NCBI GenBank assembly: GCA_044229655.1
Contig: JBGASM010000009.1
Location: 31,708-95,707 of the forward strand
From: Phycisphaerales bacterium
Lineage (GTDB): Bacteria > Planctomycetota > Phycisphaerae > Phycisphaerales > UBA5793
Direction of reading: 5' to 3'
Length of the DNA: 64,000 bases
Shown: in pieces, positions 1 through 64,000 of the stretch
How positions within the stretch are numbered: position 1 is the stretch's first letter
Layout: the number at the start of each line of letters is the position of its first letter
Program-made: the position numbers and the translations under genes
The notes under the pieces: model-generated
The model's input: only the letters and a program-made list of their open reading frames with translations
Told to the model about the DNA's origin: nothing
Database searches by the model: none

Positions 1-369
1 GATGGCGGTCTGGAGGGCCTTCTTGACCGCGACGGCGGCGCGCTTTTTGGAGAACGCGAGAAGATTGAGGGCGGTGTTGACGTCCTTGCCACGGATGAGG
101 TCGGTGACGAGCTTGACCTTGGTGGGGGACATGCGTGCCCACTTGTACGAGCCATCGTACTTGACGATGTCCTGCGGCGCGACGCCCAGCGCGGAGGCAA
201 GGCGGCGGAGGTCATCGGGCTTGGGGCGCGGACGGAAGTCCCCGCGACGCCAGTTGCGTACGGCGGAAGTGGCGTTAAGGCCGGGCCGGTCGATCGCAGC
301 GGCAACCTGCTCTTCGGAGAGGCCGGCGCGACGGATCGCATCAGTGAGTTTCTTGTGGTTGATGATCAT
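1..369 (-). CDS. rplV: 50S ribosomal protein L22 with N-terminal XRE/Cro-type HTH domain (3' end outside window)
   Basis: Manual translation from ATG at 369 is open to position 1: MIINHKKLTDAIRRAGLSEEQVAAAIDRPGLNATSAVRNWRRGDFRPRPKPDDLRRLASALGVAPQDIVK-YDGSYKWARMSPTKVKLVTDLIRGKDVNTALNLLAFSKKRAAVAVKKALQTAI. The second half is the L22 N-terminus, in the canonical position after rpsS. Confidence 0.93.
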   Translation of the reverse strand, partial: MIINHKKLTDAIRRAGLSEEQVAAAIDRPGLNATSAVRNWRRGDFRPRPKPDDLRRLASALGVAPQDIVKYDGSYKWARMSPTKVKLVTDLIRGKDVNTALNLLAFSKKRAAVAVKKALQTAI

Positions 370-406
370 GACTGACCTGTGTTCCTGGAACTGGGGCGAC
401 CGGGGA

Positions 407-706
407 TCATTCCTCAGCGGGCTTCTCTCCGCCCTCAATGCCTTCCTTGCGGTTGGTGTGCCCGCGGAAGGTGCGGGTATGAGAAAACTCGCCGAGCTTG
501 TGACCGACCATGTCTTCGGTTACGAAGACATCGAGGAAGGCGCGACCGTTGTGCACCTTGAAGGTGTGGCCGACGAACTCGGGAACGATGGTGCAGCGGC
601 GCGACCAGGTCTTGATCGGCTCGCGGCGGTTGGCCTCGTTGAGCCGTGAAACCTTGCGGTACAGGCTTTCCTCGACGAAGGGACCTTTTTTCAGTGATCT
701 TGCCAT
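407..706 (-). CDS. rpsS: 30S ribosomal protein S19
   Basis: [11 protein letters not shown]...[23 protein letters not shown]...[15 protein letters not shown]; start trimmed to ATG 706. Confidence 0.98.
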
Positions 707-754
707 AACTGTGTCTTTCTCGACCGGCGTGAGATCCGCGGAATGCACCAACTA

Positions 755-1609
755 TCAGAGCGTCAACTGGCCGTAGCGCACGCTGCGCCGGCGACGGATA
801 ATGCGTTTGTTGGAAAGCGACTTGGGCTTGCGCGTCGGACCGCCCTTGGCGAGCGTGCCGGTGGGGCCAGCCGGCGGACGATTGCCCTTGGACTTGCCTT
901 CACCACCACCCATGGGGTGGTTGTCGTGGCTCTTGGCCATACCGCGCGTCTTGGGGCGACGGCCGAGGTGTCGATTACGGCCGGCCTTGCCAAGCCGAAC
1001 GTGCTGATGATCTTCATTGCCGACTTCGCCGATGGTGGCACGGCATTCGACGGAGACCTGGCGGATTTCACCGGAGGGGAGCACCAGAGTGGCCCATTTG
1101 TCCTCGCGATTCGAGAGCCGAGCGTACATGCCGGCCGACCGGCACATTTGACCGCCGCGACCTGCGGCCAGTTCGATGTTGTGGACCGCCAAGCCGGTGG
1201 GAATGAACTTGAGGGGCATGCAGTTGCCGACCTTGGGGTCGATGCGCTGCGAACTGGACATGACGGAATCGCCGTCCGTGAGTCCCTTGGGAGCGATGAT
1301 GTAGCGGCGGGTGCCGTCGGCGTATTCAACGAGGGCGATGTTGGACGAGCGGTTGGGATCGTATTCGATGCCAACGACCTTGGCGGCGGCATCGTCGGTC
1401 CGGCGCTTGAAGTCGATCATGCGGTACTGGCGCTTGGCGCCTCCGCCACGACCGCGCACGGTAATGACGCCGTGACAGTTCCGGCCGCTGATGCGCCGCT
1501 TGGGAAGCAAGAGGCTCTTCTCAGGTTCGTGCTTGGTGATTTCTTCCTTGGTGAGCACCGAGGCAAAGCGCCGACCGGCAGAAGTTTTCTTGTAGATGCG
1601 AATGCCCAT
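755..1609 (-). CDS. rplB: 50S ribosomal protein L2
   Basis: [39 protein letters not shown] motifs; start trimmed to MGIRIYKK. Confidence 0.98.
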
Positions 1610-1674
1610 CGCTGCGTTCCTCTTTCGATACACGCTGGCGGGCCTTGCAGCGGCGCCAGCGGCTCATGGTCTCA

Positions 1675-1950
1675 TCAGATAATTTCAATCCGGTCGTCCG
1701 GATGGAGTTTCACGATCGCCTTCTTGGTCACTTTGCCTGGGATCACGCCGATGCGTGTGCGTTTCTCTGCAGCCTGACGAACAAGCGTGGCGACAGAGAG
1801 GACACGGACTTTGTAGAGTTCCTGAAGGGCGGCGCGGATCTGCGGCTTGGTGGCACGCGGATCGACCTCAAATGCGTAGCGGTTGTTCTCGCTGCCCTGA
1901 GTACTTTTTTCGCTGATGAGCGGACGGCGGATGACGGTTGTCGCTTCCAT
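1675..1950 (-). CDS. rplW: 50S ribosomal protein L23
   Basis: IRRPLISEKS, YAFEVDPRATKPQIR, KKAIVKL; operon position. Confidence 0.97.
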   Translation of the reverse strand: MEATTVIRRPLISEKSTQGSENNRYAFEVDPRATKPQIRAALQELYKVRVLSVATLVRQAAEKRTRIGVIPGKVTKKAIVKLHPDDRIEII

Positions 1951-1953
1951 GGA

Positions 1954-2616
1954 TTAGGCGCCTTCCTTTCCGGCCGCATTCTTGGTGTAGTGCTTACACG
2001 CGATGAACGCCTCCAGGCTGGCCTTCTCGATGAGGAGGTAGCGGTGGTTGAGCAGTTCAAAGACATTGAGCTGATCCCAGCGAATAGTGGAGACGTTGGG
2101 AAGGTTGCGGGCAGAGTATTGCGCATTCACATTGGCCGCGTCGAGTGCAACGAGGCAGGTGCGGTCCACGCCGACGGCCTTCAGAATCGCAGCGAATTCG
2201 CCGGTGCCGGGGGCGGAGAAATTCAGGCGATCAACGATCTTGATCTCCTGATCCACGGCCTTGGCGAGCAGGGCGTTGCGGTTAGCCAGTTGACGCATGC
2301 GCCTGGGCATGTCCTGACGGAACTCATCGTGCGTCTTGACCTTGGCGAACGCCACACCACCGCCGCGCATGATGTTGGTGCGGATGGTGCCGCGCCGCGC
2401 GTTGCCGGTGTGCTTCTGCTTGTAGAGCTTGCGGGTGGAGCCTTCGACGCGACTGCGGTTCCGAGTCCGGGCCGACCCTTGGCGCTCGTTCGCGTGTCTG
2501 CGGACGTAGGCCTGCTTGAGGAGGGCCAGACGCACTTCGCCGCCGAGGGATTCCTCGTCCAGCTGAAACACGTCGATCTTCTTGCCCTCGCGGTTATAAA
2601 CCGGAAGTTCAATCAT
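1954..2616 (-). CDS. rplD: 50S ribosomal protein L4
   Basis: RQGSARTRNRSRVEGSTRKLYKQKHTGNARRG...RGGGVAF. Confidence 0.98.
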   Translation of the reverse strand: MIELPVYNREGKKIDVFQLDEESLGGEVRLALLKQAYVRRHANERQGSARTRNRSRVEGSTRKLYKQKHTGNARRGTIRTNIMRGGGVAFAKVKTHDEFRQDMPRRMRQLANRNALLAKAVDQEIKIVDRLNFSAPGTGEFAAILKAVGVDRTCLVALDAANVNAQYSARNLPNVSTIRWDQLNVFELLNHRYLLIEKASLEAFIACKHYTKNAAGKEGA

Positions 2617-2950
2617 GATTCACGCACCTTGCAAAACGGCTCCTTGGGTTCAAGGAGCCGGGTTGTTTTCTCGCCTCGCCCTCCGGAACCGCACACAGCG
2701 TGTGTTCTCGGCAGGGGTTGACTCGGTGTCAGTCGCGTTCTTGTCGCCGTCAGGCAGTTCCCATTGCGTTCAGATGGAACTCTCCGGGCTTTCCTGACCG
2801 GGCGGGAACAAATCCCGTCCCGTGCGTTTCCAGATCACTAGCTCCAATTCTGGAATCACCTGACCACTTGACGACCGCCTGACCGCCAGGCAGTCACATA
2901 ACTTTGCCTACTCAGACTCTCGCCTGAATCCCCTGAGAAACCACCCCCCA
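2617..2950 (-). ncRNA. Candidate structured cis-regulatory RNA in the 334-nt rplC-rplD spacer
   Basis: No convincing ORF; at least six inverted-repeat stems visible (see findings). Confidence 0.35.
2633..2660 (-). terminator. Terminator/attenuator-like hairpin just upstream of rplD
   Basis: Perfect 10-bp stem CGGCTCCTTG (2637-2646) / CAAGGAGCCG (2651-2660) with 4-nt loop, followed on the minus strand by UUUU; 16 nt before the rplD ATG. Confidence 0.5.
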
Positions 2951-3634
2951 TCACTTTGCTGCGGCGGCCTTGTTGGCCTTCTTCTTGCCAAGCCGAATCG
3001 CCGAGCGGATATAGATTAGGCCGGTGGCAGGGCCGGGAACAGCACCCTTGAGGTAGATGAGGTTCTTTTCGGGCAAAACTTTAACTACATCAAGGTTGCG
3101 CATGGTGACGCGTTCGGCACCCATATGGCCGGGCATCTTCTTGCCCTTGCGCGGCTTGGGGCCACGACCGCGCTCAGTGCCGCCGCCGCCGATGGAGCCC
3201 GGGGAGCGGTGCTTACGCTCGGTTCCATGGCTGGCGAACATTCCCTTGAAGTTATGACGAACCATTACGCCCTGGAAACCCTTGCCTTTGGAGGTTCCGA
3301 TGACGTCAACGTATTTCACATCCTCGAAGTCTTTGACGGTGATCGCCTGCCCGACGGAGTACTCGCCGATCTTGTCGTCATCGACGCGCAGCTCGCGATG
3401 AGCGTACTTCGGAGTCAGACCAGCCTTGGCGTCATGACCGATGAGCGGCTGGGTGGAGTTGCGCGGCGAAACGTCTTCAAAGGCGATCTGGATGGCGCCG
3501 TAGCCATCAGAGTCCTTGGTCTTGATTTGCGATATCTGGCACGGGCCGGCCTGAATGACGGTGACTGGCATGTTGACGCCCTCGGCGTTGAACATGCGCG
3601 TCATGCCGACCTTGCGTCCAATGATGGCTTTCAT
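2951..3634 (-). CDS. rplC: 50S ribosomal protein L3
   Basis: GRKVGMT, DVIGTSKGKGFQG, HRSPGSIG, KKMPGHMG, KGAVPG; start trimmed to MKAIIG. Confidence 0.98.
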   Translation of the reverse strand: MKAIIGRKVGMTRMFNAEGVNMPVTVIQAGPCQISQIKTKDSDGYGAIQIAFEDVSPRNSTQPLIGHDAKAGLTPKYAHRELRVDDDKIGEYSVGQAITVKDFEDVKYVDVIGTSKGKGFQGVMVRHNFKGMFASHGTERKHRSPGSIGGGGTERGRGPKPRKGKKMPGHMGAERVTMRNLDVVKVLPEKNLIYLKGAVPGPATGLIYIRSAIRLGKKKANKAAAAK

Positions 3635-3770
3635 GGCGATTGTGTCTCCGGGCCGGAGGTGCCGCACTCATGCGGTACGCGGCCGATGCTGAAAATTCGA
3701 AACTGACGACTCCGTCAACGACAGCGGCCCATCCACCAAAGGACGAGCCGCGACAGAAACAGGGGAAGAA

Positions 3771-4079
3771 TCAGGCCTTGATTTTAACGAACACACCCGC
3801 AGGAACGACGAGGCGGTTGAGCGCTTCAACGGTGCGGGCGTTGGGATCGACGATGTCGATGATCCGCTTATGGGTACGGATCTCGAACTGCTCGCGAGAC
3901 TTCTTGTCGATGTGCGGACCACGGAGCACGGTGTAACGCTCGATGCGAGTCGGCAGGGGAATAGGGCCGGAGACCCCGGCGCCGGTGCGCTTGGCGTGAT
4001 CGACGATTTCACGCGCCGAGACATCCAGAGCCTGGTGGTCGTAGGCTTCCATACGAATTCGAATTTTGGCTCCGCCCAT
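3771..4079 (-). CDS. rpsJ: 30S ribosomal protein S10
   Basis: [11 protein letters not shown]...GPIPLPT...[22 protein letters not shown]. Confidence 0.99.
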
Positions 4080-4189
4080 GGCGCGTCAAGACCTCATACA
4101 AAAGGGAAACGGGAAAGTCCAATTCAGTTTTTGCGGGACCGACCTGAACGACCAACTGGCCATTCCCACCGGATCGCGGCAAAGCGACG

Positions 4190-4217
4190 AGTATACGGCG
4201 CACGCCCGATTGGTCAA
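4190..4217 (-). promoter_or_regulatory. sigma70-type promoter of the S10 operon
   Basis: Minus strand TTGACC (4217-4212), 16-nt spacer, TATACT (4195-4190); about 110 nt upstream of rpsJ. Confidence 0.65.
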
Positions 4218-4239
4218 TCCAGAGCCCACCGCCTCCCAA

Positions 4240-4383
4240 ATGACCCCCGAGGATCAACCCTATCCTTGCCGCATGCCCGACTTCGGATCCTGGAGTCTGC
4301 TCAAGCGACAGCGGTTTGTCGCGGCGATGGCCGCGGTGATGCTGGGGCTCAGCCTGCTACTGGCCCTCTGGTACAGCATGTAA
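4240..4383 (+). CDS. Possible small single-pass membrane protein (47 aa)
   Basis: ATG 4240; KRQR followed by hydrophobic FVAAMAAVMLGLSLLLALWY; fills an otherwise empty divergent region. Confidence 0.35.
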   Translation: MTPEDQPYPCRMPDFGSWSLLKRQRFVAAMAAVMLGLSLLLALWYSM

Positions 4384-4568
4384 CCGGTGGCGGACCTGCG
4401 GGAGCCGCTGCGGGCCGACTGTTGTTGTGCCTGAGGTGTGCGGCCGGTCGATATGAGCGGCTGGAGCGCTGCGGGCACACGCTGAAAAAGCGGTCGGCAT
4501 GCTCGCTCCAAGGCGCAAGCGCAGGCCGCAATGAGACCTTGAGCAGCGACGTAAAGAGGAATCACCCC

Positions 4569-6026
4569 ATGTTGCGTCAATCGTTCCTTGCAAGTCTTCC
4601 CCTCATTTTCGCATGCGGGGGAAACCTCTATGCGCAGGATACTGCCGCTTCGCCACCCGCAACAAAGACGGAGTCAGCCACGCCACCAAAGGACAAGGAC
4701 TGGGAGGCGATCGGTCTGAGCCTGCGCGCGGTGACGATCGACAGCATCGGCATGTCGCTCCATCTGCCTCTGGATTGCGATGTCAAGGTTGAACCGCTCT
4801 CGGATCGCAGACTGATGGCGGAACCCAAGGACAAGTCCTGGAAGATGTCCATTGACATTCAGCGCGCACGCGATGATGAGGCGACGGCTGAGTCGCTGGC
4901 GCGCGGGTACGGCGTGAAAGCTGCGACAAACACGAAGACGCTCAAACAGAACCCGCCGGTGCCGATGACGATCAACGGGAACGCGGCATCGCAAATCGTG
5001 TTGCAGATTCCGAACGCGAAGGACCGTGCCGACACTTGGATGCACACGGTGTTCAATCCCGCCCCGCGTGTGTTCGTGGTGTTCTCACTCGAATGCACGT
5101 CACAAGGGACAGACGAACCGGTGCGGCTGTATCGCGCAGCGCTCGAATCAGTCTCGTTCCTGGAGCCGGCCAAGATCGCCGCCGACCGCGCGTTGGCTGA
5201 GACCGCGGCGGAAGCGACGTTTGCAGCGCTAAGCGAATCGGCGATTCGGGGCATGCTGGTTGAAGACCGGTGGTACCGTGTGTATTCGATCGAAAAAGAC
5301 GGGAAGGAACGACAATTGGCCTATTACCGGGTGCGCGAGTCGATGGGACCGCGCGGCGAAGTGAACCCGGACCGCAGTCCGGCGGAATATGACCCGGCGG
5401 AACGAGACGAGGGGGTCACAGTCCGCCTCGATGCGCGATATTTGCAGGCGGCAGGGTCGGTGTACGACGTGCAGAGCATCTCGTGGTCGTCATTTGACCG
5501 CACACAGGAGACGTGGTCGGTGCGGTCCGCGATGAACCTGAAGCTGGAAAGCGGTGCGTTCGCGGCGCCACAGGTCTCGAGCCTGACGGGCAACACCATC
5601 GGCGACCTCATCGACCTGGTCATCAGCGACCCCGGGGCAACGCCAAAGCGGCTCACCATGAAGAAGCCGGAAAAGGCATACTTGCCGCAGGCATTCCGTT
5701 CGTTCATGTATCGGGCGTTCAAGCCGTACGACGCGGCCGCGTATGGGATGCTCACATTTGAACCGAGCGTGGGAAAGATCACCTACCGCGTGGAAACAAT
5801 TGCACCGGCGACGGAGAAGGATGCAACGGCGGACGCGGCGGACGCGAAATGGGTGGTGCGGTCACGGCTCACCGCCGACAGCCCCGAAAACACGTTGCTG
5901 CTGGACGTAGCGGGAAACATCCTGAAGATCACCAAGCCGAATGGAGAGGTCACCGTCGCGTCATCGCTGCAGGAAATCAAACGGATCTGGAGCGAGCAAA
6001 ACCTTCCGACTGGATCGTTGCGCTAA
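4569..6026 (+). CDS. Secreted hypothetical protein (~485 aa)
   Basis: Start trimmed to MLRQSFLASLPLIFACGGNLYAQ (signal peptide, upstream GAGGA); globular-looking sequence, no family recognised. Confidence 0.8.
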   Translation: MLRQSFLASLPLIFACGGNLYAQDTAASPPATKTESATPPKDKDWEAIGLSLRAVTIDSIGMSLHLPLDCDVKVEPLSDRRLMAEPKDKSWKMSIDIQRARDDEATAESLARGYGVKAATNTKTLKQNPPVPMTINGNAASQIVLQIPNAKDRADTWMHTVFNPAPRVFVVFSLECTSQGTDEPVRLYRAALESVSFLEPAKIAADRALAETAAEATFAALSESAIRGMLVEDRWYRVYSIEKDGKERQLAYYRVRESMGPRGEVNPDRSPAEYDPAERDEGVTVRLDARYLQAAGSVYDVQSISWSSFDRTQETWSVRSAMNLKLESGAFAAPQVSSLTGNTIGDLIDLVISDPGATPKRLTMKKPEKAYLPQAFRSFMYRAFKPYDAAAYGMLTFEPSVGKITYRVETIAPATEKDATADAADAKWVVRSRLTADSPENTLLLDVAGNILKITKPNGEVTVASSLQEIKRIWSEQNLPTGSLR

Positions 6027-6047
6027 ACGGACCGATCAAGGGACACG

Positions 6048-7676
6048 TCATTCAACGCGCGCGGTATTGCTCACCGCACACGTGGCGATGTCGAGCAACT
6101 GGAGATATCCGCCACACGCCGCTGCAGGCGCATTGGCGGACAAGCTGCGGGCTCCGTCCCGATCTGATGCACCCTGAAAGGCGACCTGCAACCCGCCGGT
6201 TCCCAACCCAAGCACCACGCCCGCACAGGGATTGCCGGAGGGAACAACAAACGCACCCTCACTGAAAGCAAAGAGCAAGGCAGCCGGGCCGTTGGGGGTT
6301 GCTCCTGACCACTCGACGAGAATCGGGCCGCCAGCGGGGCAGGCAGCATCCCCAGTCAGGACCGGCGCGCAGGGGGCGTCGACATCGAAGATGACCGCGC
6401 TGCCTGAGTAAGGCCCTGCACCGTCCGTGCCATACGCGCCAACAAGCAGGTCGTCCCCATTGAGCGCAACTGCGCACCCAAAGTCATCAAATGGGGCGGC
6501 ACGCGCGGACTCGAGGGTCGCTGTGCAACGCCACCCGGTCGCGTCCTTCTCAAAGAAATAGACCTTCCCTGAATCGACCCCCGCGCCGTCCGCAAACACC
6601 GCACTGACCGCCGCGCGGTCGCCATCCATGGATACATCTTCGCCGAAGTTGTCGAAGGCAGCGCCATCCGGCGCTGTGAGTTTTGCCGCCAGCGTCCACG
6701 TCGCGCCGTCCCACTCATAGATGTACGCAGAACCTGAATTCTCACCCAAGTCGTCATCCCCGATCGCGCCGATGATGATGCGATCACCGCGAACATCGAC
6801 GGACCTTCCGAAGTCGTCACCCTCGACACCATCGGGGGCATCGAGGCGATGCGTCTGAATCCAACGTGCCCCGTCCAATGCAAAGACGTAGGCGCAGCCG
6901 GAGTTGCTTCCCTTGTCATCCTCGAGCCACGCTCCCACGAGAGCGCGCATCCCGTCAAGAGCGGCCGCGTGCCCGAAGTAATCGAAAGCCTGGCCGTCGG
7001 CCGGCAGGAGCTTGGCTTCCTGCTGCCAAGTCGCTCCGTCATATGTGAAGACGTAGGCACACCCCGAATTGACTCCGCGATCGTCGTTGGCCTCAGCGCC
7101 GACGATGACACGGTTGTCGGAAACATCGACCGCCCACCCAAACAGGTCGTACGCAAAGCCATCCCTGGGGAGAAGTTTCGCCTCCTGACGCCAAGCTGAT
7201 CCATCGAATCGGAACACGTATGCAGACCCCGAACCCGCCCCCTGATCGTCGTCGAGCCAGGCGCTCACCGCGATGAGGTCCCCATCAACCGCGACGGTGC
7301 GGCCGAACTCGCTCTCCGGCGTCGGGTCCTCAGGCAGAAGTTTGGCAGTTTGGCTCCAAGCTGCCACATTGCGCTGGAACACGTACAGAGCGCCGGAATA
7401 GGGACCGGACGTGCCATCTCCGCTTGCGCCGATGGCGGCGAAATCCCCATCAATGGAAACGCTGTACCCGAACTCCTGTCCGGCCGAAGCATCGGCGGCG
7501 ACGAACTGCCCCACCTCGCGCACGCACTGGGCGTGGGCAGAGGCCGAAACCAAAGCCACTCCGGCAACCGCACAGCACACAGGAAGGCTTGCGCTCGTCT
7601 GGCTCACGCGGGCTCCTCTGGCATCGAGAATAGGCACCAGTGCCGGCGTGTTCGTTAGCGATTCTCTCCGCGCCAC
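6048..7676 (-). CDS. Secreted FG-GAP repeat (integrin-like 7-blade beta-propeller) protein with Cys-containing C-terminal domain
   Basis: Seven repeats of FGxxVxxxG/Sxxxx(V/I)(G/S)A...GxxY/V; signal peptide ending ASAHA-QC; true start may be GTG 7607. Confidence 0.9.
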   Translation of the reverse strand: MARRESLTNTPALVPILDARGARVSQTSASLPVCCAVAGVALVSASAHAQCVREVGQFVAADASAGQEFGYSVSIDGDFAAIGASGDGTSGPYSGALYVFQRNVAAWSQTAKLLPEDPTPESEFGRTVAVDGDLIAVSAWLDDDQGAGSGSAYVFRFDGSAWRQEAKLLPRDGFAYDLFGWAVDVSDNRVIVGAEANDDRGVNSGCAYVFTYDGATWQQEAKLLPADGQAFDYFGHAAALDGMRALVGAWLEDDKGSNSGCAYVFALDGARWIQTHRLDAPDGVEGDDFGRSVDVRGDRIIIGAIGDDDLGENSGSAYIYEWDGATWTLAAKLTAPDGAAFDNFGEDVSMDGDRAAVSAVFADGAGVDSGKVYFFEKDATGWRCTATLESARAAPFDDFGCAVALNGDDLLVGAYGTDGAGPYSGSAVIFDVDAPCAPVLTGDAACPAGGPILVEWSGATPNGPAALLFAFSEGAFVVPSGNPCAGVVLGLGTGGLQVAFQGASDRDGARSLSANAPAAACGGYLQLLDIATCAVSNTARVE

Positions 7677-9622
7677 AACACGAAACCCTCGATCGCCTGG
7701 TACTCGGGCAAACCAAGCCTGTCATAGGCCTCGGCGGTCTTTCGATTCCGGTCCTCGGCTCGCTGCCAGAACTCGCGTGGGTCATTTGGGCCGGGAAACA
7801 GAGCTTTGTCCTTCTGGGATTGATGTTTGAAGATGGCTGTGCGCTTCCGATCAACCTCGGAAGGACTGAGCGGAACGGCCATGTCAATGTCGTTTGGCTC
7901 CCACTCCTGCCATGCCCCGCGGTATAGCCACACCTCACACTCGTTCATCCAAGTCTGGCGCGCTCGAACCTGCGCAACGGAGCGCAGTATGGCGGAAAGA
8001 CAGACGCGGTGAGTTCCGTGCGGATCAGACAGATCGCCCGCGGCATAGATCAGGTGCGGCCTGACCTGCTCGATGAGGCTGCTGACGATGGCGATATCCG
8101 CATCAGACAAGGGCTTCTTGCGAACCTTTCCGGTCTCGTAGAAGGGGAGATCTAAGAAATGGATGCATTCAGCGTTGACGCCCGCCTCCCTCGCCCCAGC
8201 GCGGGCTTCGGTACGGCGAATGAGCGTCTTAATGCGCTGCAGTTCGGGAGTGTCAATCTCCCCCGGCTTCTTGGCGCGTACGAACGCTTGGATCTTCGAT
8301 TCGATGTCGCGAACCTGGGCCGCGCTGAACAGGTCAAATCCGCGCGCAAACTCGGTCACAAAGTCGGCGTGGCGGATCGCTTCCTCGTCCCAGACCGCGA
8401 TGTTGCCGGACGTCTGATATGCGACATGCACTTCATGCCCCTGATCACAGAGACGAATGAGGGTTCCTCCCATCGAAATCACGTCATCATCAGGATGAGG
8501 ACTGAAGACAATAATTCGCTTGGGGAAGACATCCGGCCCGTTCTCGGGATCCGCTCCCTTGCCGGCGACAAACCTAGGCCGGCCCGGTTTCCCGCCGGGC
8601 CAGCCCACAATGGTCCGTTGCAACGCTCGAAAGACCTCGATGTTGATGTTGTAGGCACCGCCGCGAGCGGCCAGCAGTTCCTGGAGACCATGCTCGTTGT
8701 AGTCCTCATCGGTGAGTTTCAGCACAGGCTTGGAGACAAGGCCGCTGAGCCAGACGACGGCCTTGCGGGTGAGGGCAGCATCCCACGATCGACCGTGCTG
8801 GGCTACCGGTCCGAGCAGCCACGGGGTCTTGTAGCGAGTCAGTTCTGCCGCAGCAGCGGTGTCAAGTACAAACTGCGCATCCGGATGTTGCTGGAGAAAA
8901 CTCGCGGCGACACTGGCCGTCACGTCGCCTTCAACAGCGCGACGCACGATCGGAGCCTTGTGCTCGCCAAAGGCCATGAGCACAACGCGCCGGGCAGCGA
9001 GAATTGTCCCCACACCCATGGTCACCGCCTGGCGCGGCACATTCTTCTCGCCGAAGAAATCGCCTGCGGCGTCCATGCGCGTCACGCGGTCCAGCGTGAT
9101 GACGCGAGTGCGGCTCTCGCGTGAACTGCCGGGTTCGTTGAATCCGACATGACCGGTTCGGCCAATGCCCAGCAACTGCAAGTCAATGCCGCCGGCGCGG
9201 GCGATCGCATCCTCATAGGCGCGGCATGCCGCCTCGAGTCCGTCCCGCGCGACTGCGCCATCGGGAACGTGAACCCGGGCAGGGTCAATGTCGACGTGAT
9301 CAAACAGATGATCGCGCATGAACCGCCGATATGACTGCAATTCCTCCGGTTGCATCGGCCAATACTCATCGAGATTGAACGTGACCACGTTTCGGAATGA
9401 GAGCCCCTCCTCACGATGCAGGCGCACGAGCTCGTCGTACACGCCCACCGGCGTCGAACCTGTAGCGAGCCCAAGCACAGCCGGCGCGCCTGCGGCATTC
9501 CTCTGCCGAATAAGCGCGGCGATCTGGCCGGCAACCCACGCGCTGGCCTCCGCGCTGGAGGCGTGAACACGCACCGGAATTCTTTCCGTCCCCCCGCTCT
9601 CCGTTTGCATCAGTGAACTCAT
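7655..9622 (-). CDS. nagB: Glucosamine-6-phosphate deaminase, long form with C-terminal PIG-L/LmbE-like domain
   Basis: VLGLATGSTP, TFNLDEY, LLGIGRTGHVGFNEPGS; C-terminal FSPHPDDDVI, DPHGTH, HQSQ; start 9622 or 9610. Confidence 0.95.
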   Translation of the reverse strand: MSSLMQTESGGTERIPVRVHASSAEASAWVAGQIAALIRQRNAAGAPAVLGLATGSTPVGVYDELVRLHREEGLSFRNVVTFNLDEYWPMQPEELQSYRRFMRDHLFDHVDIDPARVHVPDGAVARDGLEAACRAYEDAIARAGGIDLQLLGIGRTGHVGFNEPGSSRESRTRVITLDRVTRMDAAGDFFGEKNVPRQAVTMGVGTILAARRVVLMAFGEHKAPIVRRAVEGDVTASVAASFLQQHPDAQFVLDTAAAAELTRYKTPWLLGPVAQHGRSWDAALTRKAVVWLSGLVSKPVLKLTDEDYNEHGLQELLAARGGAYNINIEVFRALQRTIVGWPGGKPGRPRFVAGKGADPENGPDVFPKRIIVFSPHPDDDVISMGGTLIRLCDQGHEVHVAYQTSGNIAVWDEEAIRHADFVTEFARGFDLFSAAQVRDIESKIQAFVRAKKPGEIDTPELQRIKTLIRRTEARAGAREAGVNAECIHFLDLPFYETGKVRKKPLSDADIAIVSSLIEQVRPHLIYAAGDLSDPHGTHRVCLSAILRSVAQVRARQTWMNECEVWLYRGAWQEWEPNDIDMAVPLSPSEVDRKRTAIFKHQSQKDKALFPGPNDPREFWQRAEDRNRKTAEAYDRLGLPEYQAIEGFVLWRGENR

Positions 9623-9743
9623 GCCGAATGATTGCAACCTGATTGCCAAGTGCGACCGAGACGCCCTGCTGTCGGAGAAGATCATTTCGGTGCGTGCCGG
9701 GGGATCTCGCACGGGCCGCCCACTTGCTCACCCGAAGTCGAAC

Positions 9744-10229
9744 CTACAGAGCGCGATGCATGACGAGAAGATCGCTGTATCCACCCGACTTGAGGCGAAA
9801 TGCAGCCGGCACACGCCCGATGATCGTGAACCCGAGTCCTGTCCACAACCGCACCGCGGGCTCGTTTGTGGCAACAACAGCGTTGAACTGCATGGCTGAG
9901 AATCCCGCCTGACGAGCCTCGGCCAGAGAGTGCGTGCCGAGCATGCGGCCGACACCTGCCCCGCGCGCGGCGGGATCGACAAGGTACGCGGCGTTGGCGA
10001 CATGGCTCCCACGTCCCGGCTGATTCGGTCGAAACACGTACGCGCCGACGACCTGGCCGCCGCCGTCGACTGCGACGAACGCGTGGCTCCAGGAAGCGAC
10101 CCAGCCGAGTATTCCCGCATCGTCAAACGGAGTCTCGTACACGAACGCCTCGCCACCGTCGACGATGCTGTTCATCATCGCACTGACCGCGCCCGCATCG
10201 GACCGGTGAAACGCACGGATCGTCGCCAT
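9744..10229 (-). CDS. GNAT family N-acetyltransferase
   Basis: VDPAARGAGVGR acetyl-CoA motif, QFNAVVATNEPAVRLWTGLGF. Confidence 0.92.
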   Translation of the reverse strand: MATIRAFHRSDAGAVSAMMNSIVDGGEAFVYETPFDDAGILGWVASWSHAFVAVDGGGQVVGAYVFRPNQPGRGSHVANAAYLVDPAARGAGVGRMLGTHSLAEARQAGFSAMQFNAVVATNEPAVRLWTGLGFTIIGRVPAAFRLKSGGYSDLLVMHRAL

Positions 10230-10249
10230 GCGAAAGCATACCAGACCGT

Positions 10250-10747
10250 TCAGGCTGTGGGACTCGTCGTGCGCTGGGCGCGCTTCGCGGCAAGGGAATC
10301 GATCCCACCCAGCCATGAGGGCGGGCCGGCGCCGCAGCAGGGTTCTGAGCGTGCCGCGATCCGCGTGAGGGCAGACATTCCAGGCGCGGGAGCGCAGAAA
10401 GCGCCGGATATCGCATGACGATGACTCGAGAACCAGTCAAATGCCCGCCTGACAAATGGCTTGCAGGACGGGTCGGCAAGCAGGAACGACCATCCGCGAT
10501 ACTCGCGCAGCGCCCACAGGCAAATGAGCCAGGCATCCGCACCGCGATACATCGCGCCTTCATCGCTGATGACGAGCAGTTCATCAGGTTCGGCGGGCAA
10601 ACTCAAGGTGGGAAACCGCGTCGCCACGATCCCGGGGTCTGCCGGAAGGAAGTCGAGGCGAACATAGGCAGGCTGCCGGGAAAGCCAGTGGCTGCAGCGG
10701 ACGCAGAAATCACATCGGGCATCAAAGAGGACGGCAAGAGTGCGCAT
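10250..10747 (-). CDS. DCC1-like (DUF393) thiol-disulfide oxidoreductase family protein
   Basis: N-terminal LFDARCDFC (DxxCxxC), GADAW, FDWFSSHRH. Confidence 0.85.
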   Translation of the reverse strand: MRTLAVLFDARCDFCVRCSHWLSRQPAYVRLDFLPADPGIVATRFPTLSLPAEPDELLVISDEGAMYRGADAWLICLWALREYRGWSFLLADPSCKPFVRRAFDWFSSHRHAISGAFCAPAPGMSALTRIAARSEPCCGAGPPSWLGGIDSLAAKRAQRTTSPTA

Positions 10748-10794
10748 GATCTCGACCTTTCGCGGATGAGACTCGGACGGAGCGGCACCACGGA

Positions 10795-11250
10795 TCACGA
10801 CGCGATCGGCGCAGCAGCAGGCAGGAATAAAGAGGGCTCAACCGGCGGCGGCTGATGGGTCAGGAGCGCGCGACGCCGCATGCGGGAGAAAATGAAGAGG
10901 TTGAAGAAGTGCATGACTCCGAGGACGACCAGAACAAGGCCGATCTTGAAGGAGAGGAACTCCACCGCATCCTGAAGGCTGGACGGCTTGCTTCCGTATT
11001 CGAGTGCGAGTGTGACGTAACCGATGTTGATCAGGTAGAAACCCACCACGAGAAGGTGATTGACCGCGTCGGCCAAGGCTTCATTGCCAGCGAAACTCTC
11101 TACCAGGAAAAGGCGCCCGTGCCGATGGAGCGTGCGCGCCACCCACCATGTCAGCACAATGCTGATGGGGAGATAGGCGATGTAGGTCCAAACGGTGTAG
11201 TTGAGGTCGACGGCGAGAGCGGGCAAAGATGACTGGGCAAGCGCAAACAT
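10795..11250 (-). CDS. Integral membrane protein of unknown function
   Basis: About 3 TM helices; motifs LADAVNHLLVVGFYLINIGY and KIGLVLVVLGVMHFFN; RBS AAGGA. Confidence 0.88.
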   Translation of the reverse strand: MFALAQSSLPALAVDLNYTVWTYIAYLPISIVLTWWVARTLHRHGRLFLVESFAGNEALADAVNHLLVVGFYLINIGYVTLALEYGSKPSSLQDAVEFLSFKIGLVLVVLGVMHFFNLFIFSRMRRRALLTHQPPPVEPSLFLPAAAPIAS

Positions 11251-11288
11251 GATGTGATCCTTTCGTGTTAGAGCCTGTTATATCAGAC

Positions 11289-11307
11289 ATTTCTGTTCAT
11301 ACAGAAT
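11289..11307. promoter_or_regulatory. Palindromic operator copy 1 (ATTTCTGT-N4-ACAGAAT)
   Basis: TTCTGT-TCAT-ACAGAA upstream of the membrane protein gene; same arms as 11901-11919. Confidence 0.7.
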
Positions 11308-11347
11308 CTTTTGAGCCGAAAGCGACTAGCCGCTGGGCCGTGTTGAA

Positions 11348-11887
11348 TCAACGTGAGCGGGAACCGGGAAGCAAGGACCGCACGCGGTCGCCGAGCTTCA
11401 TGACTTTGATGAGCGCATCCTGGGGGAGGCGGCGAAGCTGCTCGTACCACCCCGTGGTTGTCTGGAAGAAGTCGAGCATGGCGGACAGCCGCGACTGCAG
11501 CAAAGGGTCCGGCTGCTTCTCGCGCTTCAGGTCTGCCATGCACTCGTGAAGCATGCGGATGGTCGGGTCGACCTCGCGCTTCTTGCGTTCATCGAGCACG
11601 TGCAGGAACATCTGCCAGACATCGGACTGAGTTTCGAAGTGGTCGCGCCGGTCGCCCATGACGTGCACAAGGCGAACCAGATCCCAGCCCTGAAGTTCGC
11701 GCAGGCTCGTCGATACGTTGGAACGAGCCACAGACAGAAGCGAGGCGATTTCTTCAGCCGGAAGCGGGCGCGGCGAGAGGTACAGCAAGGCGTGAATCTG
11801 GGCGACCGTTCGGTTGATTCCCCAGCGGGTCCCCATCTCCCCCCAGTGCAGGACATACTTACGTGCAACCGGTGACAAGGCATCCAC
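11348..11887 (-). CDS. GbsR/MarR family winged-helix transcriptional regulator
   Basis: WGEMGTRWGINRTVAQIHALLY...ARSNVSTSLRELQGW...GDRRDHF; GTG start with AGGAG. Confidence 0.92.
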   Translation of the reverse strand: MDALSPVARKYVLHWGEMGTRWGINRTVAQIHALLYLSPRPLPAEEIASLLSVARSNVSTSLRELQGWDLVRLVHVMGDRRDHFETQSDVWQMFLHVLDERKKREVDPTIRMLHECMADLKREKQPDPLLQSRLSAMLDFFQTTTGWYEQLRRLPQDALIKVMKLGDRVRSLLPGSRSR

Positions 11888-11900
11888 GGCTCATTCTCCT

Positions 11901-11919
11901 ATTTCTGTCTTGACAGAAT
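11901..11919. promoter_or_regulatory. Palindromic operator copy 2 (ATTTCTGT-N4-ACAGAAT)
   Basis: TTCTGT-CTTG-ACAGAA immediately upstream of the regulator RBS. Confidence 0.7.
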
Positions 11920-11998
11920 ATATCGACATTTCAGCACATGTCAAGGAGAGTAATCCAGAATAAATGCAAAACCTGGCTGCCGGCATTCGCTCGGCCGG

Positions 11999-13075
11999 TT
12001 ATGGGCCGCCGCGCGAGGCCATAAACCAGTCCACTGCAGCGTGAATGGTGTCCACCCAACCCTGGCGGTCACCGTTGACCATGAATCCGTGGTCAGCGCC
12101 GTCCACACGCCGGTAGGTCACTCTTCGCCCGCGCGCGACGAGCTCGGCGTACATCACATCCGTCGCTGTGGGTGAAACAGCCGTGTCTGCCGCCCCTTGC
12201 GCGAGAAACACATTGGCCTTGCTGCTCAGAATCGCATCGACGGCTGAGGTCTGCAGAAACGAGGTCCAGCGGCGATATGGGTGACCCAGAAAGAACTTGT
12301 CCGTCGACTGAGGATCGGCGAGAACCTTGTTCCATTCGGCAACCATCCAATCCACGCGCTCCTGAGCCGTAGCTCCCGGCACTCCCATCGTTCCTTCGCG
12401 AGCCAGCTCGAGCAGGTCAAAGAGTTGCGTCGGCCCTCCGCCGGCCAAAGCCGCCACATGGGTGACGGATGGGTTCTTCGCTGCCAGATGGCTGACAACC
12501 TGTGCGCCCTCAGAATGTCCCAACGCCAGGACGTAACTCGCGTCGACGCCGTCGATCTTGGAAGCCGCAAGAATCGACGCATTCAGTGCTTCCACCCAGC
12601 GATCGAGCGTGTGCTCCGCACGAAACTCGGGTGAGCCCTCTTCCGCTCCTCCGGGACGCTGCGGCTGAACCAGGAAGGCCACGCCTGGCTTCTCGACGAC
12701 GAGTATGCGTGCCTTCGCGCGATAATCGCGCAGGACAACCGCCTCCGGCCCACCCGAGCCGATGCGCTTGCCATTGGGTGTGTCAACCTCGAGGAAGACA
12801 GACTGCGAGCCGGAACCCTGAACACTCACGATCAGCGGCAAAGAGGCGCCGGCGGGGGCGTCCGCAGGCGGTTTGGAAAGGTAAAACGTGATCTCGCGGT
12901 CGAACTGATCCGTTGTGTGGTACCGCGTATAAGGGAAACTCTCGATGACCTCTGAGTCGGCTTGGGGTTCATAGCGAGTACGGGCGGTTGCAGCCGGGAG
13001 GGTGGTCTCCTGGGCGCGGGCCGGGACCACCAACAGAACAGCGACGATCAGGATTGCTCGGATCATGGCAGGCAA
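11999..13075 (-). CDS. Secreted alpha/beta hydrolase (esterase or S9 peptidase-like)
   Basis: Signal peptide, GHSEG nucleophile elbow, QGAADTAV Asp, GADHGF His. Confidence 0.9.
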   Translation of the reverse strand: MPAMIRAILIVAVLLVVPARAQETTLPAATARTRYEPQADSEVIESFPYTRYHTTDQFDREITFYLSKPPADAPAGASLPLIVSVQGSGSQSVFLEVDTPNGKRIGSGGPEAVVLRDYRAKARILVVEKPGVAFLVQPQRPGGAEEGSPEFRAEHTLDRWVEALNASILAASKIDGVDASYVLALGHSEGAQVVSHLAAKNPSVTHVAALAGGGPTQLFDLLELAREGTMGVPGATAQERVDWMVAEWNKVLADPQSTDKFFLGHPYRRWTSFLQTSAVDAILSSKANVFLAQGAADTAVSPTATDVMYAELVARGRRVTYRRVDGADHGFMVNGDRQGWVDTIHAAVDWFMASRGGP

Positions 13076-13183
13076 TGATGCAAACGCGCCTGCCGTCCGT
13101 CAAGATGTGGCCGACGGAGGCGCTCGGCGTGCCCCAATCAATCCCCCCCACTCTTCTCAGATGCAAGGAGGATCAGTGAGCCC

Positions 13184-14059
13184 TCACGGAATCCGGGCAA
13201 GATCTGCCAACTGATCCTCGTTGAAGTAGGGAATGTTGTCGCTGAAGCGTGAGTTGACGGATTGAATGATGAAGTTTGCCGTCAACGCGTTTCCAACCGC
13301 GGTCGGGTGGATGACGTCCGCAAAGATCCCGTCATACCTGCCGTAGACCGGCGTCGTCTGAAGTTGGACGCCGCGAAGAACCGGCGGGTTCTCTATGACA
13401 GCCGGCATCTGGGAATAGGTGTCAAAAACCACAAACTGCCGATAGCGCGTCAGTCCGCGCAGGAGCACATTCACGCGCTCGGTGTGTGCGCGGATGTTGG
13501 CGATCTGCTGGGTGTTGTATAGGCCGAAATTCTCCGGGCAATACGTCACATCGGGAATGGTCCAGATGATCCACTGCGCGGTGCGGTTGGACAGCGCCAA
13601 CGAGCGCACTGAATCCCGGATGTTGGCGATGCAGTTGTTGATGATGGCATCGACATTGGGGTCCGAGCCGGGAGGATTGTTTGCAAGGACGTCAATGTTG
13701 TTGAGGATGTCATTGCCGCCGATCTCGAATCCGAAGATCGTGGGACGGTCCTGGGTCCCCAGCGTCCGGGCAATGTTGTACAGCGAGATCTGAAAGGCGA
13801 TGTCGCCGGATTCAGAGCCGGCAATCGCGTAGGAATTGAGCTCGTCGCCGCTCGACGACCCCTTTTCAAACACACATTGGTTCGGATCGGACCCGTACAT
13901 GTCCTGTGGATTGCCGTAGACAAGTCCGAGGATGTCGTTATGCGTCAGACTGTCGCCGAAGGTCACCATGTCCCTGAAGTTGGCCTGAGCGAGCGCCGTT
14001 GCCGCTGCACAGGCGCCGCACAACACCGCCAGGCTGAGAATTCGAAAGTGATGACGCAT
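13184..14059 (-). CDS. Secreted SGNH/GDSL hydrolase
   Basis: FGDSLT block I, IGGND block III, ADVIHPT block V; signal peptide MRHHFRILSLAVLCGACAAATALAQ. Confidence 0.9.
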   Translation of the reverse strand: MRHHFRILSLAVLCGACAAATALAQANFRDMVTFGDSLTHNDILGLVYGNPQDMYGSDPNQCVFEKGSSSGDELNSYAIAGSESGDIAFQISLYNIARTLGTQDRPTIFGFEIGGNDILNNIDVLANNPPGSDPNVDAIINNCIANIRDSVRSLALSNRTAQWIIWTIPDVTYCPENFGLYNTQQIANIRAHTERVNVLLRGLTRYRQFVVFDTYSQMPAVIENPPVLRGVQLQTTPVYGRYDGIFADVIHPTAVGNALTANFIIQSVNSRFSDNIPYFNEDQLADLARIP

Positions 14060-14221
14060 GCTGTCTCCCAGGAAGAGTGAAATGATCAATTCAAAGTGTA
14101 TTGCGGGACAATCGGGAAATTGCGGGACTCCAGCCGACACCGCCTTAATCTTTGACGAACTGGAATGGAGCGCCCGGGTTATCGGCGCTTCGGAGCAGCA
14201 ACCGGCATTCTGGACCGCAAT

Positions 14222-17200
14222 GTGAGCCAATCTTTGGAATCCATCCTGAGCGAATTACGCCGGCGTGCGGATCTGTGCCTCACGGCGGATCAACCTGTCA
14301 TCCGCAGGCGGATTGAATCGTTGCGCGCTCGCGCGGCGCGCGGCGAGCCGGTGGACCGCATGCAGGCGCAGGTCGAGGCGTCCATTCAACGCTCGGAGGA
14401 GATCCGTCACGACCGGCGGGTGGCCATTCCGGCCCTGATGTACCCGGATGAACTGCCGGTCACGCAGAGTCGGCGTGAGATTCTGGAAGCGCTCGCTGCC
14501 AACCAGGTGATCGTGGTGTGCGGCGAGACCGGGTCAGGCAAAACCACGCAGCTGCCAAAGATGTGTCTTGAGCTCGGGCGCGGGATTGCGGGCGTCATCG
14601 GACATACCCAGCCCAGGCGTATCGCCGCGCGGGCGGTGGCCGCGCGGTTGCGCGAGGAGATTGAGGGGCGCCGTGATGAACAGACTGAGGGCGCACGCGC
14701 ATCCATCGTGGGATACAAAGTCCGCTTCACCGACCACACGAGCGCGCGCACGAGCGTGAAGGTCATGACAGACGGAATCCTGCTCGCCGAGACGCAGGGC
14801 GATCGGCTGCTCGCGCAATACGACACCCTCATCATCGACGAGGCGCACGAGCGCAGCCTCAACATTGACTTTCTGCTTGGGTACCTGCGCAACATCCTGC
14901 CCCGCCGCCCCGACCTGAAGGTCGTCATCACGTCGGCAACCATCGACCCGCAGCGATTCAGCGCGCATTTCCATGGGGCGCCGATCATCGAAGTATCCGG
15001 CAGGGTTTATCCCGTCGAGGTGCGCTATAGGCCGGCAAGCGAGGTGGAGACGGAAATCGAGGAGGATGCCCAGATCGTCGCGTTGATTGGTGCGGTGGAT
15101 GAACTGACCAGGGACGGAGAGGGCGACATTCTCGTGTTCCTGTCAGGGGAACGGGACATTCGCGAGGCGGCCGAAGCGCTTCGCAAACACCATTTGCCCG
15201 GGACATGTGAGGTGTTGCCCCTGTATGGGAGACTTTCCACGGCGGACCAGGCCCGCGTATTCGAGCCGCATCGGGGTCGGCGAATCGTGCTGGCCACCAA
15301 CGTCGCGGAAACATCGCTCACTGTGCCCGGCATTCGGGCGGTGATTGACACGGGATACGCACGCATCAGCCGGTACAACCCCAGGACCAAGGTCAACCGG
15401 CTTCCGATCGAACCGATCTCGCGAGCCTCCGCTGACCAGCGAAAGGGCCGCTGCGGCCGCCTAGGGCCGGGCATCTGCATCCGGCTGTACAGCGAAGACG
15501 ATTACCGCAGTCGGCCCGAGTTCACTGAGCCGGAAATCCTGCGTTCGAATCTCGCGTCAGTGATTCTGCAGATGAAGGCCGTGGGGTTGGGCGACCTGAC
15601 GGTCTTTCCGTTCATCGACACCCCCGAACTGCGGCATATTCGCGACGGGCAGGACACGCTCCTTGAGCTGGGAGCAACCGACAGCGAGGGCCGACTCACC
15701 GAGATCGGAAGGACGCTGGCGCGCCTGCCTGCCGATCCGCGCATTGGGCGCATGGTGCTGGCCGCACAGGCCGAGCAATGCGTCGCCGAGGTCCTGATCA
15801 TCGCATCCGCGCTGTCGGTGCAGGACCCCCGGGAACGCCCTCTCGAGAAAGCAGAGATAGCAGACGCGGCCCACGCTCGTTTTCGAGACCCATCATCCGA
15901 CTTTCTCTTTTATCTCAACCTGTGGGACTTCGCGGCCAACTGCCGGAAGCATCTCACTCGCTCCAAGCAGCGAAAATCCTATGTCGAGCACTTCCTTTCA
16001 CCCGTGCGCATGCGCGAGTGGGAGGAGGTGCACCAGCAGTTGCACACACTGCTGGCCGACATGGGCATCGCGGTTGAAGCCCGTGATGTTGAAAATGTCG
16101 CTCACGAGACCCTGCTTCACCCAGGCAGTGCGGCGCCGCCGGACTCGGAGCCCAAGCGCATCACGCCGCAGAACATCAGGCAGGGCGTCGAGACGCTCAA
16201 GCGACACCCCAGGTTCGACCCGATCCATCGCGCCCTATTGGCCGGTTTGCTGTCGAATGTCGGGCGCAAGACCGCCGACTTTGAGTACACGGGCGCACAG
16301 GGAACGAAGTTCTCAATCTTTCCCGGCTCGGCGCTCTTTCGAACCACGCCGAAATGGGTGATGGCGGGCGAAATCGTTCGGACGACGCGCATGTATGCAC
16401 GCACGGTCGCGCCAATCAAGCCGGAATGGGTGGAGCGGCTGGGCAATCACCTGATCGTGCGTCAGCATGCGGATCCGCGGTGGGACCCTCAGTTCTCCCA
16501 AGCCATGGCCGCCGAGGCCGGCGCCTTGCGCTCGTTGGAGCTTTACGCCAATCGGCGGGTGCCCTACGGGCCTGTAAACCCCAAGGCCGCGCGCGAGATG
16601 TTCATTGAGCATGCTCTGGTCAACGGCGAATATAAGAGCAACGCACCGCATGTGCGCAACAATCGCGCGCTGATCGCAGAATCTGAGCGGCTGGCAGCCA
16701 AGGCTCGCAATCGGCAGATGCTGCCGGACCGCAAGGCGATCTTCGAGTTCTTTGATGTGCGGATTCCGCAGGGAATCTACAACGCAGCCCTGTTCGAACG
16801 CTGGCGCAAGAAGGCGGAAGAGTCGCACCCCACGCTCTTGTTCATGCGGCGCGAGGACCTCATTCGACTTGAACCGCCCGCCGATCTGCACCGAAAGTTC
16901 CCTGATCATGCGGACTTTCACGGCTCAAAACTCCCGCTGGATTACAAGTTTGACCCGGGCGCTCCGGATGACGGCGTCACCCTGACCGTGCCAATCGAGC
17001 TGCTCAACCTTCTCAAGCCGGAAGAGACGCCATGGCTGGTTCCCGGGTTGTGGAATGACCTGCTCACTGCGCTGATTCGCGAACTGCCCTCCGAGTGGCG
17101 GCGGCGCTTCATCCCCGCGCCGGAGTTCGCGGCCAGGATCTGTGCCGCCTTCGGGAAACCCGAATTCAAGGAGCGCGGATCCTTCGTTGATGCGGTCGCG

Positions 17201-18379
17201 CGCCAGTTGGGACAACTGACAGGACTCACGGTTCCGCCGGAAGTGATCTCCTTGACTGACGTGCCTGCGCCGGCCCGCATTCATTTCAAGATCATCGATG
17301 AAAAAGGCCGCATACTCGCTTCGGGGCGAGACTTGGCCCACATCAAGGCGACGCTCGCCTCGTTGCTGTCACAGCAATTCAGCCGCTTTGCGCGCGGGGA
17401 GTTTGATCGCGACGGCGTCACCGGCTGGACCTTTGGCGACTTGCCGGAGGTTTTCGAGTCGCAGCGGGGAGGCGCCGCGATGGTGGGTCACCCCACCATT
17501 GTCGATCGCGGACGCAACGTGTCTGTGTGCCTCGTGGAGAGCGCCGCCAAGGCGGAAACGCTGGCCCGCGCGGGCCTGCGGAGACTCTTTGTGATCCAGG
17601 CTCGGGACGAGATTCTGCATCTCCTGCGACACGTGCCCGGCTTTGACCGGCTCGCCGTGGCATACGCGACCATCGGAGCGCCGCGCAATCTCAAGGAGGA
17701 TCTCGTGCTGGCCATCGCTGATCGCGCGTTCTTTGAAGACTTCGACGCAGCGCGCGAGCAGGTTCGGGGGGAGCGAAATGTCGCCCACATCCCGGTTCGC
17801 TCTGCGCCGGAGTTTGATGCGGCGGTCACCCGCGCGTGGTCGCGCCTCCAGCGTGCCTGTGCTGATCTCTGCGAACTCGTCGAGGGCGTGCTCAGCGCAT
17901 ACCAGAGCCTGATACTTGAACTGCAGCGCCCGCACCCCAAAGTCTGGGAAGGAGCAGTGGAGGACATTCGGAACCATCTTGGCTTCCTGCTGCCGGCAGG
18001 CTTCCTCCTCGATACGCCGCGTCCCTGGCTCGATCAGTTCCCGCGTTACCTCGCCGCATTGCAACTGCGCCTGGCGAAGTTGACGAACGCCAACATCGCC
18101 AAGGACATGCAGAAGGCCGCCGAGGCGAATCAGTACTGGGAGCGCTATCGAGCGCGACGACTGGCCGACCTTCTGCCCGTGGGCACCGGCGTAAAAAGCG
18201 GACCGCGCAATGACGAGATGATGACGATTTTGGCCAGTGCGTCCGACGATCCGGAACTCGCCCGCTTTCGGTGGATGGTTGAGGAATTCCGCGTCTCACT
18301 GTTCGCCCAGGAACTGCGCACGATTGTCCCCGTATCCGCGAAACGCCTGGACGAACAATGGGCGCGGGTGCGCACCTGA
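14222..18379 (+). CDS. hrpA: ATP-dependent RNA helicase HrpA
   Basis: GETGSGKTTQLP, DEAHER, SAT, QRKGRCGR, C-terminal EEFRVSLFAQEL; start GTG 14222 or ATG 14165. Confidence 0.97.
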   Translation: MSQSLESILSELRRRADLCLTADQPVIRRRIESLRARAARGEPVDRMQAQVEASIQRSEEIRHDRRVAIPALMYPDELPVTQSRREILEALAANQVIVVCGETGSGKTTQLPKMCLELGRGIAGVIGHTQPRRIAARAVAARLREEIEGRRDEQTEGARASIVGYKVRFTDHTSARTSVKVMTDGILLAETQGDRLLAQYDTLIIDEAHERSLNIDFLLGYLRNILPRRPDLKVVITSATIDPQRFSAHFHGAPIIEVSGRVYPVEVRYRPASEVETEIEEDAQIVALIGAVDELTRDGEGDILVFLSGERDIREAAEALRKHHLPGTCEVLPLYGRLSTADQARVFEPHRGRRIVLATNVAETSLTVPGIRAVIDTGYARISRYNPRTKVNRLPIEPISRASADQRKGRCGRLGPGICIRLYSEDDYRSRPEFTEPEILRSNLASVILQMKAVGLGDLTVFPFIDTPELRHIRDGQDTLLELGATDSEGRLTEIGRTLARLPADPRIGRMVLAAQAEQCVAEVLIIASALSVQDPRERPLEKAEIADAAHARFRDPSSDFLFYLNLWDFAANCRKHLTRSKQRKSYVEHFLSPVRMREWEEVHQQLHTLLADMGIAVEARDVENVAHETLLHPGSAAPPDSEPKRITPQNIRQGVETLKRHPRFDPIHRALLAGLLSNVGRKTADFEYTGAQGTKFSIFPGSALFRTTPKWVMAGEIVRTTRMYARTVAPIKPEWVERLGNHLIVRQHADPRWDPQFSQAMAAEAGALRSLELYANRRVPYGPVNPKAAREMFIEHALVNGEYKSNAPHVRNNRALIAESERLAAKARNRQMLPDRKAIFEFFDVRIPQGIYNAALFERWRKKAEESHPTLLFMRREDLIRLEPPADLHRKFPDHADFHGSKLPLDYKFDPGAPDDGVTLTVPIELLNLLKPEETPWLVPGLWNDLLTALIRELPSEWRRRFIPAPEFAARICAAFGKPEFKERGSFVDAVARQLGQLTGLTVPPEVISLTDVPAPARIHFKIIDEKGRILASGRDLAHIKATLASLLSQQFSRFARGEFDRDGVTGWTFGDLPEVFESQRGGAAMVGHPTIVDRGRNVSVCLVESAAKAETLARAGLRRLFVIQARDEILHLLRHVPGFDRLAVAYATIGAPRNLKEDLVLAIADRAFFEDFDAAREQVRGERNVAHIPVRSAPEFDAAVTRAWSRLQRACADLCELVEGVLSAYQSLILELQRPHPKVWEGAVEDIRNHLGFLLPAGFLLDTPRPWLDQFPRYLAALQLRLAKLTNANIAKDMQKAAEANQYWERYRARRLADLLPVGTGVKSGPRNDEMMTILASASDDPELARFRWMVEEFRVSLFAQELRTIVPVSAKRLDEQWARVRT

Positions 18380-18386
18380 TCCAGAT

Positions 18387-19502
18387 TCACTCTCGTGATC
18401 CGTGGCGCCATCGGTCCAGCAGGACCGCCGCGAGGATGATCGCGCCCGTCAGGATTTCCTGGATCCAGTTCTCCATACCCAGTGCGGTGCACCCGCGATC
18501 GATGACGGTCATCAACAACGCGCCGATCAGCGTTCCCGCGACCGATCCCTGTCCGCCCGACAGCGATGCGCCGCCGATGACCACCGCCGCGATGATGCGC
18601 AGCTCATACCCCTGCGCCGTCGTCGGATCTCCCATAGTGAGAAAGGAGAACTGAAACACGCCCGCAAGCCCCGCGCACGCAACCCCGATCACGTACACCA
18701 TCCAGCGCACGCGCTCCACCGGCACACCGCACAGTCGCGCCGTGAGTTCGTTTGAGCCCACCGCCACGACGTGGCGTCCAAACACCGTATAACGAAGCAG
18801 TGCCCATGCCAGGACGGCCAGGGCAAGCATGACCCAGACACCCGGCGGCAGGAGAGCATTCCACCACTCCGATCCGGATTGCATCAGCCGAAGGAGCCAG
18901 GTCGGTTCCGCGTAGACCGGCTGATTGTCGCCCAATCCCTTGGCAATACCCCGTAGCGCTCCCCACATACCCAAAGTCACAATGAAGGGCGAAAGGGCAA
19001 GGCGTGGCAATACGCGGGGAAGCAACGCGGAGAGGACGAGCGTCACGACTGCGCCGAGACCGGCTCCCGCCCCCCAACCCCAACGCGCCTGGCACACTGC
19101 CGCCGTGATCAGTCCGACTGAAATCGCCACTCCCAGCCCGAGGCGGCCGACCACCAGCATTCCGATGAATCCGCCGCTGCACGCGCCGGTCAGAACACCG
19201 ATCATGAGCGCCGATGCGGGGGGAAGGCCTTCCCGAAGGGCTAAGGCGGTCAGCATCGTCGAGAGGGCGATGGTCGATCCGACCGAAAGGTCAATGCCTC
19301 CCGCAATGATGATGAGCGTCGCCCCGATCGCCGCTGTGCCCACCACCGCGGTCTGCATGAGCATGAGGCGCTGATTCTCCCACGCCACAAAACGCTCGCC
19401 GGTGAGCGCGGCAAAAAGCGTCCAAACCAACACCAGGCCCATGACCGGGCCGAGGGCCGAAATCCATCGCCTCCAGTCTGTGGACCTAGTCACAGGAGTC
19501 AC
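18387..19502 (-). CDS. Monosaccharide ABC transporter permease (RbsC family)
   Basis: GGIDLSVGS, PFIVTLG, AVGSNELTARLCG, YELRIIAAVVIGGASLSGG. Confidence 0.95.
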   Translation of the reverse strand: MTPVTRSTDWRRWISALGPVMGLVLVWTLFAALTGERFVAWENQRLMLMQTAVVGTAAIGATLIIIAGGIDLSVGSTIALSTMLTALALREGLPPASALMIGVLTGACSGGFIGMLVVGRLGLGVAISVGLITAAVCQARWGWGAGAGLGAVVTLVLSALLPRVLPRLALSPFIVTLGMWGALRGIAKGLGDNQPVYAEPTWLLRLMQSGSEWWNALLPPGVWVMLALAVLAWALLRYTVFGRHVVAVGSNELTARLCGVPVERVRWMVYVIGVACAGLAGVFQFSFLTMGDPTTAQGYELRIIAAVVIGGASLSGGQGSVAGTLIGALLMTVIDRGCTALGMENWIQEILTGAIILAAVLLDRWRHGSRE

Positions 19503-21061
19503 GCCGCAGCCTCCGCTCCGCCTGCCGCGGTCGGCACTGCGTCACACATCAGCGCTTGCTCCGTGGTCGTCCGCGCATCATGGAACGCGGTGATCCGCCC
19601 ACGATTCATGACCGCAATGCGGTCGCAGATGCCCAGCAACTCCGGCAGATAGCTGCTCACGATCAGAACTGCTGCGGGCTCGCGCCCGGGGGTCAGATCA
19701 CCGCACGCGAGCCGATCAATGATCCCGTAGATTTCCGCCTTGGAGCCGACATCGATCCCGCGTGTCGGTTCATCGAGCAGCAGAACGTCCGTGCCCGCGT
19801 GAAGTAATCGCGCCAGGGCCGCCTTCTGCTGGTTTCCGCCTGAGAGGCTGCTGATGTGCTGTGCCGCTGATGTGCACTTGATGCCTAGGAGCTGGACCAG
19901 ACCCTCTGCCTGATTCCGAAGTGTCGCCGGCGACAGATAGAACGAAGACGACGCCCGCGAAATGCCTGCGAGCGTGATGTTGAACTCGATTGAATGATCG
20001 AGAGCGAGCCCTTCGCGTTTCCGATCCTCACTGACAAACCCGACGCCCCGGTCCCAGCGTTGGGCTGGGGTGGCCGCTCCCGAAAATGCGCCGCAGGTGA
20101 TCACACCCGAACGCACTGGTGCCAGCCCGAAGATGCAGCGCAAGAGCTCGGTGCGTCCGGACCCGACAAGTCCCGCGATGCCGAGCACTTCTCCCCTATG
20201 CAGACTGAGCGTGGCCAATCTGGGAAGCACAGGACCCGAGATTCCCGACAGTTCCAGAAGCGCTGCGCCCCGCTTCCGCGCACGCCGAGGATACAGATCA
20301 GCGACCGACCGGCCGACCATGTGCGCCACGATACCGGCATCGTCCAGTGTGTCTGTGGGCGCGGATGCGACAACCGCGCCGTCGCGCAGAACCGTGACGC
20401 GATCCGAGATCGCCCGCACCTCATCGAGAAAGTGCGAGATGTAGATGATTGCAAGTCCGTCGCTGCGCAGTGAGCGCAGCAGGTCAAACAGACGGTCCGC
20501 GTCCGCTCGTCCCAGGCTGCTGGTCGGCTCATCGAGAACCAGGACCCGGCACCCGAGGGCCACCGCGCGGGCGATCTCCACGATCTGCTGCTGAGCCGTT
20601 GAGAGGTCGCCCACAGACAGGTCGGGCCGCAGCCCGGAATATCCGAGTCGAGCCAACGCCGCGCCAGCCAGGCGATCACGCGTCCGTCTGTCGACGATGC
20701 CGAATTTCGACGGCTCTGCGCCAAGAAAAATATTCTCCGCAACTGTGAGATGCGGCGCCAGGGCCATCTCCTGGTACACCATGACAACTCCGGCATGCCG
20801 ACCATCGACCGGGCTCGCTGGCGCATAAGCGCTCCCGTCAAAGAGCATGGTTCCGCTGTCCGGCTTGTCGGCACCGGAAAGAATCCTCATAAGCGTGCTT
20901 TTGCCGGCCCCATTTTCGCCGACAATTGCATGGATCTCCCCCGCATAGACCTGCAGCGACACATCCGACAGCGCCTGCGTCGAGCCGAATCGGCGCGAGA
21001 TTCCCGCCAGACGCATTCGCGCCGTCGGTCCTTCAAGTTCTGGAGGTCCCTGCACGGGCAT
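19499..21061 (-). CDS. Monosaccharide ABC transporter ATP-binding protein (RbsA family)
   Basis: GENGAGKST, LDEPT twice, LSGGNQQK, RGIDVGSK. Confidence 0.96.
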   Translation of the reverse strand: MPVQGPPELEGPTARMRLAGISRRFGSTQALSDVSLQVYAGEIHAIVGENGAGKSTLMRILSGADKPDSGTMLFDGSAYAPASPVDGRHAGVVMVYQEMALAPHLTVAENIFLGAEPSKFGIVDRRTRDRLAGAALARLGYSGLRPDLSVGDLSTAQQQIVEIARAVALGCRVLVLDEPTSSLGRADADRLFDLLRSLRSDGLAIIYISHFLDEVRAISDRVTVLRDGAVVASAPTDTLDDAGIVAHMVGRSVADLYPRRARKRGAALLELSGISGPVLPRLATLSLHRGEVLGIAGLVGSGRTELLRCIFGLAPVRSGVITCGAFSGAATPAQRWDRGVGFVSEDRKREGLALDHSIEFNITLAGISRASSSFYLSPATLRNQAEGLVQLLGIKCTSAAQHISSLSGGNQQKAALARLLHAGTDVLLLDEPTRGIDVGSKAEIYGIIDRLACGDLTPGREPAAVLIVSSYLPELLGICDRIAVMNRGRITAFHDARTTTEQALMCDAVPTAAGGAEAAA

Positions 21062-21066
21062 GCCTT

Positions 21067-22074
21067 CTATTCGATGAGGCGCTTCACGCTCTCGTCGTTC
21101 ATGTTCTCACGGGTAACCAGCACCGCTCCCGTGTCCACCACGGGTTCGACGGGCCTGCCAGCCAGCTGCTCGGCCAGAGCGCGAACCGATTTTTCGCCCA
21201 TCGCAGTGGGATTCTGCACGACCAGAGCGTCAATCTCGCCCTTCCTGAGAGCCTCGACCAGCGGGGGTGAGGCGTCGAAGCCCACAAACTTGATCTTGCC
21301 GGCCAAACCCTCCTGCTGAAGCGCCAGCAGCATGCCCAGGGTCGAGGATTCATTCGGGGCGAAGATTCCACCGGCAGCGCGAATCTGATCCATCATGTTG
21401 AGGGCCGCTGTCTTGGCCTCACCCGCTGTGGCACCGGCATAGCGGTTCTCCGAAACGACTTTGATCTCTGGCGCCGCTCCCACCGCCTCAAGAAACCCTC
21501 GCTCCCGGTCATCCGTGCTGGCTGAGCCGACCTGGTAGCGCAGCACCACGACATCGCCCTTGTTGTTCAGCAGCCGGGCCAGCGCCTCGCCTGCGAGCTT
21601 GCCGCCATTGAGATTGTTCGTGGCGACGAAGGAAATGAAATCAGTCCCGGGCGTCCCTTCGAGCGCCGAGTCCATGATCACAACGGGAATGCCCTTGGCT
21701 TTCGCCTCGGCTACTGGTCTGACGAGAGCCTTGAAGTCCAGTGGCGCGAGCACAATTCCGCTCACGCCTTCACTGATGAATTGCTGCACCAACTGAATCT
21801 GCTGAGCTCGGTCATTCTCGGTGACAGGTCCGCGCCAGATGATCTCCAAACCCAGGTCGTCGCCTGCAGCCTGCGCGCCGCGCTCGACGGACTTCCAGAA
21901 AACATGCGTGGTTCCCTTGGGAATTACTGCGATGCGCGCCGCGGTCGTCGCAGTTGCAGGGGGCGGCGTTCCCGTTGCACCCGGTGGGGCCGGCGTCTGC
22001 TTCTTGCACGCGCCGAGCAGCGTGCAGGCAGAGGCCAGAATTGCGATCAAGGTCGGGAACCGAGTGGGCTGCAT
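21067..22074 (-). CDS. Sugar ABC transporter substrate-binding lipoprotein (RbsB family)
   Basis: Lipobox LGAC, IAVIPKGTTHVFW, VGFD, VQNP; start trimmed to MQPTRF with GAGG RBS. Confidence 0.93.
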   Translation of the reverse strand: MQPTRFPTLIAILASACTLLGACKKQTPAPPGATGTPPPATATTAARIAVIPKGTTHVFWKSVERGAQAAGDDLGLEIIWRGPVTENDRAQQIQLVQQFISEGVSGIVLAPLDFKALVRPVAEAKAKGIPVVIMDSALEGTPGTDFISFVATNNLNGGKLAGEALARLLNNKGDVVVLRYQVGSASTDDRERGFLEAVGAAPEIKVVSENRYAGATAGEAKTAALNMMDQIRAAGGIFAPNESSTLGMLLALQQEGLAGKIKFVGFDASPPLVEALRKGEIDALVVQNPTAMGEKSVRALAEQLAGRPVEPVVDTGAVLVTRENMNDESVKRLIE

Positions 22075-22132
22075 GATGTTCCTCATTTCATGACTCGGAG
22101 TGATGGGTTGATCCAGGAGACAAAGGATGAGG

Positions 22133-22909
22133 TCAGTTGCCCGCCGAGCGCAGGCCGAGAATACGCTGTCGATGGTGTTCATCAGGGCGGGTATGGATAC
22201 GGTGAACATCCGCGTCGGACAGCATGCGCAAACCCCCCGCGGCCTGCGCGCCGACACGGATGCGCGCCGACTTCACGGCCATGGACGTCACGTCGAGAAT
22301 CTGCCTTGCGCTGGACCCCAACGCGATGAAACCATGATTCTGCATGTAGATGACGCGCGGCGGTTCCATCCATTTGGCGCGATACTCTGCGATGCTGTCG
22401 GCAATGCGCCGCGCCAGCGGCAATCCGGGGTCGACATACGGAACCAGGACTGATGCCGGCCCGCACAGCACGATCTCGTCCGGGAAAATTCGCCCCGACA
22501 GGCTCTCTTCAAAAAGCCGCGAACACGTCAGCATGTTGATTGACGTGGGGTGGGTGTGCCCGACGAACGACACCCCCGGCAGTTGCAGACAAATCGCATG
22601 CAGAAGCGACTCGACCGAGGGAACCACCCCGGGATGCCGCACCACCATCGCGCCCTCCAATGCGCTGCGAACCTCCATGTCCGAGAGCGATCCCGGCTGA
22701 AGCAACTCAAGGATGGGCCGAAAACGAACTTCAACGAACTGCGGCGCTCCCGCTGATTGCAGGCTCGCGCCGCTCGCCTTGATCAGGAAAGTTTCATCGC
22801 TGACTCGCACCGACGTGTTGCCCTCGGCCAGAATGGCGTAATCCAGCGCCGGATCACCCAGGCGGTTGGACAGGCTGATGAGGTCGGAAAGAAGTGACTG
22901 ACGCGTCAT
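22133..22909 (-). CDS. Class II aldolase/adducin family protein
   Basis: AEGNTSVR, PSVESLLH, HTH and QNHG zinc ligands. Confidence 0.92.
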   Translation of the reverse strand: MTRQSLLSDLISLSNRLGDPALDYAILAEGNTSVRVSDETFLIKASGASLQSAGAPQFVEVRFRPILELLQPGSLSDMEVRSALEGAMVVRHPGVVPSVESLLHAICLQLPGVSFVGHTHPTSINMLTCSRLFEESLSGRIFPDEIVLCGPASVLVPYVDPGLPLARRIADSIAEYRAKWMEPPRVIYMQNHGFIALGSSARQILDVTSMAVKSARIRVGAQAAGGLRMLSDADVHRIHTRPDEHHRQRILGLRSAGN

Positions 22910-22944
22910 AGGTTTGAGCCGGGAAAGTGATCAAATCATTCTTG

Positions 22945-24453
22945 TTACGTTAGGTTCGCAGGGACAGTGAAGCCGCGAAGTCGATCTGCGGCCTCTTGCC
23001 ACCGCGCGGTGCTGTCTGGTACATAAGGCTCTCCGACGGTGCAGCGTCGAACCACCTCGCGAAGAGACGCAAGATCGGCAACAAGTCCACTCCCCATCGC
23101 TTGAGCCAGTACATTCCCAATCGCCGTCGCTTCCACCGGCCCGGCGAGCACCGTGCAACCGGTCGCGTCCGCGGTCATCTGGTTCAACAAGCGGTTGCGG
23201 GCCCCCCCGCCGACCAGGTGAATTGTGCCGAACCGCCGGCCCAGCACTTCCTGAAGATCCGTGAACACCTGCCGGTAGGCCAGCGCGAGGCTGTCGAAGA
23301 TACACCGTGCGAACGCCGCCGGGCCGTCCGGCGCAGGCTGATTCGTGGCGCGGGCGAACGCAACAATGCGATCCGGCATGGCCCCTGGCACAAGAAACTC
23401 CGGCCGACCCAAATCAATGAGCGTCCGACACGCGGGCACATCCGTGGCCAGTCGCACGAGTTCCTCATACGAGGACGCGGCGCCCTTTGCCTCCCACGTC
23501 CGACGGCACTCCTGCAGCACCCAGAGTCCGGCAATGTTTTTCAAAAAGCGAACCCTGCCGCCGAGTCCGCGCTCATTGGTGAATCCAGCCGCGCAGGCGG
23601 CCTGCGTCAGGCATGGCTCTTTGAGTTCCGCGCCCAGCAACGACCACGTCCCGCTCGAGAGATAGCACCAATCCTCGCTCGACCCGGTTGGAACGGCGGC
23701 CACCGCACTGGCTGTGTCGTGCCCCGCTGGCGCGACCACCATCGCCCCCTCCGACAGCCCCAACTCCATCCGCAGCGCCGGTCGAATTTCCTCCAGCATG
23801 GCCGGCGCATCTGTCAACGAACCAAGGTAGTGATGCGGAATCGCTAACTGCTCCAGCAGGTCCGTCCGCCACACACCGGTTCGCGCATCAAGCATCTGAC
23901 TGGTCGAGGCGATGGTGCGCTCCTGGACGGCTCTTCCACTGAGCAGGTAATGGAAAAGGTCAGGCATGAACACCAGTGAGTGGGCTGCGCCCAACAGCCC
24001 GGGCTCGTGCTCATGCATCGAAGCCAGTTGAAAAAGCGTATTGAACGGGAGGTTCTGCAGGCCGGTGACACTGTACAACACCTCACCCCCAAGCCGCTCA
24101 TGAACCTTTCGCTGCGCGCGGGCGAAGCGCTCGTCGCGATAGCACCTGGGCAATGTCAGCACCTCCCCGGAACGCCCCAGCAGCGCGAAATCCACGCCCC
24201 ACGTGTCCACACCCACCGAACACAATTTCACCTCCTGCGTTCGGCACCACTGCGCTGCACTCTCCAGACCGCGCCCGATGTTTTTCCACAGTGACCCGAC
24301 GTCCCAGTGCAAGCCGTCCGGCAGCCGCAGTGGCTGATTCGGAAACCGGTGCACCTCATGCAGCGCGACCTTTCCCTCGTGCAGCAGACCCAGCATCGCC
24401 CGCCCGGACTCGGCCCCAAGGTCGATGGCAAGATGGGCTGAGCGGGAAGTCAT
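22945..24453 (-). CDS. rhaB: Rhamnulokinase (FGGY family; may also act on fuculose)
   Basis: IDLGAESGR, GVDTWGVDF, GHDTASAV, YLSSGTWSLLG, FTNE, GPVEATAIGN. Confidence 0.92.
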   Translation of the reverse strand: MTSRSAHLAIDLGAESGRAMLGLLHEGKVALHEVHRFPNQPLRLPDGLHWDVGSLWKNIGRGLESAAQWCRTQEVKLCSVGVDTWGVDFALLGRSGEVLTLPRCYRDERFARAQRKVHERLGGEVLYSVTGLQNLPFNTLFQLASMHEHEPGLLGAAHSLVFMPDLFHYLLSGRAVQERTIASTSQMLDARTGVWRTDLLEQLAIPHHYLGSLTDAPAMLEEIRPALRMELGLSEGAMVVAPAGHDTASAVAAVPTGSSEDWCYLSSGTWSLLGAELKEPCLTQAACAAGFTNERGLGGRVRFLKNIAGLWVLQECRRTWEAKGAASSYEELVRLATDVPACRTLIDLGRPEFLVPGAMPDRIVAFARATNQPAPDGPAAFARCIFDSLALAYRQVFTDLQEVLGRRFGTIHLVGGGARNRLLNQMTADATGCTVLAGPVEATAIGNVLAQAMGSGLVADLASLREVVRRCTVGEPYVPDSTARWQEAADRLRGFTVPANLT

Positions 24454-26636
24454 CGCAGGAATGCCTCGGTCAATCCGCCATCAACCGACAAGGTCTGGCC
24501 CGTCGTCTTCGCGCTGCGCTCGCTGACCAGGAAATACACCGCCGCAGCCTGATCCTCGACCGTCACCGGCGCCTTGAGCAGGGTTCGCTGCGCATAGAAC
24601 GCCGCCAGACGCTGCCGCAGATCCTCAGTTGATTCGCTCTCCGCCGCCGAGAGTCCATACTTCCGCAGCGATGCGATCACCCGGTCGCGCGGGAACATGG
24701 ACGACCCCCCGATCACCGTCGCAGGCGCCAATCCGTTCACGCGCACCAGCGGCGCCAATTCGACAGCCAGTTCGCGCACAAGGTGGCCGGCCGCCGCCTT
24801 CGAAAGGTCATAGCCGATCGATCCCTTCTTCGCCACGACGGCGTTGACGCTGGTCGTCAACACGAGCGACCCGGTCAGTCCCTGTGCCGACCACACGGGC
24901 GCGGCTTCCCGTGCCGTCCAATAGGCGCCACGCACGTTCACATTGAACATCAGTTGCCACTGTTCGTCGGTCACCTCGCCGGACTCATCGGGGGCGACGT
25001 AAACGCCGGCCGTGATCACGACCGTGTCGATTCCCCCATAGGCCAGGACCGCATCACGCATCAGAGAGCGAATCGAGGCCCGATCTCCAAGATCCACCGC
25101 CAGCCCCACGCTTGCCTCGCATCGTGACGCGCGCGTGCCGGCATCACCTAAGGTGGGCCCCTGCACTGCGGCGAGTTCGGTTGCGGTCTGCCGCGCCGCA
25201 TCAAGCGATAAGTCCGCGCACACGACATGCGCACCATCCTGCGCTAGTCGCGTTGCGACGGTCTTGCCAATCCCGCTGGCAGCGCCGATCACAACGCACA
25301 CTCGGCGTGCCAACTCCTTTTCCGCAGGCTGGCGCCGGAGCTTTGCCTCCTCAAGAAGCCAATACTCAATGTCAAACGCTTCCTGCTGCGGCAGTCCGGA
25401 ATAGGAGTCGATCGCTTCCGCCCCGCGCATGACCTCGATCGCGGCGCGGTAAAACTCAGCCGTGATTCTTGCCTCGCTCTTGTTCTTCCCCCAAGCGATC
25501 AGCCCCAGCCCCGGGACCAGGATGACCGTCGGGCTCGCATCGCGCATCGCCGGCGAATCTGCGTGTCGGCACGTCGAGTAGTACCGCCCGTAATCGGTGC
25601 GGTATGACTCGAGAGCGCCGGTGAGGCTGCTGCGCAACGAAGCGATATCGCCATGATGCGGATCCCAGTCGGCCAGCAGCGGTTTGATCTTCGTGCGCAG
25701 AAAGTGGTCGGGGCATGAAGTCCCGACGCCCGCAAGTCGCGCGGCATCAACGCTGTCCACAAAGGACATGACCTGCGCATCGCAGTGGCAGGTCGCCACC
25801 ACACGCTTCGTTCCTGACAATTTTCCTCGGAGCCACGGGAGCAGTTCCGCCAGCATGGCTTGCCGGCGATTCTCCTCCATCGGCTGGACCCGCAGGCCGC
25901 CGAACGCCCGCTCCCCCTTGTCGTGCCGCGCAATGAAATCCGCCGCCTGGTTGATCAACCGCAGCGACAGTCGATAGCACTCACGATCGTCGTCCGCCCA
26001 GTTGATGAGCCCGTGCTTGCCCAGCACCACACCTTTCAGAGCAGGATTCGCCCGAATCCGGTCGCGGATGATCAGGCCCAGATCGAATCCCGGCCGTTGC
26101 CAATCCACCCACTCAACTTCGCTGCCGAAGATCGTGTGCGTCAGGGCGGGCCCATTCGGAGCCGCAGCCACCGCAATCACCGAGATGGGGTGGGTGTGAT
26201 CGACATGGCGGGCCGGAATGAAGGCGTGCAGCGGGGTGTCGATCGACGGCGCACACGGATTGAGATTGAAGGTGCAATGCGCGTAGAGTCCGACGATGCG
26301 GTCCTCGACTGCGGACTTCGGACCCCGGGTCGCGGCCCCCCGGTATATGCGCTCCAGATCGCGGACCTTGTTCAAGTCCAGTGATGCGAAGTTCGTCCGT
26401 ACCGCCGAACGCAGATCGCCCCCCGAACCCTTCACCCACAATACCTCGGCGGGCCTGCCCGTCAGCGGATCAATCTCCGTCACCTTGGAAGATGTGTTGC
26501 CTCCACCGGTGTTCGTAATTCGGAGTTCAGATCCCAGGAGCTGCGAGCGGTAAATCAACCGTTCGACGGGAGTCAGCCCCGTCGCGTGCGATTCGTTCCA
26601 GAGATCCGGCAGTGATGTGACTGTTCGGCTGTCCAT
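24450..26636 (-). CDS. Bifunctional rhamnulose-1-phosphate aldolase / short-chain (lactaldehyde) dehydrogenase (RhaEW/YuxG type)
   Basis: GGGNTSSK, KGSGGD, PSIDTPLH, CPDHFLRTK, FDIEYWLLEEAKL; SDR GAASGIG and YDLSK. Confidence 0.94.
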   Translation of the reverse strand: MDSRTVTSLPDLWNESHATGLTPVERLIYRSQLLGSELRITNTGGGNTSSKVTEIDPLTGRPAEVLWVKGSGGDLRSAVRTNFASLDLNKVRDLERIYRGAATRGPKSAVEDRIVGLYAHCTFNLNPCAPSIDTPLHAFIPARHVDHTHPISVIAVAAAPNGPALTHTIFGSEVEWVDWQRPGFDLGLIIRDRIRANPALKGVVLGKHGLINWADDDRECYRLSLRLINQAADFIARHDKGERAFGGLRVQPMEENRRQAMLAELLPWLRGKLSGTKRVVATCHCDAQVMSFVDSVDAARLAGVGTSCPDHFLRTKIKPLLADWDPHHGDIASLRSSLTGALESYRTDYGRYYSTCRHADSPAMRDASPTVILVPGLGLIAWGKNKSEARITAEFYRAAIEVMRGAEAIDSYSGLPQQEAFDIEYWLLEEAKLRRQPAEKELARRVCVVIGAASGIGKTVATRLAQDGAHVVCADLSLDAARQTATELAAVQGPTLGDAGTRASRCEASVGLAVDLGDRASIRSLMRDAVLAYGGIDTVVITAGVYVAPDESGEVTDEQWQLMFNVNVRGAYWTAREAAPVWSAQGLTGSLVLTTSVNAVVAKKGSIGYDLSKAAAGHLVRELAVELAPLVRVNGLAPATVIGGSSMFPRDRVIASLRKYGLSAAESESTEDLRQRLAAFYAQRTLLKAPVTVEDQAAAVYFLVSERSAKTTGQTLSVDGGLTEAFLR

Positions 26637-26791
26637 ATTTACTCAATACTCAGGACAAAGGGTGCCGGAATATAGAACATTGGCACATTGGTCGCTGTCT
26701 GGTTATCGGGTAAAATGCCACAAAATCAAGCGGACGAACAAAGAGAACCCCACGGGATTGACGTTTTTTTCTGCGGAAGGTGTGGTATCCC

Positions 26792-27589
26792 ATGCTCGCA
26801 GTACAGAGAAGACGCGAAATACTCAATCGGCTGGATGACTCCGGCTCCGTGCGGGTCACCGAACTGGCTGACAAGTTCACCGTCACGGAGGAGACCATCC
26901 GACGCGACCTGCACCGCCTCGACCAGGAAGGCAGACTCGTCCGGATACACGGCGGCGCGGTTTCAATTCACAATGATCGCCGCGAACTGCCGCTCGAAGT
27001 CCGCGAGACCATCAACCTCGATGAAAAGAAGGCGATCGCCGCCCTCGCTGTCAAGCAGATTCAAGAAGGCGATGTCATCGCATTGGATGCGTCTTCATCG
27101 GCCCGCGAACTTGCCAAGACACTGCCCGATTTCCCTCTCACCGTCGTGACCAATTGCATGGCCATCGCGGGCACGCTAACCCACCAGAAGTACATCCGAG
27201 TTCTCTCCACTGGAGGCCTGCTCGACGGGCCGTCCTCATCATTCGTTGGCCCACTCGCCGAACTCGCGCTCCAGCGCTTCAGCGTTGCCAAACTGTTCAT
27301 CTCGTGCAAGGGTGTGGACCTGGACCGCGGGCTCTCCGTCGCACTCTCGGATCATGCCGCGATCAAGCGCAAAATGATCGACCTCTCTGACAAGGTGTTC
27401 CTCCTGGTGGACAGCAGCAAATTCGGAGCCAAGTCGGTCGAGTTTTTCTGCGACCTGGCGGAAATTGACTGCGTCTTTACTGATGCGGGCGTGCCTGCCG
27501 CGGCGATTCGGGCCATGGAAAAGGGTGGGGTGGCGTTGGAGATCGCAGCGCTGCAGGCCACAAGGAAATCCCCGGACGGGAAGCGCTAG
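26792..27589 (+). CDS. DeoR/GlpR family regulator (rhamnose RhaR/YulB type)
   Basis: LADKFTVTEETIRRDL, RIHGGA, EKKAIA, DSSKFG. Confidence 0.95.
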   Translation: MLAVQRRREILNRLDDSGSVRVTELADKFTVTEETIRRDLHRLDQEGRLVRIHGGAVSIHNDRRELPLEVRETINLDEKKAIAALAVKQIQEGDVIALDASSSARELAKTLPDFPLTVVTNCMAIAGTLTHQKYIRVLSTGGLLDGPSSSFVGPLAELALQRFSVAKLFISCKGVDLDRGLSVALSDHAAIKRKMIDLSDKVFLLVDSSKFGAKSVEFFCDLAEIDCVFTDAGVPAAAIRAMEKGGVALEIAALQATRKSPDGKR

Positions 27590-27593
27590 GCAC

Positions 27594-28349
27594 GTGAGGA
27601 TTGCGCTCTTCATCACCTGCCTCACCGAGCAGTTCTATCCGCGTGTCGGCATTGCGACGGTGAAGGTGCTCGAGTATCTCGGCCACGAAGTCACATTTCC
27701 CGCTGCCCAGACCTGCTGCGGCCAGCCCATGTTCAACAACGGATTTCATGACGAGGCTCGCAACCTTGCGGTCCGCATGATCGAAGTGTTCGCCGATGCG
27801 CCGTGGGTAGTGACTCCTTCGGCCTCCTGCGCGGCGATGGTACGCGAGCACATGCCGCAGCTATTTGCAGAGCACACTCCCGCGCGCGCCCGATCCGAGG
27901 AACTTGCGCATCGCACTCTGGAATTCGTCGAGTTCCTGACGCGGTTTCACTCCGATGCGTTCGCTCGCCTTTCCCTGCCCGCCCCCGCTGCCGCCACTTT
28001 TCACCGCTCCTGCCACCTGCGCTCGCTGGGAATGTCAGATGAGGCCCTCAGCCTCACCCGTGGAATCACGAACCTGAACGTCACCCCTTTGCCTCAGGCG
28101 GACCAGTGTTGCGGCTTCGGCGGCACGTTCGCCACGGCCTATCCGGATATTTCCGGCGTCATGGTGCGCGAGAAGGCCCAGGCGATCCGCGCCACAAATG
28201 CAGACGTCGTGTTGTGTAACGAGGCCGGGTGCGCCATGAATATCGAAGGGGCATGCCGCCGCGCCGGCATCCACGCCAGATTTACTTCCACAGCCGAATT
28301 GCTGGCTGAAGCCCTGGGTCTCATGGACCGGGTCGAGGAATTTCCATGA
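27594..28349 (+). CDS. lutA: L-lactate utilization Fe-S protein LutA/LldE
   Basis: GTG start; QTCCGQP, SASC, HRSCH, QCCGFGGTF (two CCG domains). Confidence 0.92.
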   Translation: MRIALFITCLTEQFYPRVGIATVKVLEYLGHEVTFPAAQTCCGQPMFNNGFHDEARNLAVRMIEVFADAPWVVTPSASCAAMVREHMPQLFAEHTPARARSEELAHRTLEFVEFLTRFHSDAFARLSLPAPAAATFHRSCHLRSLGMSDEALSLTRGITNLNVTPLPQADQCCGFGGTFATAYPDISGVMVREKAQAIRATNADVVLCNEAGCAMNIEGACRRAGIHARFTSTAELLAEALGLMDRVEEFP

Positions 28350-29836
28350 GCGGCGCGGAAACCATTCTCGAGCCCGCGTTGCCGTTTGACATGAAGGGAC
28401 GCGCCCGTCGAGCGGGTCGCGACGTTCAACTTCAGCAGTTCGTCCACAAGGCCTCGCGCCTCAAGTATGCTGGACGCATCAACGCGTGTGTCGACGCATT
28501 CGGCGCGCGCTATGACGAGGTGCGGAGCCACGCCGGAGCAATCAAGCAGCACACCCTGGACCACCTTGACCACTACCTCGCGCAGTTCATGGCCCGCGCT
28601 GCCGAAGCCGGCGTCCAGGTGCACTGTGCAACCGATGCGGCCGAGGCCCGCGCCCTCTGCCTTGCCATCGCGCAGGCCCACAACTCCCGTCTGTGCGTCA
28701 AGAGCAAGTCCATGGTGACGGAGGAGATTCGCCTCCTGCCCGCCCTGACCGCCGCCGGCGTGCAAACCATCGAAACGGACCTCGGCGAATTCATCGTCCA
28801 ACTCGATGACGATGCCCCCAGCCACATCGTCACCCCGATGATTCACAAGGACCGCAAGGCGGTCGCCCGCGCATTCGTCCGCGAACTCGAGTCGCGCTAC
28901 ACCGAAGACCCGCGCGAGTTGACCATGATTGCCCGCGCCCACATGCGCGAACTGTACCAACGCGCCGACCTGGGCATCAGCGGCGCCAACTTCCTCATCG
29001 CCGACACCGGGTCCCTCGTGATCTGCACCAACGAGGGAAACGCGGACTTGGCCGTCAACCTTCCGCCGGTCCACATCGCCGTCGTCGGAATCGAGAAGGT
29101 GATTCCCTCCTCCGCGCACCTCCCCACGTTCCTGAAACTCCTCGCCCGCAGCGCGACCGCGCAGGCCATGACCGTCTACACCTCGGTCATCACAGGTCCG
29201 CGCACCGTGGATGAGAGCGAGGGACCGCGCCAAGTGCATGTCATCCTCCTGGACAACGGCCGGATAGACATGCTGAAGCCCGAAACACGCGAACTGCTCC
29301 GCTGCATCCGCTGCGGAGCCTGCCTCAACGCTTGCCCGGTCTATCGCAACGTCGGCGGCGGTCACGCCTACGGCGCTGTGTACTCCGGCCCCATCGGCGC
29401 AGTCATCACGCCGCTGCTCAAGGGATTGGAGAACTACCCCGATCTTCCGAAGGCGTCCTCCCTCTGCGGAGCCTGCCACACCGCCTGCCCTGTGGACATC
29501 GACATCCCGCATTTCCTTGTCCAGCACCGCCGCCAGATGGTGCAGCGGCACATCGGCTCACCTACCGATCGCCTGATTTACCGGCTCTGGGCGGCCACCC
29601 TTTCAAACCGCTTCTCCTACCTCACCGCCGCACTCCTCGCCCGACGCATCCTCCGCGCCAATGCAGACCTCACCGACGATGCGGGTGACGCGTACAGCGA
29701 CCGCGGCTGGATTCGCCATCTCGGCGGCCCGCTCTCCGGATGGACTAGCGAGCGCGACCTTCCCACCCCCACCTCGCGCGGCTTTCGCGACTGGTGGCGC
29801 GAACACTCATCTCAGCGCGCGCGGAGCACCTCATGA
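28346..29836 (+). CDS. lutB: L-lactate utilization protein LutB/LldF
   Basis: KSKSMVTEEI, ETDLGEFIVQL, TNEGN, CIRCGACLNACPVY, LCGACHTACPV. Confidence 0.95.
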   Translation: MSGAETILEPALPFDMKGRARRAGRDVQLQQFVHKASRLKYAGRINACVDAFGARYDEVRSHAGAIKQHTLDHLDHYLAQFMARAAEAGVQVHCATDAAEARALCLAIAQAHNSRLCVKSKSMVTEEIRLLPALTAAGVQTIETDLGEFIVQLDDDAPSHIVTPMIHKDRKAVARAFVRELESRYTEDPRELTMIARAHMRELYQRADLGISGANFLIADTGSLVICTNEGNADLAVNLPPVHIAVVGIEKVIPSSAHLPTFLKLLARSATAQAMTVYTSVITGPRTVDESEGPRQVHVILLDNGRIDMLKPETRELLRCIRCGACLNACPVYRNVGGGHAYGAVYSGPIGAVITPLLKGLENYPDLPKASSLCGACHTACPVDIDIPHFLVQHRRQMVQRHIGSPTDRLIYRLWAATLSNRFSYLTAALLARRILRANADLTDDAGDAYSDRGWIRHLGGPLSGWTSERDLPTPTSRGFRDWWREHSSQRARSTS

Positions 29837-30585
29837 TTCCGGCCAAACCTGGTACAACCCCCTCAGAGTTCCTTGCCCGCATTCGCGTTGCGCTCAACAA
29901 CTCCGCAACCTCCACGCGTGCGCCAAAACCTCATCCCACCAACGATGCCCTGATTCGCCTGGTCGACTGCGACCAGGACCTCAAGGCCCGTTTCACCTCT
30001 TCCGCACGTGCCGCCGGCATGCTCGTGCATGAAACGACTCCCGCTGGCGCCCTTGCCGCCCTCCGGGCGCTGCTCTTTCAATTGCGCATTGACAGGGCCA
30101 CTCTCGCCCTCAACATCAGCTCCAACTCACCCGATTGGGAAAGCGCGATCCGGCTCGCCGGCTGCCGCATTGTCCCCTGGAAGGGACCCAGCGTTCGCGA
30201 GTCCCACTTTTCCGTCGCCGCCGGCATCACCGACTGCCTCGCCGCAGTCGCCGAAACGGGCAGCCTCGTGCTCGCATCTGGGCCGTCCGCGGGCCGGAAT
30301 GCCTGGCTGGTGCCTCCCCTCCACATCGCCCTGTTGCGCACGTCGCAGATCCTGCCCGATCTTATCGACGCCATGCCCCTGCTCGCGCGCAACGAGTCGT
30401 CGCGGCGCCTGCCCGCAGCCGTCGTGTTCGTCTCCGGACCCAGCAAGACCGCCGACATAGAGGGCATTCTCATCACCGGCGTGCACGGCCCGGGTGCCGT
30501 TCATATTCTGCTCATCGACGATCAGCCCCCCCACTCTTCTTCATCCGCTCACTCATCCTCTTTCATGGAGCCCGCAACATGCTGA
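29833..30585 (+). CDS. lutC: L-lactate utilization protein LutC/LldG
   Basis: AETGS, PPLHIA, SGPSKTADIEGILITGVHGP (LUD domain). Confidence 0.92.
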   Translation: MIPAKPGTTPSEFLARIRVALNNSATSTRAPKPHPTNDALIRLVDCDQDLKARFTSSARAAGMLVHETTPAGALAALRALLFQLRIDRATLALNISSNSPDWESAIRLAGCRIVPWKGPSVRESHFSVAAGITDCLAAVAETGSLVLASGPSAGRNAWLVPPLHIALLRTSQILPDLIDAMPLLARNESSRRLPAAVVFVSGPSKTADIEGILITGVHGPGAVHILLIDDQPPHSSSSAHSSSFMEPATC

Positions 30586-32690
30586 CTTTCGCTTCTCGTC
30601 GTTCTCTTGCCGCACTCGCCGCCGCTGCAACTGTCGGCGCCGGGCTCCTCCTCTCCTGCACACGCGAGAAAACCACCTCCACCGCCTCCGCGGGCCCCTC
30701 CGCTGGCGCCGCCTCCGAACTGCCCGCTCTCAAATCCGATCCGCGCATGAACTGGTGGCGCGATGCCCGCTTCGGCCTCTTCATCCACTGGGGAATTTAC
30801 TCCGTCCCCGCCGGGCAGTGGAACGGCCGTACCGATCATGGTGAGTGGATCATGAACACCGGCCAGATTCCCATCGAGCAATATGAACCTTTCAAAGATC
30901 AGTTCAATCCGGTGAAATTCAGCGCGGATGAATGGGTGCGCTTGGCCCATGACGCCGGCATGGGATATCTCGTCATTACTTCCAAGCACCATGACGGCTT
31001 CAACATGTTCGACTCTCGATACTCCGACTACGACATCATGGCCACGCCCTTCAAACGTGACGTGATGAAGGAACTCGCTGCTGCGTGCGCCAAATACGAC
31101 GTGCGCATGTGCTTCTACCACTCCATCATGGACTGGCACCATCCCGATTACCTCCCGCGCCGTCCGTGGGAAAAACGCTCGTCGGAAGGCGCCAACTTCG
31201 ATCGCTACGTGCAATACCTTCACAACGAAGTCTCGCAGCTGCTCACCGACTACGGCCCCATCGGCATCATGTGGTTCGACGGAGAATGGGAATCCACCTG
31301 GAACCATCAGTACGGCCAGCCTCTCTACGACTTGTGCAGAAAACTGCAGCCCAATGTCATCGTGAACAACCGCGTGGACGTCGGCCGCGGTGGAATGGCC
31401 GGCATGACCGAAGACGCGGGCTACGCCGGTGACTACGGCACCCCGGAACAGGAGATCCCCGCCACCGGCATCCCCGGCGTCGATTGGGAGACCTGCATGA
31501 CCATGAACGCCAATTGGGGGTACAACAGCCACGACGACAACTGGAAGTCGACCACGGAACTGCTCCGGAATCTCTGCGATATCGCTTCCAAGGGCGGCAA
31601 CTTCCTGCTCAATGTCGGCCCCACCTCCAGCGGTGAGTTCCCCGCCGAATCAGTGGAGCGTCTGCGCGAGATCGGTCAGTGGATGAAGGTGAACGGCGAG
31701 TCCATTCACGGAACCACCGCCAGTCCGTTCTCTTCGCTGCCCTGGGGGCGTTGCACGTCCAAGGTTCGCGGCGGCGAAACAACGCTCTACCTGCAGGTCT
31801 TTGACTGGCCCACGGATGGACGTCTGATCGTGCCGGGGCTGGGCAATAGCGTCAAGGACGCTCGCATTCTTGGCCGGTCCTCCTCCCTCACCGTTGCTCG
31901 CGCCGGCGCTGATCTGGCCATCAGCGTCCCCGTTTCCGCCCCGGATTCAATCTGCTCCGTTGTGGCGTTGCGCATCATCGGCGCGCCGATTGTCTACGAG
32001 CCCCCGGTCATCACCGCGCCGGCCGACATCTTCGTTCGGCCGATCGCCGTTTCCCTTCGAGCTGGCTCGCCCGAACTCGAGATCCGGTACACGCTTGACG
32101 GCACGGACCCCTCCGACTCTGCCTCGCTCTACTCTCGCCCCGTCACCATCGCTGCCACTTCAACGCTCAAGGCTCGCACATTCCACAACGGCAAACCCGT
32201 GTCCGGAGTCTCCCAGCGGCAATTCACCCTCGCAACCCCGCGCGGTGCTGTGTATCCCCTCACTGCCAAGCCTGGCCTGACCTGTGAAGCGTTTGCGATG
32301 GATGTGAGCGCACTTCCTGACCTGTCCCAGGCCCAGCCTGAAAGCCGATTTATCGCCTCAACCGTCACGCTCGAGCCGGAAACGAAGCGCGAATTCGTCG
32401 TCAAGCGCTTCACCGGTTTCGTCAATGTCCCTGACGCAGGCGGTGATGTGTATGTCTTCGCGCTTTCGTCGGACGATGGTTCTCGTCTCATCATCCACGA
32501 TCAGGTGGTCGTCAACAACGACGGCCTGCATGGAACCGAGGAACGGACAGGAACCATCGCATTGGCCCAGGGATATCACCCGATTGTGATCGAATACTTC
32601 AACAAGGCCGGCGGAGCCCAGTTGTCCCTTCGCTATGGACGGCTCGGAGCCCCTCTGGCCGAGGTGCCGGCTTCGATGCTCAGTCACTGA
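30579..32690 (+). CDS. Alpha-L-fucosidase (GH29) lipoprotein with FN3/chitobiase-like and PA14 domains
   Basis: FGLFIHWG, TSKHHDGF, WFDG, NNR, WETCMTM, GGNFLLNVGP; IRYTLDGTDP; FALSSDDGSRL...NDGLHG (PA14); SRRSL...LLSC signal. Confidence 0.95.
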   Translation: MLTFASRRSLAALAAAATVGAGLLLSCTREKTTSTASAGPSAGAASELPALKSDPRMNWWRDARFGLFIHWGIYSVPAGQWNGRTDHGEWIMNTGQIPIEQYEPFKDQFNPVKFSADEWVRLAHDAGMGYLVITSKHHDGFNMFDSRYSDYDIMATPFKRDVMKELAAACAKYDVRMCFYHSIMDWHHPDYLPRRPWEKRSSEGANFDRYVQYLHNEVSQLLTDYGPIGIMWFDGEWESTWNHQYGQPLYDLCRKLQPNVIVNNRVDVGRGGMAGMTEDAGYAGDYGTPEQEIPATGIPGVDWETCMTMNANWGYNSHDDNWKSTTELLRNLCDIASKGGNFLLNVGPTSSGEFPAESVERLREIGQWMKVNGESIHGTTASPFSSLPWGRCTSKVRGGETTLYLQVFDWPTDGRLIVPGLGNSVKDARILGRSSSLTVARAGADLAISVPVSAPDSICSVVALRIIGAPIVYEPPVITAPADIFVRPIAVSLRAGSPELEIRYTLDGTDPSDSASLYSRPVTIAATSTLKARTFHNGKPVSGVSQRQFTLATPRGAVYPLTAKPGLTCEAFAMDVSALPDLSQAQPESRFIASTVTLEPETKREFVVKRFTGFVNVPDAGGDVYVFALSSDDGSRLIIHDQVVVNNDGLHGTEERTGTIALAQGYHPIVIEYFNKAGGAQLSLRYGRLGAPLAEVPASMLSH

Positions 32691-32702
32691 CCGAACCCAT
32701 AT

Positions 32703-33332
32703 TCATCTTGGCCCCGGCAAAGCCGCGTCCCGGCAGCACGGTGCTGGTTCTCGCGCCGGCATCACGTACCCCGGATTCTCAGCGCTCCACTTTTCGCGCT
32801 GGGTATCCGTCGCATAGTGCTTGAGCCAGAGATACGCCTCGCGCCCGCATTGCGATCCGACAAGGTCCAGGATGCATGCGCAGGCCGGCGGCCGCGCCCC
32901 TCCGATCAGCCGGCTCTCGCGCAGTGTCTCAGTCGTCAGTTGCACATAAAGGTCCCGATCCGACAGGTGGTCCGTATGCCGCAGGTAGACCTGCATGGCG
33001 GCCAGTGTCGCGGCGATGCGCTGCAGCAACGGAGAAATCTCCGCATCGCTCAGACGCGCGGGGTCAGGCAGAAGAATCCCTCGTTTGAGCAGTTCGTCCG
33101 CGTGAGTCGTCCAGACTCCGTCGTCAGTCTCCTCGGCAACTGTGTGCTCCCAGAAGGCGCGCCCCGCCTCCGGCGCAGCGGTCTTCGGCTCGATGACTCC
33201 ATCGGCTGATTCGAAAGCCGATGTCCACTGGGATGTTGACGGTGGCGCTGACGTCGGCGGACCGCCGGTGGCGTTGCCTCCGTCGCCCGCGTCCCGCATG
33301 AGGTAACCGGTCGACCAGAAGGTGCTGGTCAT
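32703..33332 (-). CDS. Hypothetical protein
   Basis: 209-aa ORF filling the gap, RBS AGGAG, conserved-looking HTDHLSDRDLY and WLKHYA segments. Confidence 0.75.
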   Translation of the reverse strand: MTSTFWSTGYLMRDAGDGGNATGGPPTSAPPSTSQWTSAFESADGVIEPKTAAPEAGRAFWEHTVAEETDDGVWTTHADELLKRGILLPDPARLSDAEISPLLQRIAATLAAMQVYLRHTDHLSDRDLYVQLTTETLRESRLIGGARPPACACILDLVGSQCGREAYLWLKHYATDTQREKWSAENPGYVMPAREPAPCCRDAALPGPR

Positions 33333-33437
33333 GGAAAGGTCTCCTTACTTGGGAAGGCCACCCTCCAATCTCCGCAAACGATCCTACGCAGGCTGCTCGC
33401 GCGGCGTCGAGGTTATGGTCACTACCATTGCCGCCTT

Positions 33438-34994
33438 ATGTCCGAACAGTCTCAACATCCGGGCCAGACTCCACCTCAGCCCTCGCCTGTCCATTCCGAC
33501 CCCGCGCAACCCGCTGAAAACACGGTCGATGGCTCCGGCCAAAGCCGCCTGCTTGCCGATCGCCGCTCCAAACTACTTCAGCTCCGCGACACGCTGCATG
33601 TTGATCCCTTTGGCAGCCGCGAGCCGGGCATTCTGTCAATTGAAGAGGCCAGAAACCGCTTCGTTGAAGGGGCGGAAGGCGATGCACGCCCGGTCGTGAA
33701 GATCGCCGGCCGGGTGATGCTGCACCGTGACAACGGCAAGCTGCAATGGATTCTGGTGCGCGACGATCGCGGCGAAGTGCAGGTGGCCTGCTCGAAGAAG
33801 GACCTCAGCGATCTGGAATTCCAGATCGCATCCCTCGCTGATCTTGGCGACATTCTCGTCGCCCAGGGGCCGATCATGAAGACCCGGACGGGAGAAATCA
33901 CAGTCTGGGCCTCGAGCATCAAGATGGGCGCAAAGTCGCTGGCCTTGCCGCCTGACAAGTTTCATGGCCTTGAGGATGAGGAACTTCGCTACCGCCGACG
34001 GTACGTGGACATGTACGTCCGACCCGAGGTCATGCACATCTTTCGTACGCGCTCTCGAATTGTGTCTGAGGTTCGGCGTTTCATGGAGGAGCGTGGATTC
34101 CTCGAAGTCGAAACTCCCATGCTCCAGACCCAGGCAGGTGGCGCAGCGGCCCGCCCCTTCGTCACCCACATGAACGCGCTGGACATTGATCTCTACATGC
34201 GCATTGCGCCCGAGTTATATCTCAAGCGCCTCCTCGTCGGGGGCATGCCGCGCGTCTTTGAAATCAACCGCAACTTCCGCAACGAGGGGGTGGACCGTTC
34301 GCACAACCCTGAGTTCACCATGATGGAGGCGTACGAGGCGTTTGGCGACTACACCACCATGATGGAACTCACCGAGTCTCTGATCCGCCGCCTCGCCCAC
34401 ATGGTGAACCCCTCGGGCGTGATTGAGTGGAACGCCCACGCCATCGATTACGCAAAGCCGTTCCGCAAGGCGACCTATCGCGAATTGTTCCAGGAGGCCA
34501 ACGGATTTGATCTCCTCGACTCGGCCCGCGTGCGCGCCAAGGCTCGCGCGATGGGCTTTGCGAAGGAAGCGACGCTGGATGACTGGTTGGTGATCAATCA
34601 CGTGTTCGAAGACACAGTTGAGGACTCGCTGATTCAGCCCACGTTCATCCTGGACTACCCCAGCGCCATCTCCCCGCTCACCCGCCCGCGCAGAGATGAT
34701 CCGCGCTTTGCGGAACGCTGGGACATCTACATCGGCGGCATCGAAGTCGGCCCCTGCTACACCGAACTCAACGACCCTGACATTCAGGAAGCCAAGTTTC
34801 GCGAACAGCTCAAGGGCGCTGATGCCGAGGAACAGACCTTCCGCACCCTGGATGAGGACTTCCTGCACGCCCTGCGCGTGGGCATGCCCCCCGCAGGTGG
34901 ACTCGGCCTGGGCATCGACCGCATCACCATGTTGCTCACCGGCTCACGGTCTTTGCGCGATGTGATCATGTTCCCCTTCATGCGCCCTCAATAG
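33438..34994 (+). CDS. lysS: Lysine--tRNA ligase (class II)
   Basis: GGAAARPFVTH, RIAPELYLKRL, FRNEG, HNPEFT, GMPPAGGLGLGIDR. Confidence 0.99.
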   Translation: MSEQSQHPGQTPPQPSPVHSDPAQPAENTVDGSGQSRLLADRRSKLLQLRDTLHVDPFGSREPGILSIEEARNRFVEGAEGDARPVVKIAGRVMLHRDNGKLQWILVRDDRGEVQVACSKKDLSDLEFQIASLADLGDILVAQGPIMKTRTGEITVWASSIKMGAKSLALPPDKFHGLEDEELRYRRRYVDMYVRPEVMHIFRTRSRIVSEVRRFMEERGFLEVETPMLQTQAGGAAARPFVTHMNALDIDLYMRIAPELYLKRLLVGGMPRVFEINRNFRNEGVDRSHNPEFTMMEAYEAFGDYTTMMELTESLIRRLAHMVNPSGVIEWNAHAIDYAKPFRKATYRELFQEANGFDLLDSARVRAKARAMGFAKEATLDDWLVINHVFEDTVEDSLIQPTFILDYPSAISPLTRPRRDDPRFAERWDIYIGGIEVGPCYTELNDPDIQEAKFREQLKGADAEEQTFRTLDEDFLHALRVGMPPAGGLGLGIDRITMLLTGSRSLRDVIMFPFMRPQ

Positions 34995-35011
34995 AAAGCG
35001 CCGCACAGGCC

Positions 35012-35494
35012 GTGATTTCTGCAGCCACGATTGTCCCCGCACGCATGATGTCCGTGAGACGGACTCAGAAAACACTCCGGAAACTGGGCGTCGAAGCCAC
35101 CTACCCGGAGGCCGCTCGCATCTGGATCTCCACGCGTCACCGATTTGGCCGAGGGAAAATTCTCCTCCTCGTCCTTGCTATGGCGTGCGTGGTGGTGGCT
35201 TGGATGGTGACTTTTATGGGCGCGTTTCGCATGAGCAACACCCTCTACGGGTGGATCATGATTGCACTCAAGATGCTGCTTCCGCTGCTGGTCCTCTTGT
35301 TTGCATTTCGCATGGCGCTGCAGATCCTGACCCGACCCGCTTTGCTCCATGTGCTGCGTGCCGAGTTCGGCCACGACCTGTGCACGAAGTGCGGATACAG
35401 CCTCCGCGGGACCACTGGCCAGGGCGGCCGTTGTTCGGAATGCGGTACGCCAGTCGCCGACATGCCTGAGTGCAGAGAATCTGCTATGGCTTGA
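35012..35494 (+). CDS. Membrane protein with C-terminal zinc ribbon
   Basis: Two TM helices, then CTKCGYSLRG...CSECG; start uncertain. Confidence 0.72.
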   Translation: MISAATIVPARMMSVRRTQKTLRKLGVEATYPEAARIWISTRHRFGRGKILLLVLAMACVVVAWMVTFMGAFRMSNTLYGWIMIALKMLLPLLVLLFAFRMALQILTRPALLHVLRAEFGHDLCTKCGYSLRGTTGQGGRCSECGTPVADMPECRESAMA

Positions 35495-35816
35495 CGCCTA
35501 CACGCAGGCGCATGCGCAGTTGCGCCAGGGCGTACACCCCTGCCTCAACCTCGGTGGCCCCCACCACTGCCCCGACCGGGTGCCCCAGCCGATCCACCCA
35601 CTCCGCCCGATAGCAGTCAAAAAGATGAATGCTGCGGATCGCCAGGTCAAATCCCAGCCGGGCAAACTCACGATGGATCCGGATCAGGCCCGGATAGAGT
35701 CGGCCGTCTGCGTGGGTTTCGCACTCGGTCGAGTCAAGCGCCGACCATCCCGAGGCATACAACTCATCGATGGCGGTATCCAGGCCCGTCGTGGATGCGG
35801 TGGCGTGTGTGGTCAT
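35484..35816 (-). CDS. Hypothetical protein (110 aa)
   Basis: ATG start, globular-looking composition. Confidence 0.7.
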   Translation of the reverse strand: MTTHATASTTGLDTAIDELYASGWSALDSTECETHADGRLYPGLIRIHREFARLGFDLAIRSIHLFDCYRAEWVDRLGHPVGAVVGATEVEAGVYALAQLRMRLRVGVKP

Positions 35817-36022
35817 GGTTCAGCGCTTTCAGTCCCGCCCCCGAACCGGACGATGCTCTTGAGTCCCCTGCTTCTCTTTGGATCATCGAGCGGATTCACG
35901 CCATCGTCAAGTGAAAAATGGCACAATCCGCTGGTCCGAGTACCCGGGGCCCTATGACCTGCGGCCCCATGGCCCGCTATCCTCCCCGCTCATTTTTCAG
36001 CCCCCCCAACGAGACCCCTTCC

Positions 36023-36874
36023 ATGAAACGCATCCTCCATCTCGCGTTCCGCAACGCCCGCATCAAGCTGATGGCGCCGTTCCGGAGGAAGGAGATGGCC
36101 CAGAGTGCAGCGCGGGACCAGGAACTCTTCAAAGAGGTGAAGACCTTCGTCTTTTTCATCGGATACCCACGTTCCGGGCACTCTTTGGTCGGTTCTCTGC
36201 TCAACGCGCACCCGGACGTCGTCATCGCCCACGAGCTGGATGCGTTCCGTCTGCTGGAGGACGGAGCGTCCCGAAATGAGTTATTCTCGAAAATCCTCAA
36301 AAGAGATCGAAAATTCGCGATGGGAGGGCAGGAATGGGCCGGCTACGGCTACTCGGTTCCGGGCGGTTTTCAGGGGAAATTCGAACATTTGTACGTGATT
36401 GGCGACAAGAAGGGCGGCCGCACCACACGACGCATCGCCGACGACCCCAGCTTGCTTGAACGCGTGCGCACCACCGTGGGGGTTCCGCTGCGGATCATCC
36501 ACATTGTGCGCAATCCCTTCGACAACATCACGACCATTTCGAGAAAACACGAGTACACCCAGGAAAAGGCGATTGATTTCTACTTTCAACTGGCCGAAGC
36601 GGCTCGAAAGGTCAGGCAGGCCAGCAAGCCGGGCGAGTACCTTGAAATGCACTTTGAAGACTTCGTGCAAAACAAGGATCAGTCGTTGCAGACGCTGTTT
36701 GAGTTCCTAGGGGTTTCCTCTACCCCCGAGTTCCGGGCACAGTGCGCGAGCATCGTCTTTGAATCACCGAAGAAGAGCCGCAGCCAGGGGAACTGGACGG
36801 ATGAGGCGAAAAAGACAGTCCTGGACAGAGCCAGGGAGTTTGACTTCCTCGCCCGGTACACCTTTGAAAACTGA
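36023..36874 (+). CDS. PAPS-dependent sulfotransferase family protein
   Basis: 5'-PSB loop FIGYPRSGHSLVGSLLNAHP, 3'-PB IVRNPFDNITT, HFEDF...LFEFLG. Confidence 0.88.
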   Translation: MKRILHLAFRNARIKLMAPFRRKEMAQSAARDQELFKEVKTFVFFIGYPRSGHSLVGSLLNAHPDVVIAHELDAFRLLEDGASRNELFSKILKRDRKFAMGGQEWAGYGYSVPGGFQGKFEHLYVIGDKKGGRTTRRIADDPSLLERVRTTVGVPLRIIHIVRNPFDNITTISRKHEYTQEKAIDFYFQLAEAARKVRQASKPGEYLEMHFEDFVQNKDQSLQTLFEFLGVSSTPEFRAQCASIVFESPKKSRSQGNWTDEAKKTVLDRAREFDFLARYTFEN

Positions 36875-36889
36875 GCGCGGCGGATGTTT

Positions 36890-38782
36890 CTATTTCACCC
36901 GCACCGACATGACCGGGATTCTGGTCAGATGGCGCAATTCGGATGCGGTTGAGCCCCGCAAGAGGTCGCCCAAGAGACGATGTCCGTGACTGCCGGTCAC
37001 GATGAGGTCCAGTTTCTCCTCTTCAGCAATGCGAGCGATCTCATGTTCGGCCTCGCCGGCGCCAAGCCTCGTCGTGCAGGCCACGCCTGAAGCCCGCACA
37101 GCCTGCGCGGCGTTGAGCAAATAGCGTGCATCGGCCAGGGACTCCTGGTCGGCAGCGGACCGTCCAAGGTAACGAGCGGCAGCACTCTCGACGACATGGA
37201 TCAGCACGAGGTCGGCGCCGGAGGCGCGGGCCAGAGGAAGCACCTGCTCCATAATGGCCGCATCGTTGGGCCCAGCCTCAAGCGCAACTCCGATGCGCCG
37301 ATATGTGCCGGGCAGCGTGGCGACAACAGATTCAGAGGAAAGAAGCAACTCGTCGGGGCCCCGGGTGGGTTTCTCGCGGCGTGAACGGGGAATCAGCGGC
37401 TCGAAGACCATCCATGCCAGGAGCGGCATGAGGACGACGGACACAGGTAGGAGAATGTATTCAATGATCCAGTTGTCCTGGTTGACTCCGTCGCGGATGG
37501 TTTCGTACACAAGTTTGACATTGAGACTGATGATGATGGCCGCGACGATCCACGCCAGGATGCGCGCCCACACCGGCAGCGCGAACGCACCCATCTTGGA
37601 CTTGTCACTGGCGAAGTGAATCAAGGGGACAACTGCGAAGGAGAGTTGGAGCGAGAGAATGACCTGGGAAAGGATGAGAAGCGGATCCACGCCCGCGTCG
37701 CCCTTCCACAGTATGACGAGCACAGCCGGGATAATGGCGATGAGGCGGGTAATGAGGCGGCGGAGCCAGGGGCGCAACCGGACGTGGATGAAGCCTTCCA
37801 TGACAATCTGGCCGGCCAGGGTTCCGGTGATGGTGGAGGATTGACCAGCGGCCAACAGCGCCAGAGCAAAGGCGATGGGCGCGATTTTCGAACCGAGGAT
37901 GGGCTCAAGAAGGGAGTGCGCCTCTTCAAGCGTGGCCACATTCTGATGTCCGCTGCGGAAGAAGGCGGCGGCCGCGAGGATCAAAATAGCCGCGTTGACA
38001 AAGAATGCACCATTCAGTGCGACCACAGAGTCGATCAGATTGAATCGATTCGCCTGGGCAAGGCCGCCGGGCGAGCGATCCACTTTTCGCGACTGAACGA
38101 GGGCTGAGTGCAAATAGAGATTGTGGGGCATCACGGTGGCGCCGATGATGCCGATGGCGATGTACAGAGCATCGTCGGAAAGAACGCTGGGCTTGAACCC
38201 AGTGACGATTTCGCCCAGAGGCGGTTTGGAGAGAAACATCTCGACGGCGAAACACGCGCCGATGGTGGCGACGAGCGTGAGGATGAAGGCCTCCATTCTG
38301 CGGATGCCGTAGGCCTGGAGCAGCAGCAGGATCATGACATCAAAAGCGGTGATCACGACGCCGGCGAGGATTGAAACTCCAAACAGGAGGTGCAGGCCGA
38401 TCGCGGAACCGAGCACTTCGGCGAGGTCGCAGGCGGCAATGGCGATCTCGCAGAGAATCCAGAGAACGAAGGCGATGGGTTTGGGATAGTGCTCGCGGCA
38501 GGCCTGAGCCAGGTCACGGCCATGAACGATGCCCAGACGAGCAGAAAGCGTCTGCAGGAGGATGGCCATCAAGTTGGAAAGGAGGATGACCCAGATCAGG
38601 CTGTAGCCAAACTTTGCCCCAGCAGCCAGATCAGTCGCCCAATTTCCCGGGTCCATATACCCAACCGAGACCATGAAAGCTGGACCGCTGAAGGTGAAGA
38701 GGCGACGAAGGAATGAAGCCTCGTGGGCCACATGAACGCTTTCATGGACTTCGGGGAGGGAACGATGCGGAATAATGCTCAT
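36890..38782 (-). CDS. mntH: Nramp divalent metal transporter MntH with C-terminal universal stress protein domain
   Basis: YMDPGNW, GATVMPHNLYLHS, QSSTITGT; USP LIHVVE...LIVTGSHGH...GSTA. Confidence 0.96.
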   Translation of the reverse strand: MSIIPHRSLPEVHESVHVAHEASFLRRLFTFSGPAFMVSVGYMDPGNWATDLAAGAKFGYSLIWVILLSNLMAILLQTLSARLGIVHGRDLAQACREHYPKPIAFVLWILCEIAIAACDLAEVLGSAIGLHLLFGVSILAGVVITAFDVMILLLLQAYGIRRMEAFILTLVATIGACFAVEMFLSKPPLGEIVTGFKPSVLSDDALYIAIGIIGATVMPHNLYLHSALVQSRKVDRSPGGLAQANRFNLIDSVVALNGAFFVNAAILILAAAAFFRSGHQNVATLEEAHSLLEPILGSKIAPIAFALALLAAGQSSTITGTLAGQIVMEGFIHVRLRPWLRRLITRLIAIIPAVLVILWKGDAGVDPLLILSQVILSLQLSFAVVPLIHFASDKSKMGAFALPVWARILAWIVAAIIISLNVKLVYETIRDGVNQDNWIIEYILLPVSVVLMPLLAWMVFEPLIPRSRREKPTRGPDELLLSSESVVATLPGTYRRIGVALEAGPNDAAIMEQVLPLARASGADLVLIHVVESAAARYLGRSAADQESLADARYLLNAAQAVRASGVACTTRLGAGEAEHEIARIAEEEKLDLIVTGSHGHRLLGDLLRGSTASELRHLTRIPVMSVRVK

Positions 38783-38806
38783 GGGAATGGCCGATCTGGA
38801 GAAGTG

Positions 38807-38830
38807 CGAATGTAGCCTATGCTACATTCG
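38807..38830. promoter_or_regulatory. DtxR/MntR-type operator upstream of mntH
   Basis: Perfect 10-bp arms CGAATGTAGC-CTAT-GCTACATTCG, 24 nt upstream of the mntH ATG. Confidence 0.75.
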
Positions 38831-38867
38831 GCTCCGCGGCCACCTCTCTTGAAAAAAGCTTTGTGAA

Positions 38868-40166
38868 TCACGTGGATTTGATCAGCAGGGCCGGTCGCAC
38901 CGGTCCGCCCAGCACAGGCTCAATCGGAGCCTTCATCCAGTCTTTGAGAATTCCGGCGTAGATGCTGCGGAAATCGAGCGCGTACTTGAGGTCGCCCTCG
39001 TCGAGGTCGGTCAGCGATGGGTGATTTCCGATGACGCCCGGGCGGACCATAGGGCCTGCAAGGAACATCGGGGCGGCCGTGCCGTGGTCTGTGCCGTTGG
39101 AAGCGTTCTGACCGACGCGGCGACCAAACTCGCTGAAGGTCATCGTCAGTACGCGAGAATCATTGCCTTGCTTCTTGAGATCCTCGTAAAAGGCCTTGAG
39201 TGAGGAGGAGAGCGCTGCGAGCAGATTCGCATGCGTGCCGGGCTGAGCGGCGTGGGTGTCGAATCCGCCGAGCGTGACGTAGTAGACGCGGGTGGGGAGA
39301 CCTGCGCGGATCATTGCGGCGACCATGCGCAACTGGGGCGCGAGCGCATTGCCGGGATACTGGACGAGCGGATCGGCCGCGACGGCCTTGCGTATGGCGG
39401 CGCTGGCTGCGCGCGCATCCAGCGCGGTCCGGGTGAGAAAATCCAGCTGGCCTTCCGGCGAGTGCGTGCCGGCCGCGCGATCGGCGTCGGTTGCATCGGT
39501 CTGGAGGAGAGATTCGTAGCGTTCGTCGAGCCTGGGATCGACATCGCCTCCCAGCCAACGGAAAAGGTCGGGCGTCTCGAAACTCACGGGCTTAAAGGAG
39601 TCCCCGAGCATGGCATGGGGCGCATTGCGACCGAGGGCGATGCCCCCTGCGGGATCGGGGCTTCCTTTGCACGTGCAATCGAAGTAGCGGCCGATCCAGC
39701 CCGTGCCATTGGGGCGGAGCGGGTCTCCGGAAGACCAGATATCTGTCGACGTGAAGTGCGATCGATTCGGATTGGGATAGCCGACCCCTTGCACAAGCGA
39801 AAGGAGCCCATCGTCGTAGAGGTCCTTCATGGGCGCCAAGGAGGGGTGCATGCCGAGATCATCAGAGCCACTCAAGCGCAGCACGTTGTTCTTCTGAATT
39901 GCGATTGCGGGGCGAGCGCGGTAATAGGCGTCCATGCCGTAGGGGACGACGGTATTCAAGCCGTCATTTCCGCCAGCCAACTGGATGACGACGAGGATGC
40001 GATCCTGCGGCACGCCGGCCAGTGAGGTGAGCGAAACCAAGAGGCTGGGGTCCGGGGCCAAACCCAACGCTGACCGAGAAATGAAGGCAGGCACAGAAGC
40101 CGCAGAAGAGAGGAGCGTGAGCCCGGTCTGCAGAAACGCGCGGCGAGTGAAGGGAGATGGGGTCAT
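38868..40166 (-). CDS. DUF1501 domain protein with Tat signal
   Basis: TRRAFL twin-arginine; QLAGGNDGLNT, PNRSHF, GGFDTH, FSEFGRR, GTDHG. Confidence 0.93.
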   Translation of the reverse strand: MTPSPFTRRAFLQTGLTLLSSAASVPAFISRSALGLAPDPSLLVSLTSLAGVPQDRILVVIQLAGGNDGLNTVVPYGMDAYYRARPAIAIQKNNVLRLSGSDDLGMHPSLAPMKDLYDDGLLSLVQGVGYPNPNRSHFTSTDIWSSGDPLRPNGTGWIGRYFDCTCKGSPDPAGGIALGRNAPHAMLGDSFKPVSFETPDLFRWLGGDVDPRLDERYESLLQTDATDADRAAGTHSPEGQLDFLTRTALDARAASAAIRKAVAADPLVQYPGNALAPQLRMVAAMIRAGLPTRVYYVTLGGFDTHAAQPGTHANLLAALSSSLKAFYEDLKKQGNDSRVLTMTFSEFGRRVGQNASNGTDHGTAAPMFLAGPMVRPGVIGNHPSLTDLDEGDLKYALDFRSIYAGILKDWMKAPIEPVLGGPVRPALLIKST

Positions 40167-40192
40167 GTTTAAATTCTCACGGAAGGCACCGC

Positions 40193-40363
40193 TTATTGTC
40201 TCACGGAACGGCGATATCCCTGCGCCAGACACAGGCAGGACCCGATCAGGACGCACAGCCAGGCCACAACAATGCCGCCGTCCCAAGAGGCGAGCACCCA
40301 CCCGCCGCCGCCAAAGGCAAGGAGCAGCGCCCCGAGCAATCCAATGTTCAACCTGTGATTCAT
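40193..40363 (-). CDS. Small two-TM membrane protein (56 aa)
   Basis: ATG 40363 with GGAG RBS; two hydrophobic helices and basic tail; fits between DUF1800 and DUF1501. Confidence 0.55.
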   Translation of the reverse strand: MNHRLNIGLLGALLLAFGGGGWVLASWDGGIVVAWLCVLIGSCLCLAQGYRRSVRQ

Positions 40364-40380
40364 GGGCAGTAACTCCACTA

Positions 40381-41877
40381 TCAGCACAACTGGTACTCGG
40401 GCAGAGAAGTGATGAGGCACAACGCGCGAATCACGCAGTCGTTGTCAATTTGATTTCCGGCGGAGCGGATGTACTCGGCAACGAAGTTCACCCGGTCGGA
40501 GGCGGCGGGGCGTGCCAAGGCCACTTCCAGCAGGTGACGGGAGACGGCCACGGGATCTGACCGGGAAGAGCCTTCGTCCATGGAATCGAGAAGGGCAAGG
40601 GCGTTGAAGACTCGGCCAGCGACCTGGGTTGAATAGCCGGCGGGCATGCGGCCGGTCAGCAGGTGGGTCAAGAGGTTTTGACGGACGTACAGCGTGGAGG
40701 TGTTGATCCAGGATCGGCCACCGTCCCAGCCCTTGACACTGGGAGGGAAGAAGAGGTTCTGCCCCATGAGATCCGTCGCCTCCGCAATGATTCCGGGGTC
40801 GGCAGTCTGCATGCCAAACGTGCGGACGGCACCCACGGCCAGCATGTACGGGCTCTTGACCAAGGCACCGACGTTGCGGTCATCGTAGAAGTGCCGGGAG
40901 GAAAACAGCGTGGTCAGCATCGGTCGAAGCGAGTAGGCATCGCGCCGGAAGAGTTTGGCCCACGCGGAGATGAATGACTGCGCTTCCCGATCGGGGCCGG
41001 AGGGCAGGTCATTTACGAAGAATCGATAGAGTTTCAGGGCGAGGTACTCAGCCACCGCATTCCGGCCGAGCACGATACGTGCGAAGTCATCGCCGCTGAA
41101 ATTGCCGGCTTTTCCAAGAATGCGTTTGAGGGCCTGGTCGTGCCAGTCGTTGCGATACGCGAAGGCGTTTCCGGAAAAGGTATAGCCGGTGAGGCAACGT
41201 GCGCCTTCCTTGATGTCCTGCTCGGAGTAGCCGCTGCCCTCGCCCATGGTGAAGAGTTCCATGAACTCGCGGGCAAGGTTCTCGTTGGGATGCTCCTTGT
41301 GAGATTCGTTGTTGTCGAGGTACTTGAGCATCGCGGGATCGCGCAGGATGGAGATGGCCAGGTCCGCGAAATTTCCGAGAGCCTGCGACCGGAACAACTG
41401 GTTCTGCAGGAACATGTGGTAAGAGTTTTCGACGGTGCGATACCCGGTGGCGAAGTGGCCGTGAAAGAAGAGCGTCATCTTCTCTTCGAGCGGGCGGTCG
41501 GTCTGCACCAGACGCTTGATCCACCACTTGCGAATCTCGACGATCTGGGCACGGTCGGCGATCTCCTTCTGGGTTCGGAGCATGCGAAACCGCTCAATCG
41601 CGGCTTCATCCTGCATCTGCAGGGCGCGGCGATAGGCGAGCCGCTCCTCGGGCGAGGGCTCGCTCATGATCGACCCGTTAAAGAGGGCAGGATCGGGAGT
41701 GTCTGGTTGCGTGCCGGTGCAGTTGACGAGATGATCTACGGACTTTTCGAGTCCCCAGCCGGCGAGGAGCTTGATTTGCGCGGGGGTTCCGCCGAAGCCT
41801 GCGCGGTTGAGCAGGTGGGCTGCGTGCCACGGGGAGAAGTCTTTGGGATCGAGCGGTTCGAGCAGCCGGTCGGCCAT
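40381..41877 (-). CDS. DUF1800 domain protein
   Basis: HLLNRAGFG, EKMTLFFHGHFAT, PAMLKYLDN, PNENLAREFMELFTMG, PPSVKGW, LPEYQLC. Confidence 0.94.
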   Translation of the reverse strand: MADRLLEPLDPKDFSPWHAAHLLNRAGFGGTPAQIKLLAGWGLEKSVDHLVNCTGTQPDTPDPALFNGSIMSEPSPEERLAYRRALQMQDEAAIERFRMLRTQKEIADRAQIVEIRKWWIKRLVQTDRPLEEKMTLFFHGHFATGYRTVENSYHMFLQNQLFRSQALGNFADLAISILRDPAMLKYLDNNESHKEHPNENLAREFMELFTMGEGSGYSEQDIKEGARCLTGYTFSGNAFAYRNDWHDQALKRILGKAGNFSGDDFARIVLGRNAVAEYLALKLYRFFVNDLPSGPDREAQSFISAWAKLFRRDAYSLRPMLTTLFSSRHFYDDRNVGALVKSPYMLAVGAVRTFGMQTADPGIIAEATDLMGQNLFFPPSVKGWDGGRSWINTSTLYVRQNLLTHLLTGRMPAGYSTQVAGRVFNALALLDSMDEGSSRSDPVAVSRHLLEVALARPAASDRVNFVAEYIRSAGNQIDNDCVIRALCLITSLPEYQLC

Positions 41878-41937
41878 GTTGCACACCTCAGCACAGGTGA
41901 GAACGAGCGAGAGTGCGGGAGTATTGCGTCGTGGGGC

Positions 41938-42528
41938 TCACAAACCTAATCGGCGAACCGCGGCCATCAGGCCGAGTTGGGTGACGGCGTCGGTGATCTG
42001 ACCGTGGAGAGACATGTGGAGGGCTTCGGAAAGGCTGACCCAACGGAGCGCCAGTTCCTCGCATCCTTCCGGGGCGGGATCGCCTTGCGTGAGGTTGCGG
42101 GCGAGGTAGATGTAGCAGACTTCGTTGGTGATGCAGTTGGAGAGGTGCGACTTGAGGAGAAGTTCCCAGGACGATGCGCGCAGGCCTGACTCCTCCAGCA
42201 ATTCTCGTTTGGCGGCTGCGAGGGGTTCCTCGCCAAGCGGCGCGCCGCCCTCGGGGAGTTCCCACGAATAGGCGTTGAGGGGGTAACGCCATTGGCCGAC
42301 GAGAGGGATGCGGCCGTCATCGCGGAGGGCGACAATGCCGGTGGCGGCATTTCGAAACTCGACGACTCCATAAATGCCCGGCCTGCCATCGGGCTGGAGA
42401 ACCTGGTCCTCGCGGACCGTGATCCACGGATTCTCGTAGACACGGCGGGACGAACGCGTGGTCCATGGATTCACCGGATGATGGGCGTCGAGGTCTTTCA
42501 CGAGGAGCAGCGAGCCGGAGCCGGACAT
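41938..42528 (-). CDS. NUDIX hydrolase (ADP-ribose pyrophosphatase-like)
   Basis: WELPEGG...AAKRELLEESG Nudix box, VYENPW, QWRYP; start uncertain (42528/42501/42474). Confidence 0.92.
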   Translation of the reverse strand: MSGSGSLLLVKDLDAHHPVNPWTTRSSRRVYENPWITVREDQVLQPDGRPGIYGVVEFRNAATGIVALRDDGRIPLVGQWRYPLNAYSWELPEGGAPLGEEPLAAAKRELLEESGLRASSWELLLKSHLSNCITNEVCYIYLARNLTQGDPAPEGCEELALRWVSLSEALHMSLHGQITDAVTQLGLMAAVRRLGL

Positions 42529-42642
42529 GACAAGAATATCGGCCCGTTGGTGGGTGGAGCGTTCCAGAACCAGAAGCATGATCGTGTTCAGGGTCTGGTA
42601 TGGCCGGATAACTGCTGTCGGCGGCGCGTACACTCCCGCATC

Positions 42643-43941
42643 GTGACGAGTCAGTCCCCCATCACAATTGCGGTCGTGGGCCTGGGATACGTGGGGTTGC
42701 CGCTGTGCATGGCCTTTCACAAGGCGGGCCAGCGCGTGATTGGGATGGACAACGACCCGCGCAAGGTGGCGGCCCTGCGACGAGGCGAGAGTTATCTCAA
42801 GCATCTGGGCGAGGAGGAAGTGAAGGGACTGGCGGCGTCGGAGCGATTCCGCGCGACAAGCGAGCCTGCGGAGATTGCGGATGCGGATGCGATTCTGGTC
42901 TGCGTTCCGACGCCGCTCAATGAGGCACACGAGCCGGACCTCTCGTTTGTCACATCCACGATGGAAGTCGTGGCGGCGCAGCTCAAAGCGCGGAGCGCGG
43001 AACGCACGCCAGCCCTGGTGGTGCTCGAGTCGACGACGTATCCAGGCACGACGCGCGAGCTAGTGAAGCCGATTCTCGACAAGGCACGGGCGCCTTACCT
43101 GCTGGGATACAGCCCGGAGCGAGTTGACCCAGGGCGGGCCGACCCGCTTGAGGGGATCCCAAAGATCGTGGCCGGAATCGACGAAGCCTCGAAGCAGGCC
43201 GCAACAGACGTCTACGGGCGCGCGTTTGCGCGGGTCGTTCCCGTGTCATCGTGCGAAGTGGCTGAGGCGGCCAAGCTGCTCGAAAACATCTACCGCGCGG
43301 TCAACATCGCATTGGTCAATGAAATGAAGGTCGTATTGGAGCGCCTGGGAATAGACATCTGGGAAGTGCTCGATGCCGCCGCGACCAAGCCGTACGGCTA
43401 TCAGCGCTTCGACCCCGGGCCCGGGCTGGGCGGTCACTGCATTCCCATTGATCCGTTCTACCTTGCTTGGAAAGCGCGCAGCGCAGGGATTGAGGCGCGG
43501 TTCATCGAGTTGGCCGGCCGGGTCAATCATGAGATGCCGGGGCGGGTCGCAGAGATCGCGTTGCGCGCCATGGGCGGAGCGCATCGCGCCGACGGAAGCG
43601 CACGGCAGGTACTCATTCTCGGGTTGGCATACAAACCCGACATTGACGATGTCCGCGAGTCGCCGTCATTTGAACTCATTGATCTGCTGACGGAGGCGGG
43701 GTGCAGCGTCGAGTACTCCGACCCGCACGTGCCGCGCACGCACTTCATGCGGCGTTGGGGAGACCTGAACAAGGAGAGCGTCCAATTGACCCCCGGGCGG
43801 CTTGCACAGGCTGACGCCGTGATCGTGGCGACCGCCCATAGCGCGTTTGACTGGGCAGCCATCGCGCGCCACAGTGCCCTCATCATCGACACGCGCAACG
43901 CCCTGGCCGACTTTCCCAAGGCCCGGGTGGTCAAGGCGTGA
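42643..43941 (+). CDS. Nucleotide-sugar (UDP-N-acetylhexosamine) 6-dehydrogenase, WbpA/TviB type
   Basis: GLGYVG, CVPTP, ESTTYPG, SPER, GPGLGGHCIPIDP, LGLAYKPDIDDVRESP; GTG start. Confidence 0.95.
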   Translation: MTSQSPITIAVVGLGYVGLPLCMAFHKAGQRVIGMDNDPRKVAALRRGESYLKHLGEEEVKGLAASERFRATSEPAEIADADAILVCVPTPLNEAHEPDLSFVTSTMEVVAAQLKARSAERTPALVVLESTTYPGTTRELVKPILDKARAPYLLGYSPERVDPGRADPLEGIPKIVAGIDEASKQAATDVYGRAFARVVPVSSCEVAEAAKLLENIYRAVNIALVNEMKVVLERLGIDIWEVLDAAATKPYGYQRFDPGPGLGGHCIPIDPFYLAWKARSAGIEARFIELAGRVNHEMPGRVAEIALRAMGGAHRADGSARQVLILGLAYKPDIDDVRESPSFELIDLLTEAGCSVEYSDPHVPRTHFMRRWGDLNKESVQLTPGRLAQADAVIVATAHSAFDWAAIARHSALIIDTRNALADFPKARVVKA

Positions 43942-43992
43942 GCATGACGTGCCGGAGAGGCCAAACCAGCACTACACTCCTTGCTCAACAGC

Positions 43993-44961
43993 ATGTCCAC
44001 ATCGATTGATCAACTCCTGCTTCATGCCGCAGACGAACTGGACGCGGGCCGACACGTCGCACTGTGCCTGTTGGCGCGCACGCAGGGATCAACGCCAGCC
44101 CAAGCGGGCGCACTGATGGTGGTCACCAGCGACTCCCAGATGATCGGGACGATCGGCGGGGGTTGTGTCGAAGCGGAGGTCCGGCGGACCGTGCTGGGCA
44201 TGCTCAGCGAGCAGCGAACTGGCACACTTGAGTACCAGTTGAACCACGATTATGGCTGGGACGATGGGCTCATCTGCGGTGGATCAATCGAGATCGCCGT
44301 GGGATTGCCCACATGCAGCGGCGAACTACGGGCCGTCGCCGCCGCGCACCGGATGCGACAAGCCACGCAACTCGAGATACAGGTCGAAACGCCTGAGTCA
44401 GGGTCCCTGCGCCGTTACGCACTCCGCATCGACCCACGTCCACGGCTGCTCATCGCGGGCGCCGGCCATGTCGGGGCAGCCCTGGCGGAGTATGCCGCAG
44501 GTTTGGAGTTTGATGTCACGGTGTTTGACGACCGCGCGGACTTGCTGGCGCGGATCGTAAGAGGTGTGGTCCAAGGAGTAGCGGGGCCGATCGCGGAGAC
44601 ATTGGCCCGAGCAGCGATCGATGGGGACACGTACATCGTCATCGTGACGCGAGGGCATCGACACGACGAAGAAGCGCTCAAGGCGGTGATCGATTCGCCG
44701 GCGCGGTATATCGGCATGATCGGTTCGCGGCGCAAGGTCAAACTCACGTTTGATGATCTGCGTGCCATGGGAGTGGAAGCGAGCAGGCTGGCGCGCGTCC
44801 ACGCGCCCATCGGAGTGCCGATTCATTCCGTCACCGTGCGAGAGATCGCACTCTCGATTGCTGCGCAACTTGTCGCGGTTCGTCGCGAAGGATTCAGATC
44901 ACCCGTCACCATGACCGAAGGGGTCGGGACGCCCGAACCGGCTGGAGCGGAAGTTCAGTGA
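43993..44961 (+). CDS. XdhC/CoxI family molybdoenzyme accessory protein
   Basis: GSTP, GTIGGGCVE, GLICGG, GAGHVG, TRGH, YIGMIGSRRK, HAPIG. Confidence 0.93.
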   Translation: MSTSIDQLLLHAADELDAGRHVALCLLARTQGSTPAQAGALMVVTSDSQMIGTIGGGCVEAEVRRTVLGMLSEQRTGTLEYQLNHDYGWDDGLICGGSIEIAVGLPTCSGELRAVAAAHRMRQATQLEIQVETPESGSLRRYALRIDPRPRLLIAGAGHVGAALAEYAAGLEFDVTVFDDRADLLARIVRGVVQGVAGPIAETLARAAIDGDTYIVIVTRGHRHDEEALKAVIDSPARYIGMIGSRRKVKLTFDDLRAMGVEASRLARVHAPIGVPIHSVTVREIALSIAAQLVAVRREGFRSPVTMTEGVGTPEPAGAEVQ

Positions 44962-46061
44962 CCTGCGCACCTGCTGAACACGCAACCGAGGACAGTCTGA
45001 TCCTCGGGATTGAGTCGTCCTGTGATGAAACGGCTGCGGCGGTCGTGGGCGGGGGGCGTGTGGTCCTCTCCAATGTCATCGCCACACAAGCCGAACTGCA
45101 CGTCGAATACGGCGGAGTGGTGCCGGAGATTGCGAGTCGGGCGCATATTGAGCGGATCGCTCCGGTGGTGCAGCGAGCATTGAGCGACGCAGGGCTCACG
45201 TGGGAATCGGCTCCGGATCGACTGGCCGCCATTGCCGTGGGCCATCGTCCGGGCCTGATCGGATCGCTGCTCATCGGAGTGACTGCGGCCAAAGCGCTGG
45301 CCTGGGCGTGGGGGCTACCACTCATCGGCGTCGATCACATCATGGCGCATCTTCACGCGGGCTCCTTGAACACGAGTCCGCCCTGTTTTCCTGCGTTGGG
45401 ACTGGTCGTGTCCGGCGGACACACATCGCTTTTTCGCATGCGCGGGCCGACCGAGATGGACCTTCTCGGCAGGACGATTGATGACGCGATCGGAGAGGCG
45501 TATGACAAAGCGGCGATCATGCTCGGGTTGGGATTTCCGGGCGGCCCTATCGTGGATCAGCGCGCCCGACTGGGTGATCCTACTGCGGAACAATTTCCGG
45601 TTTCCATGCTCGGGAAGGCCAGTCTGGACTTCTCGTTTTCAGGTCTCAAGACGGCGCTGCTCTACGCCGTACGGGGCCTGCCGGAAGGGCGCGGCAAAGG
45701 TGCGACGTTTACCCGCGACGCCAGCGATCTGGCGCAGCAGCGAATCAATGACCTGTGTGCATCGTTCCAAGCGGCAGCGGTTGACGCCGTCATGCTCAAG
45801 GTTGAGCGCGCGCTGGAGGCTGAACGCGCGCGGGGAAGTGACATTCAGGCACTGATTCTCGGCGGGGGAGTCAGCGCGAATTCACACCTTCGCGGCGAGG
45901 CGCGGGCGCTGGCTGCGCGCCGCGGACTGTGCCTGCACCTGCCAGCCCAGGCATACTGCGTGGACAATGCAGCCATGATTGCCGGGCTGGGGTATCACCT
46001 GTGGAAGTCCGGACACAGGGACGGGCTCGAACTCGCCGCCACGCCGGCAGGAACATTCTGA
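44958..46061 (+). CDS. tsaD: tRNA N6-adenosine threonylcarbamoyltransferase TsaD
   Basis: ILGIESSCDET, GGVVPEIASRAH, HIMAH, VSGGHT, DDAIGEAYDK, FSFSGLKT, DNAAMI. Confidence 0.98.
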   Translation: MTCAPAEHATEDSLILGIESSCDETAAAVVGGGRVVLSNVIATQAELHVEYGGVVPEIASRAHIERIAPVVQRALSDAGLTWESAPDRLAAIAVGHRPGLIGSLLIGVTAAKALAWAWGLPLIGVDHIMAHLHAGSLNTSPPCFPALGLVVSGGHTSLFRMRGPTEMDLLGRTIDDAIGEAYDKAAIMLGLGFPGGPIVDQRARLGDPTAEQFPVSMLGKASLDFSFSGLKTALLYAVRGLPEGRGKGATFTRDASDLAQQRINDLCASFQAAAVDAVMLKVERALEAERARGSDIQALILGGGVSANSHLRGEARALAARRGLCLHLPAQAYCVDNAAMIAGLGYHLWKSGHRDGLELAATPAGTF

Positions 46062-46064
46062 GTA

Positions 46065-46292
46065 CTAGAGGTCGGACAGGTTGCGCCCGACCAAAGCAAG
46101 AACGGCAAGTGTTGCTGCAAAGACTCCCCACAGCAGGAGTAACGACGAGACAAAATACGGGTAGACGCACAGGAACAGTCCGGCAGACAACATGCGCAGA
46201 TTGACCTCGCGACGGCCATGATTGAGCACCATCAATCCGACGAGTCCGATCAGCAGACCGGATGCCAGCAGCCAAGGGTTGTCGACAGTCAT
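46065..46292 (-). CDS. Small membrane protein (75 aa)
   Basis: Three hydrophobic segments, YPYFV motif, AAGGA RBS. Confidence 0.7.
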   Translation of the reverse strand: MTVDNPWLLASGLLIGLVGLMVLNHGRREVNLRMLSAGLFLCVYPYFVSSLLLLWGVFAATLAVLALVGRNLSDL

Positions 46293-46433
46293 CAGGTCAT
46301 CCTTAGTAGAACCACCTCATGGCATCGGCCATTCCCATACATGCGGTCACATATTGCCCACGAACTGTGTGAGTTCGCATCGGCGCAGACCACTGTATGG
46401 ACCGAGAACGCAGCGCCGCTGCTGCTCGACCTG

Positions 46434-46988
46434 TCAGCCGACGAGACTATGGGCCAGCGTGCGGGAGACGTTGAGGTATGGTTGCGCGATCCGCGTCGTT
46501 TCATACCACGCGATCGGACGGGGGTTCGCGTCAATTCTGCGGGAGAGCCAACGAATGCGACGCAGATCTGCAACCGCGCGCGATAGCGCGCGGTCCGTCA
46601 CCTTGGGAAGCCTGTCGCGCAGCTGAGCGAAGCGGGCCGGATCCCGTTCCGCCGCCAGGAGCAGCGGAAACGACCACTTGCGCAGTCCAATTTCGCGCGC
46701 CGCCGCTCCGTCGAGCATCTGATCGAGCTTGAGGCAAGGGTCGGAAATTCTCCGACCTGCATCGGTCAACACGTACTCGGGACGGAGCGGATGGCCATAG
46801 CCAGAGTTGGCCATGACCCAGCCCGCGGCGCAAGCCGAATCAATGGTCTGACGGAGAACCGGAGGGCTGACGGCCAGACGGTGAGAGAGCGTAATGAACC
46901 GCTCGCCATCCCGCCGCGCGAGTTCCGCGATGAGTGGGACGGTCCAGCGATGGTGAAAGATACGAGCCAGTTCGGGGGTAATGAGCAT
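46434..46988 (-). CDS. Regulator with two tandem HxlR-type winged-helix domains
   Basis: RWTVPLI...RF..L...EYVLT, repeated as KWSFPLL...RFAQL...WYETT. Confidence 0.8.
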   Translation of the reverse strand: MLITPELARIFHHRWTVPLIAELARRDGERFITLSHRLAVSPPVLRQTIDSACAAGWVMANSGYGHPLRPEYVLTDAGRRISDPCLKLDQMLDGAAAREIGLRKWSFPLLLAAERDPARFAQLRDRLPKVTDRALSRAVADLRRIRWLSRRIDANPRPIAWYETTRIAQPYLNVSRTLAHSLVG

Positions 46989-47005
46989 GACGACCGGGCT
47001 GCCAA

Positions 47006-47034
47006 TTGACACTGAAAGTATAGTCACTATATTT
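47006..47034 (+). promoter_or_regulatory. sigma70 promoter with overlapping palindromic operator
   Basis: TTGACA (47006-47011), 16-nt spacer, TATATT (47028-47033); palindrome TATAGT-C-ACTATA (47019-47031). Confidence 0.7.
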
Positions 47035-47085
47035 GCAATCGCGATGGCCGTTGGTCGCGCCCAACCCTACTCAAGGAGTCTGTCA

Positions 47086-47466
47086 ATGAGCAGCAAGCCG
47101 GAGTTCACCGTCGGAGTCACGCTCGCGTGTCAATGCAAGGACATCAAGGCCACGATCAGGTGGTACGAGGAGGTTCTTGGACTTTCGCTCCTGTATCATG
47201 CCGAGGAAATCGGCTGGTGTGAAATCGCATCACCCACGAAGGATGTGTCGATCGGCTATTCACAGGTCGAGAGCCCGAAAGTCGGTGCGGGGCCGGTCCC
47301 GGTGTTCAATGTCCCGGACATCGCGGCTGCGCGGGCGGCGATGGAAGCGCGCAAGGCTAAGTTTGATGGTGCAACGCGGGAAATACCCGGCCTGGTGAAA
47401 CTGGCGACCTATTTCGATCCGGACGGAAACGCGTTCATGTTGTCGCAGAGCCTTTCGAATCAGTAA
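47086..47466 (+). CDS. VOC/glyoxalase family protein
   Basis: WYEEVLGL, VFNVPDI, YFDPDGN; AAGGAG RBS. Confidence 0.92.
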   Translation: MSSKPEFTVGVTLACQCKDIKATIRWYEEVLGLSLLYHAEEIGWCEIASPTKDVSIGYSQVESPKVGAGPVPVFNVPDIAAARAAMEARKAKFDGATREIPGLVKLATYFDPDGNAFMLSQSLSNQ

Positions 47467-47499
47467 GAGGCGCCACCGCCCACTGAGAAGGAGAACGTC

Positions 47500-48045
47500 G
47501 TGAGAGTCAGCCACCTCCAGATTGGCAGCGCCTGCGCGGCACTGGCGATGGTCGCCCTGAGTTTCGGCGGATGGCAAGAGAGTCCGGCGGTGAATCCGCA
47601 GGCTACCCCTGCCGCCGCTGAGGCAAAGGCGGGCGTCAAAGACTTCGCCTGGCTGGAGGGCACGTGGACCAGGACGGATGAGACCAGCGTGCTCGAAGAA
47701 GTGTGGAATGCCCCGTTGGCGGATTCGGTGAGTGGGACATTTCGGTGGGTGCGTGACGGCAAAACGTGGATGTACGAACTCATGACCATCGAGGAAGAAG
47801 CCGAGGGCGTCGTCCTTCGGCTTCGGCACTTCGAACGAAACCTCAAGCCATGGGAGGCCGGGGAGGCCCTCACCTATCCGCTGAAAAGCGTCCAAGAGAA
47901 CGAGGCGGTCTTTGAGAATCCGGAACCCGGCGAGGGCCACCCGGTGCGGCTGAGGTATGTGCGCGACGGTGATCGCCTGGTCGTCACTCTGGAGGAGGAG
48001 AAGGACCCGAGCCAGAGTTTCGAGTTCACGCGTCGGCAGAAGTAA
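47500..48045 (+). CDS. Secreted DUF6265-like protein
   Basis: Signal peptide; FAWLEGTW, EEVW, LRLRHF, AVFENP; AAGGAG RBS. Confidence 0.8.
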   Translation: MRVSHLQIGSACAALAMVALSFGGWQESPAVNPQATPAAAEAKAGVKDFAWLEGTWTRTDETSVLEEVWNAPLADSVSGTFRWVRDGKTWMYELMTIEEEAEGVVLRLRHFERNLKPWEAGEALTYPLKSVQENEAVFENPEPGEGHPVRLRYVRDGDRLVVTLEEEKDPSQSFEFTRRQK

Positions 48046-48055
48046 TCTGCGGGGG

Positions 48056-49390
48056 TCAGACCAGGAGTCCTGCGGGCGCTTCCAGCATGGCCTTGAGGGT
48101 TTGCAGGAAGCGTGCGGCCATGGCGCCGTCGATGATGCGGTGATCGTTGCTAAGCGTCACGGTCATTTCGTGACCAATGACAATCTGGTCCTGGCGGACG
48201 ACGGGACGCTTGACGGTCGCCCCGACTGCCAGGATGGCCGCGTTGGGGGGATTGATGATGGCGGTGAAATGTTCGACCCCGTACATGCCGAGGTTTGAGA
48301 GCGTGAACGTGGAGCCGGTGATTTCCTCGGATTTCAGACCCTGGGTGCGGGCCTTTTCCGCCAAGCGCCGCGTTTCCGCGGAAATCTGGCGCAGGCCGAG
48401 GAGATCGGCGTCATAGATGGTGCCGACGACGAGTCCGCCGCCACGCTCTTCGGGAAGGCTGATGGCGACACCGACGTTGACACGATCTGCGATGCGAATT
48501 GACTCACCGGCCCAGGATGCGTTGAACATCGGGTGCTGATGAATCGACAAGGCGCAGGCGCGAACGATGAAGTCATTGACGGAGAGTTTGACGTTCTGAG
48601 CGGCTAACTGGGTATTGATGGTCTCGCGAAGAGCGACAAGGGGATCCATGTCGATGACGCATGAGACCTGATAGTGCGGAATCGTTGATTTGCTCTCGAC
48701 GAGGCGCCGGGCGATCGTCTGGCGCATGCTCGTCAGCGGGACGGTGGTGCCAAAGGCGGCGGGCCGGCCCGAGGGGGAGGAGGCTGTGGCGACACGGGCG
48801 CTGGCGATACCGCCGGTCGCGGGTGCGGAGGCCGCGCTGCTGCCGCTCTGGGCAGCCTGAAGGATGTCGCGTTTGACAATGCGTCCGCCGGGCCCGCTGC
48901 CGTGGACGGAGCGGAGATTCACACCCATGTCCTCGGCCAGGCGTTTGGCGAGCGGACTGACAATCATGCGCCCAGCGTCGCTGTGCCCATTGGTGTGGGG
49001 CGGATCCATGACCGTGACGGGCGCGGATGTGTTGACTACAGGGGCAGCGCCGGCGGAAGCTGCCGCTGTTTTCTGGGCGGGAGCGGCAGCAGGTGCAGAA
49101 GAGGCGGCGCCGCCAACAGCATACTTCGCGGCGACATCGGCGAGTTTCTCAGATGGGTCTGCAAGGACCATCATGAGTTGCCCGACACCCACTTTTGATC
49201 CGGCGGCCGTGAGTATCTTGGCCACAACGCCGGCGTCATACACGGGCATCTCCATCGTGGCCTTGTCGGTCTCCACGTCCGCGAGGACCTGACCCGCCTT
49301 GACGGAATCGCCTTCCTTCACATGCCATTTGACGAGCGTGCCGGACTCCATGGTGTCCGAGAGACGCGGCATCTTGATCTCAATCGCCAT
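48056..49390 (-). CDS. pdhC: Pyruvate dehydrogenase E2, dihydrolipoamide acetyltransferase
   Basis: Lipoyl ETDKA, E3-binding SPLAKRLA...[20 protein letters not shown]. Confidence 0.97.
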
Positions 49391-49439
49391 CGCAAGCCCC
49401 TTGATCAGCGTTTGTCCTGATTCGATATCGGCCGAACAC

Positions 49440-50420
49440 TTAGGCGAGGTACATCGCCTGCTTCACAGCGGCAACGATTTTCCCCGCATGCGGGAGCATG
49501 GCCAGTTCGAGCGGCTTGCTGTACGGCGCGGGGACCTCATCGGCGCACACGCGGTAGACCCGATTGTCAAGATCGTCGATCGCCCGCTCGTAGATCTGCA
49601 TAGCGACCTCGCTGGCAATCGAGGCGAACGGCCAGGACTGATCCACGACCACGCAGTAATTGGTCTTCCGCACGCTCGCGACGATGGTGTCGATGTCAAG
49701 CGGACGAATGGTCCTGCCGTCGATGACTTCGCATTCCACGCCTTCCTTGGCCAGCGCCTCGGCCGCTTCCAGACAGAAGTGGACCGGACGGCCGAAACTG
49801 ACCAGCGTGCAATCCGTGCCGGGCCGCTTGATGTCAGCGACGCCGAAGGGAATCAGGTACTCCTCTTCCGGGACATGCCCCTTGTTGTTGAGCATGCGCT
49901 CGCTCTCGAGGAAAAAGACCGGATCGGCGGACCGAAGCGCGGTCTTGAGCAAACCCTTGGCGTCGTAGGGCGTGGACGGGATGGCCATCTTCAAGCCCGG
50001 AACATTGGCGTAGAGCGCCTCAACACACCAGGAGTGGGTCGACCCGAGCTGGCCTCCAGCGCCGTTGTTGCCGCGAAACACCACAGGACAGGGAAACTGT
50101 CCGCCGGACATGTACATCATCTTCGGCGCGTTGTTCAGAATCTGATCCGCAGCCACCAGTGAGAAAGACCAGGACATGAACTCGACGATCGGGCGCAGCC
50201 CGGCCATCGCCGCGCCGATCGCCATGCCCGCAAATCCATTCTCGGAGATCGGCAGATCGATGATGCGCTTGGGGCCAAACTCATCCAGCATTCCCTGGCT
50301 GACCTTGTACGCCCCGTTGTACTGCGCCACTTCCTCGCCGCACAGGAAAATGCGCTTGTCGCGTCGCATCTCCTCTGACATGGCCTCACGAATCGCTTCC
50401 CGGTACTGAATCTCACGCAT
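49440..50420 (-). CDS. pdhB: Pyruvate dehydrogenase E1 beta
   Basis: [37 protein letters not shown]. Confidence 0.97.
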
Positions 50421-50483
50421 GGGGACTCTTCCTGATGTCTGCGGGCCGGCCCGCAGGCGTTCATTGATTGAGAAAACCGCCGC

Positions 50484-51761
50484 TCACCACTGGGCACGTC
50501 GGCCCGGCTGATTCATCATTTCGGGGAGCGGTGTGGAGGTGAAGTGCCCGTAAGGCTCGGAGTAGATGTCCGAGTACAACTCGGTATTCACATCGGGGAA
50601 GGGCGACTCTTCCGCAAACTTCACCGCATCGCGTACTTCGGCCTTGACGGAGGCGGCCATCTCCTGGTACTGCTGCTCATTCATCGCGCTTTCCGCAAAC
50701 AGCATATTGGCCAATTTCTGGATCGGATCATGGCCTTCGTACGCAGCGACTTCTTCCTTGGTCCGGTACTTCTGCGGATCGGACATCGAGTGCCCTTTGT
50801 ACCGATAGGTCTTCAGATCGACAAATGCCGGCTTCTGATGCTCGCGGCTCCAGTCCGCCGCCGCCTTCATGCCGTGATAGACGTTCATCACGTCCATGGC
50901 GTCGATTTCATACGCGGGCATGTCGTAGGCCGCCGCCTTGGCCGCCAAATTGTGCGCTGCGGAGGTGCCGCGCTCAATCGATGTACCCATCGAGTAGCCG
51001 TTGTTCTCCAGGCAGAAGATGCAGGGAACCGCCAGCACGGAGGCCAGGTTCATGGCTTCGTGGAGCGCGCCCTGATTGAGCGCTCCATCGCCGAAGAATG
51101 CCAGCGACACACGCGGCGAGCCCTTGCCGAGCACTTCATTCTCATACTTGGTCGCAAATGCCAGGCCCACGCCCAAAGGAGCCTGGCCGCCGACGATCGC
51201 ATGCCCGCCGTACATGTGATTGCGCTTGTCGAAAAAGTGCATTGAGCCGCCCTTGCCCTTGGCGCAGCCGGTCACTTTTCCGAACATTTCCGCCATGGCA
51301 TATCGCGCTTCCATCCCGCAGGCCAGGCCGTGCCCGTGATCGCGGTAGGCTGTGACAACGGGATCATCCGGCTGGAGCGCGGCCACGCAACCCACGGCCA
51401 CCGCCTCCTGCCCGATGTACACGTGGCAGAAGCCGCCGATCTTGGCCTCCTGGTAGGCCTGCATCGTGCGAAGCTCGAACTCGCGGATCAGCATCATGTC
51501 CCGCAGCCACTTCATACGCTGCAACGCGGTAACGGGGGGCCGGCCGGCCGGGCTGATACGAATGGGCATTGCCGCCGACACGGTCGAGGTCCGACCGTTG
51601 GACACTCCGGAAACACCATTGGTTATCTCGCGTGACTGCCCCAGCGAACACCCGGGCATCACACTTTCGGAACCATCCGTGGAGCCCGATGGTGTCGTGG
51701 ACTTGGAAACACTGCTGCCGGTGCCGCGATCGCTCGCGACGTGTGAAGTTGATTTGCTCAT
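50484..51761 (-). CDS. pdhA: Pyruvate dehydrogenase E1 alpha
   Basis: GGFCH, YRDH, GKGGSMH, FGDGA...ENN TPP motif, YRYKGHSMSDP; start uncertain (51761 or further downstream). Confidence 0.96.
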   Translation of the reverse strand: MSKSTSHVASDRGTGSSVSKSTTPSGSTDGSESVMPGCSLGQSREITNGVSGVSNGRTSTVSAAMPIRISPAGRPPVTALQRMKWLRDMMLIREFELRTMQAYQEAKIGGFCHVYIGQEAVAVGCVAALQPDDPVVTAYRDHGHGLACGMEARYAMAEMFGKVTGCAKGKGGSMHFFDKRNHMYGGHAIVGGQAPLGVGLAFATKYENEVLGKGSPRVSLAFFGDGALNQGALHEAMNLASVLAVPCIFCLENNGYSMGTSIERGTSAAHNLAAKAAAYDMPAYEIDAMDVMNVYHGMKAAADWSREHQKPAFVDLKTYRYKGHSMSDPQKYRTKEEVAAYEGHDPIQKLANMLFAESAMNEQQYQEMAASVKAEVRDAVKFAEESPFPDVNTELYSDIYSEPYGHFTSTPLPEMMNQPGRRAQW

Positions 51762-51990
51762 ACCTGCGACCCTTGGAGTGATCGATCGGAAGCGAATCCG
51801 TGATCCGGAACGATCCAGCTCTACGTTCAGCGGGCCCCTCTTCCCGCCTCTCCCCCGCAATTTTTGCCTGTTTCATCGTGAAAAAGGCACCCTATCTGAT
51901 CGCTATTCTAGGAATGCGGGAGCCTGCGACAATGGGACAAACAAAAGAGATCGGCCACGTCACGCCAGCAGGAACAGAATCCGTGCGACA

Positions 51991-52008
51991 TTGTGCATTG
52001 TTTCACAA
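51991..52008. promoter_or_regulatory. Rex-like operator between pdhA and the metallophosphoesterase gene
   Basis: TTGTGCA-TTGT-TTCACAA, one mismatch from the Rex consensus TTGTGAA-N4-TTCACAA. Confidence 0.55.
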
Positions 52009-52112
52009 AGTCGGCACATCAAATGAGCGCAGAAATAACGCTCCCGTGTGTGTCTCACGACAGCGTTTCTTCTATCTTGACCGCACGCATACATTGCAGA
52101 ATGGAGCTCACC

Positions 52113-53156
52113 ATGCCGCACAACCTGGATCCGCATTCCACATTGAATGTCTCACGTCGCCAACTGCTTCAAATCGGCGGAGCTGCCGCGCTTTCCGCTT
52201 CAATTCCCGCTTCCCTGTGGGGCGCTGCGCAACCTGCGGCGACCGCGGCGGATGAGCCCCTGCGCATCGGCGCCAATTCCGTACCCAGCGGATTGCCCAC
52301 CCGCAAGCGGGTGTTGCGACTTGCGCACCTGAGCGATATTCATGTTCAGCCGGAGCGCGGCGCGGGTGAGGGCCTGGCCGCCGCGCTGCGACATGTCCAC
52401 GCGCTGCAGGACAAGCCTGACCTGATCCTCACCGGAGGTGATCTGGTCATGGACTCGTTTGAGGCGTCGCGCGAGCGCACGCAGACGCAATGGGACCTTT
52501 TCACCAACGTCCTCGGACAAGAGTGCAAGATCCCCGTGGAGCATTGCCTGGGGAACCATGATGTCTGGGGATGGAACAAGAAGAACAGTAAGACGCGCGG
52601 CGACGAGCAAGGCTGGGGCAAAGTATGGGCATGCGACCTGCTTGGGTTGCCGGCCCCCTACCGCTCTTTCGAACGGGCTGGATGGCGATTCATCGTGCTC
52701 GACAGCGTGTTTCCCCACGAGGACGGCTATATCGGAAGGCTGGATGATGCGCAGTGGGAGTGGCTGCGCGGGACATTGGAGCAGACTGCGGCAACAACGC
52801 CCGTGCTCATTGTCTCGCACATTCCCATCCTCACCGCGACAACCTTCATGGACAACGGCCGCAAGGGCGGCGACTTCACAGTGAGCCGGTCGCTCATGCA
52901 TGAGGACATGCTGACGTTTCGCGATCTCTTCCTGAAACACCGCAACGTCCGCGTGTGCCTGAGCGGTCACATGCACCTGTACGACCGGCTCGACTACAAC
53001 GGGACAACTTTCATCTGTGACGGCGCGGTCAGCGGGTCATGGTGGAAGGGAACGCACCAGCAGACTCCGGCCGGATACGGCGTCTTCAATCTGTACGACG
53101 ACGGCACGTTTGAGAACGAATACGTCGAGTACGGCTGGGCGGCGCGCCCCGCTTGA
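52113..53156 (+). CDS. Tat-exported calcineurin-like metallophosphoesterase
   Basis: SRRQLL Tat motif; SDIH, GGD, GNHD, SH, SGHMH. Confidence 0.93.
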   Translation: MPHNLDPHSTLNVSRRQLLQIGGAAALSASIPASLWGAAQPAATAADEPLRIGANSVPSGLPTRKRVLRLAHLSDIHVQPERGAGEGLAAALRHVHALQDKPDLILTGGDLVMDSFEASRERTQTQWDLFTNVLGQECKIPVEHCLGNHDVWGWNKKNSKTRGDEQGWGKVWACDLLGLPAPYRSFERAGWRFIVLDSVFPHEDGYIGRLDDAQWEWLRGTLEQTAATTPVLIVSHIPILTATTFMDNGRKGGDFTVSRSLMHEDMLTFRDLFLKHRNVRVCLSGHMHLYDRLDYNGTTFICDGAVSGSWWKGTHQQTPAGYGVFNLYDDGTFENEYVEYGWAARPA

Positions 53157-53164
53157 TGGCACAC

Positions 53165-54571
53165 TTATCGGGAAGCCTGCACGGGTTTCAGGACGCGGGC
53201 ATCCAGCAGATGCAGCGCGCCGACGCGCAAGAAAGAGGCCTGCTTGGGGGAGGGAGCAAAGAGGACAAAGGGCATGCGCTCATCGCTGGTCGGCCGAGCG
53301 ATGCTGCGTGCAAAGACGCTGATCTGGTCAGTCAGTCCGTCGGGGTCTTTGACGGCGGCCTTGCGCTTTTCCTTGGTTTCCAGCAAAGTGGTCGGTGCCT
53401 GCGGGAGGCTCTCCCTGGGAAGAACCTGAAAACTCACTTCGCTCGTGCAATTCAGAACAACGCTCTTGTCGTCGTACCAGCCGCCGCCGATGCTGCCCTT
53501 CTTGAGTGCGAGAACCGAAGCCGCAAGGCCGCCGTCACCGCGCGTGGACTTGCCCAGCGGATCGAAGACACACACCCGACCCAGGCCTGAATGGAAAAAC
53601 AGCATGCGAAGCGAACCGTCAGGGGCGGCCGGCTGCTGCACTCCTGCGAGCATCTGGTAGGCAGTGGTTTCGCTGGCGGACATGACGAGGGTCTGCCGGG
53701 CCAGGGGCTGTCGCAGAGAGGCAGAGCTCCGCGCATCCAGCGCGACAAGATCGAGCCGGCCGTCGTCGCTGAGGAAAAAGGCGAACAGGCGCTCGCCGTC
53801 GCGACACCACACGGGGTAGAGCCAGGACCCGGAATCGGCAGGCAGTGAATACACCTCGGCATCGCCCTGAACCATCAGATCGAAGCGCTCGCCATCGACC
53901 GCGCGGCTGCACCAAGCCAGTCGACCTGCCTGACCCTGCTCACGAACATCGAGCGCTGAGTGGGCATTCACACGATCACCTTTGACGATCCAGCGGACCT
54001 CTCCCGTGCTCCAGATGACCTTGCCGATCCAGCGCGATCCATCGGCCTGAGGCGCTTCAATCAGGAACCCGTCGTGGTCGGCGCTGCGTCCAAGGATGCC
54101 CGTCTGCTCGAACCAATGAGTCTGCGTCAGGCGGAACGACTTTTGGTCTGCATCGGGGGAAATTGAGTAGACGGCCAAAGAACTGGAAACATCGAGCGGA
54201 ACGGCGTCGGGGCGGGCCAGTGCGGTTGACCATGACACCGGTACGCCTTGCTGGACCGCCAAGTACTGCCCGGCGGGATCAACCAGGGGCATGGTTTGTG
54301 AGTCGTAGGGCAGGTCGCCGGTAAATGCGGCGATCTCGGCGACGACGCCGCCCGAAGTGCGCTCCAGCGCGCGCGGCAATCCGGAGAAGGCGGTGGAGAG
54401 ATCGACATCTTCGGGCCGCTGGACGTCCATGGTCGCCGGCGCGACCGGCCGCGATGTGGGCCGCGCAGACGACCGAGAACCGGAGGCTGAGCGGGTACTG
54501 GATGTCGACTCAGTCACGCACCCGGTCGAAGAGGCAATCGCTGCAATCAGGATGAAACACGTCGTCCGCAT
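53165..54571 (-). CDS. Putative lipoprotein with TolB-like beta-propeller, last gene of the secretion cluster
   Basis: MRTTCFILIAAIASSTGC lipobox-like; YPVWCRDGERLF and LAWCS propeller-like strands; 15 nt after the secretin stop. Confidence 0.7.
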   Translation of the reverse strand: MRTTCFILIAAIASSTGCVTESTSSTRSASGSRSSARPTSRPVAPATMDVQRPEDVDLSTAFSGLPRALERTSGGVVAEIAAFTGDLPYDSQTMPLVDPAGQYLAVQQGVPVSWSTALARPDAVPLDVSSSLAVYSISPDADQKSFRLTQTHWFEQTGILGRSADHDGFLIEAPQADGSRWIGKVIWSTGEVRWIVKGDRVNAHSALDVREQGQAGRLAWCSRAVDGERFDLMVQGDAEVYSLPADSGSWLYPVWCRDGERLFAFFLSDDGRLDLVALDARSSASLRQPLARQTLVMSASETTAYQMLAGVQQPAAPDGSLRMLFFHSGLGRVCVFDPLGKSTRGDGGLAASVLALKKGSIGGGWYDDKSVVLNCTSEVSFQVLPRESLPQAPTTLLETKEKRKAAVKDPDGLTDQISVFARSIARPTSDERMPFVLFAPSPKQASFLRVGALHLLDARVLKPVQASR

Positions 54572-54586
54572 GGGCAGGTCAATCGC

Positions 54587-57364
54587 CTACTTTGACATGG
54601 TTTCGCCGTTGGTGGAAGGGGCCGGAACTTGGATCTCCTTGGGGAGCGTGATTTCGTACCCCATTTTCTTGAGCTGGTCAATGCGGTACTGAACTTCGTC
54701 ATTCGTGTCCGCCACATTGTCGAGCACGATGGGCGTGATGAAGGCGACGAGCTCCTTGTTCTGCGTATTTGTGGTCTTGGACCGGAAGAGCAGCCCCAGG
54801 AGCGGGATGTCGCCCAGCAGCGGCACTTTGCGCTTGATCTCGCTGTCCTGCTGGCGCAGGATGCCGCTGACGACCACGGTCTGTCCGTTCTTCACTGTGA
54901 CCTTGGTGGTCGTTTCGCGACGATCCAGGATGAAACCGCCGAACAGGGTTTGCCCCGGCACGATGCTGGACAGTTGCAGGTTGACACGCAGATCGACGTT
55001 GCCGTCGGTTGTGATGTGCGGGCGGGCGCTGAGGCTGATGCCCACAGCCTTGTAGTCGAAACTCTGGTTTGTCTGGCCGGTGTCAGTGAAACTCGAATCG
55101 GTGATGAAGGGGATGTCCTGGCCGTCGAAGAAGTTCGCCTCCTCATTGTCCGAGGTGTAGATGCGCGGATTGGAAAGCACACGCAGATCCGTGTCCTGAG
55201 CCAGGGCCTGCAGCGCGACATTGAGGTCGACGTTGGTGTTGAGCACGGAGGTGTCGAACAGGTCGGAGAGAATGTTGTTTTCAGTTCCTTCGATCCCATT
55301 GACGATTCGGATTTCATTATCCGGGTTCGGACTGTCGAAGATGTTGCCGCTGCCCCAACGCAGGCCCAGCGACAGGTCATTTTCAACGCTGACTTCTGCC
55401 ACGGTCGCCGCGATGAGCACCTGCCGTCCTGGCTGATCGATCTGCTCGATGATGGTGTCCACTGATCTGCGGTGCTCGGGCGGGCAGAGCACGTAGAGAC
55501 CATTTTGCGTGGCGAGCGGGACGATGCGCAATTTCCCGATCAAGGGGCTGATGGGCCGTTCATCCTCCTGAGGCTGAGTATTCTGCCACCAAAAGGTGAT
55601 CGTTTCTGCGCTGGCAGTCGAACCGTCGGTCGTCCCGCCGGTGTCGGACTCGCTGAGCGAAGAGATGTCGTTCACATTGGACAACTCGCGCTGCGTTGCC
55701 CCAATTCCCTCTCCGGATCCGGGGGGGGCGAGCAGGGCGTTGAGCACCTCTGCCGCCTTTTCAGCGTCAACGTACTTGAGTTTGTAGAGGATCGGCGCGT
55801 TAGCCTCGCTGGGCGTGTCGAGTTTTTCGATCAGTTTGTCAAGCGCGGTGAAATACTCGGCAGAGCGGGCCGTGACGAACAGCCGGTTGTTCTGGTCATC
55901 GACTTCGAAGGAAAACTGCCCGGCCAAGGGGCTGATCTTCACGCCCTCTTCCTGATTGCCCGAGCGCTGCTGGTTGTCCTGTTGGAAGCGCCCGCCGAAA
56001 AAGTCCACGCTTTCAAAAGTCGCCGTGGAAGCCTCCCCCTCGGCAAAGAGATTCCTCAGCAGATCGCGGACCTTGATCGCGTCGCTGTTCTTCAGTTCAT
56101 AGACACGCGGGACGAATGCGGCCTCGGCCAGCGGCACATCCCAGAAATTCTTGATCTGGGAGTCGATCTGATCGAGCGTTTCGCGGCCGGCCAGCACCGT
56201 CACGCTGTTGTGCGTCTTGTCGGCGACGACCTTGAGTTTGGCGGAGGTCTGCACCTCACCTTCGCCCTGGTTGCCGCCCCGTTGCACCTGGAACGCGCGG
56301 CCGCCGCGGAAATTACCGCCGCCCTGGTTCTGCTCCTGTGATTCCCCATACAGGCTCACAATGAGTTTCGCGACGGTCTCGGCATCGGAGTGCTTCAATG
56401 TGTACGTGCGCGCCACCAGGCCGCCGGAAGGGGTGTCGATCTGGTCCAGAAGCCGCTGAACGACCTTGAGCGTCTGCACGCTCGAAACCACCACCACTTG
56501 GTTGCTGTCTGCGTCAAAGGTGATCTTGCTTGTTCCGGTCTGCGGCAGAAGCGTCACAAGCATGTTGTTGATCGTTTCGGCCTTGCTGTACTTGATCTGG
56601 TAAGCCTTGCTGGCCGTCATCCCGATGTCGGTCCGCACAAGGACATCGTCCTCTGGCGCCAGCACCGGAATGTCGCCACGATTGGTCAGATCGGTCATGG
56701 CGATCAGCGAGATATGCGTGCCGTAGTCAATAACGCCCACGCCGGCATCATTCATCGCCACGCACAGCAGTGCGAACGCCTCCGCCTTCGGCTTGGGCTG
56801 CGCGTTGATCATCGTGATGGTCATCTGCCCGACCTGTGCGGATGCAGGAATGACCGGCTTGCCTGCCCACTCCGAAAGCGTGTTCAGGAGCGTGCGGATC
56901 GGCGTTCCGTTGAATGCGATCGGCACCAGGTCCCCGTCTGCGGGCACGACGAAGTTGGTGTTTGCGTCCTGCCCGCCATTGAAATCCCGTCCGCGAAAAC
57001 CGCGAAACGCGGGGCGCTCGGGCCGTTGCTGCAACTCCTCCTGCGCCGCCTCATCCGGGTCATCGGGCAATTGCTCCTCGAGCGGCAGGTCACCGAATAT
57101 GTTCTCCTCTTTGGTGTTCTCAGCGCCTTCTGTTCCCGGCGGATTCTCCGGCTCTTTGGCCGGCTCCTCGGGCGGGGGCTGCTGAGCTCGGGAAGTCAGC
57201 GCCGGCGCCGTCAGGAATGTCGAGGCGATGATCAGCGCACCAATCCGAACCCTGGGGGCGCGTTGCACACTGTGGAACGTCCTGCAATCCATGTCCACCA
57301 CTTTTCCATTCTGTGTCGTTGGTAAACGAAACGATTCGATGAATTCACGCACGATGCTCTTCAC
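54587..57364 (-). CDS. gspD: Type II secretion secretin GspD
   Basis: N-domain repeats (YQIKYSKAE, YTLKHSDAE, YELKNSDA, YKLKYVDAE), QVLIAATVAEV, VLSNP, KVPLLGDIPLLGLLFRS, FITP; start uncertain. Confidence 0.93.
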   Translation of the reverse strand: MKSIVREFIESFRLPTTQNGKVVDMDCRTFHSVQRAPRVRIGALIIASTFLTAPALTSRAQQPPPEEPAKEPENPPGTEGAENTKEENIFGDLPLEEQLPDDPDEAAQEELQQRPERPAFRGFRGRDFNGGQDANTNFVVPADGDLVPIAFNGTPIRTLLNTLSEWAGKPVIPASAQVGQMTITMINAQPKPKAEAFALLCVAMNDAGVGVIDYGTHISLIAMTDLTNRGDIPVLAPEDDVLVRTDIGMTASKAYQIKYSKAETINNMLVTLLPQTGTSKITFDADSNQVVVVSSVQTLKVVQRLLDQIDTPSGGLVARTYTLKHSDAETVAKLIVSLYGESQEQNQGGGNFRGGRAFQVQRGGNQGEGEVQTSAKLKVVADKTHNSVTVLAGRETLDQIDSQIKNFWDVPLAEAAFVPRVYELKNSDAIKVRDLLRNLFAEGEASTATFESVDFFGGRFQQDNQQRSGNQEEGVKISPLAGQFSFEVDDQNNRLFVTARSAEYFTALDKLIEKLDTPSEANAPILYKLKYVDAEKAAEVLNALLAPPGSGEGIGATQRELSNVNDISSLSESDTGGTTDGSTASAETITFWWQNTQPQEDERPISPLIGKLRIVPLATQNGLYVLCPPEHRRSVDTIIEQIDQPGRQVLIAATVAEVSVENDLSLGLRWGSGNIFDSPNPDNEIRIVNGIEGTENNILSDLFDTSVLNTNVDLNVALQALAQDTDLRVLSNPRIYTSDNEEANFFDGQDIPFITDSSFTDTGQTNQSFDYKAVGISLSARPHITTDGNVDLRVNLQLSSIVPGQTLFGGFILDRRETTTKVTVKNGQTVVVSGILRQQDSEIKRKVPLLGDIPLLGLLFRSKTTNTQNKELVAFITPIVLDNVADTNDEVQYRIDQLKKMGYEITLPKEIQVPAPSTNGETMSK

Positions 57365-57410
57365 GATGCCGCATCCATTGCTCTCTCTCCGAAATCCCGC
57401 TCAACCTTGA

Positions 57411-58220
57411 CTAATCCTTCTTGGTTCCGCCCGATGAATCTCCGCTCGTGACGATCTGCGGAATTGACACTTCACCAGTCGCCCCATTGCCGAAGTCGAA
57501 GAACACAGCGCCGTCGGGCGCGGTCATCTGGCGACCTTCTTCCATGCGCTTGCGCATACGCTCTTGGATCTCCGGAGGGAGTCGATTCAACCAATCCTCA
57601 CGCCCGCCACGATTGCCCCGTCCAGGCATCGCAACTCCCCGACGAGTACCGCCCGGAACCGGCGGGCCTCCAAAGATGTTCCCTTCCTCACCGCCGCTCT
57701 CGCCGCCGAATACTCCGGACCCGCCAAAGTGCACTTCGTCAAAGAGGTTCACCGCATACTGACCTCCGCGATACTCAACATGCACTGTCCATGGCGCCTC
57801 TATGGATACCAGGCGAACACCCTGCCCGCTCATACCCGGTTTGAGGAAAACCCCTTCGCCGCCAGCCGGCGCGAAGATCGCCGTCTCACCCAGGAACCCG
57901 ACGAGCGGCGGCCCCTCATACTGCGTCGGAATGACCGGTTCTGATTCGTCGGGCGCCTCGACGCGAGGAGGTTCAGGGGTGACGAACGGACTGCGTCCAT
58001 CGATCATTTTCTGATACCCAGCAAGCATCGACTCGCGCGCCTTTTCTGCCTCTGCCTCACCGGCTGGTGCGGTCTCACCGGGAAGTCCGGGGGTAATTGC
58101 AGCGCTCACGACCGGACCAATGCCCCAGACTCCGACTACCGCAGCCGCAGCCGCGGCGACGACGGCAACTTTGCCCACGCCGCCCAAGGCCGTAAACGCG
58201 CTTGTGATCTGCATTGTCAT
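57411..58220 (-). CDS. Membrane-anchored protein at the GspC position
   Basis: N-terminal TM, RSPF, beta-rich LVGFLGETAIF...GVRLVSIE segment resembling GspC-HR/PilP; Gly-rich tail. Confidence 0.55.
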   Translation of the reverse strand: MTMQITSAFTALGGVGKVAVVAAAAAAVVGVWGIGPVVSAAITPGLPGETAPAGEAEAEKARESMLAGYQKMIDGRSPFVTPEPPRVEAPDESEPVIPTQYEGPPLVGFLGETAIFAPAGGEGVFLKPGMSGQGVRLVSIEAPWTVHVEYRGGQYAVNLFDEVHFGGSGVFGGESGGEEGNIFGGPPVPGGTRRGVAMPGRGNRGGREDWLNRLPPEIQERMRKRMEEGRQMTAPDGAVFFDFGNGATGEVSIPQIVTSGDSSGGTKKD

Positions 58221-58222
58221 GA

Positions 58223-58819
58223 TCAGGACTCCGTATACCAGGATTCCACTTCCATTTTCACCTGCACCTGTCGGCCCGCACGCTTGATTTCCAATCGCGC
58301 AATGCGCGCTATTTTCGGCTGCTTCTCGAAGTCAACCAGTATCTCCGACAAAACGTCCTGTTCGGTCGTAAATTGCACCTCAACCGGCGCGCGGCCGAAT
58401 TTCCTTGATGACGCCCCGCCCGAGCCCGTCATGCGCACCTCCGCAGACGGACGAGGATTCACCGTGGCGGATCCGAGATTAATGTCATGGCCCCCAAGTA
58501 TCGCCCACACCAGTTTCTCCACGTCTGCCTTGCTGTCCTTGCTGATGAGTTCGGGCGTCCCGAAGTAACGGGCCGACTCCGCCGATGCCGCCGATCGTTC
58601 ATGTGCGGTGCGCACGCGCTCAATGCTGGACGCCAGGGAATCCGCCCGGAGTCGAACCTTCGCTGTGTAGTCCATCACCGGTTCCACGACGATCAGATAC
58701 GCGAGGACAAAGAATACCAGCCATGAGACCCACTTGAGGTGCCGTGGCAGCGATGCATAGCGCTCGCGCAGAGCGGCGAACATCGGCGCGCGAGGCGTGC
58801 TGGAGTATGCATCACTCAT
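58223..58819 (-). CDS. GspM/PilO-like inner-membrane platform protein
   Basis: Single TM ending VVEP, coiled coil, ferredoxin-like C-terminus; cluster position. Confidence 0.65.
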   Translation of the reverse strand: MSDAYSSTPRAPMFAALRERYASLPRHLKWVSWLVFFVLAYLIVVEPVMDYTAKVRLRADSLASSIERVRTAHERSAASAESARYFGTPELISKDSKADVEKLVWAILGGHDINLGSATVNPRPSAEVRMTGSGGASSRKFGRAPVEVQFTTEQDVLSEILVDFEKQPKIARIARLEIKRAGRQVQVKMEVESWYTES

Positions 58820-60846
58820 TGATCACCTCCGCCGCGCGGATCTTCCGTCGGCTGATTCGGGTCGCCAAAATCAAATCCTGCTCCCCCGTCGCCGCCAGAA
58901 GAATCCTCAAAGAAGAAATCCTCACCGCCATCGAGCTGCAGGGTCTCCTCCTGCGCATCCGCATCAGCAGGCTGCCGCTCCTCGGCTGTCGGTCTTGGAG
59001 CCGATTTCTCGACAGGCAGCGGCACGGGCGCACCACCCTTGCGCAGATATGCCAGTTGCGCCTTGAGGGCTGACCATTCGCTCTCGATGCGCTGACGGGT
59101 CGCATCGTCCAGCCCTTCGATCTGATAATGCTGAACGCCGCGAGCCTCCAAGGCGCTGGCGATCCCATCCACGTCCAAGGACTTGATCTGGGCTTCGCTC
59201 AACGGACCAGACAGCGACAGGGTTGACTGGGCCGCCGCCGTGTTCGTCCTTCCGAACTGGGGCCGAGTCCGGAGATTTGGGCGATTGGCTGCCGTGACGT
59301 CGCCGCCTTCCTCGCTATCGCCATACAACCTCTCAGAAAGCGACTGCGCAGCGTAGTCCACTGCCGGAGTGGTGGGGGCGAAGGGCGCGACGATCTTGGC
59401 TCGGATGTCAAAGAGGTAGCCGCCGCCCGAGTCCTCTCCGGTGTCCCGAGCCGTCGTCGGCCCGAGTTCGGCCTCGAACACGCCGGTCGCATTTAAGTTG
59501 GAGACAAATGCGTACTTCGCGTCAAGTTCCTGGTATGTCCCGCGAATGCGCACCTCTTCGCCATGAATCAGGCGCAGCTCAGTAATCTGAATGTTGGCGG
59601 GGGACGCGCCACAGACGTCAGCGATGAGTTTGGGCATCGGCCAGCGCTGCTGCTTCATAAGCGCGTAGACGGCTGTGCGCGACTCGAGCTCGTCGGCGTG
59701 TTTCAGAGCATCACTCAGACCGCGGGCCTTGAACGAAAGCACTCCCAGCCGCACACCCTGAACAGCCAACGGGAACATCAGGATCGCCGCCACCGCGATC
59801 GCAGCCACCACTCCCGCACGCCCCGGGGCGCCGAGCCAGTCCACGATGCGCAGCCACGAGGGAGTGTCCGCGATCGGCGGGACATCCTGCAGTTCATAGA
59901 GCCGTCGGCGGGAAGACCCGTTGCCCGAAAGCGCGCCCAACCCGGCGAGAGTGGCCAACCCAAACTCACTCCACCACTGCGGGTCGGTCGGAGCCTGCCC
60001 CAAACCACGCACCCGGGGCACATCACCAATCCCATCCAAGACCCAGCCTGACGCGGATCGCGAAATCCGGCTGGTGATGCCGTCGCGAAGGCGATCCAGC
60101 GCGCCAGCGGGCGCGCCGAGGCTGACTTCAATTTCGGTCAGGCTGCGGGAAATCGCGCTAGCACGCTCAGCGCCGCTGATGCGCAAGGTACGAAATATGG
60201 TCCGTCCTGTGCGTGTCGCAACGACGTCGACGACACCTGCCTCCGCATCGACCGCAGCCGCGGACCCTGTATTTTGCGCCCCGGTGGAACCGGTTCGCCA
60301 TAACAACTCGATGAGTGCGGCCGAAATGCCGGCAAATCGCACATCCGGGCGGCCGGTCAACTTTGAAAGACCGGCCTGCAAAGCGCCGGCTCCAGGATCG
60401 CCGACACCGGGCCAGCCCATCGCGACGACCGCAAATTCTGCGGCCGCGGCGTCAATCGACCACGGCAGCGCGGCTCCGGCCCGCCGATGGGATTCCAAGC
60501 CGCGCGACAGCGAGGCCTCGGTCTGCAGGTCAATGGCGTCGACAAGCGTTGACGCGTCCATGGCGGGCATGGTGAATGTCCGGCTGACGACCCGGCCCGG
60601 CGGCAGGAGCCCCACCACTCGCTCAACCTGGTGCTCCGACACCAGCGCGGACAGATCCGTCATCGTCAGGCCGCCGCGACTCGCCCGCACCGCTGCGCTT
60701 TCGCTGCGCTGCGCGCCGGACACTGACGCCGCCGCGCGTTCCAGCACAACGGCCCGCCAGTGCGGTCCGTCCTGCTGAACCACAACGACGCGGTCCAATG
60801 CGCCCTGCCCGTCGGATTTTCCGTTGAAATCATCCATGAGTCTCAT
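58816..60846 (-). CDS. GspL-like (PilM/PilN-type) protein
   Basis: LLPPGRVVSRTFTMP actin-like motif, TM, PilN-like PANIQITELRL...VRIRG; cluster position. Confidence 0.7.
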   Translation of the reverse strand: MRLMDDFNGKSDGQGALDRVVVVQQDGPHWRAVVLERAAASVSGAQRSESAAVRASRGGLTMTDLSALVSEHQVERVVGLLPPGRVVSRTFTMPAMDASTLVDAIDLQTEASLSRGLESHRRAGAALPWSIDAAAAEFAVVAMGWPGVGDPGAGALQAGLSKLTGRPDVRFAGISAALIELLWRTGSTGAQNTGSAAAVDAEAGVVDVVATRTGRTIFRTLRISGAERASAISRSLTEIEVSLGAPAGALDRLRDGITSRISRSASGWVLDGIGDVPRVRGLGQAPTDPQWWSEFGLATLAGLGALSGNGSSRRRLYELQDVPPIADTPSWLRIVDWLGAPGRAGVVAAIAVAAILMFPLAVQGVRLGVLSFKARGLSDALKHADELESRTAVYALMKQQRWPMPKLIADVCGASPANIQITELRLIHGEEVRIRGTYQELDAKYAFVSNLNATGVFEAELGPTTARDTGEDSGGGYLFDIRAKIVAPFAPTTPAVDYAAQSLSERLYGDSEEGGDVTAANRPNLRTRPQFGRTNTAAAQSTLSLSGPLSEAQIKSLDVDGIASALEARGVQHYQIEGLDDATRQRIESEWSALKAQLAYLRKGGAPVPLPVEKSAPRPTAEERQPADADAQEETLQLDGGEDFFFEDSSGGDGGAGFDFGDPNQPTEDPRGGGDQ

Positions 60847-62369
60847 CGTTCCGTGTAGTCGATCACCGTCACGGGCAGCCGTGAACGATCGATCGTAACG
60901 ACCAATTCAACCTGTGTCATAGCCGGCAGTGCTCGACCCCGGCAGGTCAAGCGATAGACCTGGCTCTGAGTGTCGATGTACGGCGCCATTCCCGCCAACA
61001 CATCCCTGTTCACCTCAATAACACGCTGTAGATCAAGAATGCTCTCCATGCCCTCTGGATTGCTCTCCCGATATGCTTCGATCTCGTCAAGCATCTCAGG
61101 CTCCATCCCCGGCAGAAGTTCAAGGACCTCACGCGATGCCGTGTTCACATTCACCAAGCCAGGCGCCAGCGGCGGAACCGGGCCGATTGTGGCTTCCGCA
61201 AGGACAGCGCGCAACTGGGTTCCAGTCAGATTGCGCACGGTTCCTGACTGTCCCGAGCCGTCATCCTGATCCTCGTCTTGACCGCCACCTTGTCCTTGTC
61301 CATTTCCCCGGCCGTCGCCCGGTCGTCCGCCGCCATCCTGCTGAGCACGCTGCTCGTTCTGTTGCTGATTCTGCCGGCGATTGCGATCGTCTCCTCCGCC
61401 TCCATTGCCTCCGAAGTTCTGGCCGATGATCGGTACCGTGCGGATGATAAACGTAGTTTGTCCGGATTGCGGGTCCGATTCGCCTTGGCCCTGCGCGATC
61501 TGCTGCAACGTCTGCGTCAAGAGGTCCACCATGCGGCTGTCCTCTTTCTTGGCCCATGCCTGCAGAGCTTCCGCCTGCGCCTGATCAACCCCCAGCCGGT
61601 CGCGGATCTCCGAGATTTCCGCGTTCTGGAGATCGACCTTCTCTTGCCCCGATGGCCCGCGCTGTGCCGCCCGGGATGTCGCCGTCAGATACGCGCTCCA
61701 TCCCGCATCAAGGATTCCATCGGAATTGTCCGGCGGCCAGCTGAGTTCACCATCGTCCTCATTGGGATCCAGCACGCCGTTGAGATTCCAATCCTCGGCA
61801 CGCAGCAGTTCGGCTGTGACGCCCTTGACGGCCTCCAGCTCCTGCAGGTTCCGCACCACTTCATTGCGCGGCGCGTATCCCCCGGGCAGTTGGCTGTAAT
61901 ACGAAACTTCCACGCCGTCGGCCCGCTCGTCATCTCCTCCATCCGCCCAGTCGAGAATTGCATTCGCCATGTCCGTCCGGAGGTATTTGATGCGTTCGAG
62001 CATGGCCGCATCGGCCAGGTTGACGTTCAGCCGCGCGTGGCAGTCTTCGGGCCCAGGAACGTTTTTCTCGCCGTCCCAGTGCTCGATCAGGAAGGCTGAC
62101 GACGCCAGCGTGCCTGTGGACAGCGCCTCCATGTCCATGTTGAACTGACGCAAATCGCCCGCGGCGTCCCCTTGCTGCGCGTCCCAGGTGAGGTAGGCAA
62201 TCACGCCCTCAACCCCCGCACGCGCCGCCCATCGTGCACGCACTGTCCCCAGGGCCTCGCGCCCGGCCGCGGCGGCGCGATACGTCGTCATCTGCAGGGA
62301 AACGACCATCACAGTCGTGATAGCCAGCGTCCACAGGACGAGGATGAGCGTGGAGCCGCGCCGCGTCAT
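60843..62369 (-). CDS. gspK: Type II secretion minor pseudopilin GspK
   Basis: RRG/STLILVLW prepilin-like, ARLNVN, AILDWAD, ELEAVKG, VNVNTASREVL. Confidence 0.88.
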   Translation of the reverse strand: MTRRGSTLILVLWTLAITTVMVVSLQMTTYRAAAAGREALGTVRARWAARAGVEGVIAYLTWDAQQGDAAGDLRQFNMDMEALSTGTLASSAFLIEHWDGEKNVPGPEDCHARLNVNLADAAMLERIKYLRTDMANAILDWADGGDDERADGVEVSYYSQLPGGYAPRNEVVRNLQELEAVKGVTAELLRAEDWNLNGVLDPNEDDGELSWPPDNSDGILDAGWSAYLTATSRAAQRGPSGQEKVDLQNAEISEIRDRLGVDQAQAEALQAWAKKEDSRMVDLLTQTLQQIAQGQGESDPQSGQTTFIIRTVPIIGQNFGGNGGGGDDRNRRQNQQQNEQRAQQDGGGRPGDGRGNGQGQGGGQDEDQDDGSGQSGTVRNLTGTQLRAVLAEATIGPVPPLAPGLVNVNTASREVLELLPGMEPEMLDEIEAYRESNPEGMESILDLQRVIEVNRDVLAGMAPYIDTQSQVYRLTCRGRALPAMTQVELVVTIDRSRLPVTVIDYTER

Positions 62370-63196
62370 TCCTCATCCTCTCCACCGGAGGCATCCGGCG
62401 AGGGAAAGAAAAACCCGCTGGTCGAGCCGCCGAACAGATCCAGCTCAATAGTCGCAAAGCCGTCCGTGCCGCGCAGAGTCATTGCACTGTCGAACGCTGT
62501 TATCTCTTGCTCGGTCATGAGTTTCGGAACGCGATCGATCGCCACCGTCATGCGTGCCGTCGCCTCACCGCGTCCGCTGGCCCGCTGCGCAGCGCAGCTG
62601 ATTCGCACGGCAAAAGGCAACCCCCGCTCGTCGCTGTTCCATTCTTCCAGCCAGTTCACTCCGTCGAATGCCTCGAACCGCAACGACACCACGCGCACCG
62701 CAAGCGGAACTGCAACTCCGCCGCCGCGGAGTTCCTCATCGGGCATCATGTCCGCACGCCGCCAGAGGACGCTTGCAAAATCCGGGTCGGCTTCGAGACG
62801 GTATTGCACTTCGTACACACCGGCATCGGGCGAATCCTCTGCCGATCGCACGGGACGTGTGCCGCGCGTGATCATGATGAGTTCATCGCGCTCCTGCTGT
62901 TCCTGCCCGTTCTGTCGGTCATCCGTGATGCGCAGCAGATTCTGCCTGGGGTCTGGGTCGCGCACCACTTGCTCAAGGTCGCGCGCAATCGTCCGCGCCG
63001 CCAGCTGAGCCGCCGCCGTAGCCTCCTCGATATCCCGCGCCCGGGCCCGAACGTCGATCACCCGCCCGATCGCTGCCGACGCCGCCGTGATGAGAAGCGC
63101 CGCAACCACCCCCGCGACAATCAATTCGACAAGGGTCAGGCCGCGCCGTTGGTGCGCATGCCGCCCACTTCTAACAGACTGAGACTCATGCCTCAT
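62366..63196 (-). CDS. gspJ: Type II secretion pseudopilin GspJ-like
   Basis: RRG/LTLVEL prepilin motif, IARDL, EVQYRL, WLEEW...LPFAVRI; start trimmed to MRHESQ. Confidence 0.85.
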   Translation of the reverse strand: MRHESQSVRSGRHAHQRRGLTLVELIVAGVVAALLITAASAAIGRVIDVRARARDIEEATAAAQLAARTIARDLEQVVRDPDPRQNLLRITDDRQNGQEQQERDELIMITRGTRPVRSAEDSPDAGVYEVQYRLEADPDFASVLWRRADMMPDEELRGGGVAVPLAVRVVSLRFEAFDGVNWLEEWNSDERGLPFAVRISCAAQRASGRGEATARMTVAIDRVPKLMTEQEITAFDSAMTLRGTDGFATIELDLFGGSTSGFFFPSPDASGGEDEE

Positions 63197-63648
63197 CGCT
63201 CCACCGCCTTTTCCGGCTCGCGCGACTTGGCGTCCTCTATGTCCGCGCCCGGCAGCTGCTTCGCTGCCAGAAGCGTCTCCATGACTTCCTCCTGCTCCTG
63301 TCCGTCCGCACCATCCCACACGATGTGAGCGCGAACTTTGTATGGCACGCCCACTCCCTGATCCTCAATTTCCAGGTCGTATCGATACGCCTGAAACGGC
63401 GGCTCAAACGTCCCTTGGGCCGGAAACTGTTTCGAATACACATCAGGACCTAACGCCGCAACTTCGGCCAGCAGTCCATCCGCCAGCATCGCGACTTCCT
63501 GCATCCGTGTTCCCGTTCGCTGCGCTTCGAGGCACCGCCCGGCAATTCCCAGGATCACAACCAGCGCAACCGACAGGAGCACCCCGCCCACCACCGCATC
63601 GATGAGCGCAAACCCGCCCCGCCGACTTCGCACACTGCGCTTCACCAC
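63193..63648 (-). CDS. Type II secretion pseudopilin GspI-like
   Basis: RRGG/FALIDAVV prepilin-like N-terminus and hydrophobic helix; YRYDLEI, YKVRAHIVW. Confidence 0.75.
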   Translation of the reverse strand: MVKRSVRSRRGGFALIDAVVGGVLLSVALVVILGIAGRCLEAQRTGTRMQEVAMLADGLLAEVAALGPDVYSKQFPAQGTFEPPFQAYRYDLEIEDQGVGVPYKVRAHIVWDGADGQEQEEVMETLLAAKQLPGADIEDAKSREPEKAVER

Positions 63649-64000
63649 GGCCGCTCCCCCTCCCCTGCTTCATCCAGATCCACCGGCTGCAAACGTTCGC
63701 TCCAGCCGCCTGAGCGCCCGTCCGAGTACGCCCGCATCGCCAGTGTGGACTGGGGAAGGAGCAGGATGATCGCTTGCTTGCCCTCCGGCCTCCGTGGATC
63801 GGCCATCCATGTCACCATCAATTCGATCCTTGGCCGCTGCACATCCAGGGGAATCTCCACACGGAAAGGCGGCTCCATCTCCTGTCCATCGATACGAATC
63901 GACTCCAGCACGATGTCCGCATCGAACTCCACCGGCTCAACCAGCAAATCCGGACTCCAGGTTGCCCGCCCCTCTTCCCGCGGATCCGCCACGAGCAGAT
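63642..64000 (-). CDS. C-terminal part of a probable pseudopilin (GspH-like); 5' end outside window
   Basis: Frame open to the window edge; overlaps the GspI-like start; assigned by position only. Confidence 0.5.
   Translation of the reverse strand, partial: LLVADPREEGRATWSPDLLVEPVEFDADIVLESIRIDGQEMEPPFRVEIPLDVQRPRIELMVTWMADPRRPEGKQAIILLLPQSTLAMRAYSDGRSGGWSERLQPVDLDEAGEGERPW

Follow-up and report, generated by a model that had tools for sequence, protein, structure and literature searches.

The only rplV gene in the genome of this Phycisphaerales bacterium encodes a ribosomal protein uL22 with an added N-terminal domain of 72 residues, predicted to have the Cro/C1 (XRE)-type helix-turn-helix (HTH) fold, and we find it very likely that the extended protein is made as one chain from the ATG at position 369 of the window, by which we mean the whole 64,000-nucleotide stretch of DNA analysed here. 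We favor the reading, with a probability of roughly 0.55, that this domain serves the 50S subunit as a lineage-specific architectural module close to the exit tunnel, where it would likely touch rRNA.

The gene belongs to an S10 operon on the minus strand (positions 1-3667) that reads L3, L4, L23, L2, S19 and L22, followed by S3 and L16 outside the window. rplV lies between rpsS and rpsC and is the sole L22 match in the genome, which is 96.7% complete. A single frame on the minus strand runs without a stop from the ATG at 369-367 to the window start, a distance of 123 codons, and extends past it into the adjoining genome sequence, giving a full protein of 177 aa (P0001, at positions 1339-1869 of locus L001). 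The stop codon of rpsS at 407-409 leaves a 37-nt spacer before the rplV ATG. Codons 1 and 80 are the only ATG, GTG or TTG codons in the extended frame, and codon 80 is the Met of an ARMSP motif within the first strand of the L22 core. The earlier note had read the same frame and motifs with AGGA and AGGT upstream, and had regarded the internal Met as an implausible start since it falls within the L22 core; its coordinates and motifs proved correct on re-reading, and the scan of in-frame starts confirms its view of codon 80. The features of the locus are the following.

Positions 367-369, minus strand: ATG start codon of the extended rplV, the sole canonical in-frame start before codon 80.
Positions 375-386, minus strand: Shine-Dalgarno-like purine stretches AGGT (375-378) and AGGA (383-386), read in the rpsS-rplV spacer.
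Positions 154-369, minus strand: N-terminal Cro/C1 (XRE)-type HTH domain by prediction, residues 1-72 (HTH_3, AlphaFold2 model, Foldseek, dN/dS).
Positions 169-330, minus strand: Pfam HTH_3 match, residues 14-67, with the putative recognition helix and the invariant N39-W40.
Positions 1-153, minus strand: start of the uL22 core, 51 residues (73-123) (Pfam Ribosomal_L22, TIGR01044, Foldseek).
G000:C36:31546-31707: remainder of the uL22 core, beyond the window start.
Positions 407-706, minus strand: rpsS (S19), which adjoins rplV upstream in the S10 operon (ORF list and sequence).

The core is identified as uL22 by its profile scores, by its position in the S10 operon as sole copy, and by a predicted fold that matches solved uL22, including the long beta-hairpin. 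Pfam Ribosomal_L22 (PF00237) covers residues 76-174 [E = 1.6e-32, 112.2 bits against a cut-off of 28], and the NCBIfam model TIGR01044 (rplV_bact) reaches 118 bits against a cut-off of 73.65. In a Foldseek search, the full-length model matched solved bacterial uL22 chains with E = 3e-11, TMt 0.85-0.93 and an rmsd of 1-2.5 A. The NCBIfam family NF008917 (L22/unknown domain fusion protein) aligned with the L22 part only and scored 65.5 bits, far below its cut-off of 526. Two further observations concern the cores of relatives. In the Sedimentisphaerales-type clade (clade B below, loci L007-L031), the L22 cores have an insertion of about 3 residues in the tunnel hairpin, DDAGIRLGTKRW as compared with GSGPTLKRF here, in the region that forms the tunnel constriction. 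One public contig of 1097 bp holds a 247-aa ORF (P0106) with two tandem L22 cores in frame, either a real duplication or an assembly artefact.

The HTH domain is joined to the uL22 core without a linker. The Pfam model HTH_3 matched residues 14-67 with 22.9 bits in the whole protein and 25.4 bits in the isolated domain, its cut-off being 23, while HTH_31 gave 18-21 bits against a cut-off of 27 and HTH_26 was below its cut-off too; the profile scan proposed in the earlier note for HTH and Ribosomal_L22 returned both parts, HTH_3 as a borderline match and Ribosomal_L22 as a strong one. When 23 relatives were scanned singly at E <= 0.01, HTH_31 was detected in 8, HTH_26 in 7, HTH_3 in 6 and HTH_19 in 5. 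The AlphaFold2 (AF2) model of the full-length protein, built with 119 aligned relatives, has a pLDDT of 92.1 and a pTM of 0.83, with pLDDT above 90 through the junction of domain and core and a sole dip at the tip of the tunnel hairpin. Modeled in isolation, the domain has a pLDDT of 90.9 and helices at residues 5-15, 19-23, 33-41 and 51-61, with residues 2-3 in a short bridge with residues 69-70. Foldseek aligned this isolated domain with the XRE regulators C.AhdI, DdrO, C.Csp231I, C.BclI, P22 c2 and 434 repressor and with the HTH of EDF1, at TM scores of 0.62-0.77 and a probability of about 1, with E-values of just 0.04-0.3. These results indicate that the predicted fold of the domain is XRE-like and that its membership by sequence is borderline, and they uphold the initial proposal that an XRE-type HTH is fused in frame to L22. 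Other identities were considered and set aside: the NCBIfam carph-isopro domain (NF046037) gave 21.5-23.9 bits against a cut-off of 38 and was rejected, as were the NsdA and RstR/DicA identities (NCBIfam), all with scores far under their cut-offs. Searches of PDB sequences with the domain and its profile gave weak matches, the best to a TniQ HTH (E = 0.0017) and others to designed repeat proteins, and we did not take these as homology.

Among the 119 sequences, W40 and P47 are invariant, and leucine 22 (L22), G30, A33, A36, N39, G43, D53 and A58 are kept in at least 90%. At the start of the third helix, positions 34 and 35 vary across the family, and N39 and W40 in the same helix are fixed. 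Positions 34 and 35 presumably match the base-reading positions of the 434 and P22 repressors, and N39 occupies what we take to be the place of the base-contacting Gln of the 434 repressor. Basic overall, the domain carries a net charge of +5 at the median of 119 sequences (-4 to +9), and K or R is conserved at positions 2, 7, 9, 28, 38, 48 and 50. Its most variable part is the loop between helices 2 and 3. In the N-domains of family f5 (L051-L053), 7-8 extra residues are present in this loop in two of the three genomes inspected.

The extension is conserved among relatives. In a search of 5.8 billion clustered proteins, 118 of the best 120 matches listed are 177-195 aa long, most of them with alignments that cover 87% or more of the query; the remaining two are a 146-aa and a 247-aa form, and a precomputed HTH Pfam match is present on 18 of these 120. 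All 30 loci fetched from the class search consist of a single ORF in which the domain leads straight into the L22 core, and in a second set of 52 loci the fusion was found in all 19 carriers and all 33 non-carriers begin at the core. For 28 pattern-matched loci (within L001-L031) the start codon lies 38-41 codons ahead of the invariant NW motif, and the 3 loci outside the pattern also carry the fusion. Of 26 loci from relatives, 23 have an in-frame stop within the 13 codons preceding that start, so the reading frame is bounded where the conserved domain begins, and AGGT/AAGGT-like motifs precede the start in many relatives.

To compare selection on the two parts of the gene, we calculated dN/dS (Nei-Gojobori) for 13 pairs and kept the 7 in which dS stays under about 1.1 in domain and core alike, more diverged pairs being saturated. 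The ratio was 0.04-0.24 for the domain and 0-0.09 for the core. Purifying selection acts on the domain, less strongly than on the core, and the comparison that had been suggested for the HTH thus came out in favor of a maintained domain. Contigs of three metatranscriptomic libraries, from three studies, span the junction of domain and core, and contigs of three such libraries span the start codon together with the end of rpsS, in each case with at most 3 mismatches and no indels; these contigs display the intact frame in independent samples and, being assembled, are no proof of transcription or translation. Some public versions of the gene are shorter (P0271, P0267, P0255 and P0023, cut to 113, 176, 160 and 146 aa, respectively). 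Gene callers sometimes miss the true start of the extended rplV.

The domain is confined to one class. In a survey of the phylum, L22 was detected in 298 of 301 genomes, and matches that reach the N-terminus occurred in genomes of the same class only. With the domain alone as query (residues 1-72), 84 of 401 Phycisphaerae genomes were matched, with one match each. The domain was recovered in 3/3 genomes of family f1, 18/19 of f3, 4/4 of f5, 27/28 of f6, 4/5 of f7, 20/20 of f115, 6/6 of f116 and 1/60 of f101, and this query had no match in the other 16 families of the class. The f3 genome missed by the search (G421) carries the domain on inspection. The sole f101 carrier (G594:C360:284-490) has its match close to one end of a short contig, and its bin is 88% complete and split into 620 contigs; this match is probably binning contamination. 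By the names in public records, one group of carriers, clade B, is Sedimentisphaerales, including Anaerohalosphaera lusitana, Limihaloglobus sulfuriphilus and Sedimentisphaera salicampi, and the other, clade A, is found among 'Phycisphaerales bacterium' MAGs. The earlier note had proposed a survey of rplV across Planctomycetota for conservation of the fusion: the fusion is indeed conserved and unbroken in its carriers, but it is restricted to two clades of one class and is not general to the phylum.

The non-carriers open directly at the core, with the pattern M-x(5-7)-H-R-[FY]-A-R-I-S in all 33 loci inspected, among which are those of f2, f4 and f100, families belonging to the window's order. 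Just ahead of the core stands a conserved aromatic residue, F or Y71 here and W in the other clade. It lines up with a W that many non-carriers have at the native N-terminus, which indicates that the HTH was attached exactly at the original start of L22. Outside of L22, relatives of the domain are few. A profile search of 1.84 billion representative proteins gave 129 domain matches at E <= 0.001, in which the strong single-stretch matches are L22 N-termini, fragments or frameshifted ORFs (a recognizable L22 core was found by HMM scan in 18 of the 127 matches scanned, P0122-P0248), the multi-stretch matches are tandem arrays of generic XRE domains, and the weakest are free-standing HTH proteins of 70-84 aa that resemble the RstR and DicA repressors below cut-off. 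No free-standing family of the domain was found in this search, and from the makeup of these matches the HTH subfamily exists essentially only as a part of L22. The sole lead from the ESM Atlas was an L22 cluster of 182 aa (score 0.75).

To place the carriers within the class, we aligned 8 of the operon's ribosomal proteins (1111 columns) from 52 genomes and 4 outgroups and built a tree with FastTree and with IQ-TREE under LG+G4 in 'quick' mode. The carriers form two separate groups on this tree. Clade A consists of f1 and f3 and is nested in an order together with f100, f2 and f4, with IQ-TREE support of 100 for the order, 92 for f100+f1+f3 and only 25 for f1+f3. Clade B comprises f5, f115, f116, f7 and f6 (support 100) and adjoins f105, f111 and f101. 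Constraining all carriers to a single clade on the ribosomal-protein tree costs 389 log-likelihood units (AU test, P = 1e-40), and on the IQ-TREE topology the trait needs 2 changes, as compared with 7 losses if there was a single gain at the common ancestor. In the tree of the L22 core, the cores of clade A group with the rest of their order (support 85). This core is short, and taken by itself it is compatible with a single carrier clade in the AU test (P = 0.29), which leaves room for transfer of the whole gene. The tree of the N-domain parts clade A from clade B and is unrooted, so it gives no direction of transfer. The history could be one gain followed by transfer of the domain or of the 5' part of the gene, it could be two fusions of related HTH genes, or it could be an old gain with many losses.

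If the extended protein is made as one chain, the HTH domain would enter the 50S subunit together with uL22. The AF2 model packs the domain onto the globular part of L22, and because of this packing and the missing linker it would hold a fixed place on the subunit, predicted to lie on the solvent side beside the rim of the exit tunnel and adjoining the first L22 strand. The junction sits immediately before the residues that match H7, R8 and R11 of Escherichia coli uL22, which are described at the interface of uL22 with 23S rRNA in a preprint (bioRxiv 10.1101/2022.04.20.488877). The same text describes the globular part of uL22 as exposed on the subunit surface and contributing to the site of peptide deformylase (PDF), and uL22 is counted as one of four proteins of the tunnel exit site in another report (PMC5071890). 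A cro/C1 HTH on rRNA has a precedent in EDF1/Mbf1, whose domain sits, by the account in PMC7486125, between helices h33 and h16 of 18S rRNA. The domain may bind the rRNA backbone, and perhaps a neighboring protein too, and may aid the assembly or the stability of the exit-tunnel region; its basic surface is compatible with contacts to the rRNA backbone. The analysis shows the fusion, its conservation, the purifying selection, the fold and the basic charge; that the domain is present in mature ribosomes, touches rRNA and has a structural role is our inference.

We looked for traces of such a role in the rest of the ribosome. None of the 50 Foldseek matches listed to solved ribosomal chains covers the domain, their alignments spanning about 108-110 columns. 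In 23S rRNA, comparing 6 carriers with 3 non-carriers, no block of insertion or deletion tracks the domain, and an rRNA partner that co-evolved with it is thus not obvious. Between the 6 carriers and the 3 non-carriers, five substitutions and one 1-nt indel (alignment columns 73, 194, 220, 477, 1056 and 1012) are fixed, in a sample that is small and confounded by relatedness. A rough length comparison of L23, L2, S19, S3, L16 and L29 revealed no clear carrier-specific extension among exit-site proteins. As for other lineage differences, the C-terminal tail of S3 (rpsC, L046-L097) extends a median of about 44 residues past the alignment in clade B and about 12 elsewhere; the 23S rRNA of G284 (L038) has about 285 extra nucleotides at columns 1916-2202 that are absent from the other 8; and the 23S rRNAs of the window's order, 2734-2832 nt long, fall short of the 2925 positions of the model. 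Since the f2, f4 and f100 relatives lack the domain, it is not essential for the function of L22.

The best-surviving alternative, which we consider unlikely all the same, is that the domain sits on the ribosome mainly as a protein docking platform at the rim of the exit tunnel, where it recruits, replaces or excludes a nascent-chain factor such as peptide deformylase. The location agrees with this, given a surface-exposed uL22 that forms part of the PDF binding site in E. coli (so described in bioRxiv 10.1101/2022.04.20.488877) and its membership of the four-protein exit site (PMC5071890), as do the rigid join to L22 in the AF2 model and the lack of an rRNA indel correlated with the domain, but a strongly basic domain is more typical of nucleic-acid binding.

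More doubtful is the idea that the HTH, having passed as a domain from one Phycisphaerae lineage to a distant other, is now a built-in nucleic-acid-binding module of the 50S subunit at the tunnel rim. On the ribosome or as part of free uL22, it would bind either a factor or a specific nucleic acid, whether DNA, a small RNA or the leader of an mRNA. If this were true, translation at the tunnel exit would be linked to regulation or to the nucleoid, and bacteria would have a 50S counterpart of MBF1/EDF1. Somewhat less probable again is a moonlighting role such as the earlier note had suggested, in which the HTH retains binding to DNA (or mRNA) and free uL22 regulates, for example, ribosomal protein operons, or tethers ribosomes to DNA. 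The fold is that of the DNA-binding XRE repressors, the weak free-standing matches look like RstR/DicA-type phage repressors, N39 is invariant and the domain surface is basic. However, the start of the putative recognition helix varies at positions 34 and 35, with L22 embedded in the subunit the domain has no flexible linker on which to reach DNA, and sister families with the same operon do without the domain; nothing in this analysis supports the proposal of autoregulation or moonlighting through DNA binding.

It is very unlikely that the domain is a passenger, a tolerated, nearly neutral and functionless extension that became fixed after a small HTH gene was fused to rplV. Related families do thrive without it, and ribosomal proteins commonly carry extensions, often without a known function (PMC9534751), but a dN/dS of 0.04-0.24 across a long divergence, several residues invariant in 119 sequences, and retention throughout seven families bar a few genomes under the search threshold (G421, which has the domain, among these) all argue for maintenance by selection. 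A start downstream, with the upstream frame open by chance, is hardly credible, for although some public annotations are shorter (113, 146, 160 and 176 aa), codon 80 is the next canonical start after codon 1, initiation there would delete the first strand of L22, and the extension shows conservation, purifying selection and a confidently predicted fold.

Whole folded domains are rarely gained by core ribosomal proteins, and here a fold typical of DNA-binding proteins is found on a protein of the exit-tunnel wall that forms part of the site where nascent-chain enzymes dock. Selection has maintained the fusion in two clades, one of which has cultured species. If the domain is on the ribosome, it would be a bacterial case of an XRE-type HTH as a ribosome component. 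The distribution over two clades would be a case of domain-level transfer, or of repeated loss, in an essential gene. In practice, certain annotation pipelines truncate the extended rplV.

We found no description of an HTH-L22 fusion in the full texts searched, although the extension may be listed in the supplementary tables of the survey in PMC9534751. Prior annotation, which the earlier note had left open, does exist, but public records name these proteins only as plain '50S ribosomal protein L22' or uL22, some of them as truncated entries. Compared with bacterial uL22 (rplV), the protein has the same core (residues 73-177), the same place in the operon and the same fold, and differs in the addition of a folded N-terminal domain of 72 residues. 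With the Cro/C1 regulators C.AhdI, DdrO, C.Csp231I, P22 c2 and 434 repressor it shares the arrangement of helices, and the pattern S-x-x-N-W-x-x-G-x-x-x-P followed by L-A-x-A-L-G-V is like that of HTH_3 and HTH_31. It differs from them in being fused to a ribosomal protein, whereas theirs is free or joined to a sensor domain, in Pfam scores near or below the cut-offs, and in a longer and variable loop between helices 2 and 3.

MBF1/EDF1 of archaea and eukaryotes likewise has a cro/C1-type HTH, which in EDF1 contacts rRNA on the ribosome, and the same report gives MBF1 as absent from bacteria (PMC7486125). The EDF1 HTH is among the Foldseek matches of the domain (TMq 0.65). As a factor of its own, MBF1 binds transiently to the 40S/30S subunit close to where the mRNA enters, whereas the HTH described here is covalently part of a 50S protein; Pfam and NCBIfam gave no match to the MBF1 N-domain or zinc ribbon in this protein, in which the HTH opens the chain and L22 comes next. 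Many bacterial ribosomal proteins, among them L22, are reported to carry extensions, and these have been surveyed (PMC9534751). Chloroplast uL22c, the L22 of Mycoplasma pneumoniae and the NF008917 proteins are all enlarged forms of uL22 in particular lineages, as is the protein described here, but their additions appear to be mostly tails or C-terminal in the accounts of the two sources (PMC5071890, PMC9534751), in contrast to the N-terminal domain of predicted XRE fold in our case. The fusion is thus a lineage-specific ribosomal protein extension that is unusual in consisting of a whole folded domain of the XRE type, on a protein of the exit tunnel, and in occurring in two clades.
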